Source: a virus | Direction: 5' to 3' (one strand) | DNA: 64,000 nucleotides | Virus record (IMG/VR): IMGVR_UViG_3300045988_112558 | Location: 28,997-92,996 of that record | Shown here: positions 1 through 64,000 of the stretch, one piece after another | Position numbering within the stretch: position 1 is the stretch's first letter | Layout of the letters: every line of letters starts with the position of its first letter | Notes under the pieces: model-generated | The model's input: the letters and a program-made list of their open reading frames with translations, nothing else | Told to the model about the DNA's origin: nothing | Databases searched by the model: none | Program-made: the position numbers and the translations under genes

Positions 1-3000
1 GCTTGGAAGTTATTCTAATCCTACTAATCCTGTCCCTATATTCGATGAACAGTATATTACTCAAAAAGATGGCAAATGGGGAGAACGTACTAATTTAGGT
101 ATTAGATTCGTCGTATCTAACATAGATCGTCAAGTTGAATATTTTAAGGTTGTTGTCATTCAAAATACAGTAGGATACAACGGAGAAACTCAACCGGTTG
201 TTGATTACTTTGTAGAAGGTATCCATCCTGTATCAGAAAAGACTATATTGTATTATTCGGATCTTAATAACAAACGTACTACATTCGAACACATATCCTT
301 GAAAAAACCTGTGTATAACACATCAAGGGGGATTGTGGCTGTCGGGAATCGTCTTCTTCAATATGGTCTTACGGCGGAAAAAGAATGGAATTTACAGCCT
401 GTAGTTTCCCTCATGGGACACTTCCTTCAATGGCAGGCATCGGTAGCCCACGAAGATCTGTATAAGGATGGTAATGCCTGTTCATTGTATGTGGGGTATA
501 TGAGAAATGAAGTGTATCCGTTTGCTATTTCTTTTAAGTGCTCCAACGGTTATAAAACTCCGGCATTTGTGTTAATACCTCCCCCTTATAAAGATGCTGC
601 GGCAGAAATAGAAAATAAGGATACCGATAGGGTATATAAGTCCATAAACCAATATGCTCCACCTTGTTCAGGGCAAGAGCGTAAATTCAAGTGGCAGTAT
701 TATAATACGGCAGGAGATCCGAAGGATTTTGATGATGAAGAAACCGGACAAGAAGAATGTAAAAATCCGGCTACTATCGGTCAAACTATAACATTGCAAA
801 ATGATTTTAAAACTTATACGAACGTTAGTTTTACATTCAGAAGTCAGATTATAATAGATGAGGTGATTAATTATTTTTCATCTAATATAAAAGACATCGC
901 ATGTAATACCGCTACAGAAGAACCTAATAATGCTGCTGCCAACGAAATATGCGATATATTCAACAGCTACGGAGACTCTGACGATCCTAATACGGAGGAA
1001 CAAAAAGAAGCTATAGATGGTATCGAGGCTCCTGAGTTTGGAGCCGAGTGTACTGATGCGCACCGCCAGTATTCGCTTATTACAGCTCCGGTAGATCGTA
1101 TTGTAGGTTTCCGTGAAGAATATACGTATAAGGATCTTGAGGATATGGAGCACGTATCCACCGACTACCTATATACTACCGGCGGTGAAAAGCAAGACAA
1201 GTATTCTGTGCTATTTAACTGGGAACTACAGGAACAGATGATAGAGTTCATGGATAAGTATTTCTTTGCCGATGACGAAGATGGCGGTCATTGGGCTGGA
1301 TACTGGTCGGGTGATGACGGGACCAAGGCGTGCGCTGTGTACGATTCTCTGTTACAACCGTCTGTTATATTACAGTCTATAGCCGAAGCTATTTATGTTC
1401 TGGATTCTATGCCGTGTACTTGCGGATGTTTTATAGAAGAGCCTTGTCTTAATCCTACTGTTGCCAGAAGCGATTATAACTCATTCCAGTCATCTTCTAC
1501 ACTTCTTGGAGCATACCTTCTTATGAATGATGTGTGGAATGATGATAAAGGAGAAAGTAAGGTTTGTTTCCCAGATAGCAACCACTGTCTTCCGGACTGG
1601 AGGGCCGGACGTTCTTCGAGTACTATCCACAACGACGCCTACAGGTCAAGGATAGCGCCTGGAGCCCTGATAAGGGACACCTGGCCTGAGATAGAGAAGA
1701 AGATAGATGATTATTCATATAATTTCCTTGATACCGGTTACGTTCCAGAAGGAGATTACGGAGATGGATGGACCTGGGACTCTTATGCTAATTCAGCTGA
1801 CAATAACGTAGGCGCTCTTATTCCTGAAAATGTTAAAGGTTCTACGATGTTTACATCAGAGTTGTTGGTATGGAGGTTTACGAAATGCGTGCTTCGTAAC
1901 GCCCGTTTCCTTCATATTACAAGACCTAAAGAATGGGATGATCCTGATTTCCTGGCCAAGGACAAAGTTCTTTATCTGGAATCTTTGGGTAAAATAGATG
2001 GTCTTATGGATGCTGTGTCCACACAATATGTCCGTCTTTCTTTCTGGAAATCATTAGATCCAAGATACAAGGGAAGCAATAGGAAGATAGATAAGGATGA
2101 TCTCAACTTTGATTGGAAGAAGGTCATGGATGAAGGCGATAATTATGTTATTGTTGGAGCATCCCGTCCTTATTTTGGGCACATAGGCGAATCTTTCTTC
2201 GATAAGTACCCTGATGGATTGTATGTAGCCATAGACTGCCCTATCGTATCATGCCCTTGGATTTTTACCGTCCGACAAATTGATTTCTGTAAGGTCAAAG
2301 ACGATGGAGAAGAGGATAAAAGTAAGAATCCGTCAAGAGGTTTGGTAGGCACATCTTACGTCCTTGGTAAAACTATATACCCCTATATTTTTGGTATCAG
2401 AGAAAAGGAAATAGACAGGATAAATGTACGGGCAAAAGAAATATCGTTAAGGGCCACAGTGGAATACGCCAGCCAGTGTACAATATGCGGGGATCGTCCC
2501 ATAAACTGTGCTCCAAGGAAATACAAGTACGGTGATTTCGCTTACTGGGAATCGTCTGAGAAGTATCCTGCTAATTTTGAACTGTATGACAGCAGTAAGG
2601 TTAAGATAAGTGATCATGGTTATGAAGGCAATTCCAAGAAAGCTTACGACAATATCGTATCCAAGCTTACTGAATACTACGGTTCCCCTTCTACGGATGA
2701 CAAGGGAATGATGTCTTTTAAAGGTCATAAATATGGTACGGTAGATACCAGTACCGTCTTTTGCCAACAACCTATCCGGCATTATAAGTTCCCGGACAAC
2801 GATCATATGCTTTTCATGAACCGGGATGTTAGGTCTTATGATGTTCCTTCCGATATTTATCCTATAGGAATATTAGTAGACGAGGATATGATTAACGTCT
2901 TCCTTGATTTTGCTGTAGATTCCGGATTGATAACCAAAGAGCAGCGAGATATGGTTACAGGCTATGAGATATATAGAGGTGACAGACGTCTTAATCGTTC

Positions 3001-6000
3001 TGTTATAGCTACCGGAATAGCTTACGATATGTACAGGTATTCAGGTCAAAACTCGAATCTTAATCTGTATCCTAATTATCCGTATAATGATTTATCGGAT
3101 GACTCTTTTAATTACGCAACTGAAAAAAGGGTATCGTTTATAACCCACCCATTTTTCAGAAGAGGAAACGTTTGGTATGCATTTAGTTCTCCTGATATTT
3201 ATTTCAATAAACCTGAAACCCCTACGGAGGTAGCTATAGAAGGTTTTATAAGGGGAATGTCTGTAGGAAACTTTGATGAGGTTGAAGATCATCCCAAATG
3301 GACGATATTAGGAAAACAATCATATAAGATGGCGGCCACATTAGCCAACATCGAATCCACGGCCACCATAGCTTCTCAGATAGCAGAAGAGCTTATGAAC
3401 CGTTCTACGTCTGCGTATATAGGTGTGATAGGAAATATCAATATGGCAATGATCTTTGCTTCAATGATTGCCACCATATCTGATACGCTTGCCAAAAGAC
3501 CGGTATTGTATGGTAAGTACAGATATGATTGGCTTACGACATTCATAAACAATGGCCCAAGAAGGAATCATGCTTTTTATTATACATCTGTAGGTTACTA
3601 TAATAGCATGATGGGCTTTGATGATACGGCTCCATACGAACAAAACAGATTAAGAGGATTGGCTAACACCAAGAGTCTTAAATCAGGTATGTACCCCATA
3701 TCCGATCCGTCTACTACATCATCTTGGGTTACTGGAGAAGATGTAGATGATGATAACCAAAACGCTTCAAAAGATTTTTTGTTTATAAATAACATAGATA
3801 GGGAATCTTCCATGTTCTTATCTTTTGGAGATCCGGGAGAAAAGGATCCTGATACAAGCATCTTAAATTCAAAGTATCTTGTATCGTATCCTATGCAGGC
3901 CCAGGTATATGATACAAGTCGTATCCATGACCCTGTTATCATGGCTTCTGATGCCGGATCTAAAGAGTCTTTTGAAAGGACGAAGATGTTGTCTTATATC
4001 TGTTCTCCGTATATGAAGCTTATGCGATACAGGCCCGATCAGTATGGAGCTATAGAAGATATAAAATGGATATCAGTAGGAGGGTGTGGATTCTTCCAAG
4101 GAGGGAAGCAACCTTTGTTTGGCGGTGACACCTACATATCGAGGTTTTCCATGAAGCGAAAATTCCCATTTTTTTATAATACTGCTTTTGGTATAGGGGA
4201 TATGATACCATTTGCTTACAATGATTACCGGAATGTTGGATTCCCTAAGTATTTCGTTAATTACGATACTGGAGAAGATATGCTTGAGCATACTGACAAC
4301 GAACGTTTTAATAGCTGGACATCATCAAGCAAAGGAACGTATTCTTTTTATCCAAATAGAAAAAGTTTGTATAATTTAAATGGTGAAAATGAGGCTAAGA
4401 AATATGTGGATGGTAGATTTTATCTGTGGTCTTATGGTATTCCTCAATTCCTTGTAGAATCGGAAATAAACTGCAATTTCCGATTAGAAGGAGTAGAGCC
4501 TCATGAATGGTTTTATCCGGCTCATGGTGATTTTGCTTGGTGGACACAAGAAAAGAACGTGTCTATCCATAGGGACAATGATTACAAGATAAGTCCTATC
4601 TACTCATCAAGAATGACGTTGACACCTAATGTATTGCCGGCGACATACGAACGTCGTTTTTATGATTGTGCTTACCAGCGACCTAATGGTGTTATATGGA
4701 GTAGGGCTGACGTATCTGAAAACAGTCAAACAGATCCGTGGCTGACATACAAACCTATGGACTATCATGAGTTCCCAACCAGCAACGGTAAGCTTATTCA
4801 CATGAAGCGTATTGAATCCGATCAGATTCTTGTCAGGTTTGAGGACCAGGTTTCACTCCATAACGCCATAGACGTAATCAAGGAGCGCACCTCCCCAGGG
4901 CAGGCCGAGATGGGCACCGGCGGTCTGTTCGCGTCCCGGCCTCTGGAGTACAACACGACCGACCTTGGTTATTCTGGAACCCAGAGTACTGAAATAATTA
5001 GTTCAGAATTTGGTCATTTCTGGGTAGATACTAAAAGAGCACAGGTGTTTATGACCGATCCGAACGGACGTAATCTTAAGGAACTTAGTGTAGGTATCAG
5101 ACATTGGCTTAAGCGTCATCTTCCGTTTAAGATTCTTAGATACGGAATAACTAATATCTTGACCGGTGCAGAAATGACAGAAGAAGATACGGATAACAAA
5201 TTTATCGGTCTTGGTCTGTCTCTTGGATGGGATAATAGGTATAAGAGGGTACTTATCACGAAAAAAGATTATATACCTGTTAAGAACCCGGCATATTATA
5301 AATATGATGGTGGAAGGTTCTTGTATAATGAAACAGAGGTGTTGTCAAACGATAAGGAAATATCCTTAAAAGACGAACAGTATTTCAAGGACGTGTCGTT
5401 CACTATCGGATATTCGTGTCTGAAGCAAGAATGGATATCGTATTACTCATTCTGCCCTGACTATTATATAGAGCAGCAGCAATATTTCCAGACAGGAATA
5501 AACTTCCCGGCATCAGATGAAGAAGGTGGTCTATGGAGCCATTTGCTGACGAATAAAAGCTTCCAAACATTTTATGGAACAACATATCCATTTATATTAG
5601 AAGTGCCGATAAAAGAGAAATATAACGGTTCTACGTTGGCTTCTGTAGAATACGAGCTTGATGCAAGGAAATACGTCGATGATGTGAATTACACTCTTGA
5701 CAGGAAAGTAGGTTTAGATACGATAACTATCTACAACGACACAAACAACTCAGGTGAAATTCATCTTGTTCCAGAAGAAAAGAATAATTTAGCGCAACGT
5801 ATATCGTATCCGAAGATCGTAGGCGACTATACTGAGGTCCTGGATACTGAGGTATATAGAAGACATAAGTTAAATGACTTCTTCAACAGGGTTGACGATG
5901 ACCGGTCAGAGACCCCTATTTGGATCAAGGACGATAACGATATAAATAAGTCAGTTAATCCTGATTCTCTTAATTTCAGACGGTCATGGCTGGATAGGTT

Positions 6001-6100
6001 GCGTGGTAGCTGGATGCTGATGAGGATAAAGAAAGTAATTAGCAACCGAAAGATTATATTCCAGTGGTTGATTTCTGAAGATAAGATTAAGAATAGATAA
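1..6100 (+). CDS. Giant virion/structural-module protein, 5'-truncated at the window edge (at least 2032 aa). Function unknown.
   Basis: The frame is open from nt 2 (no stop before the listed TTG at 248), so the gene starts upstream of the window. Stop at 6098-6100. Y/W/D/N-rich, no recognisable catalytic motif. Followed by terminator hairpin 6107-6140. Confidence 0.7.
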   Translation, partial: LGSYSNPTNPVPIFDEQYITQKDGKWGERTNLGIRFVVSNIDRQVEYFKVVVIQNTVGYNGETQPVVDYFVEGIHPVSEKTILYYSDLNNKRTTFEHISLKKPVYNTSRGIVAVGNRLLQYGLTAEKEWNLQPVVSLMGHFLQWQASVAHEDLYKDGNACSLYVGYMRNEVYPFAISFKCSNGYKTPAFVLIPPPYKDAAAEIENKDTDRVYKSINQYAPPCSGQERKFKWQYYNTAGDPKDFDDEETGQEECKNPATIGQTITLQNDFKTYTNVSFTFRSQIIIDEVINYFSSNIKDIACNTATEEPNNAAANEICDIFNSYGDSDDPNTEEQKEAIDGIEAPEFGAECTDAHRQYSLITAPVDRIVGFREEYTYKDLEDMEHVSTDYLYTTGGEKQDKYSVLFNWELQEQMIEFMDKYFFADDEDGGHWAGYWSGDDGTKACAVYDSLLQPSVILQSIAEAIYVLDSMPCTCGCFIEEPCLNPTVARSDYNSFQSSSTLLGAYLLMNDVWNDDKGESKVCFPDSNHCLPDWRAGRSSSTIHNDAYRSRIAPGALIRDTWPEIEKKIDDYSYNFLDTGYVPEGDYGDGWTWDSYANSADNNVGALIPENVKGSTMFTSELLVWRFTKCVLRNARFLHITRPKEWDDPDFLAKDKVLYLESLGKIDGLMDAVSTQYVRLSFWKSLDPRYKGSNRKIDKDDLNFDWKKVMDEGDNYVIVGASRPYFGHIGESFFDKYPDGLYVAIDCPIVSCPWIFTVRQIDFCKVKDDGEEDKSKNPSRGLVGTSYVLGKTIYPYIFGIREKEIDRINVRAKEISLRATVEYASQCTICGDRPINCAPRKYKYGDFAYWESSEKYPANFELYDSSKVKISDHGYEGNSKKAYDNIVSKLTEYYGSPSTDDKGMMSFKGHKYGTVDTSTVFCQQPIRHYKFPDNDHMLFMNRDVRSYDVPSDIYPIGILVDEDMINVFLDFAVDSGLITKEQRDMVTGYEIYRGDRRLNRSVIATGIAYDMYRYSGQNSNLNLYPNYPYNDLSDDSFNYATEKRVSFITHPFFRRGNVWYAFSSPDIYFNKPETPTEVAIEGFIRGMSVGNFDEVEDHPKWTILGKQSYKMAATLANIESTATIASQIAEELMNRSTSAYIGVIGNINMAMIFASMIATISDTLAKRPVLYGKYRYDWLTTFINNGPRRNHAFYYTSVGYYNSMMGFDDTAPYEQNRLRGLANTKSLKSGMYPISDPSTTSSWVTGEDVDDDNQNASKDFLFINNIDRESSMFLSFGDPGEKDPDTSILNSKYLVSYPMQAQVYDTSRIHDPVIMASDAGSKESFERTKMLSYICSPYMKLMRYRPDQYGAIEDIKWISVGGCGFFQGGKQPLFGGDTYISRFSMKRKFPFFYNTAFGIGDMIPFAYNDYRNVGFPKYFVNYDTGEDMLEHTDNERFNSWTSSSKGTYSFYPNRKSLYNLNGENEAKKYVDGRFYLWSYGIPQFLVESEINCNFRLEGVEPHEWFYPAHGDFAWWTQEKNVSIHRDNDYKISPIYSSRMTLTPNVLPATYERRFYDCAYQRPNGVIWSRADVSENSQTDPWLTYKPMDYHEFPTSNGKLIHMKRIESDQILVRFEDQVSLHNAIDVIKERTSPGQAEMGTGGLFASRPLEYNTTDLGYSGTQSTEIISSEFGHFWVDTKRAQVFMTDPNGRNLKELSVGIRHWLKRHLPFKILRYGITNILTGAEMTEEDTDNKFIGLGLSLGWDNRYKRVLITKKDYIPVKNPAYYKYDGGRFLYNETEVLSNDKEISLKDEQYFKDVSFTIGYSCLKQEWISYYSFCPDYYIEQQQYFQTGINFPASDEEGGLWSHLLTNKSFQTFYGTTYPFILEVPIKEKYNGSTLASVEYELDARKYVDDVNYTLDRKVGLDTITIYNDTNNSGEIHLVPEEKNNLAQRISYPKIVGDYTEVLDTEVYRRHKLNDFFNRVDDDRSETPIWIKDDNDINKSVNPDSLNFRRSWLDRLRGSWMLMRIKKVISNRKIIFQWLISEDKIKNR

Positions 6101-6106
6101 TATCGT

Positions 6107-6146
6107 ATTACCCTCTGCCTATTAGCAAGTAGAGGGTAATACTTTT
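6107..6146 (+). terminator. Stem-loop terminator after the giant gene.
   Basis: Perfect 10-bp stem ATTACCCTCT/AGAGGGTAAT (6107-6116 / 6131-6140), 14-nt loop, then ACTTTT. Confidence 0.5.
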
Positions 6147-6226
6147 AAGTGCAAGGCTGTGTATAACCACTTTATATTATTCACTACATTTATTTATCCA
6201 AATTAATACATTTTAAATCATTTTAA

Positions 6227-6257
6227 TTTGTAAATCATATTTTAGTGTCTATATTTG
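6227..6257 (+). promoter_or_regulatory. Bacteroidetes-type sigma-A promoter (-33 TTTG, -7 TAnnTTTG) driving the tRNA-like array.
   Basis: TTTG at 6227-6230 and TATATTTG at 6250-6257, 19-nt spacing. This matches the published Bacteroides consensus TTTG-N19-21-TAnnTTTG. Confidence 0.55.
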
Positions 6258-6288
6258 CATCGTAATCAAGAGAGATTATGATATAAAA

Positions 6289-6349
6289 CAGTGGTGATGG
6301 AAGGTGATACTTCGGTTTGTGTCATAGGTTCGAGTCCTATATTTTTCAT
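6289..6349 (+). ncRNA. tRNA-like element 1: a degenerate copy with a 5' box GTGGTGATGG, an anticodon-like hairpin and an intact T-arm, but no D-arm or acceptor stem.
   Basis: T-arm ATAGG-TTCGAGT-CCTAT (6324-6340) followed by ATTTTTCAT. Hairpin GATAC/GTGTC (6306-6323) with an 8-nt loop. The 5' box GTGGTGATGG (6291-6300) is shared with unit 3. Confidence 0.4.
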
Positions 6350-6460
6350 GTAAGAAAAATTAGATCAGTTGGTAGATCAAAACCTCCTTTCATATCAAAA
6401 CACATTTCAGGTTTTCCCTGTTTTAATAAAATATATAGATGGTGAGGAGTTCGGTTACTT

Positions 6461-6533
6461 CGAAAATTAGCGTAGTGGATAACGCGGTATTCTGTAAAAA
6501 TACTTTTCATTGGTTCGAATCCAATATTTTCAT
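6461..6533 (+). tRNA. tRNA-Tyr (anticodon GUA), 73 nt, with a C1·A72 mismatch at the top of the acceptor stem.
   Basis: Hand-folded cloverleaf. Acceptor CGAAAAT/ATTTTCA (6 of 7 pairs). D-stem GCGT/ACGC with loop AGTGGATA. Anticodon stem GTATT/AATAC with loop CTGTAAA (U33, GUA, A37). Variable loop TTTTC. T-arm ATTGG-TTCGAAT-CCAAT. Discriminator T, no encoded CCA. Confidence 0.65.
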
Positions 6534-6589
6534 TTTAATTATCCGGCTCCGTTTTTCCTCTGTTTGAAATACATAAAAACTAATGAGTG

Positions 6590-6681
6590 GTGATGGGGTT
6601 AGTTACTTCGAATTTAGCTCAGATGGATAGAGCGATACTCAGTTAAAGTATAGGTCGATGGTTCAAATCCATTATTTCATT
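6590..6681 (+). ncRNA. tRNA-like element 3: well-formed D, anticodon (GUU, Asn-like) and T arms but a non-pairing acceptor stem and A33 in the loop, preceded by the 5' box GTGGTGATGG...TTACTTCGAA. Either a degenerate tRNA-Asn or a tRNA-mimic ncRNA.
   Basis: D-arm GCTC-AGATGGATA-GAGC (6617-6633). Anticodon stem ATACT/AGTAT with loop CAGTTAA (6635-6651). T-arm GATGG-TTCAAAT-CCATT (6657-6673). The flanks TCGAATT / ATTTCAT pair at only 4 of 7 positions. The 5' box at 6592-6611 is shared with units 1 and 2. Confidence 0.4.
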
Positions 6682-6740
6682 GTTTACACTAACTTCAGGT
6701 TTTCCCTCATTGAGTATTCATTTTGATATATTTTTTTTTA

Positions 6741-6771
6741 AGCAGTGGTAGTAATATCACTGCTTTTTTTT
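6741..6771 (+). terminator. Rho-independent terminator closing the tRNA-like array.
   Basis: 7-bp stem AGCAGTG/CACTGCT, 10-nt loop, then a T7-8 tract (6765-6772). Confidence 0.7.
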
Positions 6772-6800
6772 GTATAACACTTTAAAGAAAACAACAACAA

Positions 6801-8435
6801 ATGGGAAAGTTTAACAAAAAGGATGAAGGTGTTAAACCTACGATCGTGAATCACATGGGAGAGAAGGCGTATAAGCCTAACGCAGAAGAAGAGTTGGTAT
6901 CTACGGTAATGACTACCATGTTGTCTGATTCTTATTATGAGAAAGAAAAAGACAAGGTGAACAGGATTAAGGACCTTATGGATCAAGTAGATCCATATTT
7001 CGCAGCACAAACAGCATTGTATGTCAGGAAAGAAGGAAAGCTTAGGTCGGTAACGCATCTTATGGCTTCTGTCCTTGCCAGCAAAGCATCGGGTAAGGAA
7101 TGGGCTTCAAGGTTCTATAATAAGATCGTTATGCGTCCTGATGATATGAGCGAAATCCTTGGCTGCTATGCGGCTCTTAACGACAAAAATCCAAAGAAGT
7201 TAAGAGGAATATCCAGCGCTATTAAGAAAGGATTTAAGACGGCTTTGGAAGGTCTTGATCCGTATCGGATTGATAAGTATAAGATGGACAGTAGGGTCAT
7301 TACTATGGTTGACTTAGTAAACTTATTTCACCCTAAAGGCAATCAGGCTAACAAAACGGCTTTCCAGTACCTTATAGAAGGTCGGTCTTTGTCTGGATTA
7401 TACGAAAGCAAGATTCTTGAAAAAGAAATGTCTAAAGCCGGACAGGACAAGAAAGACAATAAGGAAAAGAAAGAAGCTTTAGGTGACGCTATTCGGGACG
7501 TGGTTTCTAATGTAAAAGGTATGCCTATTTTTAATATGGTTCGTAACCTTGTAAACATAATCAAATACGCGCCTGATCAAATAGATGAAGTTTGTAGGCA
7601 GCTTACAATAGAAGAGAAGGTGCTTAATTCGAAGATGCTTCCTTTCCGTTTTGCTTCAGCTTTCAAAGAGGTTGAAAATATAGGCACTGATGATTCCGAA
7701 AATGATATTGTATTTGAGTCGGATAAAAAACGTGCTAAATTAACAGCGCGTAATAAACATAAGATTTTAGATGCGTTGGAGAAAGCCATAACCATCTCCT
7801 GCAAGAACCTTCCGGTATTGGAGGGGCGGTCGGCTATCCTGATTGACCACTCTGGCTCTGTACGTGGAGATATGGGAGGATCTTCTGAGGTGTCTGCCTT
7901 TAGCAAAACAAGTACGGCTGTCATTGGTAACTTATTTGGCTGTATGATTGCTTCTGTGCTTCCTGACGTATTTATTGGTATGTTTGGTGACGAACTTATC
8001 AATTACGAATATGATAGAAGTAAAGGTGTTTTATGGAATAACAAAAAATCTTTTACTGCCGGAGAAGAATGCGGTGGTGCCACTGAAAACGGTCTTTTTG
8101 CATTCTTGTATAAGTGCGTTAAAGATAAGATCAAAGTAGATAACTTGTACGTTATTTCAGATATGCAGATAGGAGACGGTGAATCTGTTGTATGGGAGAA
8201 AAGTTCCAGTTATGGATATGGTAAATTCGCTGAACTTTTGAAAGGGTTTAAAAAAGTGAATCCAAATTGCAAAATCGTTTCTATTTCTATTAAAGGATAT
8301 GGAAGTGAGATGTTTTACAGAGGATCTAATATCTTGAACATAGCTGGCTGGTCAGAATCTATTTTCGATGTTATTAACAGCAAATTCTGCGGATATAAGA
8401 ATATGATTGAAGAAATTAAGAAAATAAAAATATAA
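6801..8435 (+). CDS. rsr: Ro60/Rsr ortholog: TROVE domain plus a C-terminal von Willebrand A domain with a MIDAS motif.
   Basis: N-terminus VNHMGEKAYKPNAEEELVSTVMTTMLSDSYY matches the Ro60 signature NxxGxxAY...YY. MIDAS DxSGS is present as ILIDHSGSVRGD. Length 544 aa is typical of Ro60. Flanked by terminators 6741-6771 and 8495-8532. Confidence 0.8.
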   Translation: MGKFNKKDEGVKPTIVNHMGEKAYKPNAEEELVSTVMTTMLSDSYYEKEKDKVNRIKDLMDQVDPYFAAQTALYVRKEGKLRSVTHLMASVLASKASGKEWASRFYNKIVMRPDDMSEILGCYAALNDKNPKKLRGISSAIKKGFKTALEGLDPYRIDKYKMDSRVITMVDLVNLFHPKGNQANKTAFQYLIEGRSLSGLYESKILEKEMSKAGQDKKDNKEKKEALGDAIRDVVSNVKGMPIFNMVRNLVNIIKYAPDQIDEVCRQLTIEEKVLNSKMLPFRFASAFKEVENIGTDDSENDIVFESDKKRAKLTARNKHKILDALEKAITISCKNLPVLEGRSAILIDHSGSVRGDMGGSSEVSAFSKTSTAVIGNLFGCMIASVLPDVFIGMFGDELINYEYDRSKGVLWNNKKSFTAGEECGGATENGLFAFLYKCVKDKIKVDNLYVISDMQIGDGESVVWEKSSSYGYGKFAELLKGFKKVNPNCKIVSISIKGYGSEMFYRGSNILNIAGWSESIFDVINSKFCGYKNMIEEIKKIKI

Positions 8436-8494
8436 TCATTGATTTTGCTTCAATTGTAATTTCCATAGTAAACAAGTTTTAGCTTTAAAGGTAT

Positions 8495-8532
8495 AGCCGA
8501 AGAAGTACGTGAGTATATCTTCGGCTTTTTTG
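8495..8532 (+). terminator. Rho-independent terminator after the Ro60 gene.
   Basis: 9-bp stem AGCCGAAGA/TCTTCGGCT (8495-8503 / 8518-8526), 14-nt loop, T6 tract. Confidence 0.7.
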
Positions 8533-8559
8533 TTTATCTTTGTTGAAAAACAGTTTGTT

Positions 8560-8958
8560 ATGAAACAAGTATTATATAAAAATGACATATACCCCTATAA
8601 TGTAAGGGTATTACTTGGAGCAGATGAAGAGTATATAGTTAAGACGTTCGCTAACCTGGAAGTAGAAAATCAGAGCTGGGATGGGTGGACTGATAATTAT
8701 GGTGGCAGAACTATTTTCGTAGGAAACCGAACCAATCACAGGAAAGAAATATGTTTCTTGTTTCATTCACTGTCTGATATGGATGTTAGAACCATAGGAC
8801 ACGAATGTCTGCACGGTCTTTCCCTTTATTGTAAGTATCTTAATATTAACTACAGTTTTGACGCCGGAGAAGATGAGCACGCTGCCTATCTAATGGGATG
8901 GTTGGTTGACAAGGTTTGTGATGCTTACCACAAATTTAAGAAGGAGGAAGAAAAATGA
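8560..8958 (+). CDS. Small HExxH zinc-metallopeptidase-like protein (paralog 1).
   Basis: HECLH followed by EDEHAAYLMGW. The start was moved to the ATG at 8560 (MKQVLYKND) because the listed upstream start overlaps the terminator. A TAnnTTTG box lies at 8535-8542. Confidence 0.6.
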   Translation: MKQVLYKNDIYPYNVRVLLGADEEYIVKTFANLEVENQSWDGWTDNYGGRTIFVGNRTNHRKEICFLFHSLSDMDVRTIGHECLHGLSLYCKYLNINYSFDAGEDEHAAYLMGWLVDKVCDAYHKFKKEEEK

Positions 8959-9374
8959 AAGAAAAAGAATTTGATTTTGTGATATATCCACTAAAGTTGA
9001 TTATCACCGTAGGGTTAGATTACAAAACATTGTGTGATCGTTTTGAGAATGCAGAATTGGATCATGAAGGAGAGTGGGGAGATGAAGGCGATTTAGATTC
9101 AGAAGTCTCTTTTATGAATCTTGTTCGTGATAAGGGGGATGATAGAGCTTTTAAGTTATTATGGAACTTTCAAAGTGAGAATGATATGACTATACAAAAC
9201 ATATGTCATGAATCATTTCATGCAGCTATGTCGGTATGCCAACATTGTAATATGTTTCTTGGTTTTAAGGTGGGAGAAGATGAACACGCAGCTTACATAG
9301 CTGGATTTGTTGGTAACTGCGCAGGTGAAATGTTTGGATTCTTAGAGGAAGAAAAAGATGGCAAAGAAGAATAA
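8955..9374 (+). CDS. Small HExxH zinc-metallopeptidase-like protein (paralog 2).
   Basis: HESFH followed by EDEHAAYIAGF. Its start overlaps the upstream stop in an ATGA arrangement (translational coupling). Confidence 0.6.
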   Translation: MKEKEFDFVIYPLKLIITVGLDYKTLCDRFENAELDHEGEWGDEGDLDSEVSFMNLVRDKGDDRAFKLLWNFQSENDMTIQNICHESFHAAMSVCQHCNMFLGFKVGEDEHAAYIAGFVGNCAGEMFGFLEEEKDGKEE

Positions 9375-12339
9375 ATCAGATTGGAAGCCCTCAGAAAATA
9401 TCCTAAAATATTTGAAATCGTGGGAAAAGTTTGAGCCTGAATTATATGACGATAAGAAGGGAAATATAACAATCGGGTACGGATTTCATCTTCCTCATCT
9501 TCTTAAAAAATACAAGAATGGTATAACAGTAGAAGAGGCCGATAAGGAATTTGAAGGTGTAGTTAATACGTTTGTTCCGGAATTTATACGAAGAACTCCT
9601 AATTTCAAGAATCTAAACAATAATCAGCGAGATGCTTTGTTTAGTTTGTTTTACAATACAGGAGGACCAGAGTATTCTAAAAGCCCAATGCTTTTCAAAT
9701 ACCTTAAAGAAGGTGATTATGATAAGGCAGTGAAAGAAATAAATCACAATAAAAACGAGAAAGGTATGGGCGGCCAGAAGAAGCGCCGTGCCTTCGAGCG
9801 CCTGGTGTTCACTACGCCGACAGACCAGCCCTGGACGGTGGATGATGACAGTAACTATGTCTTGATTGAAGATAAGCCTGTAGAGAACGAATCTATAGAA
9901 AAAAATATTAATGATTCAAAGTATGAAGACGCTCGTCATGTAGCCGCAAAATACGGTTATACAGGTTATATAGGTGGAAGATATGACGGAAATAAGGTCA
10001 GGGTATCTGATTCGAATATGAAATCAGTTGGCATATCCAATAACGCTGATCCTGATAAGTGGTATGAATCCGTTAATCCAATATTAGACACTGATCCTAT
10101 TAGTTTAATTGCCGATTTTATTCCTACTGTGAAACGAATGTTGGATCCTAATAGGGAGCGATCCGGAGAAGATACAGCCACAGATTTTGAAGAAAAAATG
10201 TGGAAGGCTTACACGGATGGAGATATAAGTAGATTACCGGCAAGCAAGTATCGTTTTGATGACGATGATGATAATGCTCAGTACGTGGGATTGCCTCAAG
10301 AACAAGCCATTTTGATACAATCTTTATTAGATAAAGAATATATAAACAACATGCTTGACGAGGCATATAAGAATGCTGATGAAAAAAGTAAACTAAAAAT
10401 AAGAGATTACAAGAAGGTCCTTGATAAACTAAATAAAAATATATTTGAAAATCCAGGAAAATGGATTTTAGTAAATGAAGGCGTAAGTCCATTTAGAGAA
10501 GAAGTATATGGTGACAATTTTGAAAAAGTGAACGAAGCTTCCGGATTAGGTGCGTTGAAGAATTTCAGTGTAAGATGGGATCCTGATGCCGGTATGTTAG
10601 ATGTGAAGGATGATTATGATTTTAGTCGAAAGAAGATAGCGGAAGACATCATACCGGAAAGGGATGTCCCTCTTAGAATAAGGGAACGTATCAAATACGA
10701 TCCTAAGAAAGGTAGTGTGCTTCGAAATAATGACAAGGCTTTACCTAAAAGGTTTGTAAGGAAATACGAAGAAGGTGGAGAAGCTAAGTATTGGTGGAGC
10801 AATCCAGACAAGAGAGATGAGGTTATAAAAAGACAAGATGACAATGGGGAGTGGCAAGAAAAGAGGAGGAGATTACTTGAACAAGCTCATTCAGATCTTG
10901 AAAAAGGTGAAATTGATGAGGACGAATTTAGAAGAATAGCCGGGTTTTCAAATAGTGAAATAGGAAATTTGATAATATCCAAAGATGGAAACGGGGAAGA
11001 AATAGGAGCTATTATAAATAATCTTTTAGATTCCATAGATATAGATAAGGTAAAAGAGGGAATTGATGATGCTAAAGAAGAGAGGGAGAACAAGAGCAGG
11101 GAGGATGCTTACCCTTATAAGTTAATGGCCGAATCTTTGCTTACACTTGCGGACGTTGCTTCTTCTACACCAGGAATGCTCAGATTATATAACAAAATGG
11201 GATTAAGGTTGATGCCGATTCTTAAGACAATAGCAGAAAGTAGCAAAATACAAACCATAGCTGGATTGTCTAATGTGGGTGTTGACGGAAGCCAGATTGC
11301 CTTAGATCCAGAAGGAGATAATACTTTTAACTACGCCGGCATACTTGGTGGAGCCGCCGAGGCAATAGGAGGAACGAATGTGATAAGGAATATGTCTTTT
11401 ATGGGAAGATATGGGAATAGGGTAGATGATGTACTTGATATTGCAAATCCTATTATATCAACATTAGGTGTAGTAGATGATGTAAGTAAGATGAAAGAAG
11501 GTGGAGTAATTGGCAAGCAGCGTGAAGCATATGAATACTTTACTAATAAGAGAGGTATGTCCAAGATACAGGCGCTTGCTATCATAGGTAATCTCATGGC
11601 TGAATCCGGTCTTAAAGATGACATATATGGAGACAATAGAACATCATACGGCATACAGCAATGGCATAATGAACGCATGGATAAGTTATTCAAGCATGCC
11701 AAAAAGAAAGGTCATTCTACACCCACATTCAAAGACCAACTTGAGTTCTTGGCTGACGAATACGAAGGGAAAACCGGATATTCTAATTTCTTATACACAA
11801 GAAAAGGAAAAGAAGGACCAGGGTATTACAACTACAGCCGGCAGGATTTTATGAACGCCGATAACCTTAAAGATGCTGTAGTAGCTTGGAACCAAGGAGC
11901 AGGACGTCCTCATAAGAGTGTTATAAGAAATGATGACCGTTATAACTATGCTATGGAAGTTGCTAAAAATCTTGGTTTGGAAATTGAAGAAAATTCCGTA
12001 TCTTCGTATGGCCAAATGGGATTCGGAGATGATGGTGAAATAGCAGCATCGGTAACACTTCCAGAGGTAGAAGTGGCAGCCGCCCTCCCTAACCCAGAAG
12101 CCCCGTCCCAGGAGGGACAGTCCGAGGAAGAGAGATTCCGTACATGGACTGAAACGTATGGTAAGGACATCATAAATCATTTACTGACGTTAGACGGGAA
12201 AAAGGATGGTGATGACAGTGATTATAATATGATGTATAGACAGAATCAAAAAGAAAGCGAAGAGGATAAGAAAATGGCTTTGATTAATGCCGTGCTTCCC
12301 AATATTCAGCTTCGCATTAAAGGCGTCACTGACAATTAG
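9358..12339 (+). CDS. 993-aa lysin with two peptidoglycan-hydrolase domains: an N-terminal GH24 (T4-type) lysozyme domain and a C-terminal lysozyme-like/lytic-transglycosylase-like domain. Probably virion-associated.
   Basis: N-terminus EPELYDDKKGNITIGYGF with NQRDALFSLFYNTG matches the GH24 catalytic E-D-T region. C-terminus IQALAIIGNLMAESGL...SYGIQQWH matches a GNxxxES...GxxQW lysozyme-like motif. The start overlaps the preceding gene by 17 nt. Confidence 0.7.
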   Translation: MAKKNKSDWKPSENILKYLKSWEKFEPELYDDKKGNITIGYGFHLPHLLKKYKNGITVEEADKEFEGVVNTFVPEFIRRTPNFKNLNNNQRDALFSLFYNTGGPEYSKSPMLFKYLKEGDYDKAVKEINHNKNEKGMGGQKKRRAFERLVFTTPTDQPWTVDDDSNYVLIEDKPVENESIEKNINDSKYEDARHVAAKYGYTGYIGGRYDGNKVRVSDSNMKSVGISNNADPDKWYESVNPILDTDPISLIADFIPTVKRMLDPNRERSGEDTATDFEEKMWKAYTDGDISRLPASKYRFDDDDDNAQYVGLPQEQAILIQSLLDKEYINNMLDEAYKNADEKSKLKIRDYKKVLDKLNKNIFENPGKWILVNEGVSPFREEVYGDNFEKVNEASGLGALKNFSVRWDPDAGMLDVKDDYDFSRKKIAEDIIPERDVPLRIRERIKYDPKKGSVLRNNDKALPKRFVRKYEEGGEAKYWWSNPDKRDEVIKRQDDNGEWQEKRRRLLEQAHSDLEKGEIDEDEFRRIAGFSNSEIGNLIISKDGNGEEIGAIINNLLDSIDIDKVKEGIDDAKEERENKSREDAYPYKLMAESLLTLADVASSTPGMLRLYNKMGLRLMPILKTIAESSKIQTIAGLSNVGVDGSQIALDPEGDNTFNYAGILGGAAEAIGGTNVIRNMSFMGRYGNRVDDVLDIANPIISTLGVVDDVSKMKEGGVIGKQREAYEYFTNKRGMSKIQALAIIGNLMAESGLKDDIYGDNRTSYGIQQWHNERMDKLFKHAKKKGHSTPTFKDQLEFLADEYEGKTGYSNFLYTRKGKEGPGYYNYSRQDFMNADNLKDAVVAWNQGAGRPHKSVIRNDDRYNYAMEVAKNLGLEIEENSVSSYGQMGFGDDGEIAASVTLPEVEVAAALPNPEAPSQEGQSEEERFRTWTETYGKDIINHLLTLDGKKDGDDSDYNMMYRQNQKESEEDKKMALINAVLPNIQLRIKGVTDN

Positions 12340-12373
12340 AACAATTATTTTATTTCTCATATTAATAAAGCGA

Positions 12374-12443
12374 AGCCGGATTTGAGACTCGTTATGCGGA
12401 TACCGAAGGTTGAAGAACGATATCAAGATAATCCGGCTTTTTT
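12374..12443 (+). terminator. Terminator-like structure after the lysin gene: a 9-bp stem AGCCGGATT/AATCCGGCT enclosing a 47-nt insert, then a T6 tract.
   Basis: Stem 12374-12382 / 12430-12438, TTTTTT at 12439-12444. The long insert may form internal sub-helices. Confidence 0.5.
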
Positions 12444-12600
12444 GTGCGATTTCGTGAAGGATGGAACTATCATCGCCTTGGTTTAACAGAACAGACCTAC
12501 GTACCTCCACTGTCCTGACGGGCATGGGAGCCCGTCTCGCCTACCAGCCTGCCTAATTCTCCACTGGCTACCTAATATAACTATTAACGTCACTCCATCG

Positions 12601-12623
12601 CCTATCTCCTTTCAGTCGATAGG
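12601..12623 (+). repeat. Hairpin repeat copy 1 (stem CCTATC/GATAGG, loop TCCTTTCAGTC).
   Basis: Hand alignment. The 11-nt loop is near-identical to copies 2 and 3, while the stem differs but still pairs (covariation). Confidence 0.55.
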
Positions 12624-12658
12624 TTCAGTCGTTTTTTAAATGTTATATGTTCTTTCGC

Positions 12659-12679
12659 ATCGTTCCCTTCGGTCACGAT
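12659..12679 (+). repeat. Hairpin repeat copy 2 (stem ATCGT/ACGAT, loop TCCCTTCGGTC).
   Basis: Same loop as copy 3. Stem sequence unrelated but complementary. Confidence 0.55.
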
Positions 12680-12750
12680 ACTCAATCCTTTAACACAATT
12701 AGGCAAACAATACAATAGACGGAAAAAGTAATTTGTTAATCTGTTCACTC

Positions 12751-12775
12751 ACTTAACTCCCTTCGGTCGTTAAGT
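12751..12775 (+). repeat. Hairpin repeat copy 3 (stem ACTTAAC/GTTAAGT, loop TCCCTTCGGTC).
   Basis: 7-bp stem with a loop identical to copy 2. Confidence 0.55.
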
Positions 12776-12999
12776 TCATTCACTGTAAACAATTATATGA
12801 ATAAATGGTAAAGTATATAAAATAATATAAATGATATAATGGGTAAGATCATTGAAAATGGTCTTAATATTAAGGAAAACGGAGACTATTCATAGGCGTA
12901 GTTTTAATTCAAGATTTGTTGTCCCACCACTGACGGTCAGGAGGTTACGTTCAGAGTCGTTTTCCCGTCTCTTATCCAAACCGTCATAAAACAAAAAAA

Positions 13000-13034
13000 C
13001 CTTGTATCCTATTTCTCTCAAACCGGATACAAGG
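13000..13034 (+). promoter_or_regulatory. Perfect 10-bp hairpin (CCTTGTATCC/GGATACAAGG, 15-nt loop) immediately upstream of a promoter. Either a terminator or an operator-like element.
   Basis: Seen directly in the sequence. Followed by CTGTGCATTTTCTTC and the -33 box. Confidence 0.4.
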
Positions 13035-13049
13035 CTGTGCATTTTCTTC

Positions 13050-13080
13050 TTTGAGCGTATGATAAAAAACCATATCTTTG
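13050..13080 (+). promoter_or_regulatory. Bacteroidetes-type promoter (-33 TTTG, -7 TATCTTTG) for the gene at 13100.
   Basis: TTTG at 13050-13053 and TATCTTTG at 13073-13080, 19-nt spacing. An A10 tract lies in the 5' UTR. Confidence 0.55.
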
Positions 13081-13099
13081 CACTAAAAAAAAAACCAAT

Positions 13100-14119
13100 A
13101 TGGACACAAAGTTAAAAGAAATAACAGATCCTCACAAGTTACACGACAAGCTCTTTAAGAAAGAGCAGGTCTCTCCGATAGAAGTTATATACAATAGCTT
13201 CAGCAACTTAGGGTATAATGTAGTACGCCGTCCAGCCGGTCAGTGTTTAGGCAATTTGAGATATTTTAATCTATTTTATGACAAACATACTCATCATTTT
13301 TATCAGAAAGACAGGAAGTTGAGATATTGTAGCAATTTTCTCATATCTGATTATTGGAAAGATAGAGTGCGATGTTTCATAGTTTGGAACTTTGGTTTTG
13401 GAAGATTCTTCCCATACAATGACTTCATAGAGGCTATGGTTTATGACTATCTTCGATATGGGAGAAAGTCAGTTCCTTATTTTAAAAGCGTGCAAGAAGC
13501 TGAAGAAAAGTGTGTAAGGTTCTATATCCGGTCTCAGATAGATATGCTCCGTAAGGAAGGATATGCTGCATACCGGGCTAAGTTTAAGGAAGAACGTCCT
13601 CAGTATTTCATCGGAGACGATAGGACAGTGTTTAGATGCCTTGATAGCTCTTTAAAAAGAGAAGAGAAGATTGCTGCATGCGTAGCTCACAAAAGGGCTT
13701 TAAAAGAAGGGATAATGGCTTCCTTCATCAATCACCTTAAGAAATATCCTACCACCTTGTATTCGTGGTTCTCGTCAGAGGTAGACAGCGAAGGAAAGAA
13801 TAGGATTTGTCTATCTGAAAAAGCCATTAATTATCTTAATAAGAGACTGGTTCGCAATGGATTAAAGGCTCTTTCTGCATCATATCTTTTTAGAACGTTT
13901 AGAAAAATGGTGAAGACCTTGTTCGGTTTCAATGTCAGGTCGTTCTTGAATAGATGTCTGATGTCTGTTTCAACAGAAGAGGTTTTAACCAAATCTATGA
14001 AGAAAGTAGTTTCCAAGACAGTGCTGTTTTTGTACAAGAGAGCGCTTAAGAACTATCGCCGGGCATGCGGTTTTAAGTACGACCCTGATTCGGGCGGTTT
14101 GTCTGTCATACGTCCCTGA
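13100..14119 (+). CDS. Basic, aromatic-rich hypothetical protein (339 aa), possibly nucleic-acid binding.
   Basis: ATG start with an upstream consensus promoter. K/R/F/Y-rich, no recognised motif. Confidence 0.55.
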   Translation: MDTKLKEITDPHKLHDKLFKKEQVSPIEVIYNSFSNLGYNVVRRPAGQCLGNLRYFNLFYDKHTHHFYQKDRKLRYCSNFLISDYWKDRVRCFIVWNFGFGRFFPYNDFIEAMVYDYLRYGRKSVPYFKSVQEAEEKCVRFYIRSQIDMLRKEGYAAYRAKFKEERPQYFIGDDRTVFRCLDSSLKREEKIAACVAHKRALKEGIMASFINHLKKYPTTLYSWFSSEVDSEGKNRICLSEKAINYLNKRLVRNGLKALSASYLFRTFRKMVKTLFGFNVRSFLNRCLMSVSTEEVLTKSMKKVVSKTVLFLYKRALKNYRRACGFKYDPDSGGLSVIRP

Positions 14120-14165
14120 TTTTTAAACGTATCCCATAACGTTGGATTTTCTCGTTCGTTTCTCT

Positions 14166-14173
14166 TATCTTTG
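14166..14173 (+). promoter_or_regulatory. -7 box TATCTTTG upstream of the large-protein operon.
   Basis: TAnnTTTG lies 14 nt before the ATG at 14188. No clean -33 TTTG. Confidence 0.35.
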
Positions 14174-14187
14174 TGAAAAAAGATAGT

Positions 14188-17019
14188 ATGAAATTACGAA
14201 TCATAAAAAATCGTCCGATATTCGCTCCTGGCGGTAGTGTTCAGGATAAGAAACAGGATATTAATGTATCCTCTACTCAGCCTATTCTTGATTATGGAAC
14301 GCCTGTTAATAAATGGGGTGAATCTGATATTCAGAATATATATATGCCTTCTGATGTGACTTTAGAAACAGAGGAGGGTGAGATAAATCCATTTAGCAGT
14401 ATGCTTACATCCGATTCGTTTTTTGAAAACAATGATGCAGGGTATGCAGGATATCTCGCTGATAATAGGGGCATGGTTAAAAACGTAGAGAAATCAGTCG
14501 TTGATAATGCAATGAATGTAGGTGATGCGGATGCTGATTCCTCTAAAGAAAAACGTTCCCAAGATGGTAATCCTCTGGATCCTATGACTACCCCATATTA
14601 TTCACCCGATCTAACCGGCAGAGCTCAAATGTTCGGTACAAGTCTTGGCCGGATAAGAGCCGGTAATAAGGTCGGTGCTAATGTGGCTCAAGCTGCCCTG
14701 TCTGGTGTTAGTTTAGGATTAGGTCTTACCCGTAATATCATGGGAGCTTCATCTGCTGCGTATGCAGCCAGCAGAGACGAGCAGGCAGCGAGGGAAAAAC
14801 TTGCCAAGGAGCGTCGTCAGCAATTCATCAAGTGGGAACGTGAAGGTGGTGGCGTTAACCTTGGAAATGGACAGAGAATAGATACGTCTGATATGACAGG
14901 AGAATACATTTACCCTCTTCCTAAATCTATAGAGGGTAATGCTAATGTTGAGATAGAAAAAGGAGAATACGTTTTGACTCCGGATGATGTTGGTCCTATG
15001 GAGGCAAAAGGTAACAGGCATGAAGACGGCGGCACTTCCGTTGATTTGCCAGAAGCTCATATTATTTCAGATTACCGTACTATCGATGATGATTTCGCTT
15101 CTTACGTAAGGGAAAATTATGGCATTAGAGCTACGGAAAAAGATACGTATGCTACGCTTCTTGATAGGTACAAGAAAAAAATAGGATTGTCCGAAAAGTA
15201 TGATGATCAGGAACGTGTTTTCAAGAGATTGGAAAAGAATAAGGATGTTAAGGATAAAAATACTTCTGAGTTGAATAAGTCCATTCTTTCCAAGTACGTA
15301 AATGATAATCAAAAGGAAATAGACGAACTTGAGGTGCAATTCAGGTCTTTTGCTGATATTGTCTATAACAAACAAGAGGAATCCAAACGCCAAGAAAAGA
15401 TAGATGCTTTCTTTAGAGATGGCGGAAAGGTTGATTTAAATGCCGTAAGAAAGCAGGCTAAGGCTCTTAACGTATCTGAATCTGATGCTAAAAATTGGAT
15501 ATACGATGAGTATGTAAAGAGAGTTAGGAAAATGGCTGAAGGCGGCCCTACCAAAGAGCAAATAGAGTGGGGTAAGAAAGTACAGCAGCTTTTAATGAAG
15601 CAGTTTGGACGTGCTCTTAATATGTCTATAGTGGATGTTGCGGACAGAGAACAGATCCTTAATCCTGATTCTGGTGTAAATTCTAATCAAAATCTGCAAC
15701 ACAGAAGTAGCGCCGGTTATGGTAGGGTAAATAACAAGGCTATTTCTAATTTGCTTGATATTAACCGTTGGGCTAATAAATACAATACGGATGGAGATTT
15801 TAATACAGAAGGATTCCAGACTGGATACAATAGCCAACTAAACAACCTATGGGCTTTGGCAGAATCAGGTGCTATAGCCAATGCCGAAAAAGCCAAGAAA
15901 TTTAGAGACGAATACGGATTTTGGGGAGAAGATGCTGGTAAGTACGACCAAGGAAGTAAATCGGCATATAACTCATTTGCCGTAGATGACAAATTTGGGC
16001 AAACTACGGCAACCAGATCATTTTATGGATTGGATGTAGTTACTCCTGAACAAAAGAGATTGTTGAACGAAAAAGGGATAAAGAATTATGTTGACTTATT
16101 TGGTGATAAATCTGATGCAGCTAAGAAGATTCTGGGTGCCGATTATAATAAGTTTGCTGCTTTAAAAGATAGCGGTTTGATGTCAGAAACAGACTTTATT
16201 TTAGAAGCCGTAAATCCGGCATCAAAACCTATAGAAGCTGAACCTGTAGGAACCGGCGCTAAATCTCCCAACCCAGGTTCTCCAGGCAGGATAGAAGTGA
16301 AGAAAGAAAATCCTGTTGTTAATACTACTGTAGAAACGGAAGCCGAGGAAGAAGATGATACAAACGGAAGAAAAGGTGTCAGTCCTGCTTTATCAGGCCC
16401 TATATTCCCTGAGATGTTGAGGATGCTTGATACTGGATTAGAGATAGAGGGATTGGAAAGGCATCAGGCTCCGAGAATAGATCCTGTTTTGCAATCTGCT
16501 GATCAGTATATCAACGAGCTCAACCGCGCGACATCGGCTCAGTTGGACGCAGTAGGTGACGTGCCCGACTCCCAGCGCTCCGCTATTCTGGCTAATATGA
16601 ACGCCATAGCTGGAAGCAATATAGCCAAGTACATTAACGAAGTAAATTTCAATAACGCAAGGCAAATAAACGAAGCTGATAGATTCAATGAAATGGCTTA
16701 TGTTCAGACAGACGATAAGAACATAGCGGAAAGGCAACGTTATGAATCTGGGTTATTGAAGGCTATGGCTATAAGGGATGAAAATCTTGCTCGTTATTAT
16801 GACAGCATAAACAGTGAGATACAGAATAAGTTCAATGTTCGTACATCATTGAATACCATAGCTTCCATAGCTCCAAATATGAGAATGCTTCCAAGTGGTC
16901 AAATTATTTACGTTCAAGGTAATCAGGATGTGATGAATATGGGTGATTATTCCACACCTTACTTGAGAAGTTTAAATGAAGAAGATGATGAAATTAAAAG
17001 AAGAAGGAGGACCAAATAG
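14188..17019 (+). CDS. Large virion-module protein (about 943 aa), function unknown.
   Basis: Long ORF. The start was moved to the ATG at 14188, because the listed start is a GTG at 14173 that overlaps the -7 box. It is the first gene of an overlapping operon. Confidence 0.6.
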   Translation: MKLRIIKNRPIFAPGGSVQDKKQDINVSSTQPILDYGTPVNKWGESDIQNIYMPSDVTLETEEGEINPFSSMLTSDSFFENNDAGYAGYLADNRGMVKNVEKSVVDNAMNVGDADADSSKEKRSQDGNPLDPMTTPYYSPDLTGRAQMFGTSLGRIRAGNKVGANVAQAALSGVSLGLGLTRNIMGASSAAYAASRDEQAAREKLAKERRQQFIKWEREGGGVNLGNGQRIDTSDMTGEYIYPLPKSIEGNANVEIEKGEYVLTPDDVGPMEAKGNRHEDGGTSVDLPEAHIISDYRTIDDDFASYVRENYGIRATEKDTYATLLDRYKKKIGLSEKYDDQERVFKRLEKNKDVKDKNTSELNKSILSKYVNDNQKEIDELEVQFRSFADIVYNKQEESKRQEKIDAFFRDGGKVDLNAVRKQAKALNVSESDAKNWIYDEYVKRVRKMAEGGPTKEQIEWGKKVQQLLMKQFGRALNMSIVDVADREQILNPDSGVNSNQNLQHRSSAGYGRVNNKAISNLLDINRWANKYNTDGDFNTEGFQTGYNSQLNNLWALAESGAIANAEKAKKFRDEYGFWGEDAGKYDQGSKSAYNSFAVDDKFGQTTATRSFYGLDVVTPEQKRLLNEKGIKNYVDLFGDKSDAAKKILGADYNKFAALKDSGLMSETDFILEAVNPASKPIEAEPVGTGAKSPNPGSPGRIEVKKENPVVNTTVETEAEEEDDTNGRKGVSPALSGPIFPEMLRMLDTGLEIEGLERHQAPRIDPVLQSADQYINELNRATSAQLDAVGDVPDSQRSAILANMNAIAGSNIAKYINEVNFNNARQINEADRFNEMAYVQTDDKNIAERQRYESGLLKAMAIRDENLARYYDSINSEIQNKFNVRTSLNTIASIAPNMRMLPSGQIIYVQGNQDVMNMGDYSTPYLRSLNEEDDEIKRRRRTK

Positions 17020-20000
17020 TGGCTTCACAGTATAGTATTTTAAGGCAATATGCCCCGTATGTTAGTCCTTACAACATAGATCTTGTTAAGGACGTCATGA
17101 TGTACAAACAGCAGAAGGTTGATGCTGCTCGTGAAAAGATCTATACCCAGGTAGATTATCTTATGGGTCAAGAGATAGATAAGCCTGAAGCCCGCGCTTA
17201 TATGGAAGATAAGATGTCAGGTGTGATTGCTAACATCAATCAAAAATTCAAAGGCGTGGATCTTTCTTCTGATGGTGTTACGAGAGCCATACAAGGAGAG
17301 ATAAGTTCGGTGTTAGATGATACGGTCATTAACGCGATTGCCGGCACAAAAGAAGGCAAGAGGGTTATGAAGGAAATAGAATCTATAAAACAGAATCATC
17401 CTGAACTTTATTCTCCTATTAATGAATGGCATGCTTTGGACCCTTATTACAAATGGAGGTCAGATGGTAAAGCAGGATCAAGGTTGGGAGGTCTTCATTA
17501 TTCTCCTTATGTCGATTATACTAAGGAGATAAATAAGCTGGTCAGTGATTTTAGGAAAAACAACGAAGGCAAGAAGATTCAGACAACAGAATATGATGTT
17601 AAAGGTAATCCTACTGGTGGAATCATAGAAGTCAACGTAGATGAGCTTACTGATTCCCAGATAAGGAATTTTGTGTCTGCTAACTTATCTGAAAACATGA
17701 GGAATCAGATGAGAATAGAAGCATCATACATGGCAGCTACCAATCCGGTGTTCAGTAATCCGGATTTGGTTAGTCAATACATTGGGTCTTATGTCGAAAG
17801 ATACGATAGGCACATAGGAGCATTGGAAGCAAAAAAGAAATCAGTAGGGGATAATAAGGATATTATTGATCGTATTGACAGTCAGATACAGGAAGCTAAA
17901 AATCAGAAAGCAGAAGCCAAGAGGGAGGCAGATATGATAATAGCTTCATCAGATCCGGTAGCGGCTGCTAATTTTGTTGTTACCAATAATCTTTTCGATA
18001 AGATGACTGATGCATGGAGATACGACAATACAAGTTTTGAAAGGAAGAAAGATGATCTTTATTTTGCAAGGTTGGCAGAGGATAGGGCTCAGCAAAAGTT
18101 TTTGACTGATAATGCTAAGTCTATGGTTGAAATATCGTTGGCAAAAGAGCAACTTGCACAGGCTAAGATTGAAACCGAATACATGCGTACTTACGGTTCC
18201 AAGATGGGCACTGAAAGCTCATCCGGAGGCACAAGAGGAGCAGGCGGTGTAGGAGTGCCGATGGCTCCTATGGACGGGCCTACGGCTATCAATTCTGGAA
18301 CGGGTAAGATAGGATCTGTTAATTTGGCTAATATCCCTTATGAACAACTCACATCTTCTTCCACAGAGCGTAGAGCAAATTTATTGAAATTATATAATTC
18401 ATTATCTCCTACAGACAGAAGTAATATCGTTGCAGCATCATACGAAGAAGAAAAAACTGACCCAGGATTGTATGCTAATATGACTCCTGAAGAACGGATA
18501 TATTCTTATTTAAAAAATAATGGAGGTCAGAAAAACGGATATTTTGGACAAGGAAATAACAGACTGTCTGAAGCTTATGATGCTTTACTTCTTTCTGATT
18601 CTAAGGCAAATGGAGCTACAAAGGCTATAAATAACATAACTGATTATCAAATAGATAATATAGTTACTAAAAAAAATAAGGATATTATCAGTAAAGTTCG
18701 TAATGCTAAGTTTATGAAAGGAAATTCTTTTATAAATCTTACCGATACAGATGATAAGGCTGGAGCCTTCCTGCTCGCCACAGCCATAACAACTGGTGTA
18801 TCTGATGCCGTAGGGTTCAGAGAATACATGATGGACCCTTCAAGAGGAATAGATATTCTTAGTGCTATATCTCCGTCATTAGGAGCTAAGGCGAGTGCCG
18901 GCAAGTTGGGGAAAAACATATCTGATGCTATTACAAGCGAGAATAATGGTTCTTCTACTGGTACATTGGCTCTTATTAATGGAATGAAGAAACTCAACGG
19001 CGATCCTGATTTTAATATATCAGATTATATGACCATAGATAAGGATGGTGATATAGATTTAAAAGATTATCAGGAAGGTGAACCATTAACTATTACCCAG
19101 CTAAGATATGCTGAGAAAAACAGTAGAGTGTCTGATATGATAGCAGGTCAGATGCAGGATGAGATAAAAATGTCTGTATCTCCTGATCAGATTTCTGATA
19201 AGTTATCTCAGTATCATTACCTTGATTCTTACAAAAGATACAATTGGAATGCCGATTCACCGGAAAAGTCTTTGCAGAAGGCTCAGTTTAGAAGATTGTC
19301 TGGTTACATGGCAGGAAAGGTAAATAATCTGGATCCTACTGCTATTAATGCCATTAATATGGATGCCGAGATAGATAATGGCACTGTTAGAAGATTCTTG
19401 ACTGCTCAAGTAGGTTCCGGTGAAAATTCTTATGTTACAGAAAGGGTTGAGATTACGAATGACGAGCTTCTTAAGGCGGGTATAGATCCTTCGGTCGAGG
19501 AGCGTAATTATCCGGTGGATGGTTACAAATCAAGTTTTGGAACCTGTGATTTTGTAGATACCGGAAAGAAGGAAGGTTATTCTTATGATAAGTATCTTAT
19601 ACGTAATGGTCTTCCCCGTTTGGCTTCTAAGGCTGATGTTAAGAATGATCTTTATGATATAGTAAAGGTTCATGGTTCTTACCTTAAGCCAGAAGAAATG
19701 AATGTTGTTAAAACCCTTGTTGATAATTTTATTGACATGTCTGATAACATATCAGTTCAGTTGGAGGGAATGGATGACAGGGGTTCAAGAGAGGTAGCGG
19801 TCAATTTCTATGACAAAAGGACTAAAAATTCTAAAAATCCTGCATTGTTGTTCTCGGATTTTGTTCCTTTGGATCCAGGTAATGATGAGTATGCGGATTA
19901 CTGGAATAGCATTCACCAGAAGTGTCCTCAGTACTTCTTTGTAAAATACGTGAAGGAGGCTGTTCAAGAACGTCTTGATCAGATGAGGGATCCGTATATG

Positions 20001-20078
20001 AGAGGAATAAATATCACGCCCAATATGAATGACAAGTTTAGTAAGTTGAACGATTTTTTGCAGAAAATTTATGGCTGA
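17019..20078 (+). CDS. Large virion-module protein (1019 aa), function unknown.
   Basis: GTG start overlapping the upstream stop. Contains a DKDGD pentapeptide at aa 674-678 (nt 19038-19052) of uncertain significance. Confidence 0.55.
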   Translation: MASQYSILRQYAPYVSPYNIDLVKDVMMYKQQKVDAAREKIYTQVDYLMGQEIDKPEARAYMEDKMSGVIANINQKFKGVDLSSDGVTRAIQGEISSVLDDTVINAIAGTKEGKRVMKEIESIKQNHPELYSPINEWHALDPYYKWRSDGKAGSRLGGLHYSPYVDYTKEINKLVSDFRKNNEGKKIQTTEYDVKGNPTGGIIEVNVDELTDSQIRNFVSANLSENMRNQMRIEASYMAATNPVFSNPDLVSQYIGSYVERYDRHIGALEAKKKSVGDNKDIIDRIDSQIQEAKNQKAEAKREADMIIASSDPVAAANFVVTNNLFDKMTDAWRYDNTSFERKKDDLYFARLAEDRAQQKFLTDNAKSMVEISLAKEQLAQAKIETEYMRTYGSKMGTESSSGGTRGAGGVGVPMAPMDGPTAINSGTGKIGSVNLANIPYEQLTSSSTERRANLLKLYNSLSPTDRSNIVAASYEEEKTDPGLYANMTPEERIYSYLKNNGGQKNGYFGQGNNRLSEAYDALLLSDSKANGATKAINNITDYQIDNIVTKKNKDIISKVRNAKFMKGNSFINLTDTDDKAGAFLLATAITTGVSDAVGFREYMMDPSRGIDILSAISPSLGAKASAGKLGKNISDAITSENNGSSTGTLALINGMKKLNGDPDFNISDYMTIDKDGDIDLKDYQEGEPLTITQLRYAEKNSRVSDMIAGQMQDEIKMSVSPDQISDKLSQYHYLDSYKRYNWNADSPEKSLQKAQFRRLSGYMAGKVNNLDPTAINAINMDAEIDNGTVRRFLTAQVGSGENSYVTERVEITNDELLKAGIDPSVEERNYPVDGYKSSFGTCDFVDTGKKEGYSYDKYLIRNGLPRLASKADVKNDLYDIVKVHGSYLKPEEMNVVKTLVDNFIDMSDNISVQLEGMDDRGSREVAVNFYDKRTKNSKNPALLFSDFVPLDPGNDEYADYWNSIHQKCPQYFFVKYVKEAVQERLDQMRDPYMRGINITPNMNDKFSKLNDFLQKIYG

Positions 20079-23000
20079 CAATAATATAGATAGATATAAT
20101 CCTGCTGCTAAAACCACTTACGAAGATGTGGCAAGGCAAAGGAAATTAGCCGAAGAAGAGAATTACACTCCGGCTACATTACCAGAGACGACAACACCTC
20201 TGGTTCCTAATTATATGCCTGGTGAAGGTGTGTATGCCCAACCTAAATTTCCGGATTACGCATCAAGGATAGCTGCTGCCGAATACGAAGAACCGTATAT
20301 AGCCAAGGAGATAAGCAACAGCTACTCGGAGGCACTGGCTCGTAACAGCTACAGGGGGGCTACACCTGTCCCGCCGCCTCTTAATCCCTATGGACCGAAG
20401 GTAAGTATCCGTGAAAGTCATCAGATGGGTAATGATGGGGTATGGCGTACAAAATATCCCAACTATATTCCGGGTATAAATAATGAGGATTATTATGCCA
20501 GGAGACAGAGCGGGTGGAGTAAGTTTTGGAATGGTGTAGGTAAATTCGCTTTAAAGTCTGCATTGTACGGTGCGCAAGGAGTTGTGTCATTGCCTGACAA
20601 ACTTATCAATATGGCATCTGAGGGAAGTTACAAAGCTGCGTTAAACACTAACATGGATAAGTTTGTAGGTGATCTTGACCAGCAAATAGACATGCTTCTT
20701 CCCCATTATTACAAGAAAGAGGTAGAAGATTATAATTTCGGTCAGAAGCTTTTTAAGGATACCGGTAATTTCTTGTGGAATGATGTCCTTGGTAATGGTA
20801 TGTCTTTTACCGTAGGAGCCATGATATCAGCGTACATGACCGGAGGACTTGGAGTTGGATCATTGGGTAATATAGGCGCTAAATTAGGTGGAAGAATCGG
20901 AGCTAAGTTAGCAGCAAGGCAAGCTGCCAATAGGGGCATAGGAAGCCTTAAAAGCGTGTTTAACGACTATGTAAGAAAAGGAGTTGCTACCGGAAGAAAT
21001 GTAGGGGAGGCGGCTAAGACCATGACGTTGTTGGCTACCAGTGCCGGATTCGAGTCATCGGTTGAAGCAAATTCTTTTATGAAGCAATCTGAGTCTGATT
21101 TCAAGGATTATTATCGTAAGATTTATGGTCGTGATCCCAATGCAGAGGAAATGGCTGTTTTTCGTAATTCTAATGCTGATGTAGGTAGTGCTATATTTGC
21201 CGCCAATATGGGTATCATAGGATTATCTAACTGGCTTCTTTTTGGTAAGTATATAGGGTTAGGAGGCAAGGCTATACCAGGGTTGGAAAAGAGGCTCAAC
21301 AAGCATTTATTTGGATTAGGGACGGAAGTTGCGAAGCCGGGAGAGATGGCTATTAAAATAACCAATCCCAATATAGGACAGAAGATAGCAGGCAATGTTT
21401 TCAATATCATGAAAAGACCGGTATCTGAAGGCTTATGGGAAGAAGGATCTCAAGGTGCTGTTCAGAATACGGCTGAGGAATATGTTAAGTCAAGATATGA
21501 TAATGTCGCCATGAACGGAGCCGTTGATGTTCTTGATGCTATTTCTGAAGGATTTAAAAAGCAATATACGTCTAAAGAAGGATGGACTGAAATAGGAATC
21601 GGTGCTATTATCGGTTCTTTGTTTGGTATGAGAGAAGGCTTCTTTGGGGTGAAAGAGTATAGTAATAGTCAGATCTTGCTGGAAAGGCAAGTGAATGAAT
21701 ATAACAAAGCATCTTCTAATCTTAACACGGCGGCTTTGAATACGTTGAAAAAATCAATGAGTTTAGGGCCTCAAGTTCGTTCCGATGCCCAGTCTATGAC
21801 TGGTAAGGAGCTTGATGATGCTATGTTTGAAAAGATGTCTATTGACAACCAAATGGGAACCTTAGAGGATTCGGCTGAAAATTTCCGGCAGATGATTGAT
21901 ATGATGCCTATTTCGGAAATAGCCGAAGCTAATGGAATGTCTTTGGAAGAGGCAAAGAAATACAAGGACTCTATTATTGATAATTATAATAATCGTCTTT
22001 CGGATTTCAGATCTGCCCAGAGTTTTGCCGAAGATCTTATAGGTGATGATTCTAAGATTGAGTTTAGGAAATACGTGGCTCGTAATGCTTTTCTTGGTCT
22101 TCAATCGGAATCAAGAATGAAAGACATAGCTTCTGTCATAGAAACGCTTTCGGGGCAGCCTCGCGTGGCGGATGCTCTAAGTACGTTCTCCCGGCTGTCG
22201 GACAGGGCAAGGGAGCGGGCGATGGCTATCCGTGGCATACGGTCAAGAATAGAAGAACTTGAATCCGAAATAGAAGATCTTGCTACCCGCCCTCGCAACG
22301 TAGAAGGGAAAGATCCACAAGCTGAATCCATACAACGAAAAACCAAAGAATTGGAAAGCCTTAGAACCAATTACAACAATTCGTTGTCTGAGTTATCAAC
22401 GTTAATAGGAAAAGAGTTTTCGATAGAAGAGCTGGTAAGTAAAACCGAATCTGTTTTATCATCTCCTCTTTCTCCCATAAGTTCACAAGATGTGATAGAA
22501 GCCTATGATACGCTTGTGGCTTTTGATGATTATTTTAATGTAAAATCAAGACAGGAAAAGAAGTTTACAGCCAAAGACAAAGCCATGAGATCCTTGGTAA
22601 ATGAATACCGAAGAAGTTTGATGGACTATAGGAATATGAATAACTTCTTGTCTAAGATGCTTGATAAAAGATTCTTAGCTGAGGAAAACAGGGGGTTTTC
22701 AAAAGCGCTGTCTTCTCTATGGTCTACTCCTTATAAAGGGGATGACAAGGTTCCTGATTTTGCAGAGTCTAATAAAGTTGGTGAATATGACACTGATGAG
22801 GTAGTAGATCAAGCTGTGTCAGAAGGTAAGATTTCGGAAGACGAAGCTTGGACTATCAAGGCTTTTATGCATGCTCTTGATAAAGTAAGGGAAGATAGGA
22901 TGAAGGAAGCAGAAGATGATATAAAAGAGTCACCGCTTACGGAGTCTGTATCGGATGAAGATTATGAGGCTGCTATGGATAATCCTATTATGGTTCCGGT

Positions 23001-26000
23001 AGTAAGGCAGTCTATAATTGATAAACTATATACAGGTAATGCCGATCTTCTTACTGCGAGAGAAAAAGATGTGTATGATAAATACAAACAAGATTTTGAT
23101 GATTATGTATCGTCTTTAGGTGATAGTCCTGTTAATCTCATTAAATCATTATCTGAAAAGGCTGACAGGCTTACAAGTCCGAGATCAGTATATGAGGAAA
23201 ATAAAGCTATTATTGATATGGCTAAGTCTAATTTGGAGCCAGATCAAAGAAGGGAGCTTGATGATGCTATTTCTTCGTATGTTGATATAATGAACAGGCG
23301 GGACAAAGGAGAGAAAGTTGACGAAGATAAACTTGCAGATTCGGTATTTACCATAGAAGATCTTGGCCAGGTTGGAAATATCACGGACCTCCTTCCTTAT
23401 ATCGAGCAAAACAGGATTATTGATAAAGGTCGTATCTCTGAATCTACGTTAAGTAATTTCGGGGAGGATGATGCTAATATAGATTCTCTTGTAAATGAAT
23501 TAGACGAATCTGATAATACGCCGGGAGCCAATATAGATAGCGCCCAGAATCCAGAGACGTTGATGGTTAGAAGAATCTCTAATGATGGCAATGAAAGGTA
23601 TGAAATTGCGGGTCTTAGAGCCGATAAATTTATATCTTCCATAAAATCATTGGTTCCTATTCAAATAAGCTCTGAAACGAACGCTAATGGCACTAAAAGG
23701 TATTCTCTTAACATAGGTGGAGAAACGGCTACTATAATTGAACTTCCTTATCATGCGAGATGGTCTATAGATAAAGAATCGGCTCGTGTTCTTAACCGTT
23801 ACACAGATGTGTCTATTCAGGACGTGGGTAATTCCTATTCTTTGGTTTATAAGCGTCTTGATTCAGATGAGTTGGTTCCGTACAGAACAGGTGTCGGATT
23901 CGGAGAGAATGAAGTAGATAAAATAGATCAGGAAGCATTATCTTCTTTGAAAAAAGGAGATAAGGTTAATCTCGAAATAGATGTAAATGATACTTATAAT
24001 CAGTCTCTTTTTACCGAATACAATGACGCTGTTCAGTCAGGCGATAAAAAAAGAATAGAATCTGCTGAGAATAAACTGGTGTCCAATATGGTTATCAAGG
24101 TCATGAGTGGGAACAGATTCGTTTCTGTTGTAAAAGCTGATACAGGAGGCATAGATGGTATAAGTAAAATAAGAAGAACGGCTTTTAACAAGTGGAAGAA
24201 AGATGCTGGTCGGTCGGCTACCATCAGCGTCGGCACGCATGTTGTTGCCCAGACTCTTCCCGGAAGACCGGTATTTAACATGAGGGTGAACGGTCAAGGA
24301 TATGGCCAGGTAGAAAATCTCCCTATTACCGAAAAAGGTGCTGAAAAAGTATCTGATGTCGGATATGTATTAAATGGCAAAGTCGTGCTTAAGAACGGCT
24401 CTAAATACACAGGCTTCCCATTTGCTTATTCTATATTAAATGACAAGGGGAATAATTACAAAAATGTAAGAGTTCCGGTAGTTGTCATCAAAGGTAAAAA
24501 CGGTCTTAATTATCTTTTCCCTGTTAGTCTACGTTCTGTAGAATCAGAGGAAGGAAAGAAATGGATTTCTTTTATAGATATGCTGCTTGAATCCGGTGAC
24601 TCTGAATTGTTGCAGATGGGTCAAGATGACATACAAGATCTTAATGCGTATCTGACCAAGTTAGGTCTTGATCCGGCTTCGTATCAAGTATCGTATTTGA
24701 ATCCTATTTCAGGGCTTATAAAAGCTCGTGAGGCTATAGAAAAATTATCTACGGTTCCTGATGTTGTTAAGTGGGTAGAGGATGGAAGTAGGAGCGTTAA
24801 AGACATTGTGACATCTGAAGTAGAATCTGGAATAGATTTCGAAGGTGAGATGTTTGTCGCTCCTAAGATCAGGATTCAGTTTGGTAAATCATCTTCCAGC
24901 CCTAAGTCGCTTATAGAGGATGATCTTCCTTTCTCTGATGAGGGTAAGACCGTTACTTCTAAAGAATACGTGGATGTTTATGAAGAGGAAATGCCAGAGG
25001 AAGGAGCTGTCAGGGGGACTCAGCCGGCGCCATTAGCTCAGCCGGCTCCTGCGGCACAAGCTATGCAGTCTTTACCTGGCAAGAAGCGTACCTCCAGGAA
25101 AAACTTCTCTCTTATGTTAAACGAAATAGAATCTCATATAGAAAAAGAAGGATTGCCGCCTTATGCTAATATTTTTGATTTTATAGCAAGGAAGATTGTA
25201 GGAGGTGACTTGAGGTTTCTTCGTGAGAGAGGTAATCCTAAAAGTCTTAAGGAGGAAATGGGATTAGAACCTAAAGGAACAGTAGGTGATAAAATATCCA
25301 CTCCTTCCAGTAAAGGTGGTAAGACCTTAAATGAATACGTTTCTTGGCTTCGTTCTCAAACAGATCAGGTGGTGGTTGATTATGTTGGGCCAAGATCTGA
25401 CGAACAAATTATATCAGAGTTGAAAAACTTTTTGAAATATATTAATTTTGTTCCGAGTAAGGCTTTGAATTATTCTCTTAGAGTCAATGGCATGGATACC
25501 CTAAAAGAATATGGCACAAAAGAGGAAGTAGAAAAAATGGAATCTGATATCAATAGTTTGGTTTCTAAAGTTTTGCCTACGGTGGATAATAAAACTGTAG
25601 AAGATGTTTCTACTGCAATAAAATCAAACAACTTGCCTGCCATATGGGAGCCCGTGGAAAGCCTTGATATGACAAACGAGGAAAAAATAGAGTTTTTGAA
25701 TAACGTAGCAGATTTCCTTAGCGGCATACCAGAGTATGATGCTGTCGTGGAGTCTATAGAGTCAGAATCAGATAATATTTTAAATGATGGAAAAGAAGGA
25801 AGTGCAGAAGGCGGTGCAGTACGCACTGAGGAAGATGGCGATAAAAAGGGAGATGGAGAAGGCAAAGGACAATCCAGAACAAATGTCGAAGTTAAAGGAA
25901 ATGTCGAATTACCTGGATATGAAGAAGGAAGAGTAGATAACTATAGGAAGAACGGAGATAAGTTCTCTGACATTGCTGAAGTCACTTTATGGCTACTTAG

Positions 26001-26712
26001 AAGGGCTGCCGGCATAACCTCTATCCCGGAAGGAGAAGAGGTTTATGTAGAGGGAGATGAGGTTAATAGTATTATGACCGATATGGAATCAAGGTATGGT
26101 ATAGACACCATCAGTCACTCGCATACGACTAAGGCTATAAGGGATCTTAACGGCGTATCAGGTTATAAAGTAGAATACGGCTTAACCTTTTTGACATACG
26201 ATCCTTTTATTAGGATATCCAATCCAAGGGAAGAATATAAGGCTGCGAAAGACGAGCCTCGTATATCCGAAGAACCGCTTACTCACATATCGAGGGTGAC
26301 AACCCCTTATTTCCTGTACGGCGGCGATGAAGCATATACATCTGTTCCGGCTAAGGTAGAACCTATACCGGAGGAGATAATGGGTCGTAATGGCATTAAA
26401 TTTGGTATGAGTGTAGTCGAGTTAACCAAATTAGGGTACAAAAAAGCTGGTGGAAACTGGATATATAAATTCTATATGAACTCAGGTGTGTATGATTTGT
26501 ATAATATCAGTACCGGTGAAGCGTTTAGGGCAAAACCGGATCTTGGAGTTAAGATAAGTTCCAGTGCATTCATTCGCTCTTTGTCTCAATCTGGTAGAAA
26601 AATACAAAATATGATGAGTAACATGAGTCAGGAAGAGATAGATAGGAATAAGAATCTCGTAGAAGGTTCTGATAATTCGGATTCGATAAATGAGTTAAAT
26701 AAGGAGTGTTGA
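20071..26712 (+). CDS. Giant virion-module protein (2213 aa) with Gly-rich and coiled-coil segments. Possibly an internal/ejected protein.
   Basis: ATG overlaps the upstream stop (ATGGCTGA). Carries a GGLGVGSLGNIGAKLGGRIGAKL glycine-zipper-like stretch and long E/R/L-rich coiled coils. Confidence 0.6.
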   Translation: MADNNIDRYNPAAKTTYEDVARQRKLAEEENYTPATLPETTTPLVPNYMPGEGVYAQPKFPDYASRIAAAEYEEPYIAKEISNSYSEALARNSYRGATPVPPPLNPYGPKVSIRESHQMGNDGVWRTKYPNYIPGINNEDYYARRQSGWSKFWNGVGKFALKSALYGAQGVVSLPDKLINMASEGSYKAALNTNMDKFVGDLDQQIDMLLPHYYKKEVEDYNFGQKLFKDTGNFLWNDVLGNGMSFTVGAMISAYMTGGLGVGSLGNIGAKLGGRIGAKLAARQAANRGIGSLKSVFNDYVRKGVATGRNVGEAAKTMTLLATSAGFESSVEANSFMKQSESDFKDYYRKIYGRDPNAEEMAVFRNSNADVGSAIFAANMGIIGLSNWLLFGKYIGLGGKAIPGLEKRLNKHLFGLGTEVAKPGEMAIKITNPNIGQKIAGNVFNIMKRPVSEGLWEEGSQGAVQNTAEEYVKSRYDNVAMNGAVDVLDAISEGFKKQYTSKEGWTEIGIGAIIGSLFGMREGFFGVKEYSNSQILLERQVNEYNKASSNLNTAALNTLKKSMSLGPQVRSDAQSMTGKELDDAMFEKMSIDNQMGTLEDSAENFRQMIDMMPISEIAEANGMSLEEAKKYKDSIIDNYNNRLSDFRSAQSFAEDLIGDDSKIEFRKYVARNAFLGLQSESRMKDIASVIETLSGQPRVADALSTFSRLSDRARERAMAIRGIRSRIEELESEIEDLATRPRNVEGKDPQAESIQRKTKELESLRTNYNNSLSELSTLIGKEFSIEELVSKTESVLSSPLSPISSQDVIEAYDTLVAFDDYFNVKSRQEKKFTAKDKAMRSLVNEYRRSLMDYRNMNNFLSKMLDKRFLAEENRGFSKALSSLWSTPYKGDDKVPDFAESNKVGEYDTDEVVDQAVSEGKISEDEAWTIKAFMHALDKVREDRMKEAEDDIKESPLTESVSDEDYEAAMDNPIMVPVVRQSIIDKLYTGNADLLTAREKDVYDKYKQDFDDYVSSLGDSPVNLIKSLSEKADRLTSPRSVYEENKAIIDMAKSNLEPDQRRELDDAISSYVDIMNRRDKGEKVDEDKLADSVFTIEDLGQVGNITDLLPYIEQNRIIDKGRISESTLSNFGEDDANIDSLVNELDESDNTPGANIDSAQNPETLMVRRISNDGNERYEIAGLRADKFISSIKSLVPIQISSETNANGTKRYSLNIGGETATIIELPYHARWSIDKESARVLNRYTDVSIQDVGNSYSLVYKRLDSDELVPYRTGVGFGENEVDKIDQEALSSLKKGDKVNLEIDVNDTYNQSLFTEYNDAVQSGDKKRIESAENKLVSNMVIKVMSGNRFVSVVKADTGGIDGISKIRRTAFNKWKKDAGRSATISVGTHVVAQTLPGRPVFNMRVNGQGYGQVENLPITEKGAEKVSDVGYVLNGKVVLKNGSKYTGFPFAYSILNDKGNNYKNVRVPVVVIKGKNGLNYLFPVSLRSVESEEGKKWISFIDMLLESGDSELLQMGQDDIQDLNAYLTKLGLDPASYQVSYLNPISGLIKAREAIEKLSTVPDVVKWVEDGSRSVKDIVTSEVESGIDFEGEMFVAPKIRIQFGKSSSSPKSLIEDDLPFSDEGKTVTSKEYVDVYEEEMPEEGAVRGTQPAPLAQPAPAAQAMQSLPGKKRTSRKNFSLMLNEIESHIEKEGLPPYANIFDFIARKIVGGDLRFLRERGNPKSLKEEMGLEPKGTVGDKISTPSSKGGKTLNEYVSWLRSQTDQVVVDYVGPRSDEQIISELKNFLKYINFVPSKALNYSLRVNGMDTLKEYGTKEEVEKMESDINSLVSKVLPTVDNKTVEDVSTAIKSNNLPAIWEPVESLDMTNEEKIEFLNNVADFLSGIPEYDAVVESIESESDNILNDGKEGSAEGGAVRTEEDGDKKGDGEGKGQSRTNVEVKGNVELPGYEEGRVDNYRKNGDKFSDIAEVTLWLLRRAAGITSIPEGEEVYVEGDEVNSIMTDMESRYGIDTISHSHTTKAIRDLNGVSGYKVEYGLTFLTYDPFIRISNPREEYKAAKDEPRISEEPLTHISRVTTPYFLYGGDEAYTSVPAKVEPIPEEIMGRNGIKFGMSVVELTKLGYKKAGGNWIYKFYMNSGVYDLYNISTGEAFRAKPDLGVKISSSAFIRSLSQSGRKIQNMMSNMSQEEIDRNKNLVEGSDNSDSINELNKEC

Positions 26713-26714
26713 GT

Positions 26715-27293
26715 ATGAGAAGGAGATACGAAGATGTTTCAAGTTTTGTTCAGTATCAGTTGAAGACCAATCAGCAGGGGAATATAGAGGTTTATGTTGA
26801 TGACAGGTTTGTTGGAAACGTAAGTGAAGGAGTCTGTAATTGGAAGGATATTGAATACAAGAGTAAGGTTACTATATCTTTGAAAGGAGTCGAGGGTAAG
26901 GCTAAAACTTCAAGTAAAAGAGTCGGTCCTTATTGTCACATTTATAGCATATTTGGAGGAAATGAATCTTATCATGCAGGTCCGGATAGTAATATAAAAA
27001 AGAGTCCGGTTACCACCTTTATAATGTATTGTTATAAAAATGGGGATATTACAACTACCACTACTTATACTAAAAATTTATCTGAAACTCTTCAGATAGG
27101 TAAAACACAATTGACTATCAATTACAAACAAAGTAAAAGTCAGTCTTTCTCCGGTGGTTCTAGAGATTATGTAACATCCGTATCTGATTTCCCTTTTGTT
27201 ACTGGTCCAGGAAATGATAGCGTTGAGTTCGAAGGAGAGGGAAGATTGATAGTTGAGACAGAGGCTTCGCATTATGAAATAGAAGTCTCATAA
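26715..27293 (+). CDS. Hypothetical protein (192 aa).
   Basis: ATG at 26715, 2 nt after the upstream stop. An AAGGAG motif lies 9 nt upstream. Confidence 0.55.
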   Translation: MRRRYEDVSSFVQYQLKTNQQGNIEVYVDDRFVGNVSEGVCNWKDIEYKSKVTISLKGVEGKAKTSSKRVGPYCHIYSIFGGNESYHAGPDSNIKKSPVTTFIMYCYKNGDITTTTTYTKNLSETLQIGKTQLTINYKQSKSQSFSGGSRDYVTSVSDFPFVTGPGNDSVEFEGEGRLIVETEASHYEIEVS

Positions 27294-27334
27294 TTTCTAT
27301 TTTTATACTATCTTTGTCTAAAATATTTATCACT

Positions 27335-29593
27335 ATGGGTGTCAAATGTCAGATAGAAAAAAAGGAAAATGAAATAAAACGGGTTAAGGCTCCTAACGGG
27401 GAGCCTTCCGTTCTTTACGAAAGTGCTTTAAAAGTATTAGGAAACAGCGAGCGGGCTCTTCAGGTATGGGCTAAGGCTTACACTCCTGGTTTTTCGTCGT
27501 ATTACGGTCATTGGAATAACCCGGCTCCAGGGGAGATGTTTAACACCGATCCCAATGGCGAACCTCTTTTAGAAGATGTGCTGTCGTATATGAAGCGTCA
27601 GACTTATTTTGCTGATCCTTTAACGGCTCAGGATGTTAAGGATGTAAGGGATTTCCTTTTGTCTACTCATTATTTTTTCAATGCGTCTTCATTGTCTAAT
27701 GCTATTCTCTTCGATTTTTATGTAGATGGCAGTTTGATACTGAATGAGCAGAAATTAAGGAGATCCGGTTTGTATGATGAAACAGAAATAAGTCGTATTT
27801 TATCCGATCCTTCTGTTTTAAACGAGGTTTCGACTTCCATGAGAAAGTTAATAGATTCTTCTATTAACGAACATGATAGGGAAAAAGATAATTATTTTAT
27901 GTCTATTGACTATCAGTATGGTCCTATTGTTTACAAGGAGGGAGTGTTTAACCAATTTGGTAAAAAAGTACCATATAATCCTTCTGAGCTTTATTATGCT
28001 ATGCGTAAAACAGTAGCCGGCATAAAAAACTTTTCTGAATTTTCATCTGCTTTTGAATCGTTGAGAAATTCATATCCTGAACTGGTTGAGAAATTCGTTT
28101 CTGATAAAGAATTTGCCGAATCTATGTTTGATGAGTTCTCATCTACGAATAAGATTCCGGTAATAAACATAGAAGGGGATGATGTGGTGGAAGGCAAGAG
28201 AAGATCTTTGTCTAAGCTACAAGATCTTTCTTATTACAATTCCGGCAAAATAGAGTTCCTAAGAGCTCGTATATCAGCTTATTTACATAGGGCTAATGCC
28301 GACACCGAATCCGATTTAAGAAGCATGATATGGGATATAGAAGAGGCTTGTACGTGGTTTGGCATAGATATAATAGGGACATCGGAAACTTATGATGGCA
28401 CAGAAGAATCTTTGAATAAGATAGATAATTTGATGCTGGATCTTGATATTTATGTGGCCAGGCATAATGATGTAAATTATGCTCCAACGCTGGCATCTTC
28501 TATAGATGATGTTCTTGGTGATAGTACAGACTATTATTTTGGATTATTGCCGGAGTATATGGATAATTTGAATATCGTTTATTCTGAATCCGATATAGAC
28601 CCAGTAGAGGCATTTGAGAAACATTCATTGCTTAAGGTAGGAGATAATCTATATCAAAGGATCAGCAAAGATGATCTTAACGAGATGTATCAAATATCAA
28701 CAGTATTAGCCAAGCACAACCTAACTCATTTTTCTACTAAAATATATCCTGAATCTTGTTTTAAGAACGGCGTTTTGGATAAAGAGAAAGTACGGAACGT
28801 AGATAATAATACGCTCATGGCTTCCATTAAAAAATACGTCAGATCGTTCATGGATTCTCAGAACACAGAGGACATGATAATGACCAGGATGGCGTTTGGG
28901 CACCCTGCGGTACTTGACGTTCCTTACGTGGATGTGGATCGGGAGTATAGTCGATACATGAACAAAAAACAAGATAGCGAAAACCCATTATCCTTATTCG
29001 ATTTATACCAATCTTACCTTGACAACAAACTCCATAAAACAAAATTATATGATAATGCCTATAAGTATCTTGACTTCAAACCTGGTCCATCTTTGGGTCT
29101 TATTTCTGATGATCCTGATATTTTGAAATCAATAGAATTATCTTTATCTGGAAAAGACAGGTTGATGTTGTTTGATTATAGCATGACCAGTACCGACCCT
29201 TCTTTATCAGAATTGTTTTATTTGGAGAGGTATGACCCTTCGTATGCTGGGAATGATTTTGAACACTATTTTTACACCAGGCACCCGTATTTGTTAAAAG
29301 AAAAATCGGGTTCTAATATCGTAGAGCAAGATGGTGTTATAACAGCAGAAGGTATTTATGATAATTTTATAAGAGTAGGTAATAAGATATGGTCTAAAGT
29401 AAGCGAGAGTAGTTCCGGCTCTATCTACCAAAATCTGACAGGAACCGAATCGGAGGTGAAATACGATTCTACTCAGAAGGCTAAGACGGTAGAAACTGAT
29501 TACGCTCCATACCAAAACAGATCTGGCTTGACGCAAGACATGACCGTAAGCAAGTCTGAATTGGATGATCTTAACAAATTAGAATGCAGGTAA
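27335..29593 (+). CDS. Large hypothetical protein (about 752 aa), last gene of the plus-strand operon.
   Basis: The listed ORF begins at a TTG (27314). The first ATG is at 27335. Followed by a terminator at 29636. Confidence 0.55.
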   Translation: MGVKCQIEKKENEIKRVKAPNGEPSVLYESALKVLGNSERALQVWAKAYTPGFSSYYGHWNNPAPGEMFNTDPNGEPLLEDVLSYMKRQTYFADPLTAQDVKDVRDFLLSTHYFFNASSLSNAILFDFYVDGSLILNEQKLRRSGLYDETEISRILSDPSVLNEVSTSMRKLIDSSINEHDREKDNYFMSIDYQYGPIVYKEGVFNQFGKKVPYNPSELYYAMRKTVAGIKNFSEFSSAFESLRNSYPELVEKFVSDKEFAESMFDEFSSTNKIPVINIEGDDVVEGKRRSLSKLQDLSYYNSGKIEFLRARISAYLHRANADTESDLRSMIWDIEEACTWFGIDIIGTSETYDGTEESLNKIDNLMLDLDIYVARHNDVNYAPTLASSIDDVLGDSTDYYFGLLPEYMDNLNIVYSESDIDPVEAFEKHSLLKVGDNLYQRISKDDLNEMYQISTVLAKHNLTHFSTKIYPESCFKNGVLDKEKVRNVDNNTLMASIKKYVRSFMDSQNTEDMIMTRMAFGHPAVLDVPYVDVDREYSRYMNKKQDSENPLSLFDLYQSYLDNKLHKTKLYDNAYKYLDFKPGPSLGLISDDPDILKSIELSLSGKDRLMLFDYSMTSTDPSLSELFYLERYDPSYAGNDFEHYFYTRHPYLLKEKSGSNIVEQDGVITAEGIYDNFIRVGNKIWSKVSESSSGSIYQNLTGTESEVKYDSTQKAKTVETDYAPYQNRSGLTQDMTVSKSELDDLNKLECR

Positions 29594-29635
29594 TTTTTGT
29601 ACATATATATAGTTTTTTCATAGTTATAATTTGGG

Positions 29636-29664
29636 AAGTGAGGCTTGTGAAAGTCTCACTTTTC
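29636..29664 (+). terminator. Terminator hairpin (7-bp stem AAGTGAG/CTCACTT, 12-nt loop) with a downstream TTTC.
   Basis: Seen directly in the sequence, at the end of the large operon. Confidence 0.45.
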
Positions 29665-29815
29665 TCATATATGTACGTATATCAATAACATACAAGAAAA
29701 GTTAGATTTTCATTGTTTATGAATTATTTTTATTAAGTTTGCAATATTAGTTTCAGGAAGGGATTATGGAAATAAGGAAAAAGTAAGAACCGAACGTAAC
29801 TAATAACAGTAGGAA

Positions 29816-30013
29816 ATGAGAATCAGTACCATCAAACGTAACAACAGCATTCATCTTATGTATAAAAACATTATGAATGATTTAGGTCAATTAAGAACTG
29901 TAGTTTCAAAATCCTATATTTATAATCTGATACAAAATCAAACCGGATTAAGTATCAGAACTATATCCCATGTCTTGAATCACACAAAAGAACAGGATAC
30001 AGATTCTTTGTGA
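29816..30013 (+). CDS. Small HTH DNA-binding protein (65 aa), a candidate transcriptional regulator.
   Basis: QTGLSIRTISHVLNH resembles the LacI/Xre-type helix-turn-helix motif (S..TVSRVLN). The gene stands alone between terminators. A TAAGTTTG -7 box lies at 29744-29751. Confidence 0.45.
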   Translation: MRISTIKRNNSIHLMYKNIMNDLGQLRTVVSKSYIYNLIQNQTGLSIRTISHVLNHTKEQDTDSL

Positions 30014-30088
30014 AAAGCATACATTTTCATACATTTGTGTGTTCTTTAGTTTCTAGATTTAAGTTTTTCATGGTATTAGTTTAGAGAT

Positions 30089-30120
30089 CAGGGCTCGCAG
30101 TGATGCGGGCCCTGGTTTGA
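30089..30120 (+). terminator. GC-rich hairpin terminator (CAGGGC...GCCCTG with an internal CGCA-GTGA-TGCG helix) followed by GTTTGATTT.
   Basis: Seen directly in the sequence. The GTGA apical loop fits a GNRA tetraloop. Confidence 0.5.
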
Positions 30121-30337
30121 TTTACAGCGCTTTACCCAAAATGGGAAAAGCGTAAGTTATTGATTGTAAAGTTTTCCACTTAAATGGGGAAAATTGCTCA
30201 TTGTGTATTATTTTTCTATCTTTTCTGAAAATACTTCTCTTCTATAGGAAATAAACACACCTATATTCCACCTTACAATCATGATCTTTGTTACGTGCTT
30301 CATGCACGTATGTTTAACAATTAAATACTATAAAATT

Positions 30338-31345
30338 ATGGGTGGTGATAAAATCGTCCTTTTAGATGGAGCCGGGGCTAACGGTGGTGGTGCAGCCACT
30401 AACGGTCTTCTTTCAATGATTCCCGGCATGTTTGCTAATTTGATAGGTGGTAATAAAATGGATCCGAATCTGGTGGCGGCTTTGATGAACGGTCGTAACA
30501 ACCAGGACGGTTTCGGTGGGGCTAACGGTTGGTGGCTCTGGATAATTGTTTTGTTCTGGCTGTGGGGTGGACGCGGCTTCGGTAACGGTTTTGGAAATGG
30601 CGGTGATTGTTGTGCCAATGGTTTGCCGGCTCAGTTGAATAACGATTACGGTCGTGAACTTTTGATGCAGGCAATTCAAGGTAATCGTAGCGCCATAGAT
30701 CAGATTGCTTCTGCTTTGAACTGTTCTACTACTCAACTTCAGAACGCTATCTGCAACGTACAGGGTGCTATTGATAAAGTAGCTGGTCAGGTAGGTATGA
30801 CTTCTCAGGCTGTTATCAACGCAGTTCAACAACAAGGTTGTGAAATAGGAAATCAAATCAGCTCTTGCTGCTGCAATCTGAGTTCGTTGATCAATCAAAG
30901 CACTTGCCAGACTCAGGGAATGATTACTCAGCAAGGTTTTGATAACCAGCTTCGCACGTTGGAACAAACCAATGTCTTGCAGAACGGTCTCAACCAAGGT
31001 CTGGCTAACAATCGTGAGCAAGCTACAAGCCAATTCAATATCTTGTCTGCGAAACTTGACGCCCAAACCGTTATGATCAACGACAAATTCTGTCAGTTGG
31101 AAATGAGGGAAATGCAGAACACTATTGCTCAACTTCGTGAAGAAAAAGCGGCTTTGACAGCTTCGGCATTATCTCAGCAACAAACCCAGAATATCGTTGG
31201 TCAATTACGCCCGACGGCCGTCCCGGCCTACCCCTCTTGTTCTCCTTACCAGGCTTATACTTGGGGACAGGTATTCGGAGGAGGTTGCTGTAATAACGGA
31301 TGCGGATGTAACAACGGATGTTGCAATAACAACGCTGCTGTCTGA
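30338..31345 (+). CDS. Low-complexity Gly/Asn/Gln/Cys-rich protein with one hydrophobic helix (WWLWIIVLFWLWGG) and a C-terminal tail GGGCCNNGCGCNNGCCNNNAAV.
   Basis: The ATG at 30338 (MGGDKIV) is preferred over the listed 30281. There are recurrent CC dipeptides. Plus-strand orientation is supported by the flanking plus-strand terminators. Confidence 0.55.
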   Translation: MGGDKIVLLDGAGANGGGAATNGLLSMIPGMFANLIGGNKMDPNLVAALMNGRNNQDGFGGANGWWLWIIVLFWLWGGRGFGNGFGNGGDCCANGLPAQLNNDYGRELLMQAIQGNRSAIDQIASALNCSTTQLQNAICNVQGAIDKVAGQVGMTSQAVINAVQQQGCEIGNQISSCCCNLSSLINQSTCQTQGMITQQGFDNQLRTLEQTNVLQNGLNQGLANNREQATSQFNILSAKLDAQTVMINDKFCQLEMREMQNTIAQLREEKAALTASALSQQQTQNIVGQLRPTAVPAYPSCSPYQAYTWGQVFGGGCCNNGCGCNNGCCNNNAAV

Positions 31346-31368
31346 TTTTATTAAGAAAGGAGGCTAAT

Positions 31369-31782
31369 ATGGCTTGTGTTTCTAAAATAGGATCGTTGTA
31401 TGAGATGGTTACGAAGAATGTTATTGTCAGTACGACAAATACAGTCTTCGGTATTAACCCACGGGCTTGGATCGCCCTTCCGTGTGAGGGTCTTATCCTT
31501 CTTAAGATAAGGCAAGTAGTCCCCACAGCCGGAAGTGCTCTACCGGTACAGATTGCGGTCCCGGCAAACAGTACAGTTTCAACAGTAGGAGCCGACACCT
31601 GTTGCCCGGTTACGGGAGTGAATGTCGTGAACCCTATTAACGTAGCTGTCACGGGTGCTGCTATGGTAAATGGCACAGAACGCCTTCTGTACTTCAATAA
31701 AGTTCGTGGCGTGTTAAGATTAATGGATTGTTGTGTTCCGACAACAACAGCCCAGGCGTCTGAAGTTAAAGCAGGTAAATGA
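31369..31782 (+). CDS. Hypothetical protein (137 aa) with CC dipeptide motifs (TCCPV, DCCVP).
   Basis: ATG preceded by AAGGAGG. The stop lies just before a strong terminator. Confidence 0.55.
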   Translation: MACVSKIGSLYEMVTKNVIVSTTNTVFGINPRAWIALPCEGLILLKIRQVVPTAGSALPVQIAVPANSTVSTVGADTCCPVTGVNVVNPINVAVTGAAMVNGTERLLYFNKVRGVLRLMDCCVPTTTAQASEVKAGK

Positions 31783-31789
31783 TTTCAGT

Positions 31790-31818
31790 AGGGTGATGGA
31801 GACCATCACCCTATTTTC
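31790..31818 (+). terminator. Rho-independent terminator (10-bp stem AGGGTGATGG/CCATCACCCT, 3-nt loop, then ATTTTC).
   Basis: Seen directly in the sequence. Confidence 0.65.
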
Positions 31819-31838
31819 ACCTAACTAATATTTTGATC

Positions 31839-32327
31839 ATGTTTTCAGATTTGAAGAAAGGGTTTCAGGTACATACCCTTGATACTAATACAGTACCTAA
31901 ATACGAATTGGGAAAGGTAGTAGCCGTATCCGAACCCAGGTATCTTCCTCCTCAGCCAGGTCAGTATCAGGCGATGCAGACCCGCGTGGTGGATCTGACG
32001 GTAGAGCTCACTGGCGAAACCAAGACCTATACGGTCCCGGAATCCCAGAATGTGGCTAAGGCTATGGGCATAACATTATCTACCAGCATAGATCCGATTA
32101 TGAACGAGCTGAATGCCATAAAAAGCACCAGTCAGGAAATAATAGACAGCGTAGATGCCCATCGTGCCAAGATAGAGGCTTGTGAATCTATATTAGAAGA
32201 TATCAATCCGGCATTCAAGCAAACGAGAGAGCAGGATCGTAAAATAGCTGGTATAGAAAATAAGGTGAATGACCTTACTGATTCATTCGAAGATTTAAAG
32301 AAGTTAATTGTAGAACGTTTGAAATAA
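31839..32327 (+). CDS. Hypothetical protein (about 162 aa).
   Basis: The listed start is a TTG at 31833. The first ATG is at 31839. Confidence 0.5.
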   Translation: MFSDLKKGFQVHTLDTNTVPKYELGKVVAVSEPRYLPPQPGQYQAMQTRVVDLTVELTGETKTYTVPESQNVAKAMGITLSTSIDPIMNELNAIKSTSQEIIDSVDAHRAKIEACESILEDINPAFKQTREQDRKIAGIENKVNDLTDSFEDLKKLIVERLK

Positions 32328-32334
32328 GTATAAT

Positions 32335-32703
32335 ATGATAGTATATGATTTAAATTCAGGACACAGAGAATATCCTGGATATGACGAGATAGAAGACAGA
32401 CGAGGTGGAGGCAGAGGCAGAAGCCGGCGTTCTGATGGGACGTACATGGGGTATGGTGGTGGTATTTACGACCATTACGGTATGCATGAGAAGATGAAAG
32501 AAATGGAAGAGCGCGAAAACGAGCTGGAAGAAAGGGAAAGAAGGCTCGAAGAGCGCGAACGTCGTCATGAAATGGAGGACCGGGAATACCGGAGGATGGG
32601 TTACGAATCCTACCCGACCGATTACTATGGAGACGACAGATACTACGGTGACGGACCTCAGATGCGTAGAGGTCGCGGACGTGGCAGAGGTCGTTCTTAT
32701 TGA
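32335..32703 (+). CDS. Low-complexity protein with RGG/RG-rich and Tyr-Gly-rich termini flanking a Glu/Arg-rich coiled coil. Candidate RNA-binding or condensate-forming protein.
   Basis: GGGRGRSRRS, then EERENELEERERRLEERERRHE, then YYGDDRYYGDG and RRGRGRGRGRSY. Confidence 0.55.
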   Translation: MIVYDLNSGHREYPGYDEIEDRRGGGRGRSRRSDGTYMGYGGGIYDHYGMHEKMKEMEERENELEERERRLEERERRHEMEDREYRRMGYESYPTDYYGDDRYYGDGPQMRRGRGRGRGRSY

Positions 32704-32796
32704 GGAGCAGACGCAGAGGATCCAGCTTATCAGAAATATGTAGATACTTACGGTTACCATTTTTCTAATGCTCTCGCTGATGAGGCGGTAAAGAAG

Positions 32797-33090
32797 ATGG
32801 TCAACGTCGATGGATCCAAGAGGATCTGGAAGCAGCCGGAAATAAAAGATATTTTTGAAAAGTGCGGAGCGAAGAAGCCGGATAAAGCGACATGGGGCGA
32901 TGTCCAATATGTCTTTGCAATGTACTATTCGGATGGTTTTCCGAAGGTCTTCAAATGTGAGAACGAGTTGGTGAAAGCTACGTTAATGTATTTGGATGAT
33001 CCGGATGCTCCCGAAGGAGTAGCCTTTATAAGATGGCTTGCCGTGCAAGATTACCTCGGCGAAAAAATAAACTGGAAGGATCTGACCTGA
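32797..33090 (+). CDS. Hypothetical protein (97 aa).
   Basis: ORF followed by a GC-rich hairpin terminator. Confidence 0.45.
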   Translation: MVNVDGSKRIWKQPEIKDIFEKCGAKKPDKATWGDVQYVFAMYYSDGFPKVFKCENELVKATLMYLDDPDAPEGVAFIRWLAVQDYLGEKINWKDLT

Positions 33091-33193
33091 GATCCAGATC
33101 CAGGTCCTTCCGGTGGTGCGGGAGCCATAGTAAAAAATATGATTCCCGCATTCCCGTTTTTCCCGTTTGAAAAAAAAGGAATAAAAATATTAT

Positions 33194-33234
33194 ACCGGTC
33201 GGCGGGCAATAGAATACCCGTGGCCGGTTTGTTT
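33194..33234 (+). terminator. GC-rich bulged hairpin ACCGGTCGGCGGG...CCCGTGGCCGGT followed by TTGTTT.
   Basis: Seen directly in the sequence. Confidence 0.45.
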
Positions 33235-33248
33235 CACATAACTTTTTT

Positions 33249-33431
33249 TTGGATATGAATATAGCACACGAATCTAAATCGAATAAAACCCCATTGTATT
33301 TAATAGGAGAGTTGATTGGCGTACCGAATACGGTTATGGACTCAGCATTGCATGAACTGAAAGATAGAATAGACAAAGACCCTAAATATAAAGATGTTAA
33401 AAATTGGCTCGAATCTTTACCCAAGATCTGA
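33249..33431 (+). CDS. Small hypothetical protein (60 aa).
   Basis: ORF flanked by two terminators. Confidence 0.4.
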   Translation: MDMNIAHESKSNKTPLYLIGELIGVPNTVMDSALHELKDRIDKDPKYKDVKNWLESLPKI

Positions 33432-33456
33432 ACCTATTTTTTTTTTCAATACCAGG

Positions 33457-33490
33457 CCCGATGCGATTTTAACGTATCGGGTTTTTATTT
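33457..33490 (+). terminator. Terminator (6-bp stem CCCGAT/ATCGGG, 13-nt loop, T5 tract).
   Basis: Seen directly in the sequence. Confidence 0.5.
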
Positions 33491-33561
33491 TAATTCATAT
33501 TGTTTTATTTTAAATCTAATTAATTCATGAATGTCATACTTTTGTTGAAAAAGTATTTTTT

Positions 33562-33789
33562 ATGGAAAATAAGGAAGATTGCGTTGGTTACGAAGATCAA
33601 GAACTGTGTAACCGGTATTACAAAGAGGCTGAAGTCATGAGGCAAAAGCAGGACTGGTCTCGGCTTAGGGCTGTCCCTGCTCCGGCTAAGGGAACGCCAT
33701 CGCCCGGCTGGGGTCAGCTTGGACGTGGAAATGATGTCCGTGTCAAGTATGTTAGCATCAATTCAGGATTAGGAGGGGACAGATTATGA
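33562..33789 (+). CDS. Small hypothetical protein (75 aa).
   Basis: ORF. Its ATGA overlap with the next gene indicates coupling. Confidence 0.45.
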   Translation: MENKEDCVGYEDQELCNRYYKEAEVMRQKQDWSRLRAVPAPAKGTPSPGWGQLGRGNDVRVKYVSINSGLGGDRL

Positions 33790-34001
33790 CCGTAGAAGAA
33801 TTGGCTAATAAAAGATACGGTGGCGAATTTGTTTTCATGTTTGGTCATCTTGAAGGTAGAACAAGATTCGTTTTTGAATGCTTTGATCCCAGACCTGATC
33901 ACGAAGGTAAAAATACTTATATGGTTTCCTATTTTGATAAGGGACTTCGTAGAAGAGATGTGGTAGATGTGCCATGTTATATGAATGTTTTAGCAAAATA
34001 A
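33786..34001 (+). CDS. Small hypothetical protein (71 aa).
   Basis: ATGA start/stop overlap with the upstream ORF. Confidence 0.45.
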   Translation: MTVEELANKRYGGEFVFMFGHLEGRTRFVFECFDPRPDHEGKNTYMVSYFDKGLRRRDVVDVPCYMNVLAK

Positions 34002-34021
34002 ATTAAAATATTGTAAATATC

Positions 34022-34657
34022 GTGGTTAGAATCGCATATTTAGGAACCGATGGCTGTCCTGGTCATCACGTTATTCCAATACGAGGTAAATTTACGGAAG
34101 AGGATATTAAGGTAATAGAATCTATAGATTGTGATGATTTCTATAAGGTGTTTGATGTCATGCGTTTTAAGATAGCTGAGTTTAAAGGATGGACGATATT
34201 GGGAATCCCGGCAAGCTTAGACGATCATAGACCTGGAAGCAAAACCGTTATCTTCATAGAGGGTAAAGCTAACGAAGCTGATTTTATAGAAGTCATACAA
34301 GAGTATTATTTTCTTAAAAATAAGGTAAAGAAACTTGCCGAATTGTATCATGATGGAGAATGGCTTGCGACTGGTAAATTGAATCAAGATCAGCCTACTA
34401 ACAAGGAGCGGTTTCAATTTACGTTAGACAAGGATGATATTATTAATATGATTAGGGGAGTCGATTTAGATCCTTATTCTGATGTAGCGAATGAAATAGA
34501 GAAAATCGGATTGGGATCATCATCTGATTCTTCATATGAGGGTCCCACATGGTCTTGGTTTATTAACAAAGTAGAACTTTGGCAGAAGAATAATGTATGG
34601 GATGGTTTTTCTGCTGAGTTCTTATGGGGTTTGTATTGTAGGATAAAGAAAGTATAG
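34022..34657 (+). CDS. Hypothetical protein (211 aa).
   Basis: ORF in a same-strand gene series. Confidence 0.5.
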   Translation: MVRIAYLGTDGCPGHHVIPIRGKFTEEDIKVIESIDCDDFYKVFDVMRFKIAEFKGWTILGIPASLDDHRPGSKTVIFIEGKANEADFIEVIQEYYFLKNKVKKLAELYHDGEWLATGKLNQDQPTNKERFQFTLDKDDIINMIRGVDLDPYSDVANEIEKIGLGSSSDSSYEGPTWSWFINKVELWQKNNVWDGFSAEFLWGLYCRIKKV

Positions 34658-34680
34658 TAACAATTAATTAAAAACAAATC

Positions 34681-34899
34681 ATGGAATTAAAAGATTTTAA
34701 AGATGTGGTTAGAGTAATGACAAAAGAAGAGTTCGAATCAACAATCGAAGAAGATATTAAATTCGTTGAGGGATTCAAGAATTTCTTAAAACATGATGAT
34801 GCCACGAGAATAGTAGAGCATATCAAGTCTGTGTTAGAAGCATCAGTAGATTACTACTATCCTAATCATCCTGAAGTAGAATTTGAAAAAAGATTTTAA
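34681..34899 (+). CDS. Small acidic hypothetical protein (72 aa).
   Basis: ORF. Confidence 0.45.
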   Translation: MELKDFKDVVRVMTKEEFESTIEEDIKFVEGFKNFLKHDDATRIVEHIKSVLEASVDYYYPNHPEVEFEKRF

Positions 34900-35545
34900 T
34901 ATACAATACGATGTCAATAATATCTTGAACAAATACGGCCACACCGAAATGGGTATGTATAAAATACAGCTCTATATAGAGAATATTTTGGGTAGTATTC
35001 AAAACAAGAAGCCTGTAGACGTGGGAGAAGTCTCTGACGGATACCACACTTTCAATGAATTGTATCGGTATCGCATGTTGTATAACGCTGCCTTCTTTAA
35101 TCTATTAGCCAGAAACGGACAGGTTGAAGTTTGCAAATCAAGGAGACACAGCGATGGAGAAAAATGCTTCGGTTCTGATGATTGGTTTATTGTGATGGCG
35201 ATCCTACCTACCGGTCAGGTATCTAATCACTATGAAAGCAAATACTGGGATTTGTTTGATGTTCCTGAAAGAGAAACCGCTTTCGAATACGATGGCCATA
35301 CACCAAATGAAGCCGCCGACAGACTTAAAAAGTATCTCAAACTGCCTCGTCGTGGCATGACATTCGAACAGGCTTTAGAACGGCTTAAATTAGGTCGTAA
35401 GATAAAAAGAATCGATTGGGGTAAAAAGTATATCTGTATGTTTGACGTAAATATATTGATGGTAGATACAGGTCAAAAAGTAGCATCAAATTGGAATCCA
35501 ACCGAACATGATATTATGTCTAATGACTGGGAGATTGCGGGATGA
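34883..35545 (+). CDS. Two-part protein whose C-terminal 63 aa (nt 35357-35545) is a DUF2829 (Tad2-like) module. Candidate immune-signal sponge (anti-Thoeris type) fused to an unknown N-terminal domain.
   Basis: MTFEQALERLKLGRKIKRIDWGKKY...SNDWEIAG matches the DUF2829/Tad2 pattern M-x-F-x-EAL-x-x-LK-x-G-K/R-K-h-x-R-x-x-W ... DWEI(V). An internal ATG at 35357 could alternatively start a stand-alone module. Confidence 0.6.
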   Translation: MKKDFNIQYDVNNILNKYGHTEMGMYKIQLYIENILGSIQNKKPVDVGEVSDGYHTFNELYRYRMLYNAAFFNLLARNGQVEVCKSRRHSDGEKCFGSDDWFIVMAILPTGQVSNHYESKYWDLFDVPERETAFEYDGHTPNEAADRLKKYLKLPRRGMTFEQALERLKLGRKIKRIDWGKKYICMFDVNILMVDTGQKVASNWNPTEHDIMSNDWEIAG

Positions 35546-35751
35546 GTTTGTTTGTATGTTCAAAATGTGGCTGTATAGATAATACAGCCACATCATATTA
35601 CTGGGCTCTTATAAGACCTTGTAAGAATCGTATTTACGATAAGTCGCTAAAGGGATATGAAGGCAAGCCTCTTTGTTCTGAATGTGCCGCTATTGAATAT
35701 AGTAAGGGGGGGGGGAGAAGTGGTGGTAGTTCCTGGAACGTGGCATGGTAA
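35542..35751 (+). CDS. Small zinc-ribbon protein (69 aa) with an internal G9 homopolymer tract.
   Basis: CSKCGC...CSEC. Nine consecutive G at 35706-35714 encode KGGG. ATGA overlap with the upstream gene. Confidence 0.45.
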   Translation: MSLFVCSKCGCIDNTATSYYWALIRPCKNRIYDKSLKGYEGKPLCSECAAIEYSKGGGRSGGSSWNVAW

Positions 35752-35824
35752 GTTCAAGAAAGAATGGCCTACTGAAGAAGAAAAGAAGCATATTGGTAAA
35801 AACGGTATTTTAAATATGTAAATT

Positions 35825-36130
35825 ATGTGTGATAAGGAAATTGTTGTATGCGCAGCTATATGGGTTCAAGATCACAAGAACAAGCCTCACGGTCCAGTAA
35901 ATATACCATCCGGAACCGTATTTTGTGGATTGAGGCATTGTTCCATAATATCGCAACTTGCGGCATACGGTATAGCCCATAAAAACCGCAGTGTTCAAGG
36001 ATTTTTGACAAGCAAGAATCGGTTTTTAACAAGAGAGGAAGCGTCTGAACTTGTTAGAAACAATAATCAGGAGATGGTGGTAGATAGGAATGCCATTAGA
36101 GAACAGTTGTATTCAGAAGATTTGTATTAA
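35825..36130 (+). CDS. Hypothetical protein (101 aa).
   Basis: ORF. Confidence 0.45.
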   Translation: MCDKEIVVCAAIWVQDHKNKPHGPVNIPSGTVFCGLRHCSIISQLAAYGIAHKNRSVQGFLTSKNRFLTREEASELVRNNNQEMVVDRNAIREQLYSEDLY

Positions 36131-36147
36131 CTAAAAAATAAAACAAT

Positions 36148-36498
36148 ATGGGATTTATAATCAGAAAGTCAATATTTTATGATATGATGGACGGCAATCA
36201 ATTAAAGTATGAATTTGACAACAGGGATTTAGATTATATCACATTTAAAGGTGATGGTAAAGAATCTTTTTCATTTAACAGAGCACTTGTTGAAAATTTA
36301 ATTGAGACATTTGAAACCATGCAGAATATATACTCCGATAATTATAGGCTTAAGGTTTATACTGGTAATTGCATAATTCAATTGAACGTAAATCCAAAGG
36401 ACCCCAGTGAATCCTTTTTTGACGTATATGATAGAGATGAGATGAAATTGATATACGGAATAAAGATCAGTATTCTGAAAGAAATGTTTATCATATGA
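36148..36498 (+). CDS. Hypothetical protein (116 aa).
   Basis: ORF. Confidence 0.45.
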   Translation: MGFIIRKSIFYDMMDGNQLKYEFDNRDLDYITFKGDGKESFSFNRALVENLIETFETMQNIYSDNYRLKVYTGNCIIQLNVNPKDPSESFFDVYDRDEMKLIYGIKISILKEMFII

Positions 36499-36812
36499 TT
36501 ACCAAGCAGGACATACAAGCAGCAGCATCGTATATTTTCCGAAGCAGTTTTGTCTCGGAGGACCAGGCAAGGAAAGCAATAGTAAGAGTCGGCAATAACG
36601 CTACCAAGATCCTCGTCAAGACCTTTAGAGGCAAGTTGTTCAAGAAAGCTTTTGAAAGAGCCCGTAGAGGAAAGGATATCAGTTCTTTTGAAAGACAGGA
36701 AAAAGAAAGTGGTTTCAATTTTCTACACAATCCTAATAATGGTCGTATGCAAAGCGGTCATATTATAATAGATGGAATTGGTCTGTTTAAACAAATAATT
36801 CATGAAAGGTAA
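36495..36812 (+). CDS. Basic hypothetical protein (105 aa).
   Basis: Overlapping start with the upstream ORF. Confidence 0.45.
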   Translation: MITKQDIQAAASYIFRSSFVSEDQARKAIVRVGNNATKILVKTFRGKLFKKAFERARRGKDISSFERQEKESGFNFLHNPNNGRMQSGHIIIDGIGLFKQIIHER

Positions 36813-36972
36813 AAAAGTTGATATTCGTTTAGGTAGAGGTCTGGCGAATCAGATTAAGATAAACAAAACCATTCCAGTGTCTCATAAACCAAAAGAAGAA
36901 CGTCGAATGATGTTTATTTGTGGTGATGATATTGCTTCTATTATAAAGCGGTTTGAAAACGAATCAAAGTAA
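36802..36972 (+). CDS. Possible 56-aa ORF (MKGKKVDIRLGRG...) not in the supplied track (under 60 aa).
   Basis: ATG at 36802 overlaps the upstream stop region. Ends at TAA immediately before the terminator 36978-37009. Confidence 0.3.
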   Translation: MKGKKVDIRLGRGLANQIKINKTIPVSHKPKEERRMMFICGDDIASIIKRFENESK

Positions 36973-36977
36973 TATAA

Positions 36978-37009
36978 AGTCGGACATATATCTTGTCCGA
37001 CTTTTTTTA
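36978..37009 (+). terminator. Rho-independent terminator (9-bp stem AGTCGGACA/TGTCCGACT, 7-nt loop, T7 tract).
   Basis: Seen directly in the sequence. It lies inside the listed ORF 36953-37345, arguing for the later start at 37022. Confidence 0.7.
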
Positions 37010-37021
37010 TATATTTGTGGC

Positions 37022-37345
37022 ATGGCAAGAGGTTATTATTGGATACCACAAACAGATGAAACGTTAAATGGCAGAAGCTATTACGTGGCTAAGATAGTAG
37101 GAGATATCACGTTTGATACTAAACGAAAAAGAATCGTATTTCAAGCTGATAGGTATTTCCCTGTAGGATCTGTTTTCCATTTTACGCACAATTGCTTCAA
37201 TTATATCATAACTTGCCTAATTCGTAAGCCGGGGCTTTGGTTTGAAGCCAGGAGAGAGGATTCGGGCTCTATTTGCCCTGAAGATATTGAGCGCTTTGAA
37301 TCGGGAAGGTTTATACACCGAGATGGGTACATGCATTACATATAA
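37022..37345 (+). CDS. Hypothetical protein (107 aa, MARGYYWIP...).
   Basis: Internal ATG downstream of the terminator. The listed N-terminal extension is rejected. Confidence 0.45.
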   Translation: MARGYYWIPQTDETLNGRSYYVAKIVGDITFDTKRKRIVFQADRYFPVGSVFHFTHNCFNYIITCLIRKPGLWFEARREDSGSICPEDIERFESGRFIHRDGYMHYI

Positions 37346-37396
37346 GCCGGACTTGACGATTTTCGTCAGATTATAATTTTTTTTCATATTATTTTT

Positions 37397-37432
37397 AAGC
37401 CATCAGACTGAGAAGTTAGATGGCTTTGTTTT
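37397..37432 (+). terminator. Terminator (8-bp stem AAGCCATC/GATGGCTT, 14-nt loop, TGTTTT). A second mini-hairpin TGACGA-TTT-TCGTCA lies at 37354-37368.
   Basis: Seen directly in the sequence. Confidence 0.5.
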
Positions 37433-37461
37433 ATCATATGCTTGATTTTTAACTACCTTTG
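37424..37461 (+). promoter_or_regulatory. Bacteroidetes-type promoter (-33 TTTG, -7 TACCTTTG) for the third giant gene.
   Basis: TTTG at 37424-37427, TACCTTTG at 37454-37461, ATG at 37485. Confidence 0.5.
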
Positions 37462-37484
37462 TCTCATAACAAAAATGTTTTATC

Positions 37485-40400
37485 ATGGTATCAACGTGTA
37501 TTATTAAAAGAGATAATAAAAAGAAAGTTGTTTCTGTCTCTACCAGATCAGGGGACAGGTCTATGTTATTTGATAAAATAGCATCTATTCCTCTTATGGA
37601 GAACAGGGAACGGGCTACTACTGTTTTTAAAACCGTATTTTCTAATAAGTTCTTAAAGGCTTTTGGCGACTGGAGAAAGAAAGTACCTGTTAATAAACAG
37701 GCCTACAATAAGGTGAAATCCAACATCGATCTTATTCCGGAAGCTTATAGAGAAAGGGTGCTGGATAAGGCTTCTAAGATGAGTAATCCTGTTCTTGTAT
37801 CAAAATCAGATGCACCTTATGAAATCCGAGAATCGGGCTTTGGATTTTACAGCCAAGATCTGGGTGATAATATTATGTTGGTAGATGCTATGGTCCCGTC
37901 AAGTATTTCCGTACCGGAAGGACCGGGAATAGACGCCGGGCAGTATTTACAAGATGCTATATCTTCGGACTTCACTCCCGTATCTATGGTACAGGATAAG
38001 GGTGTTAATTATATGGTTATAAAAGACGGTCTTAAGATATTTAGCCCAGAAGAGTTACCACAGACAGATTCTAATCCTGTGGGTGTAACGTATCAGACCG
38101 GAGAGCCTCGTTTGTTTTTCATAAACGATCGTAATCAATTATTTGAAGATTACGGAGAAGCTCTTCGCTCTGGCGGAAATGATATTAGAATAGGATTCTT
38201 ATCAGGCACCGTTCAAGAATCTACCGTGGATGGCGTGGCAGACATTACTTACAAGGCTGGAAAGTATGTTCTTAATAATCCCAAATCTTTTATACCGGTC
38301 ATGACCGCTTCTGCTTCTACTTCTTTATCAACAAAAGGTGGTATAATTAACTACCTTATAAAGAAAGGTCTTTTGTCAGGATCTAAGATATTCGATCCTG
38401 AAACAAGAAGCTATTATCTTACAGGAGAAGGTCATACAGGACAAATTAGACTTTTCAATTCAGCCTTATCCTACACCGAGCTCCGTAATCATTTTGGTTC
38501 AGATGTTTCCATGAACGACCAAGGTATGATAACCATAAGCTCGTTGGATAATAGTAAGGTAACTATGAGGCTCGCCACCGGAGGAACGGAAAGGGTTAGC
38601 AAAGAGCAGATAAAGAACGATCTTAAGTCAGGAAGATACAATGAATTGGACGCCAAGTACGATCATTTTGATGCGCTTGTAGTTTCATTCATATTAGAAG
38701 ACAACGATCTTTATGCTGATACTAAAGCTAAGATCGTATCAGATTATAGCAGGCAGGAACGTGATCAACGAAATTCTATTGTCGAGATACTGAAAACGTT
38801 GGGCGTTAGTGTCATAGGTATGACCGATTATATAGAGAAGTATCAAACCAAATACGGGCACGAACCTTCTGCTAAGGCATTGGCGGATATTGCCAATAAC
38901 GTAATAGCAGTTGGTGAAGATGCTACTTTATCTGATTTAGTAGAAGAAACAGCCCACTTCCTTGTAGAGGCATACAGAGATCAGAATGCTGTTGAGGCTG
39001 TTCTGCAAGATGTAGAAGGCACAGAAGAGTGGAACCAGTATGCAGGTCAGTATTATAATACATACGGTAAAGTATATGAAGGAGCCGAGCTTGATAATGC
39101 TGTTAGGAGGGAAATTCTTGGAAAGATCCTCGCCAGGGAGATGCAGACCGGCACAGCACAGGCGCCGGTAGAGCCCACCTCCTTCCTGGGGCGCGTCCGG
39201 CAGCTTCTCTCTGGAATAGTAAGCTGGCTTAAATCAGCTTTATCTACTCAAAGACAAGATTTGAATAACGTTATTAAAAACATTCGTGATCTTGCCATTA
39301 CTGACATAGATAAAGGATTTGATACCTCTCTGTTAAAGGATAATGACTTTACATTATACTCCCTTTCTTCTATGAACAAGAACAAGTTTCTTGAGTCTAA
39401 GATCCGGGCATTAAGAAAAACCTTAAGAGACTTGCGTCAGATAAGCTCTGATAGGGCTGTAACTACGTCTATGACCCTTGCTCAGCTTAAGACCATAGAA
39501 GATAAGATAAATAAAGTAGAGACCGAAATAGACAAGAATGAGATGGCGGCTGCCATGAACAGCATGATCTCCACAGCCGAAGCTCAGGTCAGATACTTAA
39601 GCAATGTGGTGAACACCATCCTTCATGGTGATACCAAAGACGGTAAGCTTCACTTCAATACCAATGATCGAAAGAACGTAGATATTATCAACAATCAGGT
39701 TCTTCCGATCATGAACGATCTTCGAGGATATATCCGTAACAGAAGTACCGAATTTGATGAACGTGAAAAGCAGGATTATACAAATAGGATCAACACCGTC
39801 ATTGCCGACATCAATGGTATTCAGTCTGATATTAAATCAGTACAAGACCTTGATGAAAGTACGTTGCTTGATAAGTTAATGAACGAACTTCATGTGCCGG
39901 CAGATAAGGTAAAGAGAGTAAAAGAATTTTTTGACAAAGTTCAACATGATGTCTCTTGGATAAGTAGGTGGTTTGGTATATTAGAGCATTCTTCCAGCCC
40001 GTTCAATAACGCTCTTGGAGCTATGATTGCCAAAGACAATTACAATGCGATGGTGAATGCTCAGCCCGCTATATCCGACTTCCTGGCATATGCTAAAAAG
40101 CATGGTTTTAACAAATCTGAATTTGAAAAACTGCTTCAGAAAGTAGACGGCAAAACTTCTAATTACCTTCGTAGTGCTCTTGATATGGCTAAATACGATC
40201 GTAATAAGAAGCTGGCGCAGATGCGAGCGTTTGCGACTGCCATGAACATAGAGATATCAGAAGAAGAAATTGGTGATGTGGTTGACAATAATCGTAATTA
40301 CGTATTTAAAAGAGAAGTAGTTGACAAGGACGGAAATACGGTTACTGAAAACGCTAAATTTAAACCATCGTCCGATAGGGTTAATACTGATATTTTCACC

Positions 40401-43400
40401 ATCGAGCAGGAAAAGATCTATACAGAACAGATGGAAAAGTGGGATGCTGAAAATTCAGAATTGGAATTTAGTGAAAGTTATGCCACAAGAATGGAATCCA
40501 TATACAAAAAGGCTGAAGAAGAATTAGGGCATCCAGTTTCTCAAACAACCAAAGAATACCTTAATGCTCTATCCAGGCAAAAACGGATATTGAGGCAGCC
40601 TTTTATTGATAGCGGTGGTAATTTTGATGAAGTTGCCTATTTTAAAAGCAGCAATTACGAAGAAGAAGGACTGCTTCGTAAACAACGTAAGGAAGCAGCT
40701 TCAGAATACATATATGTAGGAACCAGGAGAGTGGAAAAAACCGGCGACCAACTTAAGATGGCTAAAGAAATACAAGCCATAAATGAAGTTTGGAGAAAAG
40801 AATCAGATAAGGTTTCCAATGCCGTATCAGAATCGTTTTTGCAAAAATTGAGAACGATTCAAAGCAAGTCGGGAGGAGAAGCTGCGCTGAAGACACTTAT
40901 GCTAGGAGGGCACCTGTCATTTAACGATCGGTTTTGGAATGACATAGAATCGGAGCAGTCGGCACGTACCGAATCAAATAACAAGGCTTCGTATCTTAAA
41001 ATGGCGCATGATATCATTAGTTCTACGACAAGTGATAGAGATGCGACTGACGTGGATTCGATTGTAAAAGATATAGAAAAAAATAAGGCCATTATCAAGG
41101 AAATAATCGGAAACAACCGAGATGTGGCTGATATCGGAGAGATTAACGAAGCGACATTTACCTCATCTGAAAGAGATGCTTTTAGGGCTGCATCTGAAGC
41201 TATTGAAGCCGATTACGCTATCTTAATAGATTATGCTAAGATGGTGGGTCTTGAAGATATTGATAAGTACCTTACTAAAAGCAGTAAGGCCGAAAACGAA
41301 GTAAATCAGTCTTATTTAAATGCTCTTGCTGACTCCAAGGAAGTAGAATGGAAGTTCGTACAACGTCATACTACGGCGAAGAAAGCAAAAAGGATTCAGG
41401 CTTTAAGGGATAAGCTGTTTAAGGCTGCTGATAACCGATATCTGTTTACCGTATCTGAAACCAACTACCTGTCAGAAAAGCTTGGTATAAGCAAAGAATT
41501 AGACGGTAGAGATTTTAGGAATGCTGTTAATGCTAAGATGGCCAGCTTATTTTTAAATAATACAAGGGAAGAGGGTATAGAAGCTGACATAAAAGCGGGC
41601 ATAGAAGAAGCTAATGCTATTGTTAATGAATTTGCCAGGAGCCAGGTCTTTTCGTACTATAAACGCATGGCGCCTACCGGATATGCGGCTATGATCGACA
41701 AAATCGGTCGAGGTGAGATAGATGTAGCGCAGATGGTTAAGGACGTACAAAACGGTACATCCACCCAAGATTATGGCATGGACATATCATACCTGTCTTT
41801 CGATCCTGCAAGGGCATGGGTGGCTGAATCTGAAGCCGAAAATAGCGGCCGTAATCCTGATTATGTAAAAGATCATGGGTATGGTCATCGCATGCCTAAG
41901 AAAAGCCTGTATCGTGATGAATCGTATTTCAATGACTTTGGTATCAAGTATGATGCTGACGGTAATGAAGTTGCTACTAAAAACGTAGAGCAGTGGAATA
42001 TGATTCAAAAACTCAAGGAAATAAAAAGACAATCCCTTGATCTATACAAAGAGCAGAGCCCGAACCTGTATGCTATTCCACAGATATCAAAACAAGATAT
42101 AGAACGTATAGAAGGATTGGGTATTAACTTCAAAAATACGGTTCGTAATTTTGTATCAGATCTGTGCCTGGACAGAGTAGACGATTCTCTATACGGTAAA
42201 ACCAGACAAGGGGAAGTGTATGATCCGGAAGACAGACTTAGGTCTATACCTAAATACTACATATATGAATTGGAGAACCAAGATGATGTATCTCACGATT
42301 TTGGCTACTCTTATTCGATGCTTATGATGCAGTCATCGTTATACAACGAAAAGCAGAAGTCTATAGAGCTCGCTCAAGGACTGGAGCAGATGTTGCTGAG
42401 CAAACAATTTGAAGGCGGTAAGAAGGCTGAAGCAACCCAAGCATATCAGATGTTCAGGGACTTCTTCAACGATCATTATTATGGCATTAGGATGAATACC
42501 AAAAAACTGACGGTAAACATCGGTGGATACACAGTAGACCTTACCAGGATAATGATGGCCGTTGAAAGATTTATGTCGGTCATGAACCTGGCGCTGTCCC
42601 CGTTTGTGGCAGCTACCGGCGCCTTAACAGGTCATATTAACCTCATCATGGAATCTGCCGTAGGACAGTATATAAGCAAAGATTCCCTTAAATACGCATC
42701 GGCTGAGTTTTCACGTCTTGCGCCATCTTGTATAGCAGAAACCGGAGACATAGATAGGAAAAGCAAATTATATGTCATAGGTGAGAGAATGGGGATATTC
42801 AATATCCGAAATCGTATGTATGGTGCCGGATACAATAGAGTGGCCAGGACCTTAATGCGTTCACCTATGTATGCTTTTATGGAAATCCTGAACTACCCTC
42901 TTGATCCGCAGGTTATGATTGCTACTATGGACAATGTTCGTTATTACAAAGGTCGGTTCTACACGTTCCAAGATTTCAAGATGGAAAAAGAACGCAATAA
43001 AGAACAGAGTACCATAAAAAGAGAATGGAACGCATTAAAAGATCGTACTTTATGGAGTATGGTAGACGTCGTGGATGGGAAGGTGGTTGTAAAGCCCAGA
43101 TCGGGTGTTACTGTTGAGGAAGTTGAAACCCAGATGGCTATAACCAGAAATCAAGTTCGTAGCTTGTCGCAGATATGTAACGGATCTTTGAATGAAGAAA
43201 ACCGGACTGCCGCATCGCGCAACTGGATAGCCAGGTTCATGACCGCCCACCGAGGATGGTTGGTGCTGGCGGCTCAACGCCTGTGGAAAAGACGTGGCTT
43301 CAATTTCCAAACAATGCAAGAAGAGGAAGGGTTGTCAATTACGTTAAAGAATATGATAGCCAAAACATTTAGCCTGGCTTCCGAGTCTGGTATGAAAAAC

Positions 43401-43931
43401 ATCATAGATGCCTGGAACGAAAATAAAGACAATATGAATGAGGTAGAAAAAACCAATCTCAAACGTCTTAGTGTCTATGCCGGCACGTTCCTTATCATGC
43501 AGGCCGTATCTATGCTTCTTGCCGGATGGCGTGATGATGATGAAAACGAAGAAAGTTGGCTTACTCAATTCGGATCCTATGTCGGATTCAGAACCATAAA
43601 CGAAATAGCTTCACAGATGCCGTTTATTATGGAGCTTAACGTGGTAGATATCATTAACGATCCGTTTGTTATGGGGCGGAAACTGAAGGATCTTACCGAT
43701 CTTAGGAATTACTCACTTGATAAAGTAACATCCGGCACATACAAAGGAGAGTTTAAGTTATTTAGGCAACTCGCCAAACAGACGTTTATCAAACAATGGT
43801 ATAATATCAAGACGCCGGAAGATATAGCGCGCGCCTATAATTGGTGGCAGCAGACAAACAACAAGTCAATGATGTTCTTCATCGGCGCCACTCCTGATTC
43901 GGAAGGAGACGATGATGTTAGTTACAAATAG
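37485..43931 (+). CDS. Giant protein (2148 aa), function unknown. It is a stand-alone transcription unit between a promoter/terminator pair and the bidirectional terminator.
   Basis: ATG start and continuous ORF. Coiled-coil-rich, no confident catalytic motif. Confidence 0.65.
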   Translation: MVSTCIIKRDNKKKVVSVSTRSGDRSMLFDKIASIPLMENRERATTVFKTVFSNKFLKAFGDWRKKVPVNKQAYNKVKSNIDLIPEAYRERVLDKASKMSNPVLVSKSDAPYEIRESGFGFYSQDLGDNIMLVDAMVPSSISVPEGPGIDAGQYLQDAISSDFTPVSMVQDKGVNYMVIKDGLKIFSPEELPQTDSNPVGVTYQTGEPRLFFINDRNQLFEDYGEALRSGGNDIRIGFLSGTVQESTVDGVADITYKAGKYVLNNPKSFIPVMTASASTSLSTKGGIINYLIKKGLLSGSKIFDPETRSYYLTGEGHTGQIRLFNSALSYTELRNHFGSDVSMNDQGMITISSLDNSKVTMRLATGGTERVSKEQIKNDLKSGRYNELDAKYDHFDALVVSFILEDNDLYADTKAKIVSDYSRQERDQRNSIVEILKTLGVSVIGMTDYIEKYQTKYGHEPSAKALADIANNVIAVGEDATLSDLVEETAHFLVEAYRDQNAVEAVLQDVEGTEEWNQYAGQYYNTYGKVYEGAELDNAVRREILGKILAREMQTGTAQAPVEPTSFLGRVRQLLSGIVSWLKSALSTQRQDLNNVIKNIRDLAITDIDKGFDTSLLKDNDFTLYSLSSMNKNKFLESKIRALRKTLRDLRQISSDRAVTTSMTLAQLKTIEDKINKVETEIDKNEMAAAMNSMISTAEAQVRYLSNVVNTILHGDTKDGKLHFNTNDRKNVDIINNQVLPIMNDLRGYIRNRSTEFDEREKQDYTNRINTVIADINGIQSDIKSVQDLDESTLLDKLMNELHVPADKVKRVKEFFDKVQHDVSWISRWFGILEHSSSPFNNALGAMIAKDNYNAMVNAQPAISDFLAYAKKHGFNKSEFEKLLQKVDGKTSNYLRSALDMAKYDRNKKLAQMRAFATAMNIEISEEEIGDVVDNNRNYVFKREVVDKDGNTVTENAKFKPSSDRVNTDIFTIEQEKIYTEQMEKWDAENSELEFSESYATRMESIYKKAEEELGHPVSQTTKEYLNALSRQKRILRQPFIDSGGNFDEVAYFKSSNYEEEGLLRKQRKEAASEYIYVGTRRVEKTGDQLKMAKEIQAINEVWRKESDKVSNAVSESFLQKLRTIQSKSGGEAALKTLMLGGHLSFNDRFWNDIESEQSARTESNNKASYLKMAHDIISSTTSDRDATDVDSIVKDIEKNKAIIKEIIGNNRDVADIGEINEATFTSSERDAFRAASEAIEADYAILIDYAKMVGLEDIDKYLTKSSKAENEVNQSYLNALADSKEVEWKFVQRHTTAKKAKRIQALRDKLFKAADNRYLFTVSETNYLSEKLGISKELDGRDFRNAVNAKMASLFLNNTREEGIEADIKAGIEEANAIVNEFARSQVFSYYKRMAPTGYAAMIDKIGRGEIDVAQMVKDVQNGTSTQDYGMDISYLSFDPARAWVAESEAENSGRNPDYVKDHGYGHRMPKKSLYRDESYFNDFGIKYDADGNEVATKNVEQWNMIQKLKEIKRQSLDLYKEQSPNLYAIPQISKQDIERIEGLGINFKNTVRNFVSDLCLDRVDDSLYGKTRQGEVYDPEDRLRSIPKYYIYELENQDDVSHDFGYSYSMLMMQSSLYNEKQKSIELAQGLEQMLLSKQFEGGKKAEATQAYQMFRDFFNDHYYGIRMNTKKLTVNIGGYTVDLTRIMMAVERFMSVMNLALSPFVAATGALTGHINLIMESAVGQYISKDSLKYASAEFSRLAPSCIAETGDIDRKSKLYVIGERMGIFNIRNRMYGAGYNRVARTLMRSPMYAFMEILNYPLDPQVMIATMDNVRYYKGRFYTFQDFKMEKERNKEQSTIKREWNALKDRTLWSMVDVVDGKVVVKPRSGVTVEEVETQMAITRNQVRSLSQICNGSLNEENRTAASRNWIARFMTAHRGWLVLAAQRLWKRRGFNFQTMQEEEGLSITLKNMIAKTFSLASESGMKNIIDAWNENKDNMNEVEKTNLKRLSVYAGTFLIMQAVSMLLAGWRDDDENEESWLTQFGSYVGFRTINEIASQMPFIMELNVVDIINDPFVMGRKLKDLTDLRNYSLDKVTSGTYKGEFKLFRQLAKQTFIKQWYNIKTPEDIARAYNWWQQTNNKSMMFFIGATPDSEGDDDVSYK

Positions 43932-44068
43932 ACGAAGAATATCGGACTTGCATTGTTTTTGTATGATTCCAATATGCTATATTAGTATCGTCAAAGAGTA
44001 GATTGTACGTTTTTTTGTTCTTACTTGAAAGATTATGTAGGTTTAATTTTTTCTGAAATTGTTTTCTT

Positions 44069-44108
44069 ACCGGTTCTCAGTCAGAGATGATAGAGAACCG
44101 GTTTCTTT
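44069..44108. terminator. Bidirectional terminator between the convergent plus and minus gene blocks.
   Basis: Perfect 10-bp stem ACCGGTTCTC/GAGAACCGGT with a 14-nt loop, flanked by T-rich runs on both strands. Confidence 0.7.
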
Positions 44109-44143
44109 TGTTATGAAAAAAAGGTATATAATTACCTAAGTTT

Positions 44144-44632
44144 TTAAGCATTAACTTCATGACCTTCCCTATCTGTTAAAGCCAAACCAACACCTTCTAT
44201 AACGTATCCTACTACAGGAGCCTTATCAAATTCTTCCTTCGTAGCCCAAGTAGCATTATCAGGCATCAGATCCTTAAATGCATCCGAAACATCACCTTGG
44301 CACCAGCAGTTATTTGATGTAACAATACCCTTCCCTTCGATATTGATATACATTTTTCTTCCACCACATCCAAGGCTATTCCATCCTCTTGGCACGTTTT
44401 CCACCATAGGCTTAAGCACCCAGCTTTCACCGTCTATCCTAACCCATCCAGGATCGTCTTTGTGCTTGTCGTACATATTTTGCCAAAAAGAGCATTCGTA
44501 GCACCATCCCTTGTCTTCCATGATAGTTCTTATCTCACACCTTTCAAATCCATCTGCATCCAACGTGTGCGGAGAATGAGGCTGGTGAGGGGTGCCACAT
44601 TTTGGACATACGAGTTTTAAATTATCTTTCAT
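44144..44632 (-). CDS. Cys/Trp-rich hypothetical protein (162 aa) with an N-terminal CPKC zinc-ribbon-like motif.
   Basis: ORF. Last gene of the minus-strand block. Confidence 0.5.
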   Translation of the reverse strand: MKDNLKLVCPKCGTPHQPHSPHTLDADGFERCEIRTIMEDKGWCYECSFWQNMYDKHKDDPGWVRIDGESWVLKPMVENVPRGWNSLGCGGRKMYINIEGKGIVTSNNCWCQGDVSDAFKDLMPDNATWATKEEFDKAPVVGYVIEGVGLALTDREGHEVNA

Positions 44633-44867
44633 ATTGCTTTACTTTTACGATTTTAATAGAATCACCAATATTGTATTCTCCTTGGTATCCAACGAATTTT
44701 ATAATTTTATTATTTTTAAATATTGAAACTCTTTCGTCTTCACCATAATATATCACACGTCCACCATCTAAAGGAAGTAGATCATATATAACCCATCCTT
44801 CATTAACCTGATCATCATTCGAACATGATGATAATACTAATGTTATCAATAAAATAAAATACCTCAT
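44622..44867 (-). CDS. Small secreted lipoprotein (81 aa). Candidate superinfection-exclusion or receptor-masking factor.
   Basis: N-terminus MRYFILLITLVLSSCSNDD carries a signal peptide and a lipobox L-S-S-C. Size is similar to known phage exclusion lipoproteins such as T5 Llp (77 aa). Confidence 0.5.
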   Translation of the reverse strand: MRYFILLITLVLSSCSNDDQVNEGWVIYDLLPLDGGRVIYYGEDERVSIFKNNKIIKFVGYQGEYNIGDSIKIVKVKQYER

Positions 44868-44874
44868 ATTATTT

Positions 44875-45066
44875 TCAACATAAAAATTTGTAACCTGGTT
44901 TTACTGCTTCCGCTTCTTCTCTCGTATCAAACATTAAGGTAGTGACAGCTCCTATGCCTTCACAAACGTAAGATACTTTTACCCACCACCTAAAAATACC
45001 AGAGCCGTAATCATCATAGTACGGCTCGGAAAGGACCTCTTCTACGTACCCATCTAAGTAATTCAT
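44875..45066 (-). CDS. Small hypothetical protein (63 aa).
   Basis: ORF with an overlapping start/stop. Confidence 0.4.
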   Translation of the reverse strand: MNYLDGYVEEVLSEPYYDDYGSGIFRWWVKVSYVCEGIGAVTTLMFDTREEAEAVKPGYKFLC

Positions 45067-45776
45067 GATCGCTCCTCCTTATTTTCAGATTCTGCCTCTT
45101 CGAGTATGCTGATCACCTTATCAACAATATCCGAATCAGACATTTTCTCAATAAAAACATCCATTGCCTTAGTTATGTCATTGGCTTCTTTTTCTTCAAG
45201 AGCAATCTCTCCACCGGTAATAGCATCAGATAATGATGTAGATAAGTGTCTTATATTATCAATGCTCATAAACGTAAATGGATTACCACCTTGACCTCCA
45301 CCCATTTCTTTCATGATCTGATATCCACCTGAAATAAGTCTGCCTGATATCGTGGCCAAGGAGGATACGATTAGGGACAGTACCGCCACCTCCGTCCGCT
45401 CCTCGGATACACCCCTCGACCACACGGCTGCCCTTATAGCGCCGGCCAGGTCGTCTATGTATGGCATGAGGTAATCTTCCATCGCTTGTGTTATATCAGC
45501 TATAACCTCACTACGCTCTTTATTTATGTAGTAGATAGAAGCATTGTACTTCTTTATCCCTTTGTCCATATCATTTAAAAGACGCTTGATATTGTGCTTA
45601 TACATAGGACTGGTTTTAATTACTTCCTTTAGCTTAAGAATGTAATTATAAGCCTGGTCATTTACGAACAACGTCATGGTTTCAACCGTTGAATGAAGCG
45701 TGTTGAGGCTGTTAAGAATCTTATCGAAATTGTTTATCAAATAAGCTTTTCTGGCTTTTGCTGCATAGTTAATCAT
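45063..45776 (-). CDS. Hypothetical protein (237 aa).
   Basis: ORF in the operon. Confidence 0.5.
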   Translation of the reverse strand: MINYAAKARKAYLINNFDKILNSLNTLHSTVETMTLFVNDQAYNYILKLKEVIKTSPMYKHNIKRLLNDMDKGIKKYNASIYYINKERSEVIADITQAMEDYLMPYIDDLAGAIRAAVWSRGVSEERTEVAVLSLIVSSLATISGRLISGGYQIMKEMGGGQGGNPFTFMSIDNIRHLSTSLSDAITGGEIALEEKEANDITKAMDVFIEKMSDSDIVDKVISILEEAESENKEERS

Positions 45777-46311
45777 CGCATTCGAATTTTAGATTTTCAA
45801 GTTCATGTATTTGTAACCTAAGAGACTTAATTAAATTCGTTCTCTGTTCCTCTGCATGTTTTAAAGCCTCTTCCTTGCTTTCAAAAGCACAATCCCCTAT
45901 CTGATAAGGGGTGTAACGACCAGGAGTGTCGGCTAATAAAAGACCACCACAATCTTCTATTCTGGCTTTTACCTTTCTTATTTTCCCATCTTTTAGACAC
46001 ATGTCTGTAACCCATACGAATTTACCATATAATTTATCATACTCTTCTGATTTCTCTTCTTGCAATTCATACCATTTAGGCTTAGGAAATCTTAATGTGA
46101 ATTTAACCTCAGTATCTTTTTCTAAGACATTAATATCGTATGCTTCCGGCCACAGCTCTTTTATGCTGTCTTCGTCTTCGGCATACGCTACAAGTATGAA
46201 TGAATCATCGGATTCACCACTACACCAATATGGATATTTTATAGGCCATTTGACTGGACGGTAGTCGTTACCGCAGTCGGATTTTTTAATGTAAAATCTT
46301 GCTCTAATCAT
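45769..46311 (-). CDS. Hypothetical protein (180 aa).
   Basis: ORF in the operon. Confidence 0.5.
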   Translation of the reverse strand: MIRARFYIKKSDCGNDYRPVKWPIKYPYWCSGESDDSFILVAYAEDEDSIKELWPEAYDINVLEKDTEVKFTLRFPKPKWYELQEEKSEEYDKLYGKFVWVTDMCLKDGKIRKVKARIEDCGGLLLADTPGRYTPYQIGDCAFESKEEALKHAEEQRTNLIKSLRLQIHELENLKFECDD

Positions 46312-46318
46312 ATCGTTA

Positions 46319-46630
46319 TTAATCTGATAATTTTTCTATTTTAATTAATTTTGATGATAGATACATATTCCATTTCCCTCTGCCTCTGTCACCTTTTTCG
46401 TTTTGTTTTTGGATTGTCAAGTACAGATCTCCGTCTTCACATACTTCAACTTTTTTCAAGAAGCCTATCATTTCATCTCCTGCTTCGTGTAAAATACGGA
46501 TCTTATCTCCTTCTTTTAACCCATAATTGGAATCAAAGTATTCTTTTTTGATTCTATCAATGTTGTCTTTATGGTTTTTTATAGCATAAAGCTCTTTTCT
46601 TAATAAATAATTTAGTTGTTCTATTGTCAT
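46319..46630 (-). CDS. Hypothetical protein (103 aa).
   Basis: ORF. Confidence 0.45.
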   Translation of the reverse strand: MTIEQLNYLLRKELYAIKNHKDNIDRIKKEYFDSNYGLKEGDKIRILHEAGDEMIGFLKKVEVCEDGDLYLTIQKQNEKGDRGRGKWNMYLSSKLIKIEKLSD

Positions 46631-47184
46631 TTCTTTTCCTCCTTATTTAATGGTATTAATCCTTTCCCGTGCTTATCATACCACAGCATAGCTATACAAT
46701 TCCATGCACATTGTGCAAGATGAAAAGCTCCTGTATCTGAGTCTATTCTTTCCCCTTTCATGTATTCCATCAGGTGTCGAAACATCGCAGCACGGTACCG
46801 TTCAAATCCGTTGTCAAGGTTCTGCCAAGTATTAGGATCGTACTTTTTGGCTCCGGCATGATAGACTTTTACAATGTCCTCAATCTCTTCCATTGGAAGC
46901 AAATCCCATCGTAGTTTATCATCAATGATGTCATTTTTCACCGATTTGTTTTCTATGGGGTCTTTGGTAAGAATAATATCCATAATATCCGTTTCTATGA
47001 CGAACGTCTCCCCATTGCAACAAACCTCAGCATATTTATCATTTACTTCTATGTCTGATACTGCCTCCGCTATAGCTCCTTTGACGATTTTAAATTCGGC
47101 ACTGATTATATCATCTTTTAATATGCGAAAAATAGATCCTTTTGGATAAAGGATATTTTTAGTATTATCATCCATCTTTTCCAT
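46627..47184 (-). CDS. Protein with a phage dATP/dGTP-diphosphohydrolase N-terminal-like domain (DUF5664-type). Candidate nucleotide-pool sanitising or modifying enzyme.
   Basis: KLRWDLLPMEEIEDIVKVYHAGAKKYDPNTWQNL...RYRAAMFRHLMEY...GAFHLAQCAWNCIAML matches the conserved K-x-R-x-x-L-x-P...GA-x-KY...W...RH...G-x-x-HLA pattern of that family. Confidence 0.55.
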   Translation of the reverse strand: MEKMDDNTKNILYPKGSIFRILKDDIISAEFKIVKGAIAEAVSDIEVNDKYAEVCCNGETFVIETDIMDIILTKDPIENKSVKNDIIDDKLRWDLLPMEEIEDIVKVYHAGAKKYDPNTWQNLDNGFERYRAAMFRHLMEYMKGERIDSDTGAFHLAQCAWNCIAMLWYDKHGKGLIPLNKEEKK

Positions 47185-47236
47185 TGCTTTATCGTTGTTT
47201 TACCTCATTTCGATAGTAATATAATCCATCTTCGTC

Positions 47237-47524
47237 TTATACCCTATCATTCCTGTTATTCTCAAAATATTGTCTTACGGCTTCAATCGCCTTATCGTCA
47301 TCAAAAGCCTCTACAAACCCCTCATAGAATCTATTTCGCTCCATAGAGAACGTATTGCTTCCATCCGGAATGGTTCTGAACACAACTACCTTCTCTCCAT
47401 CTACGTTCGTTCCTATGATGTTGTTATGGAGAATAATAGAATACCGCCCAGAGTTTTTGTTCTGGACGACACTATGTTCGAGATTGTAGAGTCTAAGTAG
47501 TTCTCTTATTTCTTTTACTCCCAT
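47237..47524 (-). CDS. Hypothetical protein (95 aa).
   Basis: ORF. Confidence 0.45.
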   Translation of the reverse strand: MGVKEIRELLRLYNLEHSVVQNKNSGRYSIILHNNIIGTNVDGEKVVVFRTIPDGSNTFSMERNRFYEGFVEAFDDDKAIEAVRQYFENNRNDRV

Positions 47525-47525
47525 A

Positions 47526-48242
47526 TTATTTTACGTTTTTAGAAGTTACAGCCTCTTCTCCCCATTTCTTTACATATATAGATCTCATCATGTTCATTAA
47601 ATTAGAGAAAGAAGAGATGGTTCCCATTTCTATACAAAATGCAAGATTAGATTGAAGCATTTCAAGTTCTTTTAACTGCTCTTGAGTTGCTCTGTTATCT
47701 AAAACATATTTATGTTTATTGAATACAATCCAGTTTAACTTATCAGCCATTTCTATATAATCAACATCTTCAAATTTTGATACAGACCTTGAAAGAGTAT
47801 TGTATTTATCCCCTATCTCTATTCTATCCAAAATAAGTTTATCATTTAACCATCCAGTAACTTCTGCATACAGCATAGGATTTAATTCTATAGCGACTAA
47901 TACCCATATGTAGGGATCACACATAACATTTCTGTTTGTTCCTCTTCCTGTAGTCTTATAGGCATTATACCACTTCATTACTTTTATCAAAGAGTTGTTT
48001 TCCACTATATCCATAAACTCTTTCAAGGTTTCACTTTTTATGTATTTCTGTTTTTTAAGAATATAAAATATCCTTTCTGCACTCTCCTTGTTCGAAAGAA
48101 TATTTTCTATTCTCTTATCATTCCACCCCATCTCCACTCTTTTTCTTGTATATGCCTCTTGTAATCCAGTTAATGACATAAAGGAAGTTTTAATGTCCTG
48201 TCTGATTACCACTCCATACAATAACCTGTATTTAGAAATCAT
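47526..48242 (-). CDS. Hypothetical protein (238 aa), possibly DNA-binding.
   Basis: ORF with no confident motif. Confidence 0.45.
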   Translation of the reverse strand: MISKYRLLYGVVIRQDIKTSFMSLTGLQEAYTRKRVEMGWNDKRIENILSNKESAERIFYILKKQKYIKSETLKEFMDIVENNSLIKVMKWYNAYKTTGRGTNRNVMCDPYIWVLVAIELNPMLYAEVTGWLNDKLILDRIEIGDKYNTLSRSVSKFEDVDYIEMADKLNWIVFNKHKYVLDNRATQEQLKELEMLQSNLAFCIEMGTISSFSNLMNMMRSIYVKKWGEEAVTSKNVK

Positions 48243-48362
48243 AACTTTTAAATTATTTAATAAAATACGCTTGTATTAAAATTACACGACGTAAAAATAT
48301 AGATTGTGTAACTTTAATATAAGCGTATTGTGTTAAATTTTACTTATAGTGTTTTTATAGAC

Positions 48363-48719
48363 TCACATTATTCCTTCTAAATTTACTTTTATAGAACCAT
48401 TTATGGTTTTAATGCTCCCATCTATGGTTGAAATCACATCATCTATATCATTTATAATGCCTTCCATGTCATCAACCACCTCCTCCATATCAGTTACAGC
48501 CCGATCTGATTCCCAATATCTTTCTGAGTCTTGTAACGATTCCGGTATATTATCTCTCGCCTCCGTCTCTTCATCTAAAATCATATCAATATCATCTTTG
48601 GCTGAATTTATGTTGTGCTTTAACTCCGATAACTTTGATTTGATGTATTCAAAATCTGTTTTATACTTATTTGCGTTTTTGATAACATCTGATATTTTTT
48701 TTCTTCTCTTGTTGTTCAT
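48363..48719 (-). CDS. Acidic hypothetical protein (118 aa).
   Basis: ORF whose stop overlaps the helicase gene start. Confidence 0.45.
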   Translation of the reverse strand: MNNKRRKKISDVIKNANKYKTDFEYIKSKLSELKHNINSAKDDIDMILDEETEARDNIPESLQDSERYWESDRAVTDMEEVVDDMEGIINDIDDVISTIDGSIKTINGSIKVNLEGIM

Positions 48720-50146
48720 GCTTTTATCCTATTATAATATTCGATAATCTTTTCTTTCCTATCTCCCGGTTTTACTGCCATATTCTCAGCCAAGAACCTA
48801 AAATACGACACCGGTATGTCCTTGAATCTAATTCCTTCATATTTTCCAAACCACATTATTATACTGTCAAGATCGTCTTCTCTCCTACCATCTCCATTCA
48901 CAGATTTAAGAGAAGCTGCCCGGCGAAGGATTTCGTCTTTGGTAATAATATCCCCCATCCTTATATTGGATAGAAGCTGATTGCCGGCAAACATACACCA
49001 GCCCTTAGAAGGAAATTGTTCGATCGTTAAATCTTCTATCCGGCCGAAACGCCTCATGTTGTCGCAGCAATCAACTATCAGTGCCTCTTTCTTGTCAGGA
49101 TGAATACGAACGCACCTGCCGAGCACCTGGTAATATGTTGAATATGAGAATGTTGGGCGCCCAAACATCACACAATCAAGTTCGGGAAAATCAAATCCGG
49201 TAGCAAGCGTTGAATAATTAAACACGACCTTCAACTTACCTTCTTTGAAATCGGATATGATTTGTTCTCTTTTCTTTTTGGTTGTTAGCGATGTTACGAC
49301 GCCGGTTATGGCTCCCATCCTGGCATTCATGAACTCTGATATTCTATTACATGATTCGATAGAATCCATGCAAACCAAAATGGCTTTACGCTCGTTCATA
49401 AGCTGAAGAAGACGCTTATAGATAGAGTTGTTTAAGCCATTTCGTACAATACTTTCTTTAATAGATTCGTTGGTGTATTCGGCCCCGGTACTGTTTAACA
49501 TCAGAGCCGATTCATCAAAAGACCATCGTTCGTACTTAAGTGGGCACCAAAACCCTTGAGAAGTTAGCTCTTGTATTTGAGTTACGTGAACTATCTTCTT
49601 AAAGAAGTTATGTTCGTCTTTCGTCAGCATATTGAGCTTGCTATAGTTCCCTTCCAGCATGGAGCTGTAGGTCCGGAGGCGGCAGGGCGTGGCAGTGAAG
49701 CCCAGCACCTTCGCCTCTGGGAACTCGTTCATAAACTCCATAAATTCAGAACCTTCTTCTGGGGAATATCCTGAATGACATTCGTCTATCAATAAGGTAT
49801 CTATCCCTATATCCTTCAACTTCGCTACATCTTTCTTTATGCTCTTTAATGTTGCATAAGTCATAGCCGACAGTTCTTTTACACCACATGAAGCAGAATA
49901 TATAGTAGGCTCAGAGCCGAATGATATAGCCTTCGCATAATTCTGCTCCAGAATCTCTTTAGATGGTTGCAATACAAGAATAGGTCTTTTTAATTCATGA
50001 GCTATCTTGCTAATTATTAAAGACTTCCCCGCTGCACACGGCAAGACTTCTATGCCAGGCTTCTTAGATCTTCCTGTAAGAAACTTAAGCCCGGCATCTA
50101 CTGCCTCTTTTTGGTAAGGTCTAAGTTCAAAGCCCACTGCAATCAA
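48716..50146 (-). CDS. Superfamily-2 DEAH-box DNA helicase (476 aa).
   Basis: LRPYQ Q-motif region, Walker A PCAAGKS, motif II DECH, motif III TATP. Confidence 0.7.
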   Translation of the reverse strand: MIAVGFELRPYQKEAVDAGLKFLTGRSKKPGIEVLPCAAGKSLIISKIAHELKRPILVLQPSKEILEQNYAKAISFGSEPTIYSASCGVKELSAMTYATLKSIKKDVAKLKDIGIDTLLIDECHSGYSPEEGSEFMEFMNEFPEAKVLGFTATPCRLRTYSSMLEGNYSKLNMLTKDEHNFFKKIVHVTQIQELTSQGFWCPLKYERWSFDESALMLNSTGAEYTNESIKESIVRNGLNNSIYKRLLQLMNERKAILVCMDSIESCNRISEFMNARMGAITGVVTSLTTKKKREQIISDFKEGKLKVVFNYSTLATGFDFPELDCVMFGRPTFSYSTYYQVLGRCVRIHPDKKEALIVDCCDNMRRFGRIEDLTIEQFPSKGWCMFAGNQLLSNIRMGDIITKDEILRRAASLKSVNGDGRREDDLDSIIMWFGKYEGIRFKDIPVSYFRFLAENMAVKPGDRKEKIIEYYNRIKA

Positions 50147-50525
50147 TATTATAATTCTGTGCGTAAAATCTTATTTCTTCTACCATTATTTTCCTTGCTA
50201 TTTCTATATCGTCTTCATCCAAGCATATATTACATTCTACATAATCGGGATACGATATAGTATTTGCATCTCCTATCGTGTATGCGCAACAATAATCAAA
50301 CTCTGGTTCTTTGGCTACAGGAATAAAATCTTTGTCATCTGCCTCTGACAAAGCGCAGTACTCAACATCTGTTTCACACAATACAGTCAATTTTTCGACT
50401 TTTATAGTCAGATTATTATCTTCATAATGACCACTATAAAGCCATAATTCCTTCCCCTTGTTTTTGTAGAAGTCATCCAGTCTTTCCTTGATACTTTTCG
50501 CTTTTTTGATTTCAATCTTTTCCAT
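50127..50525 (-). CDS. Hypothetical protein (132 aa).
   Basis: ORF. Confidence 0.45.
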   Translation of the reverse strand: MEKIEIKKAKSIKERLDDFYKNKGKELWLYSGHYEDNNLTIKVEKLTVLCETDVEYCALSEADDKDFIPVAKEPEFDYCCAYTIGDANTISYPDYVECNICLDEDDIEIARKIMVEEIRFYAQNYNIDCSGL

Positions 50526-50535
50526 GACATTTTTT

Positions 50536-50844
50536 TTAATTAGTTATTAAAATATATCTTTTAACAATATCTTCAAGCTCCATAGAAAATAACAAACCTG
50601 GGCTTTTTTCGTACTCGTACAGAGTGTACCCTTCCTTTATGTCTAATATCTTAATCACATGCTTGCCTCTTTCAAATGGATCCGTGAAGTAGCCTTTGTA
50701 TTCGTATCTTTGACCTACTTTTATTTTGTCGGTTTTCTTCTTCATCTTATACCGATCTATCGCCCTGCTTATTTTTATAAGAGCCGTTACAAACAGGTAT
50801 GATAATAAAAAGACTGCCGCTCCTGTTATCAATGCTTCTTTCAT
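50536..50844 (-). CDS. Small membrane protein (102 aa, one N-terminal transmembrane helix).
   Basis: N-terminus ITGAAVFLLSYLFVTALI is hydrophobic. Confidence 0.45.
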   Translation of the reverse strand: MKEALITGAAVFLLSYLFVTALIKISRAIDRYKMKKKTDKIKVGQRYEYKGYFTDPFERGKHVIKILDIKEGYTLYEYEKSPGLLFSMELEDIVKRYILITN

Positions 50845-51010
50845 TGCACCTCTTTTAAGTAGTTAAACCATATATCCTCCAGTCTTTCCTGAAGCTCAAA
50901 TGCTTTCTTAAAATTCCCGCTTCTTACAGCAACGTCTCTCATGTATTCTACGTTTATAACCTCCGGATCTTGCCGGTATTTTGTTCTTAACTTTTGAACA
51001 TCCTCGTATT

Positions 51011-52030
51011 TCATCGCTTTATTTTTTTAGACGGATCCCAATCTGAAGAGAAAGGGCATTCGTTTTTGTTATGTAATCCAAAGTCACAATAATAACACAG
51101 TGCTGACGGGCAGGGTAGCTTGTTTTGCGAAACAGGCTGGCTTAGGGTGGCACGCCGCTTGCTATATCTGGCTCCTTCTGCTCCCTGGATGTACGCTTGA
51201 AATGATTTTACACTATTATCTTCAAAATCATACATTTTAGATAAAGTGTCATTTAGCATTTCTATAGATTTTGTTTTACGCTCTTCATCCACCTTAACCT
51301 TTTGGTACTGTCTGGTCCTGGTAAAGAAATAGATGTTCATATCTGGCAGAACTCCACCATATTTTCTATAGATGTAAAACGAATATATAGGATGCTGTAA
51401 ATTCGTTTCCAACTTCTTAGAATCAAAAACCTTATTCCCTGATTTCCAATCTATGACATAATGGTGAATTACGTTCTTGCTCTTTATAGCCAGATGAAGG
51501 TCTACTGATCCTACTATGTACACATGGGTATGAATTACCCCATTTATGTCAACTGGCTTAGGAAGGCGGTACGGCAGCACAAAATCTTCTTCGACTCCAA
51601 CTATAGCGCCGTGTCTGATAAGTTTCTCACAAGGATTAAGATCACTATCAGCTATCATAAACCTATTGCCGTCTTTTTTAAACAGATCCACAATCCAAGC
51701 AAGAAGTTCCCCAGATTGTTTCATGGCTATCATCATATTTTCCGGTGATTGCCAAGGTATGTCTTCTTGGTAAGCATAGTAACTTATTGCTTCTCCAAGG
51801 TCTTTGCTAGAAGGCTGCCTTCCGTTCTTGAAGAAGTATTCCAGTGTCTTATGAATAACCGTACCATAAGACGTAGCTTCTTGTTTTTCTGTAGACCTTT
51901 TGCCCTCTACGTAAGTCTTATACCATTTCATTGGACAAGTAAGAAACGTATCTATCTGGGAATAAGAAATGGCAAGACGTTTCACACCATTAAACTCCTT
52001 ATATAGCAAATGCGTTTCTGGGACCATCAT
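51011..52030 (-). CDS. RecB-family PD-(D/E)xK nuclease with terminal cysteine clusters (Cas4-like, probable Fe-S).
   Basis: GSVDLH (motif II Asp), VIDWKSGN (hhDYKTG-type motif III), QHPIY (QhxxY), an N-terminal Cys (LTCP) and a C-terminal CPSALCYYC...ECP cluster. Confidence 0.6.
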   Translation of the reverse strand: MMVPETHLLYKEFNGVKRLAISYSQIDTFLTCPMKWYKTYVEGKRSTEKQEATSYGTVIHKTLEYFFKNGRQPSSKDLGEAISYYAYQEDIPWQSPENMMIAMKQSGELLAWIVDLFKKDGNRFMIADSDLNPCEKLIRHGAIVGVEEDFVLPYRLPKPVDINGVIHTHVYIVGSVDLHLAIKSKNVIHHYVIDWKSGNKVFDSKKLETNLQHPIYSFYIYRKYGGVLPDMNIYFFTRTRQYQKVKVDEERKTKSIEMLNDTLSKMYDFEDNSVKSFQAYIQGAEGARYSKRRATLSQPVSQNKLPCPSALCYYCDFGLHNKNECPFSSDWDPSKKIKR

Positions 52031-52386
52031 AAGTCATTGTCTTTAAATCCTTCCGGGTAATATATGACATACTTCTTACCGTCTTCTGGTGTCATGGCAA
52101 ACTGCATGTAGTTATTACGATTACGATGTTTGCCATCTAATCCTCGCTTCCAATACAGTATCCCGTCTATATCCACATAAGATCGGCCCCGGTCGGCTCT
52201 AACTACGTCCGTGTGTAGTAGATACCCGTCGGAAGACACGATCCACACTTTATCACCTTTGCTTAAATAAGATATTCTTTTTCTTACAACAACCTTTTTC
52301 TTATTATCCAATACAAATTCCTCATCAGTCATACTCTTCATCCTCCTCTTCTTCTGTTTCAAAATCAATTCCATAACACTGATCAT
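52027..52386 (-). CDS. Hypothetical protein (119 aa).
   Basis: ORF. Confidence 0.45.
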   Translation of the reverse strand: MISVMELILKQKKRRMKSMTDEEFVLDNKKKVVVRKRISYLSKGDKVWIVSSDGYLLHTDVVRADRGRSYVDIDGILYWKRGLDGKHRNRNNYMQFAMTPEDGKKYVIYYPEGFKDNDL

Positions 52387-52520
52387 AATGCTTGGTCAGT
52401 TCTTCTGGTTCTAAATCTTGTCCAAAATCCATGTTAAAAATATCGTAATTAGTAAAGCACTTAAAATCACTGTTCCCGCAGGCAGGAAATCTATGAATGC
52501 TGCTTTTATTTCTTCAATTA

Positions 52521-52542
52521 GGCCCAAGTGTAACCTTGGGCC
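52521..52542. other. Perfect 8-bp hairpin GGCCCAAG-TGTAAC-CTTGGGCC just downstream of the flotillin gene stop.
   Basis: The T-tract is on the plus-strand side only. For the minus-strand operon the downstream tract is A/U-poor. The role is unclear (terminator or protein-binding site). Confidence 0.3.
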
Positions 52543-52549
52543 ATTGTAT

Positions 52550-54250
52550 TTATTTTTTGTCATCTCCTTTTAATTTCTTTAAAGTATCTGCAATCGGAAG
52601 CTGATCAATGACTCCCAATGCCGGAGCGACGGTCTTGACAACATTGTTAAGGAAATTACCGGTGCTGTTTTGACCACCGTCAAATACCGTGATATTTCCG
52701 AGATTGATGTGCTCGAACGCCTTAACCTGTTCTCCAGCAATTTCTTTCCACTGATTAACCATCTTGTACTGAATGGCGATCTGAGGATTGGATTCTGCTG
52801 CTTCCACCATAGCCTTAAATCCGTCGGCTTCTGCCATTAACGACTTTTTCTTACCTTCGGCTTCTGCCTCCAGCTTCATCTGAATAGCCTTTGCCTCTGC
52901 CTCAGCTTTTGCCAAATGTGCTGCTGCCTCAGCCTCAGCCCGGCGTTTGATCTTCTCGGCCTCAGCATCAGCTTGTAATATAGCCTCTTCCTTCTGGGTT
53001 TCAGCCGGCACAATCTTTTCAGCCTTAAGCGCAGCCTGAACTTTCTTAGCCTTAGCTTCTTCCACTTCTTTATCAGCAAGCTCTTTTGCCGTTTTTACAG
53101 CCGCTTCCGATTTAACTTTTTCTTCTCCGGCCTTCTTTTCTGATTGAGCTTTGATAATCTGTAGTTCTGATACTGACACAGCAACCTCCTTCTGGGCATT
53201 GTTGTATCCTATAGACGCATTTTTCTCAGCCTCAGCCTTCTTAATCTGAGCTTCAGAGTCTTGTATTGCTATAGCTGCTTCCTTGTCAGCTTCAGCCTTA
53301 TTCTTTCCGACTTCTTCCATCCTTTCAGCCTCGGCTTTATTTACTTCAAGTTCTGCCTTAGATCTTACGATCGCCGATTCCTTGTCGGTTAAAGTTTTTG
53401 CGATAACCGCAGCCCTGTCTCTATCTGCTTGAGCTACACCGATCTGTTTCTCCTTATCGGTTAAAGCTAAAGCTATTTCTTTTTCTTTCTTCGTTTCAGC
53501 TACTATCGTTTCCTTTTCTTTTTCAGTACAAGCAATTTGAATCTCTTGTTCTTTTTTGGTATTAGCCACAGCCGTTTCTTTCTCCTTCTGCTGTACAGCA
53601 ATCTTAATAGCACCCAGCTTCTCCTGTTCTTCGATATTAGCCTGTGCCTCGTTCAGAGCCCTACTTTCAGCTTCCTTACCAAGGTTCATAATATAACCGG
53701 CTTCGTCTCTGATGTCACTGATGTTGATGTTCAGGAGGTAAAGACCTAACTTGTTAAGCTCGTTATCAATGTTCTTTCTCGCCTTATCCAAAAACTCATC
53801 CCTGTCAGAATTAAGTTTTTCGATCGTCATTTCAGCAATAATCAAACGCATCTGACCGTAAACGATGTCCGTAATAAGATTTTCAGTAGATTCGGTATCC
53901 ATCCCCAAAAGTCTTTCTGCCGCATTTTGCATGATTTCGGGATTTGTACTGATAGCTACTGTAATGGTCGTAGGTACATCTACTCTAATATTCTGAGATG
54001 ACAAAGCACCGGTAAGCTTGCAATCTATTTGCATAGGCTCCATTGACAAAACATCATAGCTTTGAATAATAGGCAAGACAAATGCCGCTCCACCATGATA
54101 TAATTTCGCCGATTTCTTTTCCCCACCTGTCTTACCATAAACGACCAAGACCTGATTAGGCTTACATCTACGATACCTTGATAAGACTCCGATGATTGTC
54201 AAAATAATCACTACAGCTAAGATAGCTGACACGTACATGATTGTTGTCAT
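52550..54250 (-). CDS. Flotillin-like SPFH/band-7 domain protein (566 aa) with an N-terminal membrane anchor and a long Ala/Glu/Lys-rich coiled coil.
   Basis: RYRRCKPNQVLVVYGK...GGAAFVLPIIQSYDVLSMEPMQID matches the start of the flotillin SPFH domain (compare B. subtilis FloT/YuaG). EA-repeat coiled coil at about aa 190-460. Confidence 0.8.
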   Translation of the reverse strand: MTTIMYVSAILAVVIILTIIGVLSRYRRCKPNQVLVVYGKTGGEKKSAKLYHGGAAFVLPIIQSYDVLSMEPMQIDCKLTGALSSQNIRVDVPTTITVAISTNPEIMQNAAERLLGMDTESTENLITDIVYGQMRLIIAEMTIEKLNSDRDEFLDKARKNIDNELNKLGLYLLNINISDIRDEAGYIMNLGKEAESRALNEAQANIEEQEKLGAIKIAVQQKEKETAVANTKKEQEIQIACTEKEKETIVAETKKEKEIALALTDKEKQIGVAQADRDRAAVIAKTLTDKESAIVRSKAELEVNKAEAERMEEVGKNKAEADKEAAIAIQDSEAQIKKAEAEKNASIGYNNAQKEVAVSVSELQIIKAQSEKKAGEEKVKSEAAVKTAKELADKEVEEAKAKKVQAALKAEKIVPAETQKEEAILQADAEAEKIKRRAEAEAAAHLAKAEAEAKAIQMKLEAEAEGKKKSLMAEADGFKAMVEAAESNPQIAIQYKMVNQWKEIAGEQVKAFEHINLGNITVFDGGQNSTGNFLNNVVKTVAPALGVIDQLPIADTLKKLKGDDKK

Positions 54251-54281
54251 AACTTTTAAAATCTAATTGTTGATAAAAAAA

Positions 54282-54776
54282 TTAGATACTTAATTCTCCT
54301 TCTTCATATTTTATATTCGCCTTGTCGCCGTTTTTGTAGGTTTTTCCAGACAAGCATTTTACTCTCATTTGCTCTTGTCTTCCATTTTTCGAAATATTTA
54401 CCATATAATGATTCTTCCCTGATCTAAATACTATCTCCACTTCTCTTCCGTTTAAATCTTCCGGACATTCGTACACCATTTCTTGCTTTAACTTAAGAAG
54501 TAACTTATATACGTAAAACAAAACGATAAAGAAAAACGACCCTATCACAACCCCTACTAAATGGGAACCCGAAAAGTAGGTAGTCCAGCTATATCCAAGA
54601 ATAAAATGTGTTATGCCCTTGAATGATATAATGTCCGACAAAGACATACTTAAATCAGAAGCACTGTCAATGTCAATATCCGTATCCAGATCAGATCCTA
54701 ATATCGATAACAAAAACTGTATAACAAAAGCAAATGACGCTATTAAAGCCATGCATAAAATTATGTCACTTCCCAT
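54282..54776 (-). CDS. NfeD-like membrane protein (164 aa), the usual operon partner of SPFH/flotillin proteins.
   Basis: Three hydrophobic helices followed by a beta-rich C-terminal domain (REVEIVFRSGKNHYMVNISKNGRQEQMRVKCLSGKTYKNGDKANIKYEEG). Synteny immediately upstream of flotillin, as in yuaF-yuaG. Confidence 0.55.
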   Translation of the reverse strand: MGSDIILCMALIASFAFVIQFLLSILGSDLDTDIDIDSASDLSMSLSDIISFKGITHFILGYSWTTYFSGSHLVGVVIGSFFFIVLFYVYKLLLKLKQEMVYECPEDLNGREVEIVFRSGKNHYMVNISKNGRQEQMRVKCLSGKTYKNGDKANIKYEEGELSI

Positions 54777-55017
54777 ACCCTTCTGTTATTATTTTGTAAA
54801 CAAGATCAGTCATATCTTTGATGGTCTCCATATCATAATCAATAATAACAATATTGAATTTTTGTTCCACCATCACATCAAGCTCAATTCGATCAATAGA
54901 ATCTAATCCAAGTTCTTTAAACGTCACATCTTCTTCATGAACTATATCTATTTCCGAATTAAGAAACTGAGTAATAATTATATCCTCTATTATCTTTCTG
55001 ATTCTTACTTTTTCCAT
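54766..55017 (-). CDS. Acyl carrier protein (83 aa).
   Basis: FKELGLDSIDRIELDVMVEQKF carries the phosphopantetheine-attachment DSL/DSI serine motif and helix II. Acidic, and the size is typical of an ACP. Confidence 0.75.
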   Translation of the reverse strand: MEKVRIRKIIEDIIITQFLNSEIDIVHEEDVTFKELGLDSIDRIELDVMVEQKFNIVIIDYDMETIKDMTDLVYKIITEGYGK

Positions 55018-55718
55018 TGCTTTCTAATTTTGTTAAATAAATACGTTTTTATGTTTTTCAATCGCTCTTTGTCTGTTTCAGAACTTCCGGTAAACAAATA
55101 ATCCGGATTGCCTTTAGCCGGCGGCGTAGGCAATTTAGATACGGCAAACAACCAATCCATTTCCTTATTCTTCTTAGACTCCAAATAAGGCTCGGTAGCG
55201 ATCTTAAATTTTTCAGCTATTAAGTCAAAGAGCTTTGAATTTTTAAGGTTCATATGTACTGAAAAAGCCTGAGAAGGTGGTTTCCATATGAAGTTGCATA
55301 AGCTCATTGTATAATCTCCTGACTCTGCTATATAAGATTCCGTTACCTGAAGTATGACCTCTTTCTTGAATGAGGTGTTACCCATAAACCAACACAATCT
55401 GGATTCTGCTTCTTTTCTGCTGACACCTATGTCTTTTGAATATGATTCGTACATTCCTATCATAATCCTCAACGTTTCCAGAACCTCGTCTGTCATTTCC
55501 GGTGTCTCTATATAATTTACAAAAGACGTTCCTTTGTTGGTTAATCTCATCACGCCTGATTTTAATTTCTCAACCAGGCCAAGCTCTATATACCTCCCAG
55601 CATCTTCTTCCGGCATGGCTTCGATCATAACCGAATCCTTCTGTCTTATGGCAAGAAGATTAGCAAGATCATTAGGAGTCATGTCTGATGCTGCAAGTTG
55701 TCTGAAATTGATGTACAT
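55005..55718 (-). CDS. Hypothetical protein (237 aa), first gene of the ACP/NfeD/flotillin operon.
   Basis: ORF overlapping the ACP start by 13 nt. Confidence 0.5.
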   Translation of the reverse strand: MYINFRQLAASDMTPNDLANLLAIRQKDSVMIEAMPEEDAGRYIELGLVEKLKSGVMRLTNKGTSFVNYIETPEMTDEVLETLRIMIGMYESYSKDIGVSRKEAESRLCWFMGNTSFKKEVILQVTESYIAESGDYTMSLCNFIWKPPSQAFSVHMNLKNSKLFDLIAEKFKIATEPYLESKKNKEMDWLFAVSKLPTPPAKGNPDYLFTGSSETDKERLKNIKTYLFNKIRKQWKK

Positions 55719-55720
55719 TC

Positions 55721-55918
55721 TTAATCAGCTTTAATGAAAATAACATTCTTGTTATCTTGTCTATCAACATGTTCACATGGATCAATAATTATGTCTATAC
55801 ATGAACAATAATTGTAATTTTCGAATATACACCTATCGCATGTATCACCTTCCACACATTTTAATCTTACAAGTCCGGCAGTAAACACTTCTCCTACTTT
55901 AAATTCCTTCTTTTCCAT
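55721..55918 (-). CDS. Small Cys-rich protein (65 aa).
   Basis: CVEGDTCDRCIFENYNYCSCIDIIIDPCEH. Confidence 0.4.
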   Translation of the reverse strand: MEKKEFKVGEVFTAGLVRLKCVEGDTCDRCIFENYNYCSCIDIIIDPCEHVDRQDNKNVIFIKAD

Positions 55919-55933
55919 ATTCCCTCCTTGTTT

Positions 55934-56536
55934 TTAACTGTTGTACCCTTCTTTAATAATCGAATTTCTACCGGTAGATACTGACTGTCGAAGATCGTCA
56001 TGTACAGAATCTACCGTAGAATACTTGTTTCTGGTTGTAAAAATCACTTCCAGCATCTCCTTATAATCACCTAAAGCTACTTCATATCTCGGATCTACTT
56101 TGGCTTTTCTTTCGGCCTCGGCATTACTCTTAGCCAGCTCTCGGTCAAGAAGATCTTCTTTGATTCGGTCAGCAATCATATCAAGCTCTTTCTTGATTAC
56201 TTCGCCGGCTGCCCGAAGTTGACCTTCTACGTCGCCAAGCTGATCTTGGACGGTTCCTATTTCTTTCTTTAGACGATCGTATTCGTTAATCATACCCATA
56301 TCACCTGCATAGCCGGAAAAGTCCTTGATTATTCTGGTTCCTTCTTTAAGGAGCTCAATGACTCGTCTTTTGCGTTCTCTGCTTATTAAAGACGGAAGAC
56401 GATAATTCATATCCGCCACCGCCTTGTCGTGTATGGAGTTGATTAAAAACATCTCTCTTTCATCCCCTGCAAATTCGGTAAGAACCAAAAGGAACTTACT
56501 TATCAGGTATTCGTTTTCTTCTACAGTAAGTCTCAT
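55934..56536 (-). CDS. Coiled-coil hypothetical protein (200 aa).
   Basis: ORF. Confidence 0.5.
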   Translation of the reverse strand: MRLTVEENEYLISKFLLVLTEFAGDEREMFLINSIHDKAVADMNYRLPSLISRERKRRVIELLKEGTRIIKDFSGYAGDMGMINEYDRLKKEIGTVQDQLGDVEGQLRAAGEVIKKELDMIADRIKEDLLDRELAKSNAEAERKAKVDPRYEVALGDYKEMLEVIFTTRNKYSTVDSVHDDLRQSVSTGRNSIIKEGYNS

Positions 56537-56549
56537 ACGTTTCTTTTTT

Positions 56550-57677
56550 TTAATATACTGACTGTTCTTCCTTTGTCTCTTGTTCTTGATTGTCCGTAAC
56601 GTCTTCCACAGTATAGAGCTTGGGCGGCGTCGGCGGCTGGTTGGGGTTCACGAACTTCGTACCTCCCTCCCCGTACATCCATCCATGCCCCGGCAGAATC
56701 TCTGGGTGGATTGTGTTAGTAAGCTCTTCCATACTAACCTGCCTTACCTTCAGTATATGATGAAACACCAGTCCGGCTGTCCTGAATGATGTTTTGTTTT
56801 CAGTTTTAAACCTATCAAGAGTCTGATACCAATCTTTCCCAAATATCATATACTTATCCAGTCCGTACCGACGAGGATTATGCAAACCTATCATTAACGT
56901 ACATAACTGACCCAGCGTATCAGACTGGTAAAAATCAGAAAGACGCGGAGGTTGCTCTTGTGGGCTTTTTATCCTTCCTTCTATCTCTCTGTTGAATTGG
57001 GATATAATGAGGAAAAATATGTTTTTATATACTAATTTAGCCTCATTCATAACCGCCACCAAATCATCTATAGCCGACTTAGGATCTAACCCCATTCTTT
57101 TTATTAAAGCAATATGATCGACTTTAAATATTATAAGACGTTTGTCTTTGTGTTTGGTAGCTATATGATACACAGCCGCCTCAAACTCTTTTACCGTACA
57201 CGGAGCATCGATGTATATTATATTATTTCTGATTTCACCTTGAAGGATTTCAAACATCCTCATCTCTTCTACTGTATTAGAATCTTGCCTTCTTAATATT
57301 TCAGGAGCCCTCTTTTTCATATCCTGGCTCATTCTACGAAGAAGAAGATCTTGAGGATTCATTTCGAACTCGCAATTGACAAGAAAATAATCTTCTGCTT
57401 GCGGGTTGATCATCGGATTCATCACATTTTCCAATATCTTTTGGGCCACATACGATTTACCCACAGATGGCCGGGCTCCTATGGCAATAGCATGCTGAGG
57501 AAAAATACCTCCAAGCAAAGCCTCATCAATATAATCGTATCCGGTTTTAGCGGGGATAAGCTCTCCCCGCCTGTATTTTAAGATATTCTCATACGCCTCT
57601 TCCATAACCTGTTTAGAGGTCTTGAATATCCTTCTTATATCTATCCTATTTGCTATCTCCTCTTGCATTTTTGTCAC
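56550..57677 (-). CDS. DnaB-family replicative helicase (RecA-like C-terminal domain only, 375 aa).
   Basis: TGYDYIDEALLGGIFPQHAIAIGARPSVGKSYVA contains the DnaB loader-contact region and Walker A motif. Walker B-like IFKVDHIAL. Confidence 0.7.
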   Translation of the reverse strand: MTKMQEEIANRIDIRRIFKTSKQVMEEAYENILKYRRGELIPAKTGYDYIDEALLGGIFPQHAIAIGARPSVGKSYVAQKILENVMNPMINPQAEDYFLVNCEFEMNPQDLLLRRMSQDMKKRAPEILRRQDSNTVEEMRMFEILQGEIRNNIIYIDAPCTVKEFEAAVYHIATKHKDKRLIIFKVDHIALIKRMGLDPKSAIDDLVAVMNEAKLVYKNIFFLIISQFNREIEGRIKSPQEQPPRLSDFYQSDTLGQLCTLMIGLHNPRRYGLDKYMIFGKDWYQTLDRFKTENKTSFRTAGLVFHHILKVRQVSMEELTNTIHPEILPGHGWMYGEGGTKFVNPNQPPTPPKLYTVEDVTDNQEQETKEEQSVY

Positions 57678-57924
57678 CTTTTGTATCCGATTTGGACCCC
57701 CTATTAGCTTTTACTGATTTATACCTAAGACCGTTCTTGGTATGAGAACAATCTTTACCTTTCCTCCAGCCCTTGCCTTTCTTTTTGTCCGTTTCGTAGT
57801 TTTTACGACCAAGCTCCCGGCGTTTGGCTTTCTGTTCTGGTCTGGCATTTATCTCCTTATCTTTTTTAGCCTTTTTTTTCCTGGCTTCAGAATGAGTCCT
57901 GTAGTACTCTGTTGAACGTCCCAT
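57646..57924 (-). CDS. Highly basic Lys/Arg-rich small protein (92 aa), possibly DNA-binding.
   Basis: KKKAKKDKEINARPEQKAKRRELGRKNYETDKKKGKGWRKGKD. Confidence 0.45.
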   Translation of the reverse strand: MGRSTEYYRTHSEARKKKAKKDKEINARPEQKAKRRELGRKNYETDKKKGKGWRKGKDCSHTKNGLRYKSVKANRGSKSDTKGDKNARGDSK

Positions 57925-57974
57925 TTCTTTGTATTTTAAAAGTTAATGATACAAAGATAAGTATTAACAGATTC

Positions 57975-58541
57975 CTACTTTAAAAAGCCGTAACTCATAT
58001 CTGGGTCACACCAAACATACCCATCTTTGTCATGATGTAAGTACGATGGGCAGCCATGACAGGCACTACTTCCACATACGATCTTACTGTTTTTGTTCTG
58101 ACATTCATCACCCGGCTTATGCCATTCAATGTTAGAACCGGACCGGCTTTTATTTACATGACAGAACTGAAATACTTTCCCCATCGTCTTTTCTCCGAAC
58201 ATACCGATGTGTGTATATTCAGGAGGTAAATTTAGAAACTCAGATAGGTCTTCGTACATCTTCTTCCTTTCTTCCGGTGTAACCCATAACCTATCTAATT
58301 CAGCATGAACCCTCATCTTAAGAGATCGGAGCGAAGCATCTGCCAACCTGCCCAGCGCCTTACCTTTATTAGGACCGGTACCATGTACACCTACATAAGC
58401 ATTGCACGGCTTACACATCATTACCATGCCTAATCCTTTTCTTTTATATATTTCGTCGGCATTAACCAGCTTCGTTTCCCTACCACAATAAGGGCATATT
58501 TCTCCGGCTAAAACCCGTTGTTGCTTTTCAGAGAGTTCCAT
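57975..58541 (-). CDS. Cys-rich zinc-binding protein (188 aa).
   Basis: CPYCG...CKPC and several further Cys/His. Confidence 0.45.
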   Translation of the reverse strand: MELSEKQQRVLAGEICPYCGRETKLVNADEIYKRKGLGMVMMCKPCNAYVGVHGTGPNKGKALGRLADASLRSLKMRVHAELDRLWVTPEERKKMYEDLSEFLNLPPEYTHIGMFGEKTMGKVFQFCHVNKSRSGSNIEWHKPGDECQNKNSKIVCGSSACHGCPSYLHHDKDGYVWCDPDMSYGFLK

Positions 58542-58783
58542 ACTTTATCTTTTTGAGCTTCTTTAAACTTATCATATAGGCTTTTTTCGGTTTCCACTTC
58601 GGAAATCTCAATCTCCACCCCTTCTCTTTTTAATATTACTTTCTTGGCAGTAGGATACGCACATTTAGAGATACGAATAGCATTACGAATAGCGTAAACA
58701 AAATACGTTTCTGGTGATGATTCGATCACCACTACCTCGTTTAAAGTGTTTTTGTAATTTTCCATGTTATCTACTTGCTTCAA
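58508..58783 (-). CDS. Hypothetical protein (91 aa).
   Basis: ORF. Confidence 0.45.
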   Translation of the reverse strand: MKQVDNMENYKNTLNEVVVIESSPETYFVYAIRNAIRISKCAYPTAKKVILKREGVEIEISEVETEKSLYDKFKEAQKDKVWNSLKSNNGF

Positions 58784-59120
58784 TTATATAACCCGGATGA
58801 TCTTCACACGCCTTTTTATATTCGATAAGAAACTTAAGAAATGAATCATAAGACCCCCATCCGTTTTTCGGCTCGTATCTCAAAAGACTTTTTCTCTTGG
58901 AGATCATAATACATATACCTTTTGTAAGTACATTCTTCATCTCATTGGTATATATTTCTCTATACAATTCTTCTGGTCTCCAAACATAATCGTACAGCGT
59001 TTCTTTATTTTCTGATACGAATATTCTTTGTGCCATCTTGTTCATGTTGTGGGTGATGTTTGCAACCCATTCACGATCCTCTTCCTTCTTCTTACTCTTA
59101 ATATAAACATCCAGGCTCAT
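58767..59120 (-). CDS. Hypothetical protein (117 aa).
   Basis: ORF. Confidence 0.45.
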   Translation of the reverse strand: MSLDVYIKSKKKEEDREWVANITHNMNKMAQRIFVSENKETLYDYVWRPEELYREIYTNEMKNVLTKGICIMISKRKSLLRYEPKNGWGSYDSFLKFLIEYKKACEDHPGYIIEASR

Positions 59121-60111
59121 GATATTTTTCCTTTACCTTGTTACTAATTATTAAATCTGCCACATCATCTCCATCTCCTACATTTTCAACATTTTGAAGA
59201 TAGTCCGATACTTTTATCCTTGACTTCATCATCATTCCATCTATCTTTTTACTCCATGTATCAAATGCTTGTCCTTTGTCCGGAAAAGCTACAGTCTTTC
59301 TATCTTTTAAAACATCTATCACTTCCGGCCTTAGATTCTGCAACCCTCCGGTGGCCACAAATAATTCATCTGGTTTATTCACAGCGCATATAATAGCCGT
59401 CTTTTCTGATTCCACCAGATTAACCACCTTATCCGGATACTGGCTTAGAAGATGCTCTCCGAACAGGCATTGTCTAAACAAGAAGTCCCTTGCATGCAAC
59501 GAGTGATAAAACATGATATGAGGCCGCTCATTGTCACCGTCTTTTTCTTTCACTCTTTTTACATCAATCTCATTCCCCTGGCTGTCGGTCTTTATATAAA
59601 AGTCCATGATCTTGCCGGTTCTACATACAAAGTCCTTATCTATCTGCCAGAATATACAACACCCTTTCCATCCCCATAAGTCCATTGTTCCGACATGATA
59701 TCTTCTAAATACGTCAGATACCCTTTCTTTTCCCCATAGAGACGATAAAAATCTAAATACAGTATTTCTATCATCTGGAACCACAGTCCTCTCAAACTCG
59801 CTAAAAGGTATGTAATTTACGACATCAGGGTTTACAGGAGGACGATAAGCTCTTATACACTTATTCCCAGAAATCCAAAGATCTTTGTCACCTACATCCT
59901 TGCCGGTAGGTCGTTTATCGTAACCGCAAGTCCGTTCATGATCGCATCTTCCGAACTCGTTTCCAACAATCTGACCTGTTGCCACATCAATATAAGGAGT
60001 AAGGCACCGGCCTTTCCCGCAGGCCGGGCAGGTTAGCTTCAGTCGGCTCCTGCCGGGTCTGCGGTCAAGTTGAAACCGGGGTACGTTTTCGTATTTTCTA
60101 AAATCAAGCAT
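59098..60111 (-). CDS. Putative DNA primase (N-terminal zinc finger plus a TOPRIM-like C-terminal domain).
   Basis: CPACGKGRC...GRCDHERTCGY zinc-binding. C-terminal LVESEKTAIICAV...ATGG...VAFPDKGQAFD resembles the TOPRIM Glu and acidic motifs. Lies near the DnaB-like helicase. Confidence 0.4.
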   Translation of the reverse strand: MLDFRKYENVPRFQLDRRPGRSRLKLTCPACGKGRCLTPYIDVATGQIVGNEFGRCDHERTCGYDKRPTGKDVGDKDLWISGNKCIRAYRPPVNPDVVNYIPFSEFERTVVPDDRNTVFRFLSSLWGKERVSDVFRRYHVGTMDLWGWKGCCIFWQIDKDFVCRTGKIMDFYIKTDSQGNEIDVKRVKEKDGDNERPHIMFYHSLHARDFLFRQCLFGEHLLSQYPDKVVNLVESEKTAIICAVNKPDELFVATGGLQNLRPEVIDVLKDRKTVAFPDKGQAFDTWSKKIDGMMMKSRIKVSDYLQNVENVGDGDDVADLIISNKVKEKYHEPGCLY

Positions 60112-60454
60112 TTTTAACTCCTCTCATTGCCTCTATGACTCTATCTGCTATAGTTATAGACCATGACACCACATCTGGTACATATACTCCGCAATCTATT
60201 TCACCTTTTCTATTTTGTGCTTTAACAAACTCAATAGAATAAGCCTTAATAAGATCGAATCTACGTTGCTCCCAGTCTACATCTTTGTTTTCGTCATTTA
60301 CAGGAAGGGTATCGAGATAAAAATTTAAACTCTCACTTATCACATTCCCATTATTATCATAGAACTGTATTCTGTCATGGTCGCTTCTTGTAGTTGAGCT
60401 ACTGAAAGTGATTACTTCTATTATCTCTCCTGTTCTTCTAATTTTTCTTTTCAT
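60104..60454 (-). CDS. Hypothetical protein (116 aa).
   Basis: ORF. Confidence 0.45.
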   Translation of the reverse strand: MKRKIRRTGEIIEVITFSSSTTRSDHDRIQFYDNNGNVISESLNFYLDTLPVNDENKDVDWEQRRFDLIKAYSIEFVKAQNRKGEIDCGVYVPDVVSWSITIADRVIEAMRGVKNA

Positions 60455-60684
60455 ACTCTTCTTGTATTTCTGACCAATATAGGCATTATTATTTCGATGG
60501 TCTTGCCATATTTCTTATGAGATGCAAGTACACATATTGCATATTTATCTCCTATTTTCAAATCTTTCGATAATCTTAATCTTGAACCCCTTTTGATGTT
60601 AATAAAATAATCACCAAAAGGATTGATGCATATCGGTTTTACGATTTCTATATAATCTCCTTCAGGAATAACAATATCGTTCAT
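60451..60684 (-). CDS. Hypothetical protein (77 aa).
   Basis: ORF. Confidence 0.4.
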   Translation of the reverse strand: MNDIVIPEGDYIEIVKPICINPFGDYFINIKRGSRLRLSKDLKIGDKYAICVLASHKKYGKTIEIIMPILVRNTRRV

Positions 60685-61997
60685 ATTATGAATCTTTTAG
60701 ACATTTCCTCTGCAATATCATACACGACCGTATGATCCTCTTCATTGTACGGCTTATTGATATTCAGCACTCCTTTTCTCACTTTGAACTTCTTATCTTT
60801 TCTAAGGTGATTCAACATACCTTGTTGGAACACGCAGTCCGCCTTTTCAAGTGCTATACTGTCTTCTGTCCATTCTTTCAGCGTATATCCTTTGCTGCTC
60901 GTGCTTTTTGGAGAAAAGTTCATAATACGTGCATCAATCCCATACCATGCTTTAACCATTCTTCTTTCAGCTTCTAATTGAAATGCATATGATTCCCATA
61001 TTCCCCCTGATTTAAAGTCGAGAATAACCACTTCTTCCTTCTCCACGTCTCTTACCTCCTTCTTCGGATCACCTTTTTTGAACTGCCCTGTGGCCCTTTG
61101 ATACACGGCTCCAAAATAACCTTCTTCTTTGTACTTGAATGTCATTTTAACCATCGCATCTATCGGCGTAGCTACCAAATAGTCTTCTAATGACAATATT
61201 CTTTCAATCATCATCGGCTTAACCTTATACTCCGAACAAAATTTGGCAAACCTCATAATTCTGACAATCATATCATCAAGATCATCAATACTGTTAAAGA
61301 ACCGATCAAGATTTTTCTTAGATATCTTCAGCTTACCTTCTTGCACTGTCTTAACTATAAAACTTCGATTTAAGACCATATCTCTACCTGTTAGGTACAA
61401 TCCGTATAAGTAGTGCATGATCGTTCCCTTATCAGCTTCATACTGTGCCACCTCTTCCGGATTGCGACCAAGCATCTTCATCTCTTGCTTCCATTCCTGA
61501 AGTGCGGTCTTATCATCTACATACCCATCTTTGATTAAAGTTGTTACCGAAGCATATATCTTGGCCGTCCCATCATCCATCTTCCTTACATAAAAACGAT
61601 TATCGTCTAATGTCAATCTTACGAATTTAGGAGTCTCAATCTTCTTCAACTCATCGCAGATATAAAATGGCTCTAATGTTTCCTGATTTTCTATAAACGG
61701 ATTCGAATCTTCTTCTCCAGGGTTAGGAGCGGCTTCCTCCGCCTGAGCTTCCGGTTCCTCCTTCTGGGCCTGCTCTGGCTCAGGCGCCGGCTCTTCAACT
61801 ACTGGAACCTGTCCACCTTTTTCTGCTATGTCTCTGTTCTTTATTAAAGACATAACCTCCTTCTTCAACTGCTCTGGTGTTTGGTTAGGATCTGACACCG
61901 ACATCACAACATCGTTCATTCTAAACAACGTATTTCCTTCTCCTTCTACCATAGGCGCAAACCCTAAATCTGTCAATATTTTTATCTTCTCTTTCAT
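60681..61997 (-). CDS. Protein with a C-terminal RecB-family PD-(D/E)xK nuclease-like domain and an acidic Pro/Glu-rich linker (438 aa).
   Basis: VVILDFKSGG (hhDYKTG-type) followed by QLEAE. The catalytic assignment is tentative. Confidence 0.35.
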   Translation of the reverse strand: MKEKIKILTDLGFAPMVEGEGNTLFRMNDVVMSVSDPNQTPEQLKKEVMSLIKNRDIAEKGGQVPVVEEPAPEPEQAQKEEPEAQAEEAAPNPGEEDSNPFIENQETLEPFYICDELKKIETPKFVRLTLDDNRFYVRKMDDGTAKIYASVTTLIKDGYVDDKTALQEWKQEMKMLGRNPEEVAQYEADKGTIMHYLYGLYLTGRDMVLNRSFIVKTVQEGKLKISKKNLDRFFNSIDDLDDMIVRIMRFAKFCSEYKVKPMMIERILSLEDYLVATPIDAMVKMTFKYKEEGYFGAVYQRATGQFKKGDPKKEVRDVEKEEVVILDFKSGGIWESYAFQLEAERRMVKAWYGIDARIMNFSPKSTSSKGYTLKEWTEDSIALEKADCVFQQGMLNHLRKDKKFKVRKGVLNINKPYNEEDHTVVYDIAEEMSKRFII

Positions 61998-62179
61998 GAT
62001 CTTCCTCTAATCAATTCTTCTTTAATACAATGTAACACTGTTTCCACTTCATCTTTATCTCTATCTTTCACTGCGATAGCTATATCCTTGCCATAACTCT
62101 CTCTTTGTATGTGAGCATAAAAGATAGTTTCATTGTCAGCTTCTATTCTTATTTTATAAAGCTTTCTCATATCTGTCAA
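61994..62179 (-). CDS. Small hypothetical protein (61 aa).
   Basis: ORF. Confidence 0.35.
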   Translation of the reverse strand: MTDMRKLYKIRIEADNETIFYAHIQRESYGKDIAIAVKDRDKDEVETVLHCIKEELIRGRS

Positions 62180-62678
62180 TTATTTCAATAATTAATCTAC
62201 CTCTTTCTTTAATCATCCCCCTGCTTTCCATATCCAGCACCTTCTTTACCGCATACTTCCATACAAAAGGAAATTCTGTTTCAAGTTTATCAAATTCCAT
62301 CCGGTCAAGATACATGTCGAATACCGTATGCTCCGATTCATGTAGAAAAACTATATTATCTCTGCAAGTGGCAACCGACTTATATATCCTTTTTGGAAGT
62401 ATGTGACAGACGTTACATACTGTAGGAAAATGAATAGCCTTACCAGTCATAGACATTCGAATGCTACCCAACTCCTCCAACATAAGACGAAAAAACCCAG
62501 ATAAATCCGGGTTCTCTAACTTTTTCTTCTTGCTGCTGTTTTTAATGGATGTAATTCTGTTTTTTTTCTTCGGAGTCAACTCTTTGCTCCTACAAGCCTG
62601 GCATAAGCCATGACTTCTTATCATCACTTTTCGTCCGCATCGTTCGCAGACGTATAGCTTCTTTTCCTTGCTTTCCAT
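62154..62678 (-). CDS. Zinc-ribbon protein, possibly an HNH-type nuclease (174 aa).
   Basis: CERCG...CQAC, plus a CNVCH...N...H region. Confidence 0.35.
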   Translation of the reverse strand: MESKEKKLYVCERCGRKVMIRSHGLCQACRSKELTPKKKNRITSIKNSSKKKKLENPDLSGFFRLMLEELGSIRMSMTGKAIHFPTVCNVCHILPKRIYKSVATCRDNIVFLHESEHTVFDMYLDRMEFDKLETEFPFVWKYAVKKVLDMESRGMIKERGRLIIEIIDRYEKAL

Positions 62679-62863
62679 TCGAATAATAATGATATTATTG
62701 AAAAGAGCAATCCCGCTGAAGCCAGTAGATAAGGTACGTTCATTAATAATTTAGATACCTCGTCTGTCTTAATCACTATCAGAAAGAAAGCGCCTGCTGA
62801 AAGCAATGATATTATCGCCACAACAAGCGCTATGTTGGAAACTACATCAGCCTTACTCTTCAC
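62624..62863 (-). CDS. Small two-transmembrane-helix membrane protein (79 aa).
   Basis: Two hydrophobic segments. Confidence 0.4.
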   Translation of the reverse strand: MKSKADVVSNIALVVAIISLLSAGAFFLIVIKTDEVSKLLMNVPYLLASAGLLFSIISLLFEWKARKRSYTSANDADEK

Positions 62864-63323
62864 TCTTCTTCTCGCCTAATTTTTCAGCTCCCTTCTGAAG
62901 ATCGTATTTGAATACATCAATGATCTTCGTTTCAGCAATAGCTTCGCAATTCCAGTCTCCTAACGTGCCCTGCATACCTTTAGTTAACACAGCCTCAGCG
63001 TCTTTCGGATTGCCGGCCTGGACATACATATAGCATGGCGTTTTCTTTTCTTTACCTTTCTTTTCATCCAGTGTAATGTAATTCACCTTACACTTATACC
63101 AGTACTCAGCTTCTCCGTTGAAGAAGATTTCCGACACCTTAATAGGATTTATTTTAATAATGTCGAACACTTGAAATAAATCCTTGAAAATCTCTAAAGA
63201 TCTTGATTCTGCCTCTGTATAAGACAAGGCATCTACCAAATACTTTTCAGTTACTTTCTTTTTTTTGCCGTTCTCGATATTATCAATCTCGGCTTTTACC
63301 GTAATTTCAAACCAGCGATTCAT
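62853..63323 (-). CDS. Hypothetical protein (156 aa).
   Basis: ORF. Confidence 0.45.
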   Translation of the reverse strand: MNRWFEITVKAEIDNIENGKKKKVTEKYLVDALSYTEAESRSLEIFKDLFQVFDIIKINPIKVSEIFFNGEAEYWYKCKVNYITLDEKKGKEKKTPCYMYVQAGNPKDAEAVLTKGMQGTLGDWNCEAIAETKIIDVFKYDLQKGAEKLGEKKSEE

Positions 63324-63334
63324 TGTATTAATAT

Positions 63335-63643
63335 TTAATTAGTTGATTTCTTTCCTTTCTCTATACTATTTTTAAATCTTTCAGAACACCACTGCAAAAC
63401 ATCCATCATCATCATCTCATTATTAGATAAGATGCCTTTTATAATTAACGCCAATTGATGCTGTGACATTCTTAGGCTCATATCAAATCTTCTTTCCTCT
63501 TCATTTACTATCGTGGCTACGAAATACTTACACCCCTCTAAGTGCGTCAGGGCTTCAATCATAGCTTCTTTTATCTCTTTTTCTTCCATTTTGTTTGTTT
63601 TTTTTGGACAAAGATATGTCTTTTGATAATAAAAAAGATTCAA
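63335..63643 (-). CDS. Hypothetical protein (102 aa).
   Basis: ORF. Confidence 0.45.
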   Translation of the reverse strand: MNLFYYQKTYLCPKKTNKMEEKEIKEAMIEALTHLEGCKYFVATIVNEEERRFDMSLRMSQHQLALIIKGILSNNEMMMMDVLQWCSERFKNSIEKGKKSTN

Positions 63644-63666
63644 AATGATTTAATTTAGCTTAATTA

Positions 63667-63921
63667 CTACTCTTTTGATTCGTCCGGCATAGGCATGTCA
63701 AACTTTTTCCTGATAAACGATTCTGTTTCTTCATTGAATGGATAGGCCTCCTTAATAAAATTCATAGCTACCTCCATATCACCGTCTGCTATATCTTTAT
63801 ACCTTTCAAAGATACCAACCAGGTCATTGTTATATGAACGCTCTTGTTTTATGTTGTACACGTATTTCAATACCCTGTCTTTAATTTCATTGGCATTTTT
63901 CATGGAAAAGAATAGCTCCAA
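63667..63921 (-). CDS. Hypothetical protein (84 aa).
   Basis: ORF. Confidence 0.45.
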   Translation of the reverse strand: MELFFSMKNANEIKDRVLKYVYNIKQERSYNNDLVGIFERYKDIADGDMEVAMNFIKEAYPFNEETESFIRKKFDMPMPDESKE

Positions 63922-64000
63922 ACGGAGAAGTAGTTGGTGCTTCTACCCAAGGATATGCCAATAAAAGTTACTGTAAAGAGAATGCAAGGAGAAATGGGTG

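Follow-up and report, generated by a model that had tools for sequence, protein, structure and literature searches.

A small gene on the minus strand (54766..55017) of the 64,000-nt stretch of phage DNA analysed here, in the following called the window, codes for a genuine protein of the acyl carrier protein (ACP) fold and of the phosphopantetheine (PP)-binding family. Stated like this, the presence of a stand-alone ACP adds nothing to public annotation, and it is a recurrent kind of phage gene. New here are its restriction to one phage lineage, three allele classes at a single slot, its fast evolution, the loss of Ser40, the occurrence of truncated copies, and a flotillin operon of the Bacteroidales type that comes without an ACP. 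Only the way in which the serine and helix II behave in the phage population is, in our view, worth follow-up. As the best explanation we favour, with a confidence that stays slightly under even, that the gene provides a dispensable accessory ACP which would be charged by the host.

Identity and distribution of the phage ACP

The reading frame starts with ATG, ends with TGA and encodes 83 amino acids with a pI of 4.35 and a net charge of -10. Exactly as described in the initial annotation, it contains the motif LGLDSIDRIEL, at residues 36-46 (54880..54912, minus strand), which corresponds in alignments to the DSL of solved ACPs. Ser40 (codon TCT, 54898-54900, minus strand) is the residue predicted to carry 4'-phosphopantetheine, placed at the N-terminus of helix II by the PDB alignment and by the structural model. 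A 97-aa open reading frame on the plus strand that overlaps the gene (54613-54906) is without support.

The assignment as an ACP, originally proposed from the motif, was borne out by profile searches. Pfam PF00550 (PP-binding) matches with 28.0 bits against a gathering cut-off of 20.8 (E=2.7e-6), and PHROG 5934, 'acyl carrier protein', with 35.7 bits (E=1.4e-8), residues 9-75 falling on positions 18-86 of the 93 profile positions. A phmmer search against the PDB returned 114 ACP chains at E<=1 and only acyl carrier proteins, the best of them at 6e-6. In these alignments Ser40 coincides with the DSL serine of the solved proteins (D39-S40-I41), that is, with the conserved serine of the (D)S(L/I) signature at the N-terminus of helix II, and the closest solved relatives are ACPs of type II fatty acid synthesis (FAS). 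An AlphaFold2 model built from an alignment of 47 sequences (pLDDT 79) has helices at residues 2-19, 40-54, 60-65 and 69-79, Ser40 being the first residue of the second one. The four-helix bundle typical of the PP-binding/ACP-like superfamily is found in this model and in a Foldseek comparison to the PDB, which retrieved type II ACPs with TM 0.8-0.85, rmsd 1.6-1.9 A and a probability of 1.00, including an AcpS-bound ACP (4dxe). The name DUF1493, which some NCBI metagenome records give to this protein, finds no support in Pfam: at E<=1 the scan lists only PP-binding and a weak ACP_SdgA_C.

The phage ACP is not an orthologue or extra copy of the housekeeping AcpP. The NCBIfam models for AcpP (TIGR00517, NF002148-51) give about 29 bits where the cut-offs range from 66 to 106, the best scores being 29.8 and 28.6 bits against cut-offs of 71 and 70.45; since these equivalog scores are so far under the cut-offs, the protein cannot simply be taken for one more housekeeping ACP. 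With AcpP of bacterial type II FAS it shares fold, length, acidity, the position of the serine and an acidic recognition helix, at about 30-35% identity. Few bacterial proteins are as conserved as AcpP; the phage ACP, in contrast, is fast-evolving and is located outside any fab gene cluster. The acidic residues D39, D42, E45 and E51 are present in the phage protein and align to what we take to be the acidic helix-II contacts of E. coli ACP with AcpS.

Over 6 kb around the gene the window shares 96.8% identity with phage csAssE-Sib (GenBank OR575929.1), an unassigned member of the Caudoviricetes from human gut, Russia (151,256 bp, 206 features). In csAssE-Sib the same gene, with a few residues different, is annotated 'acyl carrier protein' (WOZ57347.1), and its neighbours are those of the window, a 237-aa gene, the ACP, a transmembrane protein and a flotillin. 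Copies in JGI/IMG are named 'acyl carrier protein' as well. The label is already in GenBank and IMG, and the identification as such is not new. A literature search found no paper describing csAssE-Sib or its ACP, and searches on crAss-like phages together with flotillin and on phage ACPs together with phosphopantetheinyl found nothing relevant.

This is a very abundant phage of the human gut, hundreds of near-complete contigs of which carry the ACP gene. In a large protein collection 945 homologues were found; the best 120 of these 945 are all >92% identical, and the contigs that carry them reach about 150 kb in length. When 1.84 billion representatives were searched exhaustively with phmmer, identities of at least 77% were confined to the csAssE-Sib-like lineage; the next matches were generic ACPs at <=45%, with nothing in between. 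As judged from these searches, the family is restricted to csAssE-Sib-like phages of the human gut.

Small PP-binding proteins have been described from other lytic phages that do not possess a synthase, such as vB_EliS-R6L (ORF32; Erythrobacter), R16F (ORF117; Vibrio) and flavobacterial jumbophages, where these stand-alone ACPs were annotated as auxiliary metabolic genes and their function was called unclear (PMC5463345, PMC10152775, PMC13573597). The stand-alone phage ACPs of PHROG 5934 resemble the one studied here in being small PP-binding proteins without a synthase. However, beyond its own lineage the window ACP has no relative at more than about 45% identity, and allelic replacement, serine loss or a flotillin neighbourhood are unreported for the others.

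Genomic neighbourhood and the search for partner enzymes

The ACP gene is embedded in a long co-directional block on the minus strand with the order primase-like gene, DnaB, 200-aa gene, 65-aa gene, 237-aa gene, ACP, 164-aa gene, flotillin and PD-(D/E)XK nuclease. Its neighbours are thus replication genes, the 237-aa gene, a membrane protein and a flotillin, and not the genes of a fab cluster. According to the list of open reading frames, the ACP start overlaps the end of the upstream 237-aa gene by 13 nt, while its 3' end overlaps the start of the downstream 164-aa gene by 11 nt. From these overlaps we infer that the three genes are probably translationally coupled.

The initial annotation had seen no synthase, acyltransferase or phosphopantetheinyl transferase (PPTase) in the window, and none came to light from the annotation of the 96.8%-identical relative or from Pfam scans. 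It had also suggested looking for fatty-acid or polyketide partners in the rest of the genome; in the relative, that is, in the complete 151-kb genome of csAssE-Sib with its 206 annotated features, there is no PPTase, FAS/PKS enzyme, acyl-ACP ligase or acyltransferase. Furthermore, Pfam detected no partner-enzyme or FAS families, and no adenylation or ketosynthase signature, in about 45 uncharacterised proteins of csAssE-Sib and the window, comprising 30 uncharacterised non-structural csAssE-Sib proteins of at least 110 aa, 10 further open reading frames of the window and the immediate neighbours. As far as profile methods reach, the ACP appears to stand alone in this phage.

In all three ACP allele classes the gene next upstream is the conserved 237-aa gene (55005..55718, minus strand), which overlaps with its stop the start of the ACP; the synteny was seen in the contigs L085, L174 and L185-186. 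One might suppose from this invariant position, and from the overlap of stop and start, that the ACP is the dedicated carrier for a cryptic phage enzyme, the 237-aa protein or another unannotated one, which modifies a lipid, a surface component or DNA. The 237-aa protein would leave room for such a role, as searches of Pfam, NCBIfam, PHROG, PADLOC and the PDB gave no match and no homologue of known function. However, its sole similarity, a weak one, is to winged-helix DNA-binding domains, and its pN/pS is 0.03 while the ACP changes freely. Moreover, 237-aa proteins that are 98-99% identical are paired with ACP alleles only 38% identical to each other, which is hard to reconcile with a specific pair of enzyme and carrier. 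With no PPTase, adenylation, ketosynthase or acyltransferase signature in the Pfam scans, we regard a dedicated phage partner as very unlikely. The idea that the 237-aa protein is a hidden Sfp-type PPTase found no support by sequence either, as none of the five resources gave any such similarity.

The membrane protein of 164 aa (54282..54776, minus strand), whose start overlaps the ACP stop, has three predicted helices, an acidic loop with the sequence DTDIDID, which is conserved in an alignment of homologues, and a C-terminal beta domain. It matches no HMM in Pfam or NCBIfam, including NfeD and YqiJ, and its single-sequence AlphaFold2 model is of low confidence (pLDDT 54) and usable for topology only. 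By its architecture the protein may be called NfeD/YqiJ-like. It is followed by a flotillin of 566 aa (52550..54250, minus strand), recognised by the Pfam domains Band_7 and Flot and as FloT-like by NCBIfam. These two genes have the same architecture as the bacterial yqiJK and yuaF-floT operons, but bacterial operons of NfeD/YqiJ and flotillin contain no ACP. In metagenome-assembled genomes of Bacteroidales (Dysgonomonadaceae, Prevotellaceae, Tannerella) a membrane protein of 32-36% identity lies directly upstream of a flotillin of 43-48% identity, and the same arrangement occurs in the metagenomic locus L176. There is no ACP close to the pair in the five Bacteroidales loci (L180-L184) or in L176, and flotillin-bearing phages beyond the lineage (Vibrio phage KIT04, MT835492) have no adjoining ACP.

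To these comparisons we can add 80 IMG/VR loci which were picked via the upstream 237-aa gene and are unbiased with respect to the ACP. Flotillin is intact in 49 of them and deleted, split or frameshifted in the other 31, and where it has been lost, the ACP and usually also the membrane protein remain. An inherited operon of ACP, NfeD and flotillin was rejected on these grounds: the Bacteroidales and L176 pairs come without an ACP, one of the allele classes described below (class B) comes without the pair, and flotillin is deleted in many ACP-positive genomes. The pair is probably a host operon that was acquired separately, from Bacteroidales. We conclude that its adjacency to the ACP is a phage-specific juxtaposition in a variable accessory region and not evidence for a shared pathway. 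When intact, flotillin is under strong purifying selection (pN/pS 0.04). The Bacteroidales counterparts of the pair (52550-54776, minus strand; 32-48% identity) also point to the host clade, and the hosts of csAssE-Sib-like phages are probably Bacteroidales.

Variation of the ACP in the phage population

For 79 of the 80 loci the ACP could be assessed. An intact protein of 82-83 aa is present in 73, whereas six copies (about 8%) are truncated or frameshifted; a stop at codon 43 was seen in one copy. This shows that the ACP is dispensable in a minority of genomes. Pairwise Nei-Gojobori comparison of the same loci gave a pN/pS of 0.47 for the ACP (pS 0.085, pN 0.040), against 0.03 for the 237-aa gene, 0.00 for the 200-aa gene, 0.05 for DnaB, 0.06 for the 164-aa membrane protein, 0.04 for flotillin and 0.05 for the nuclease. 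The ACP is among the few weakly constrained genes in an otherwise strongly constrained block, and both its truncation in 6 of 79 copies and its pN/pS of 0.47 against 0.03-0.06 in neighbours support the status of an accessory gene.

The same figures could, however, belong to a gene in decay which has little current function, or to a liability that is sensed by host defence, in which case changes leading to loss would be neutral or favoured. The stop at codon 43 and the broken copies, the high pN/pS, the many deletion-fusion reading frames with junctions inside the ACP and the lost or broken flotillin next to it in 31 of 80 genomes would all fit. Against this, about 92% of the ACP copies are intact, an ACP-like reading frame occupies the same slot in all three diverged lineages, a pN/pS of 0.47 is still <1, and within the allele class of the window there is hardly any change in helices I and IV or in the hydrophobic core. 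We therefore think that decay or liability is an improbable explanation.

Two further observations concern the region rather than the ACP itself. In many natural deletion variants the ACP has become joined to the C-terminus of either the membrane protein or flotillin, or to out-of-frame sequence, making 52411-55017 (minus strand) a deletion hot spot; junctions inside the ACP are found in the reading frames P0121, P0123, P0124 and P0128-P0134, further fusion variants are P0218-P0263, and several junctions lie just after GLDS[IL]. Another fast-evolving small gene is the cysteine-rich 65-aa reading frame two genes upstream of the ACP (55721-55918, minus strand), with a pN/pS of about 1.1. Of all 30-nt windows in the 10.5 kb, the one with the highest diversity (55797-55826, pi 0.22) lies within this gene, which is only 59% identical in L085, where its flanks are 99-100% identical.

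The slot after the 237-aa gene is occupied by three classes of ACP alleles which are mutually 38-40% identical, while the flanking genes of the same genomes are 76-100% identical. Class A is the type of the window. Class C (L174/L175) has 88 aa with the canonical motif DDLGLDSLD and matches PF00550 with 32.7 bits, so that D-L-G-L-D-S-[IL]-D is kept despite an overall identity of 38% to the window class; the neighbouring proteins of this phage are 62-83% identical to those of the window, and it also has the pair of membrane protein and flotillin downstream. Class B, known from three independent contigs (L085, L185, L186), is an intact reading frame of 84 aa with a net charge of -12, flanked by proteins 97-100% identical to those of the window and without membrane protein and flotillin. 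All three of its copies have Tyr or Phe at the position of the serine (LAFDYLDKIEL, ...FDYFDK..., ...FDFFKK...), and its PF00550 score of 18.3 bits is under the cut-off, one copy having no match at all. Five of the six nucleotide differences among the three class B copies fall into codons 40-45 and none is synonymous, whereas the 237-aa gene shows a pS of 0.10-0.17 between the same genomes. A mosaic difference between near-identical genomes was also seen in a helicase (ResIII/Helicase_C), which has 789 aa in L085 (8625-10994) and 476 aa in the window (48716-50146, minus strand), with only the C-terminal 360 residues aligning.

Within class A, 114 distinct homologues were compared. Their variation is concentrated in codons 40-48 and 58-65, corresponding to the start of helix II and to helix III in the model, and the most variable stretch is codons 40-48 (54874..54900, minus strand), in which helix II begins with Ser40 and makes its first two turns. 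Hardly any change is seen in helices I and IV or in the hydrophobic core. Taken together, Ser40, the beginning of helix II and helix III form the partner-binding face of ACPs. The nucleotide diversity of the patch is 0.124 against a regional mean of 0.044, a value that ranks only 11th among the 30-nt windows in 10.5 kb. In view of this rank, escape from CRISPR targeting is a less pressing explanation for the variable patch. Positive selection at the protein level limited to codons 40-48 is not demonstrated, since pN/pS is 0.51 in these codons against 0.43 in the rest of the gene and synonymous diversity in the patch is likewise raised.

Ser40 itself is replaced in 16 of the 114 distinct sequences, by Phe (8), Pro (6) or Tyr (2). 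Counted by contigs, roughly 76 out of about 1900 (about 4%) lack the serine, and they represent 11 sequence backgrounds. Some of these variants were found repeatedly, in 18-20 contigs that come from unrelated studies and reach about 150 kb in length, and their reading frame is otherwise intact. Two of them, a Phe and a Pro variant (P0045 and P0061), were read at the DNA level and are single-base changes of TCT, to TTT and CCT. Helix II further shows the recurrent changes E45K/T/V and L46P/F and, at position 41, seven different residues, including I41P; of these, E45K, L46P and I41P would be expected to impair recognition by the transferase as well. Conservation of the serine among homologues, on which the initial annotation had made its view depend, was hence found only in part: it holds for all 73 intact IMG/VR copies and for class C at 38% identity, but not for the approximately 14% of distinct close homologues with Phe, Pro or Tyr, nor for class B.

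Several other causes of this pattern were considered, and the first two were rejected. Avoidance of a restriction site appeared conceivable in that the Ser40 substitutions all destroy GANTC, but the window contains 269 such sites where 284.5 +/- 13.7 are expected. Hypervariation driven by a diversity-generating retroelement (DGR) does not fit, as inspection showed that the substitutions in the ACP patch are not adenine-specific and that the DGR variable region of the relative is in another gene. Loss of the serine is also not clearly associated with loss of flotillin, which is broken or absent in 4 of 8 loci without and in about 24 of 80 loci with the serine. The DGR annotated in csAssE-Sib (VR and TR repeats and a reverse transcriptase; 45751-47816 in csAssE-Sib coordinates, outside the window) has its VR in the 3' end of a 'hypothetical protein' gene with the note 'putative tail fiber protein' and is unrelated to ACP variation.

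Both class A and class C keep GLDS, and within class A more than 90% of the copies do, which suggests that the holo form matters; if it does, and no PPTase is provided by the phage, the ACP must be loaded by a host enzyme of the AcpS type. According to the host-charged reading that we favour, transcription of the ACP would take place together with the replication/early gene block, and this host transferase would modify Ser40, turning the apo-protein into its holo form. During infection holo-ACP might then serve the type II fatty-acid and lipid enzymes of the host as one more carrier, or compete with the existing one. It would be a dispensable accessory gene for host takeover. The replacement of Ser40 in 16 of 114 homologues, the Tyr/Phe of class B in an intact reading frame, the changes E45K, L46P and I41P and the NCBIfam AcpP scores far under the cut-offs count against this reading.

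A cofactor-independent adaptor or decoy, in which the ACP fold serves as an acidic module for protein interaction with no need for the serine, would account for the variants without serine, which persist as intact reading frames across many contigs and backgrounds. Such a protein might bind or titrate host AcpS, an enzyme of FAS or lipid A synthesis, a stringent-response enzyme or a defence sensor, or it might be a structural subunit of a phage complex; structural-subunit ACPs, from complex I and FtsHi motor complexes, are indeed among the best Foldseek matches. Class B has remained open and acidic (-12) without the serine in three of three copies. However, with PF00550 scores below the cut-off or no match it may simply be decaying, and GLDS is kept in the two other classes, at 38% identity to each other, and in more than 90% of copies. 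The fast evolution of the gene (pN/pS 0.47; alleles of 38-40% identity between flanks of 76-100%) is typical of proteins which interact with the host, and its variation clusters on Ser40, the helix II start and helix III, the partner-binding face, but the pN/pS of 0.51 in the patch goes along with raised synonymous diversity and is no demonstration of positive selection. On balance we regard an adaptor or decoy role as rather doubtful, yet as an alternative to be taken seriously.

A related possibility, which we judge to be unlikely, is that the protein is an ACP mimic whose recognition face (Ser40, the first turns of helix II, helix III) is engaged in an arms race with a host protein. The latter could be an ACP-dependent enzyme that is inhibited by the phage, or a defence sensor which recognises the phage ACP. 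If this were true, the recurrent loss of the serine and the replacement of alleles at a fixed slot would be adaptive and not decay. The variants without the serine constitute a natural apo-only set with which a cofactor role of phage ACPs could be tested against a protein-binding role.

Other features of the window

Two tRNA genes (6461-6533 and 6608-6681, plus strand) lie directly upstream of a gene for a 544-aa protein (6801-8435, plus strand) with a TROVE domain (52.7 bits), as in Ro60. This raises the question of a phage Ro60 with Y-RNA-like partners; a search with Rfam found only the tRNAs. At 34883-35545 (plus strand) the window encodes a protein of 220 aa in which a WDGH domain (E=9e-37) and a Tad2-like Thoeris anti-defence domain (E=4.5e-11) are recognised, making it a candidate anti-Thoeris sponge.
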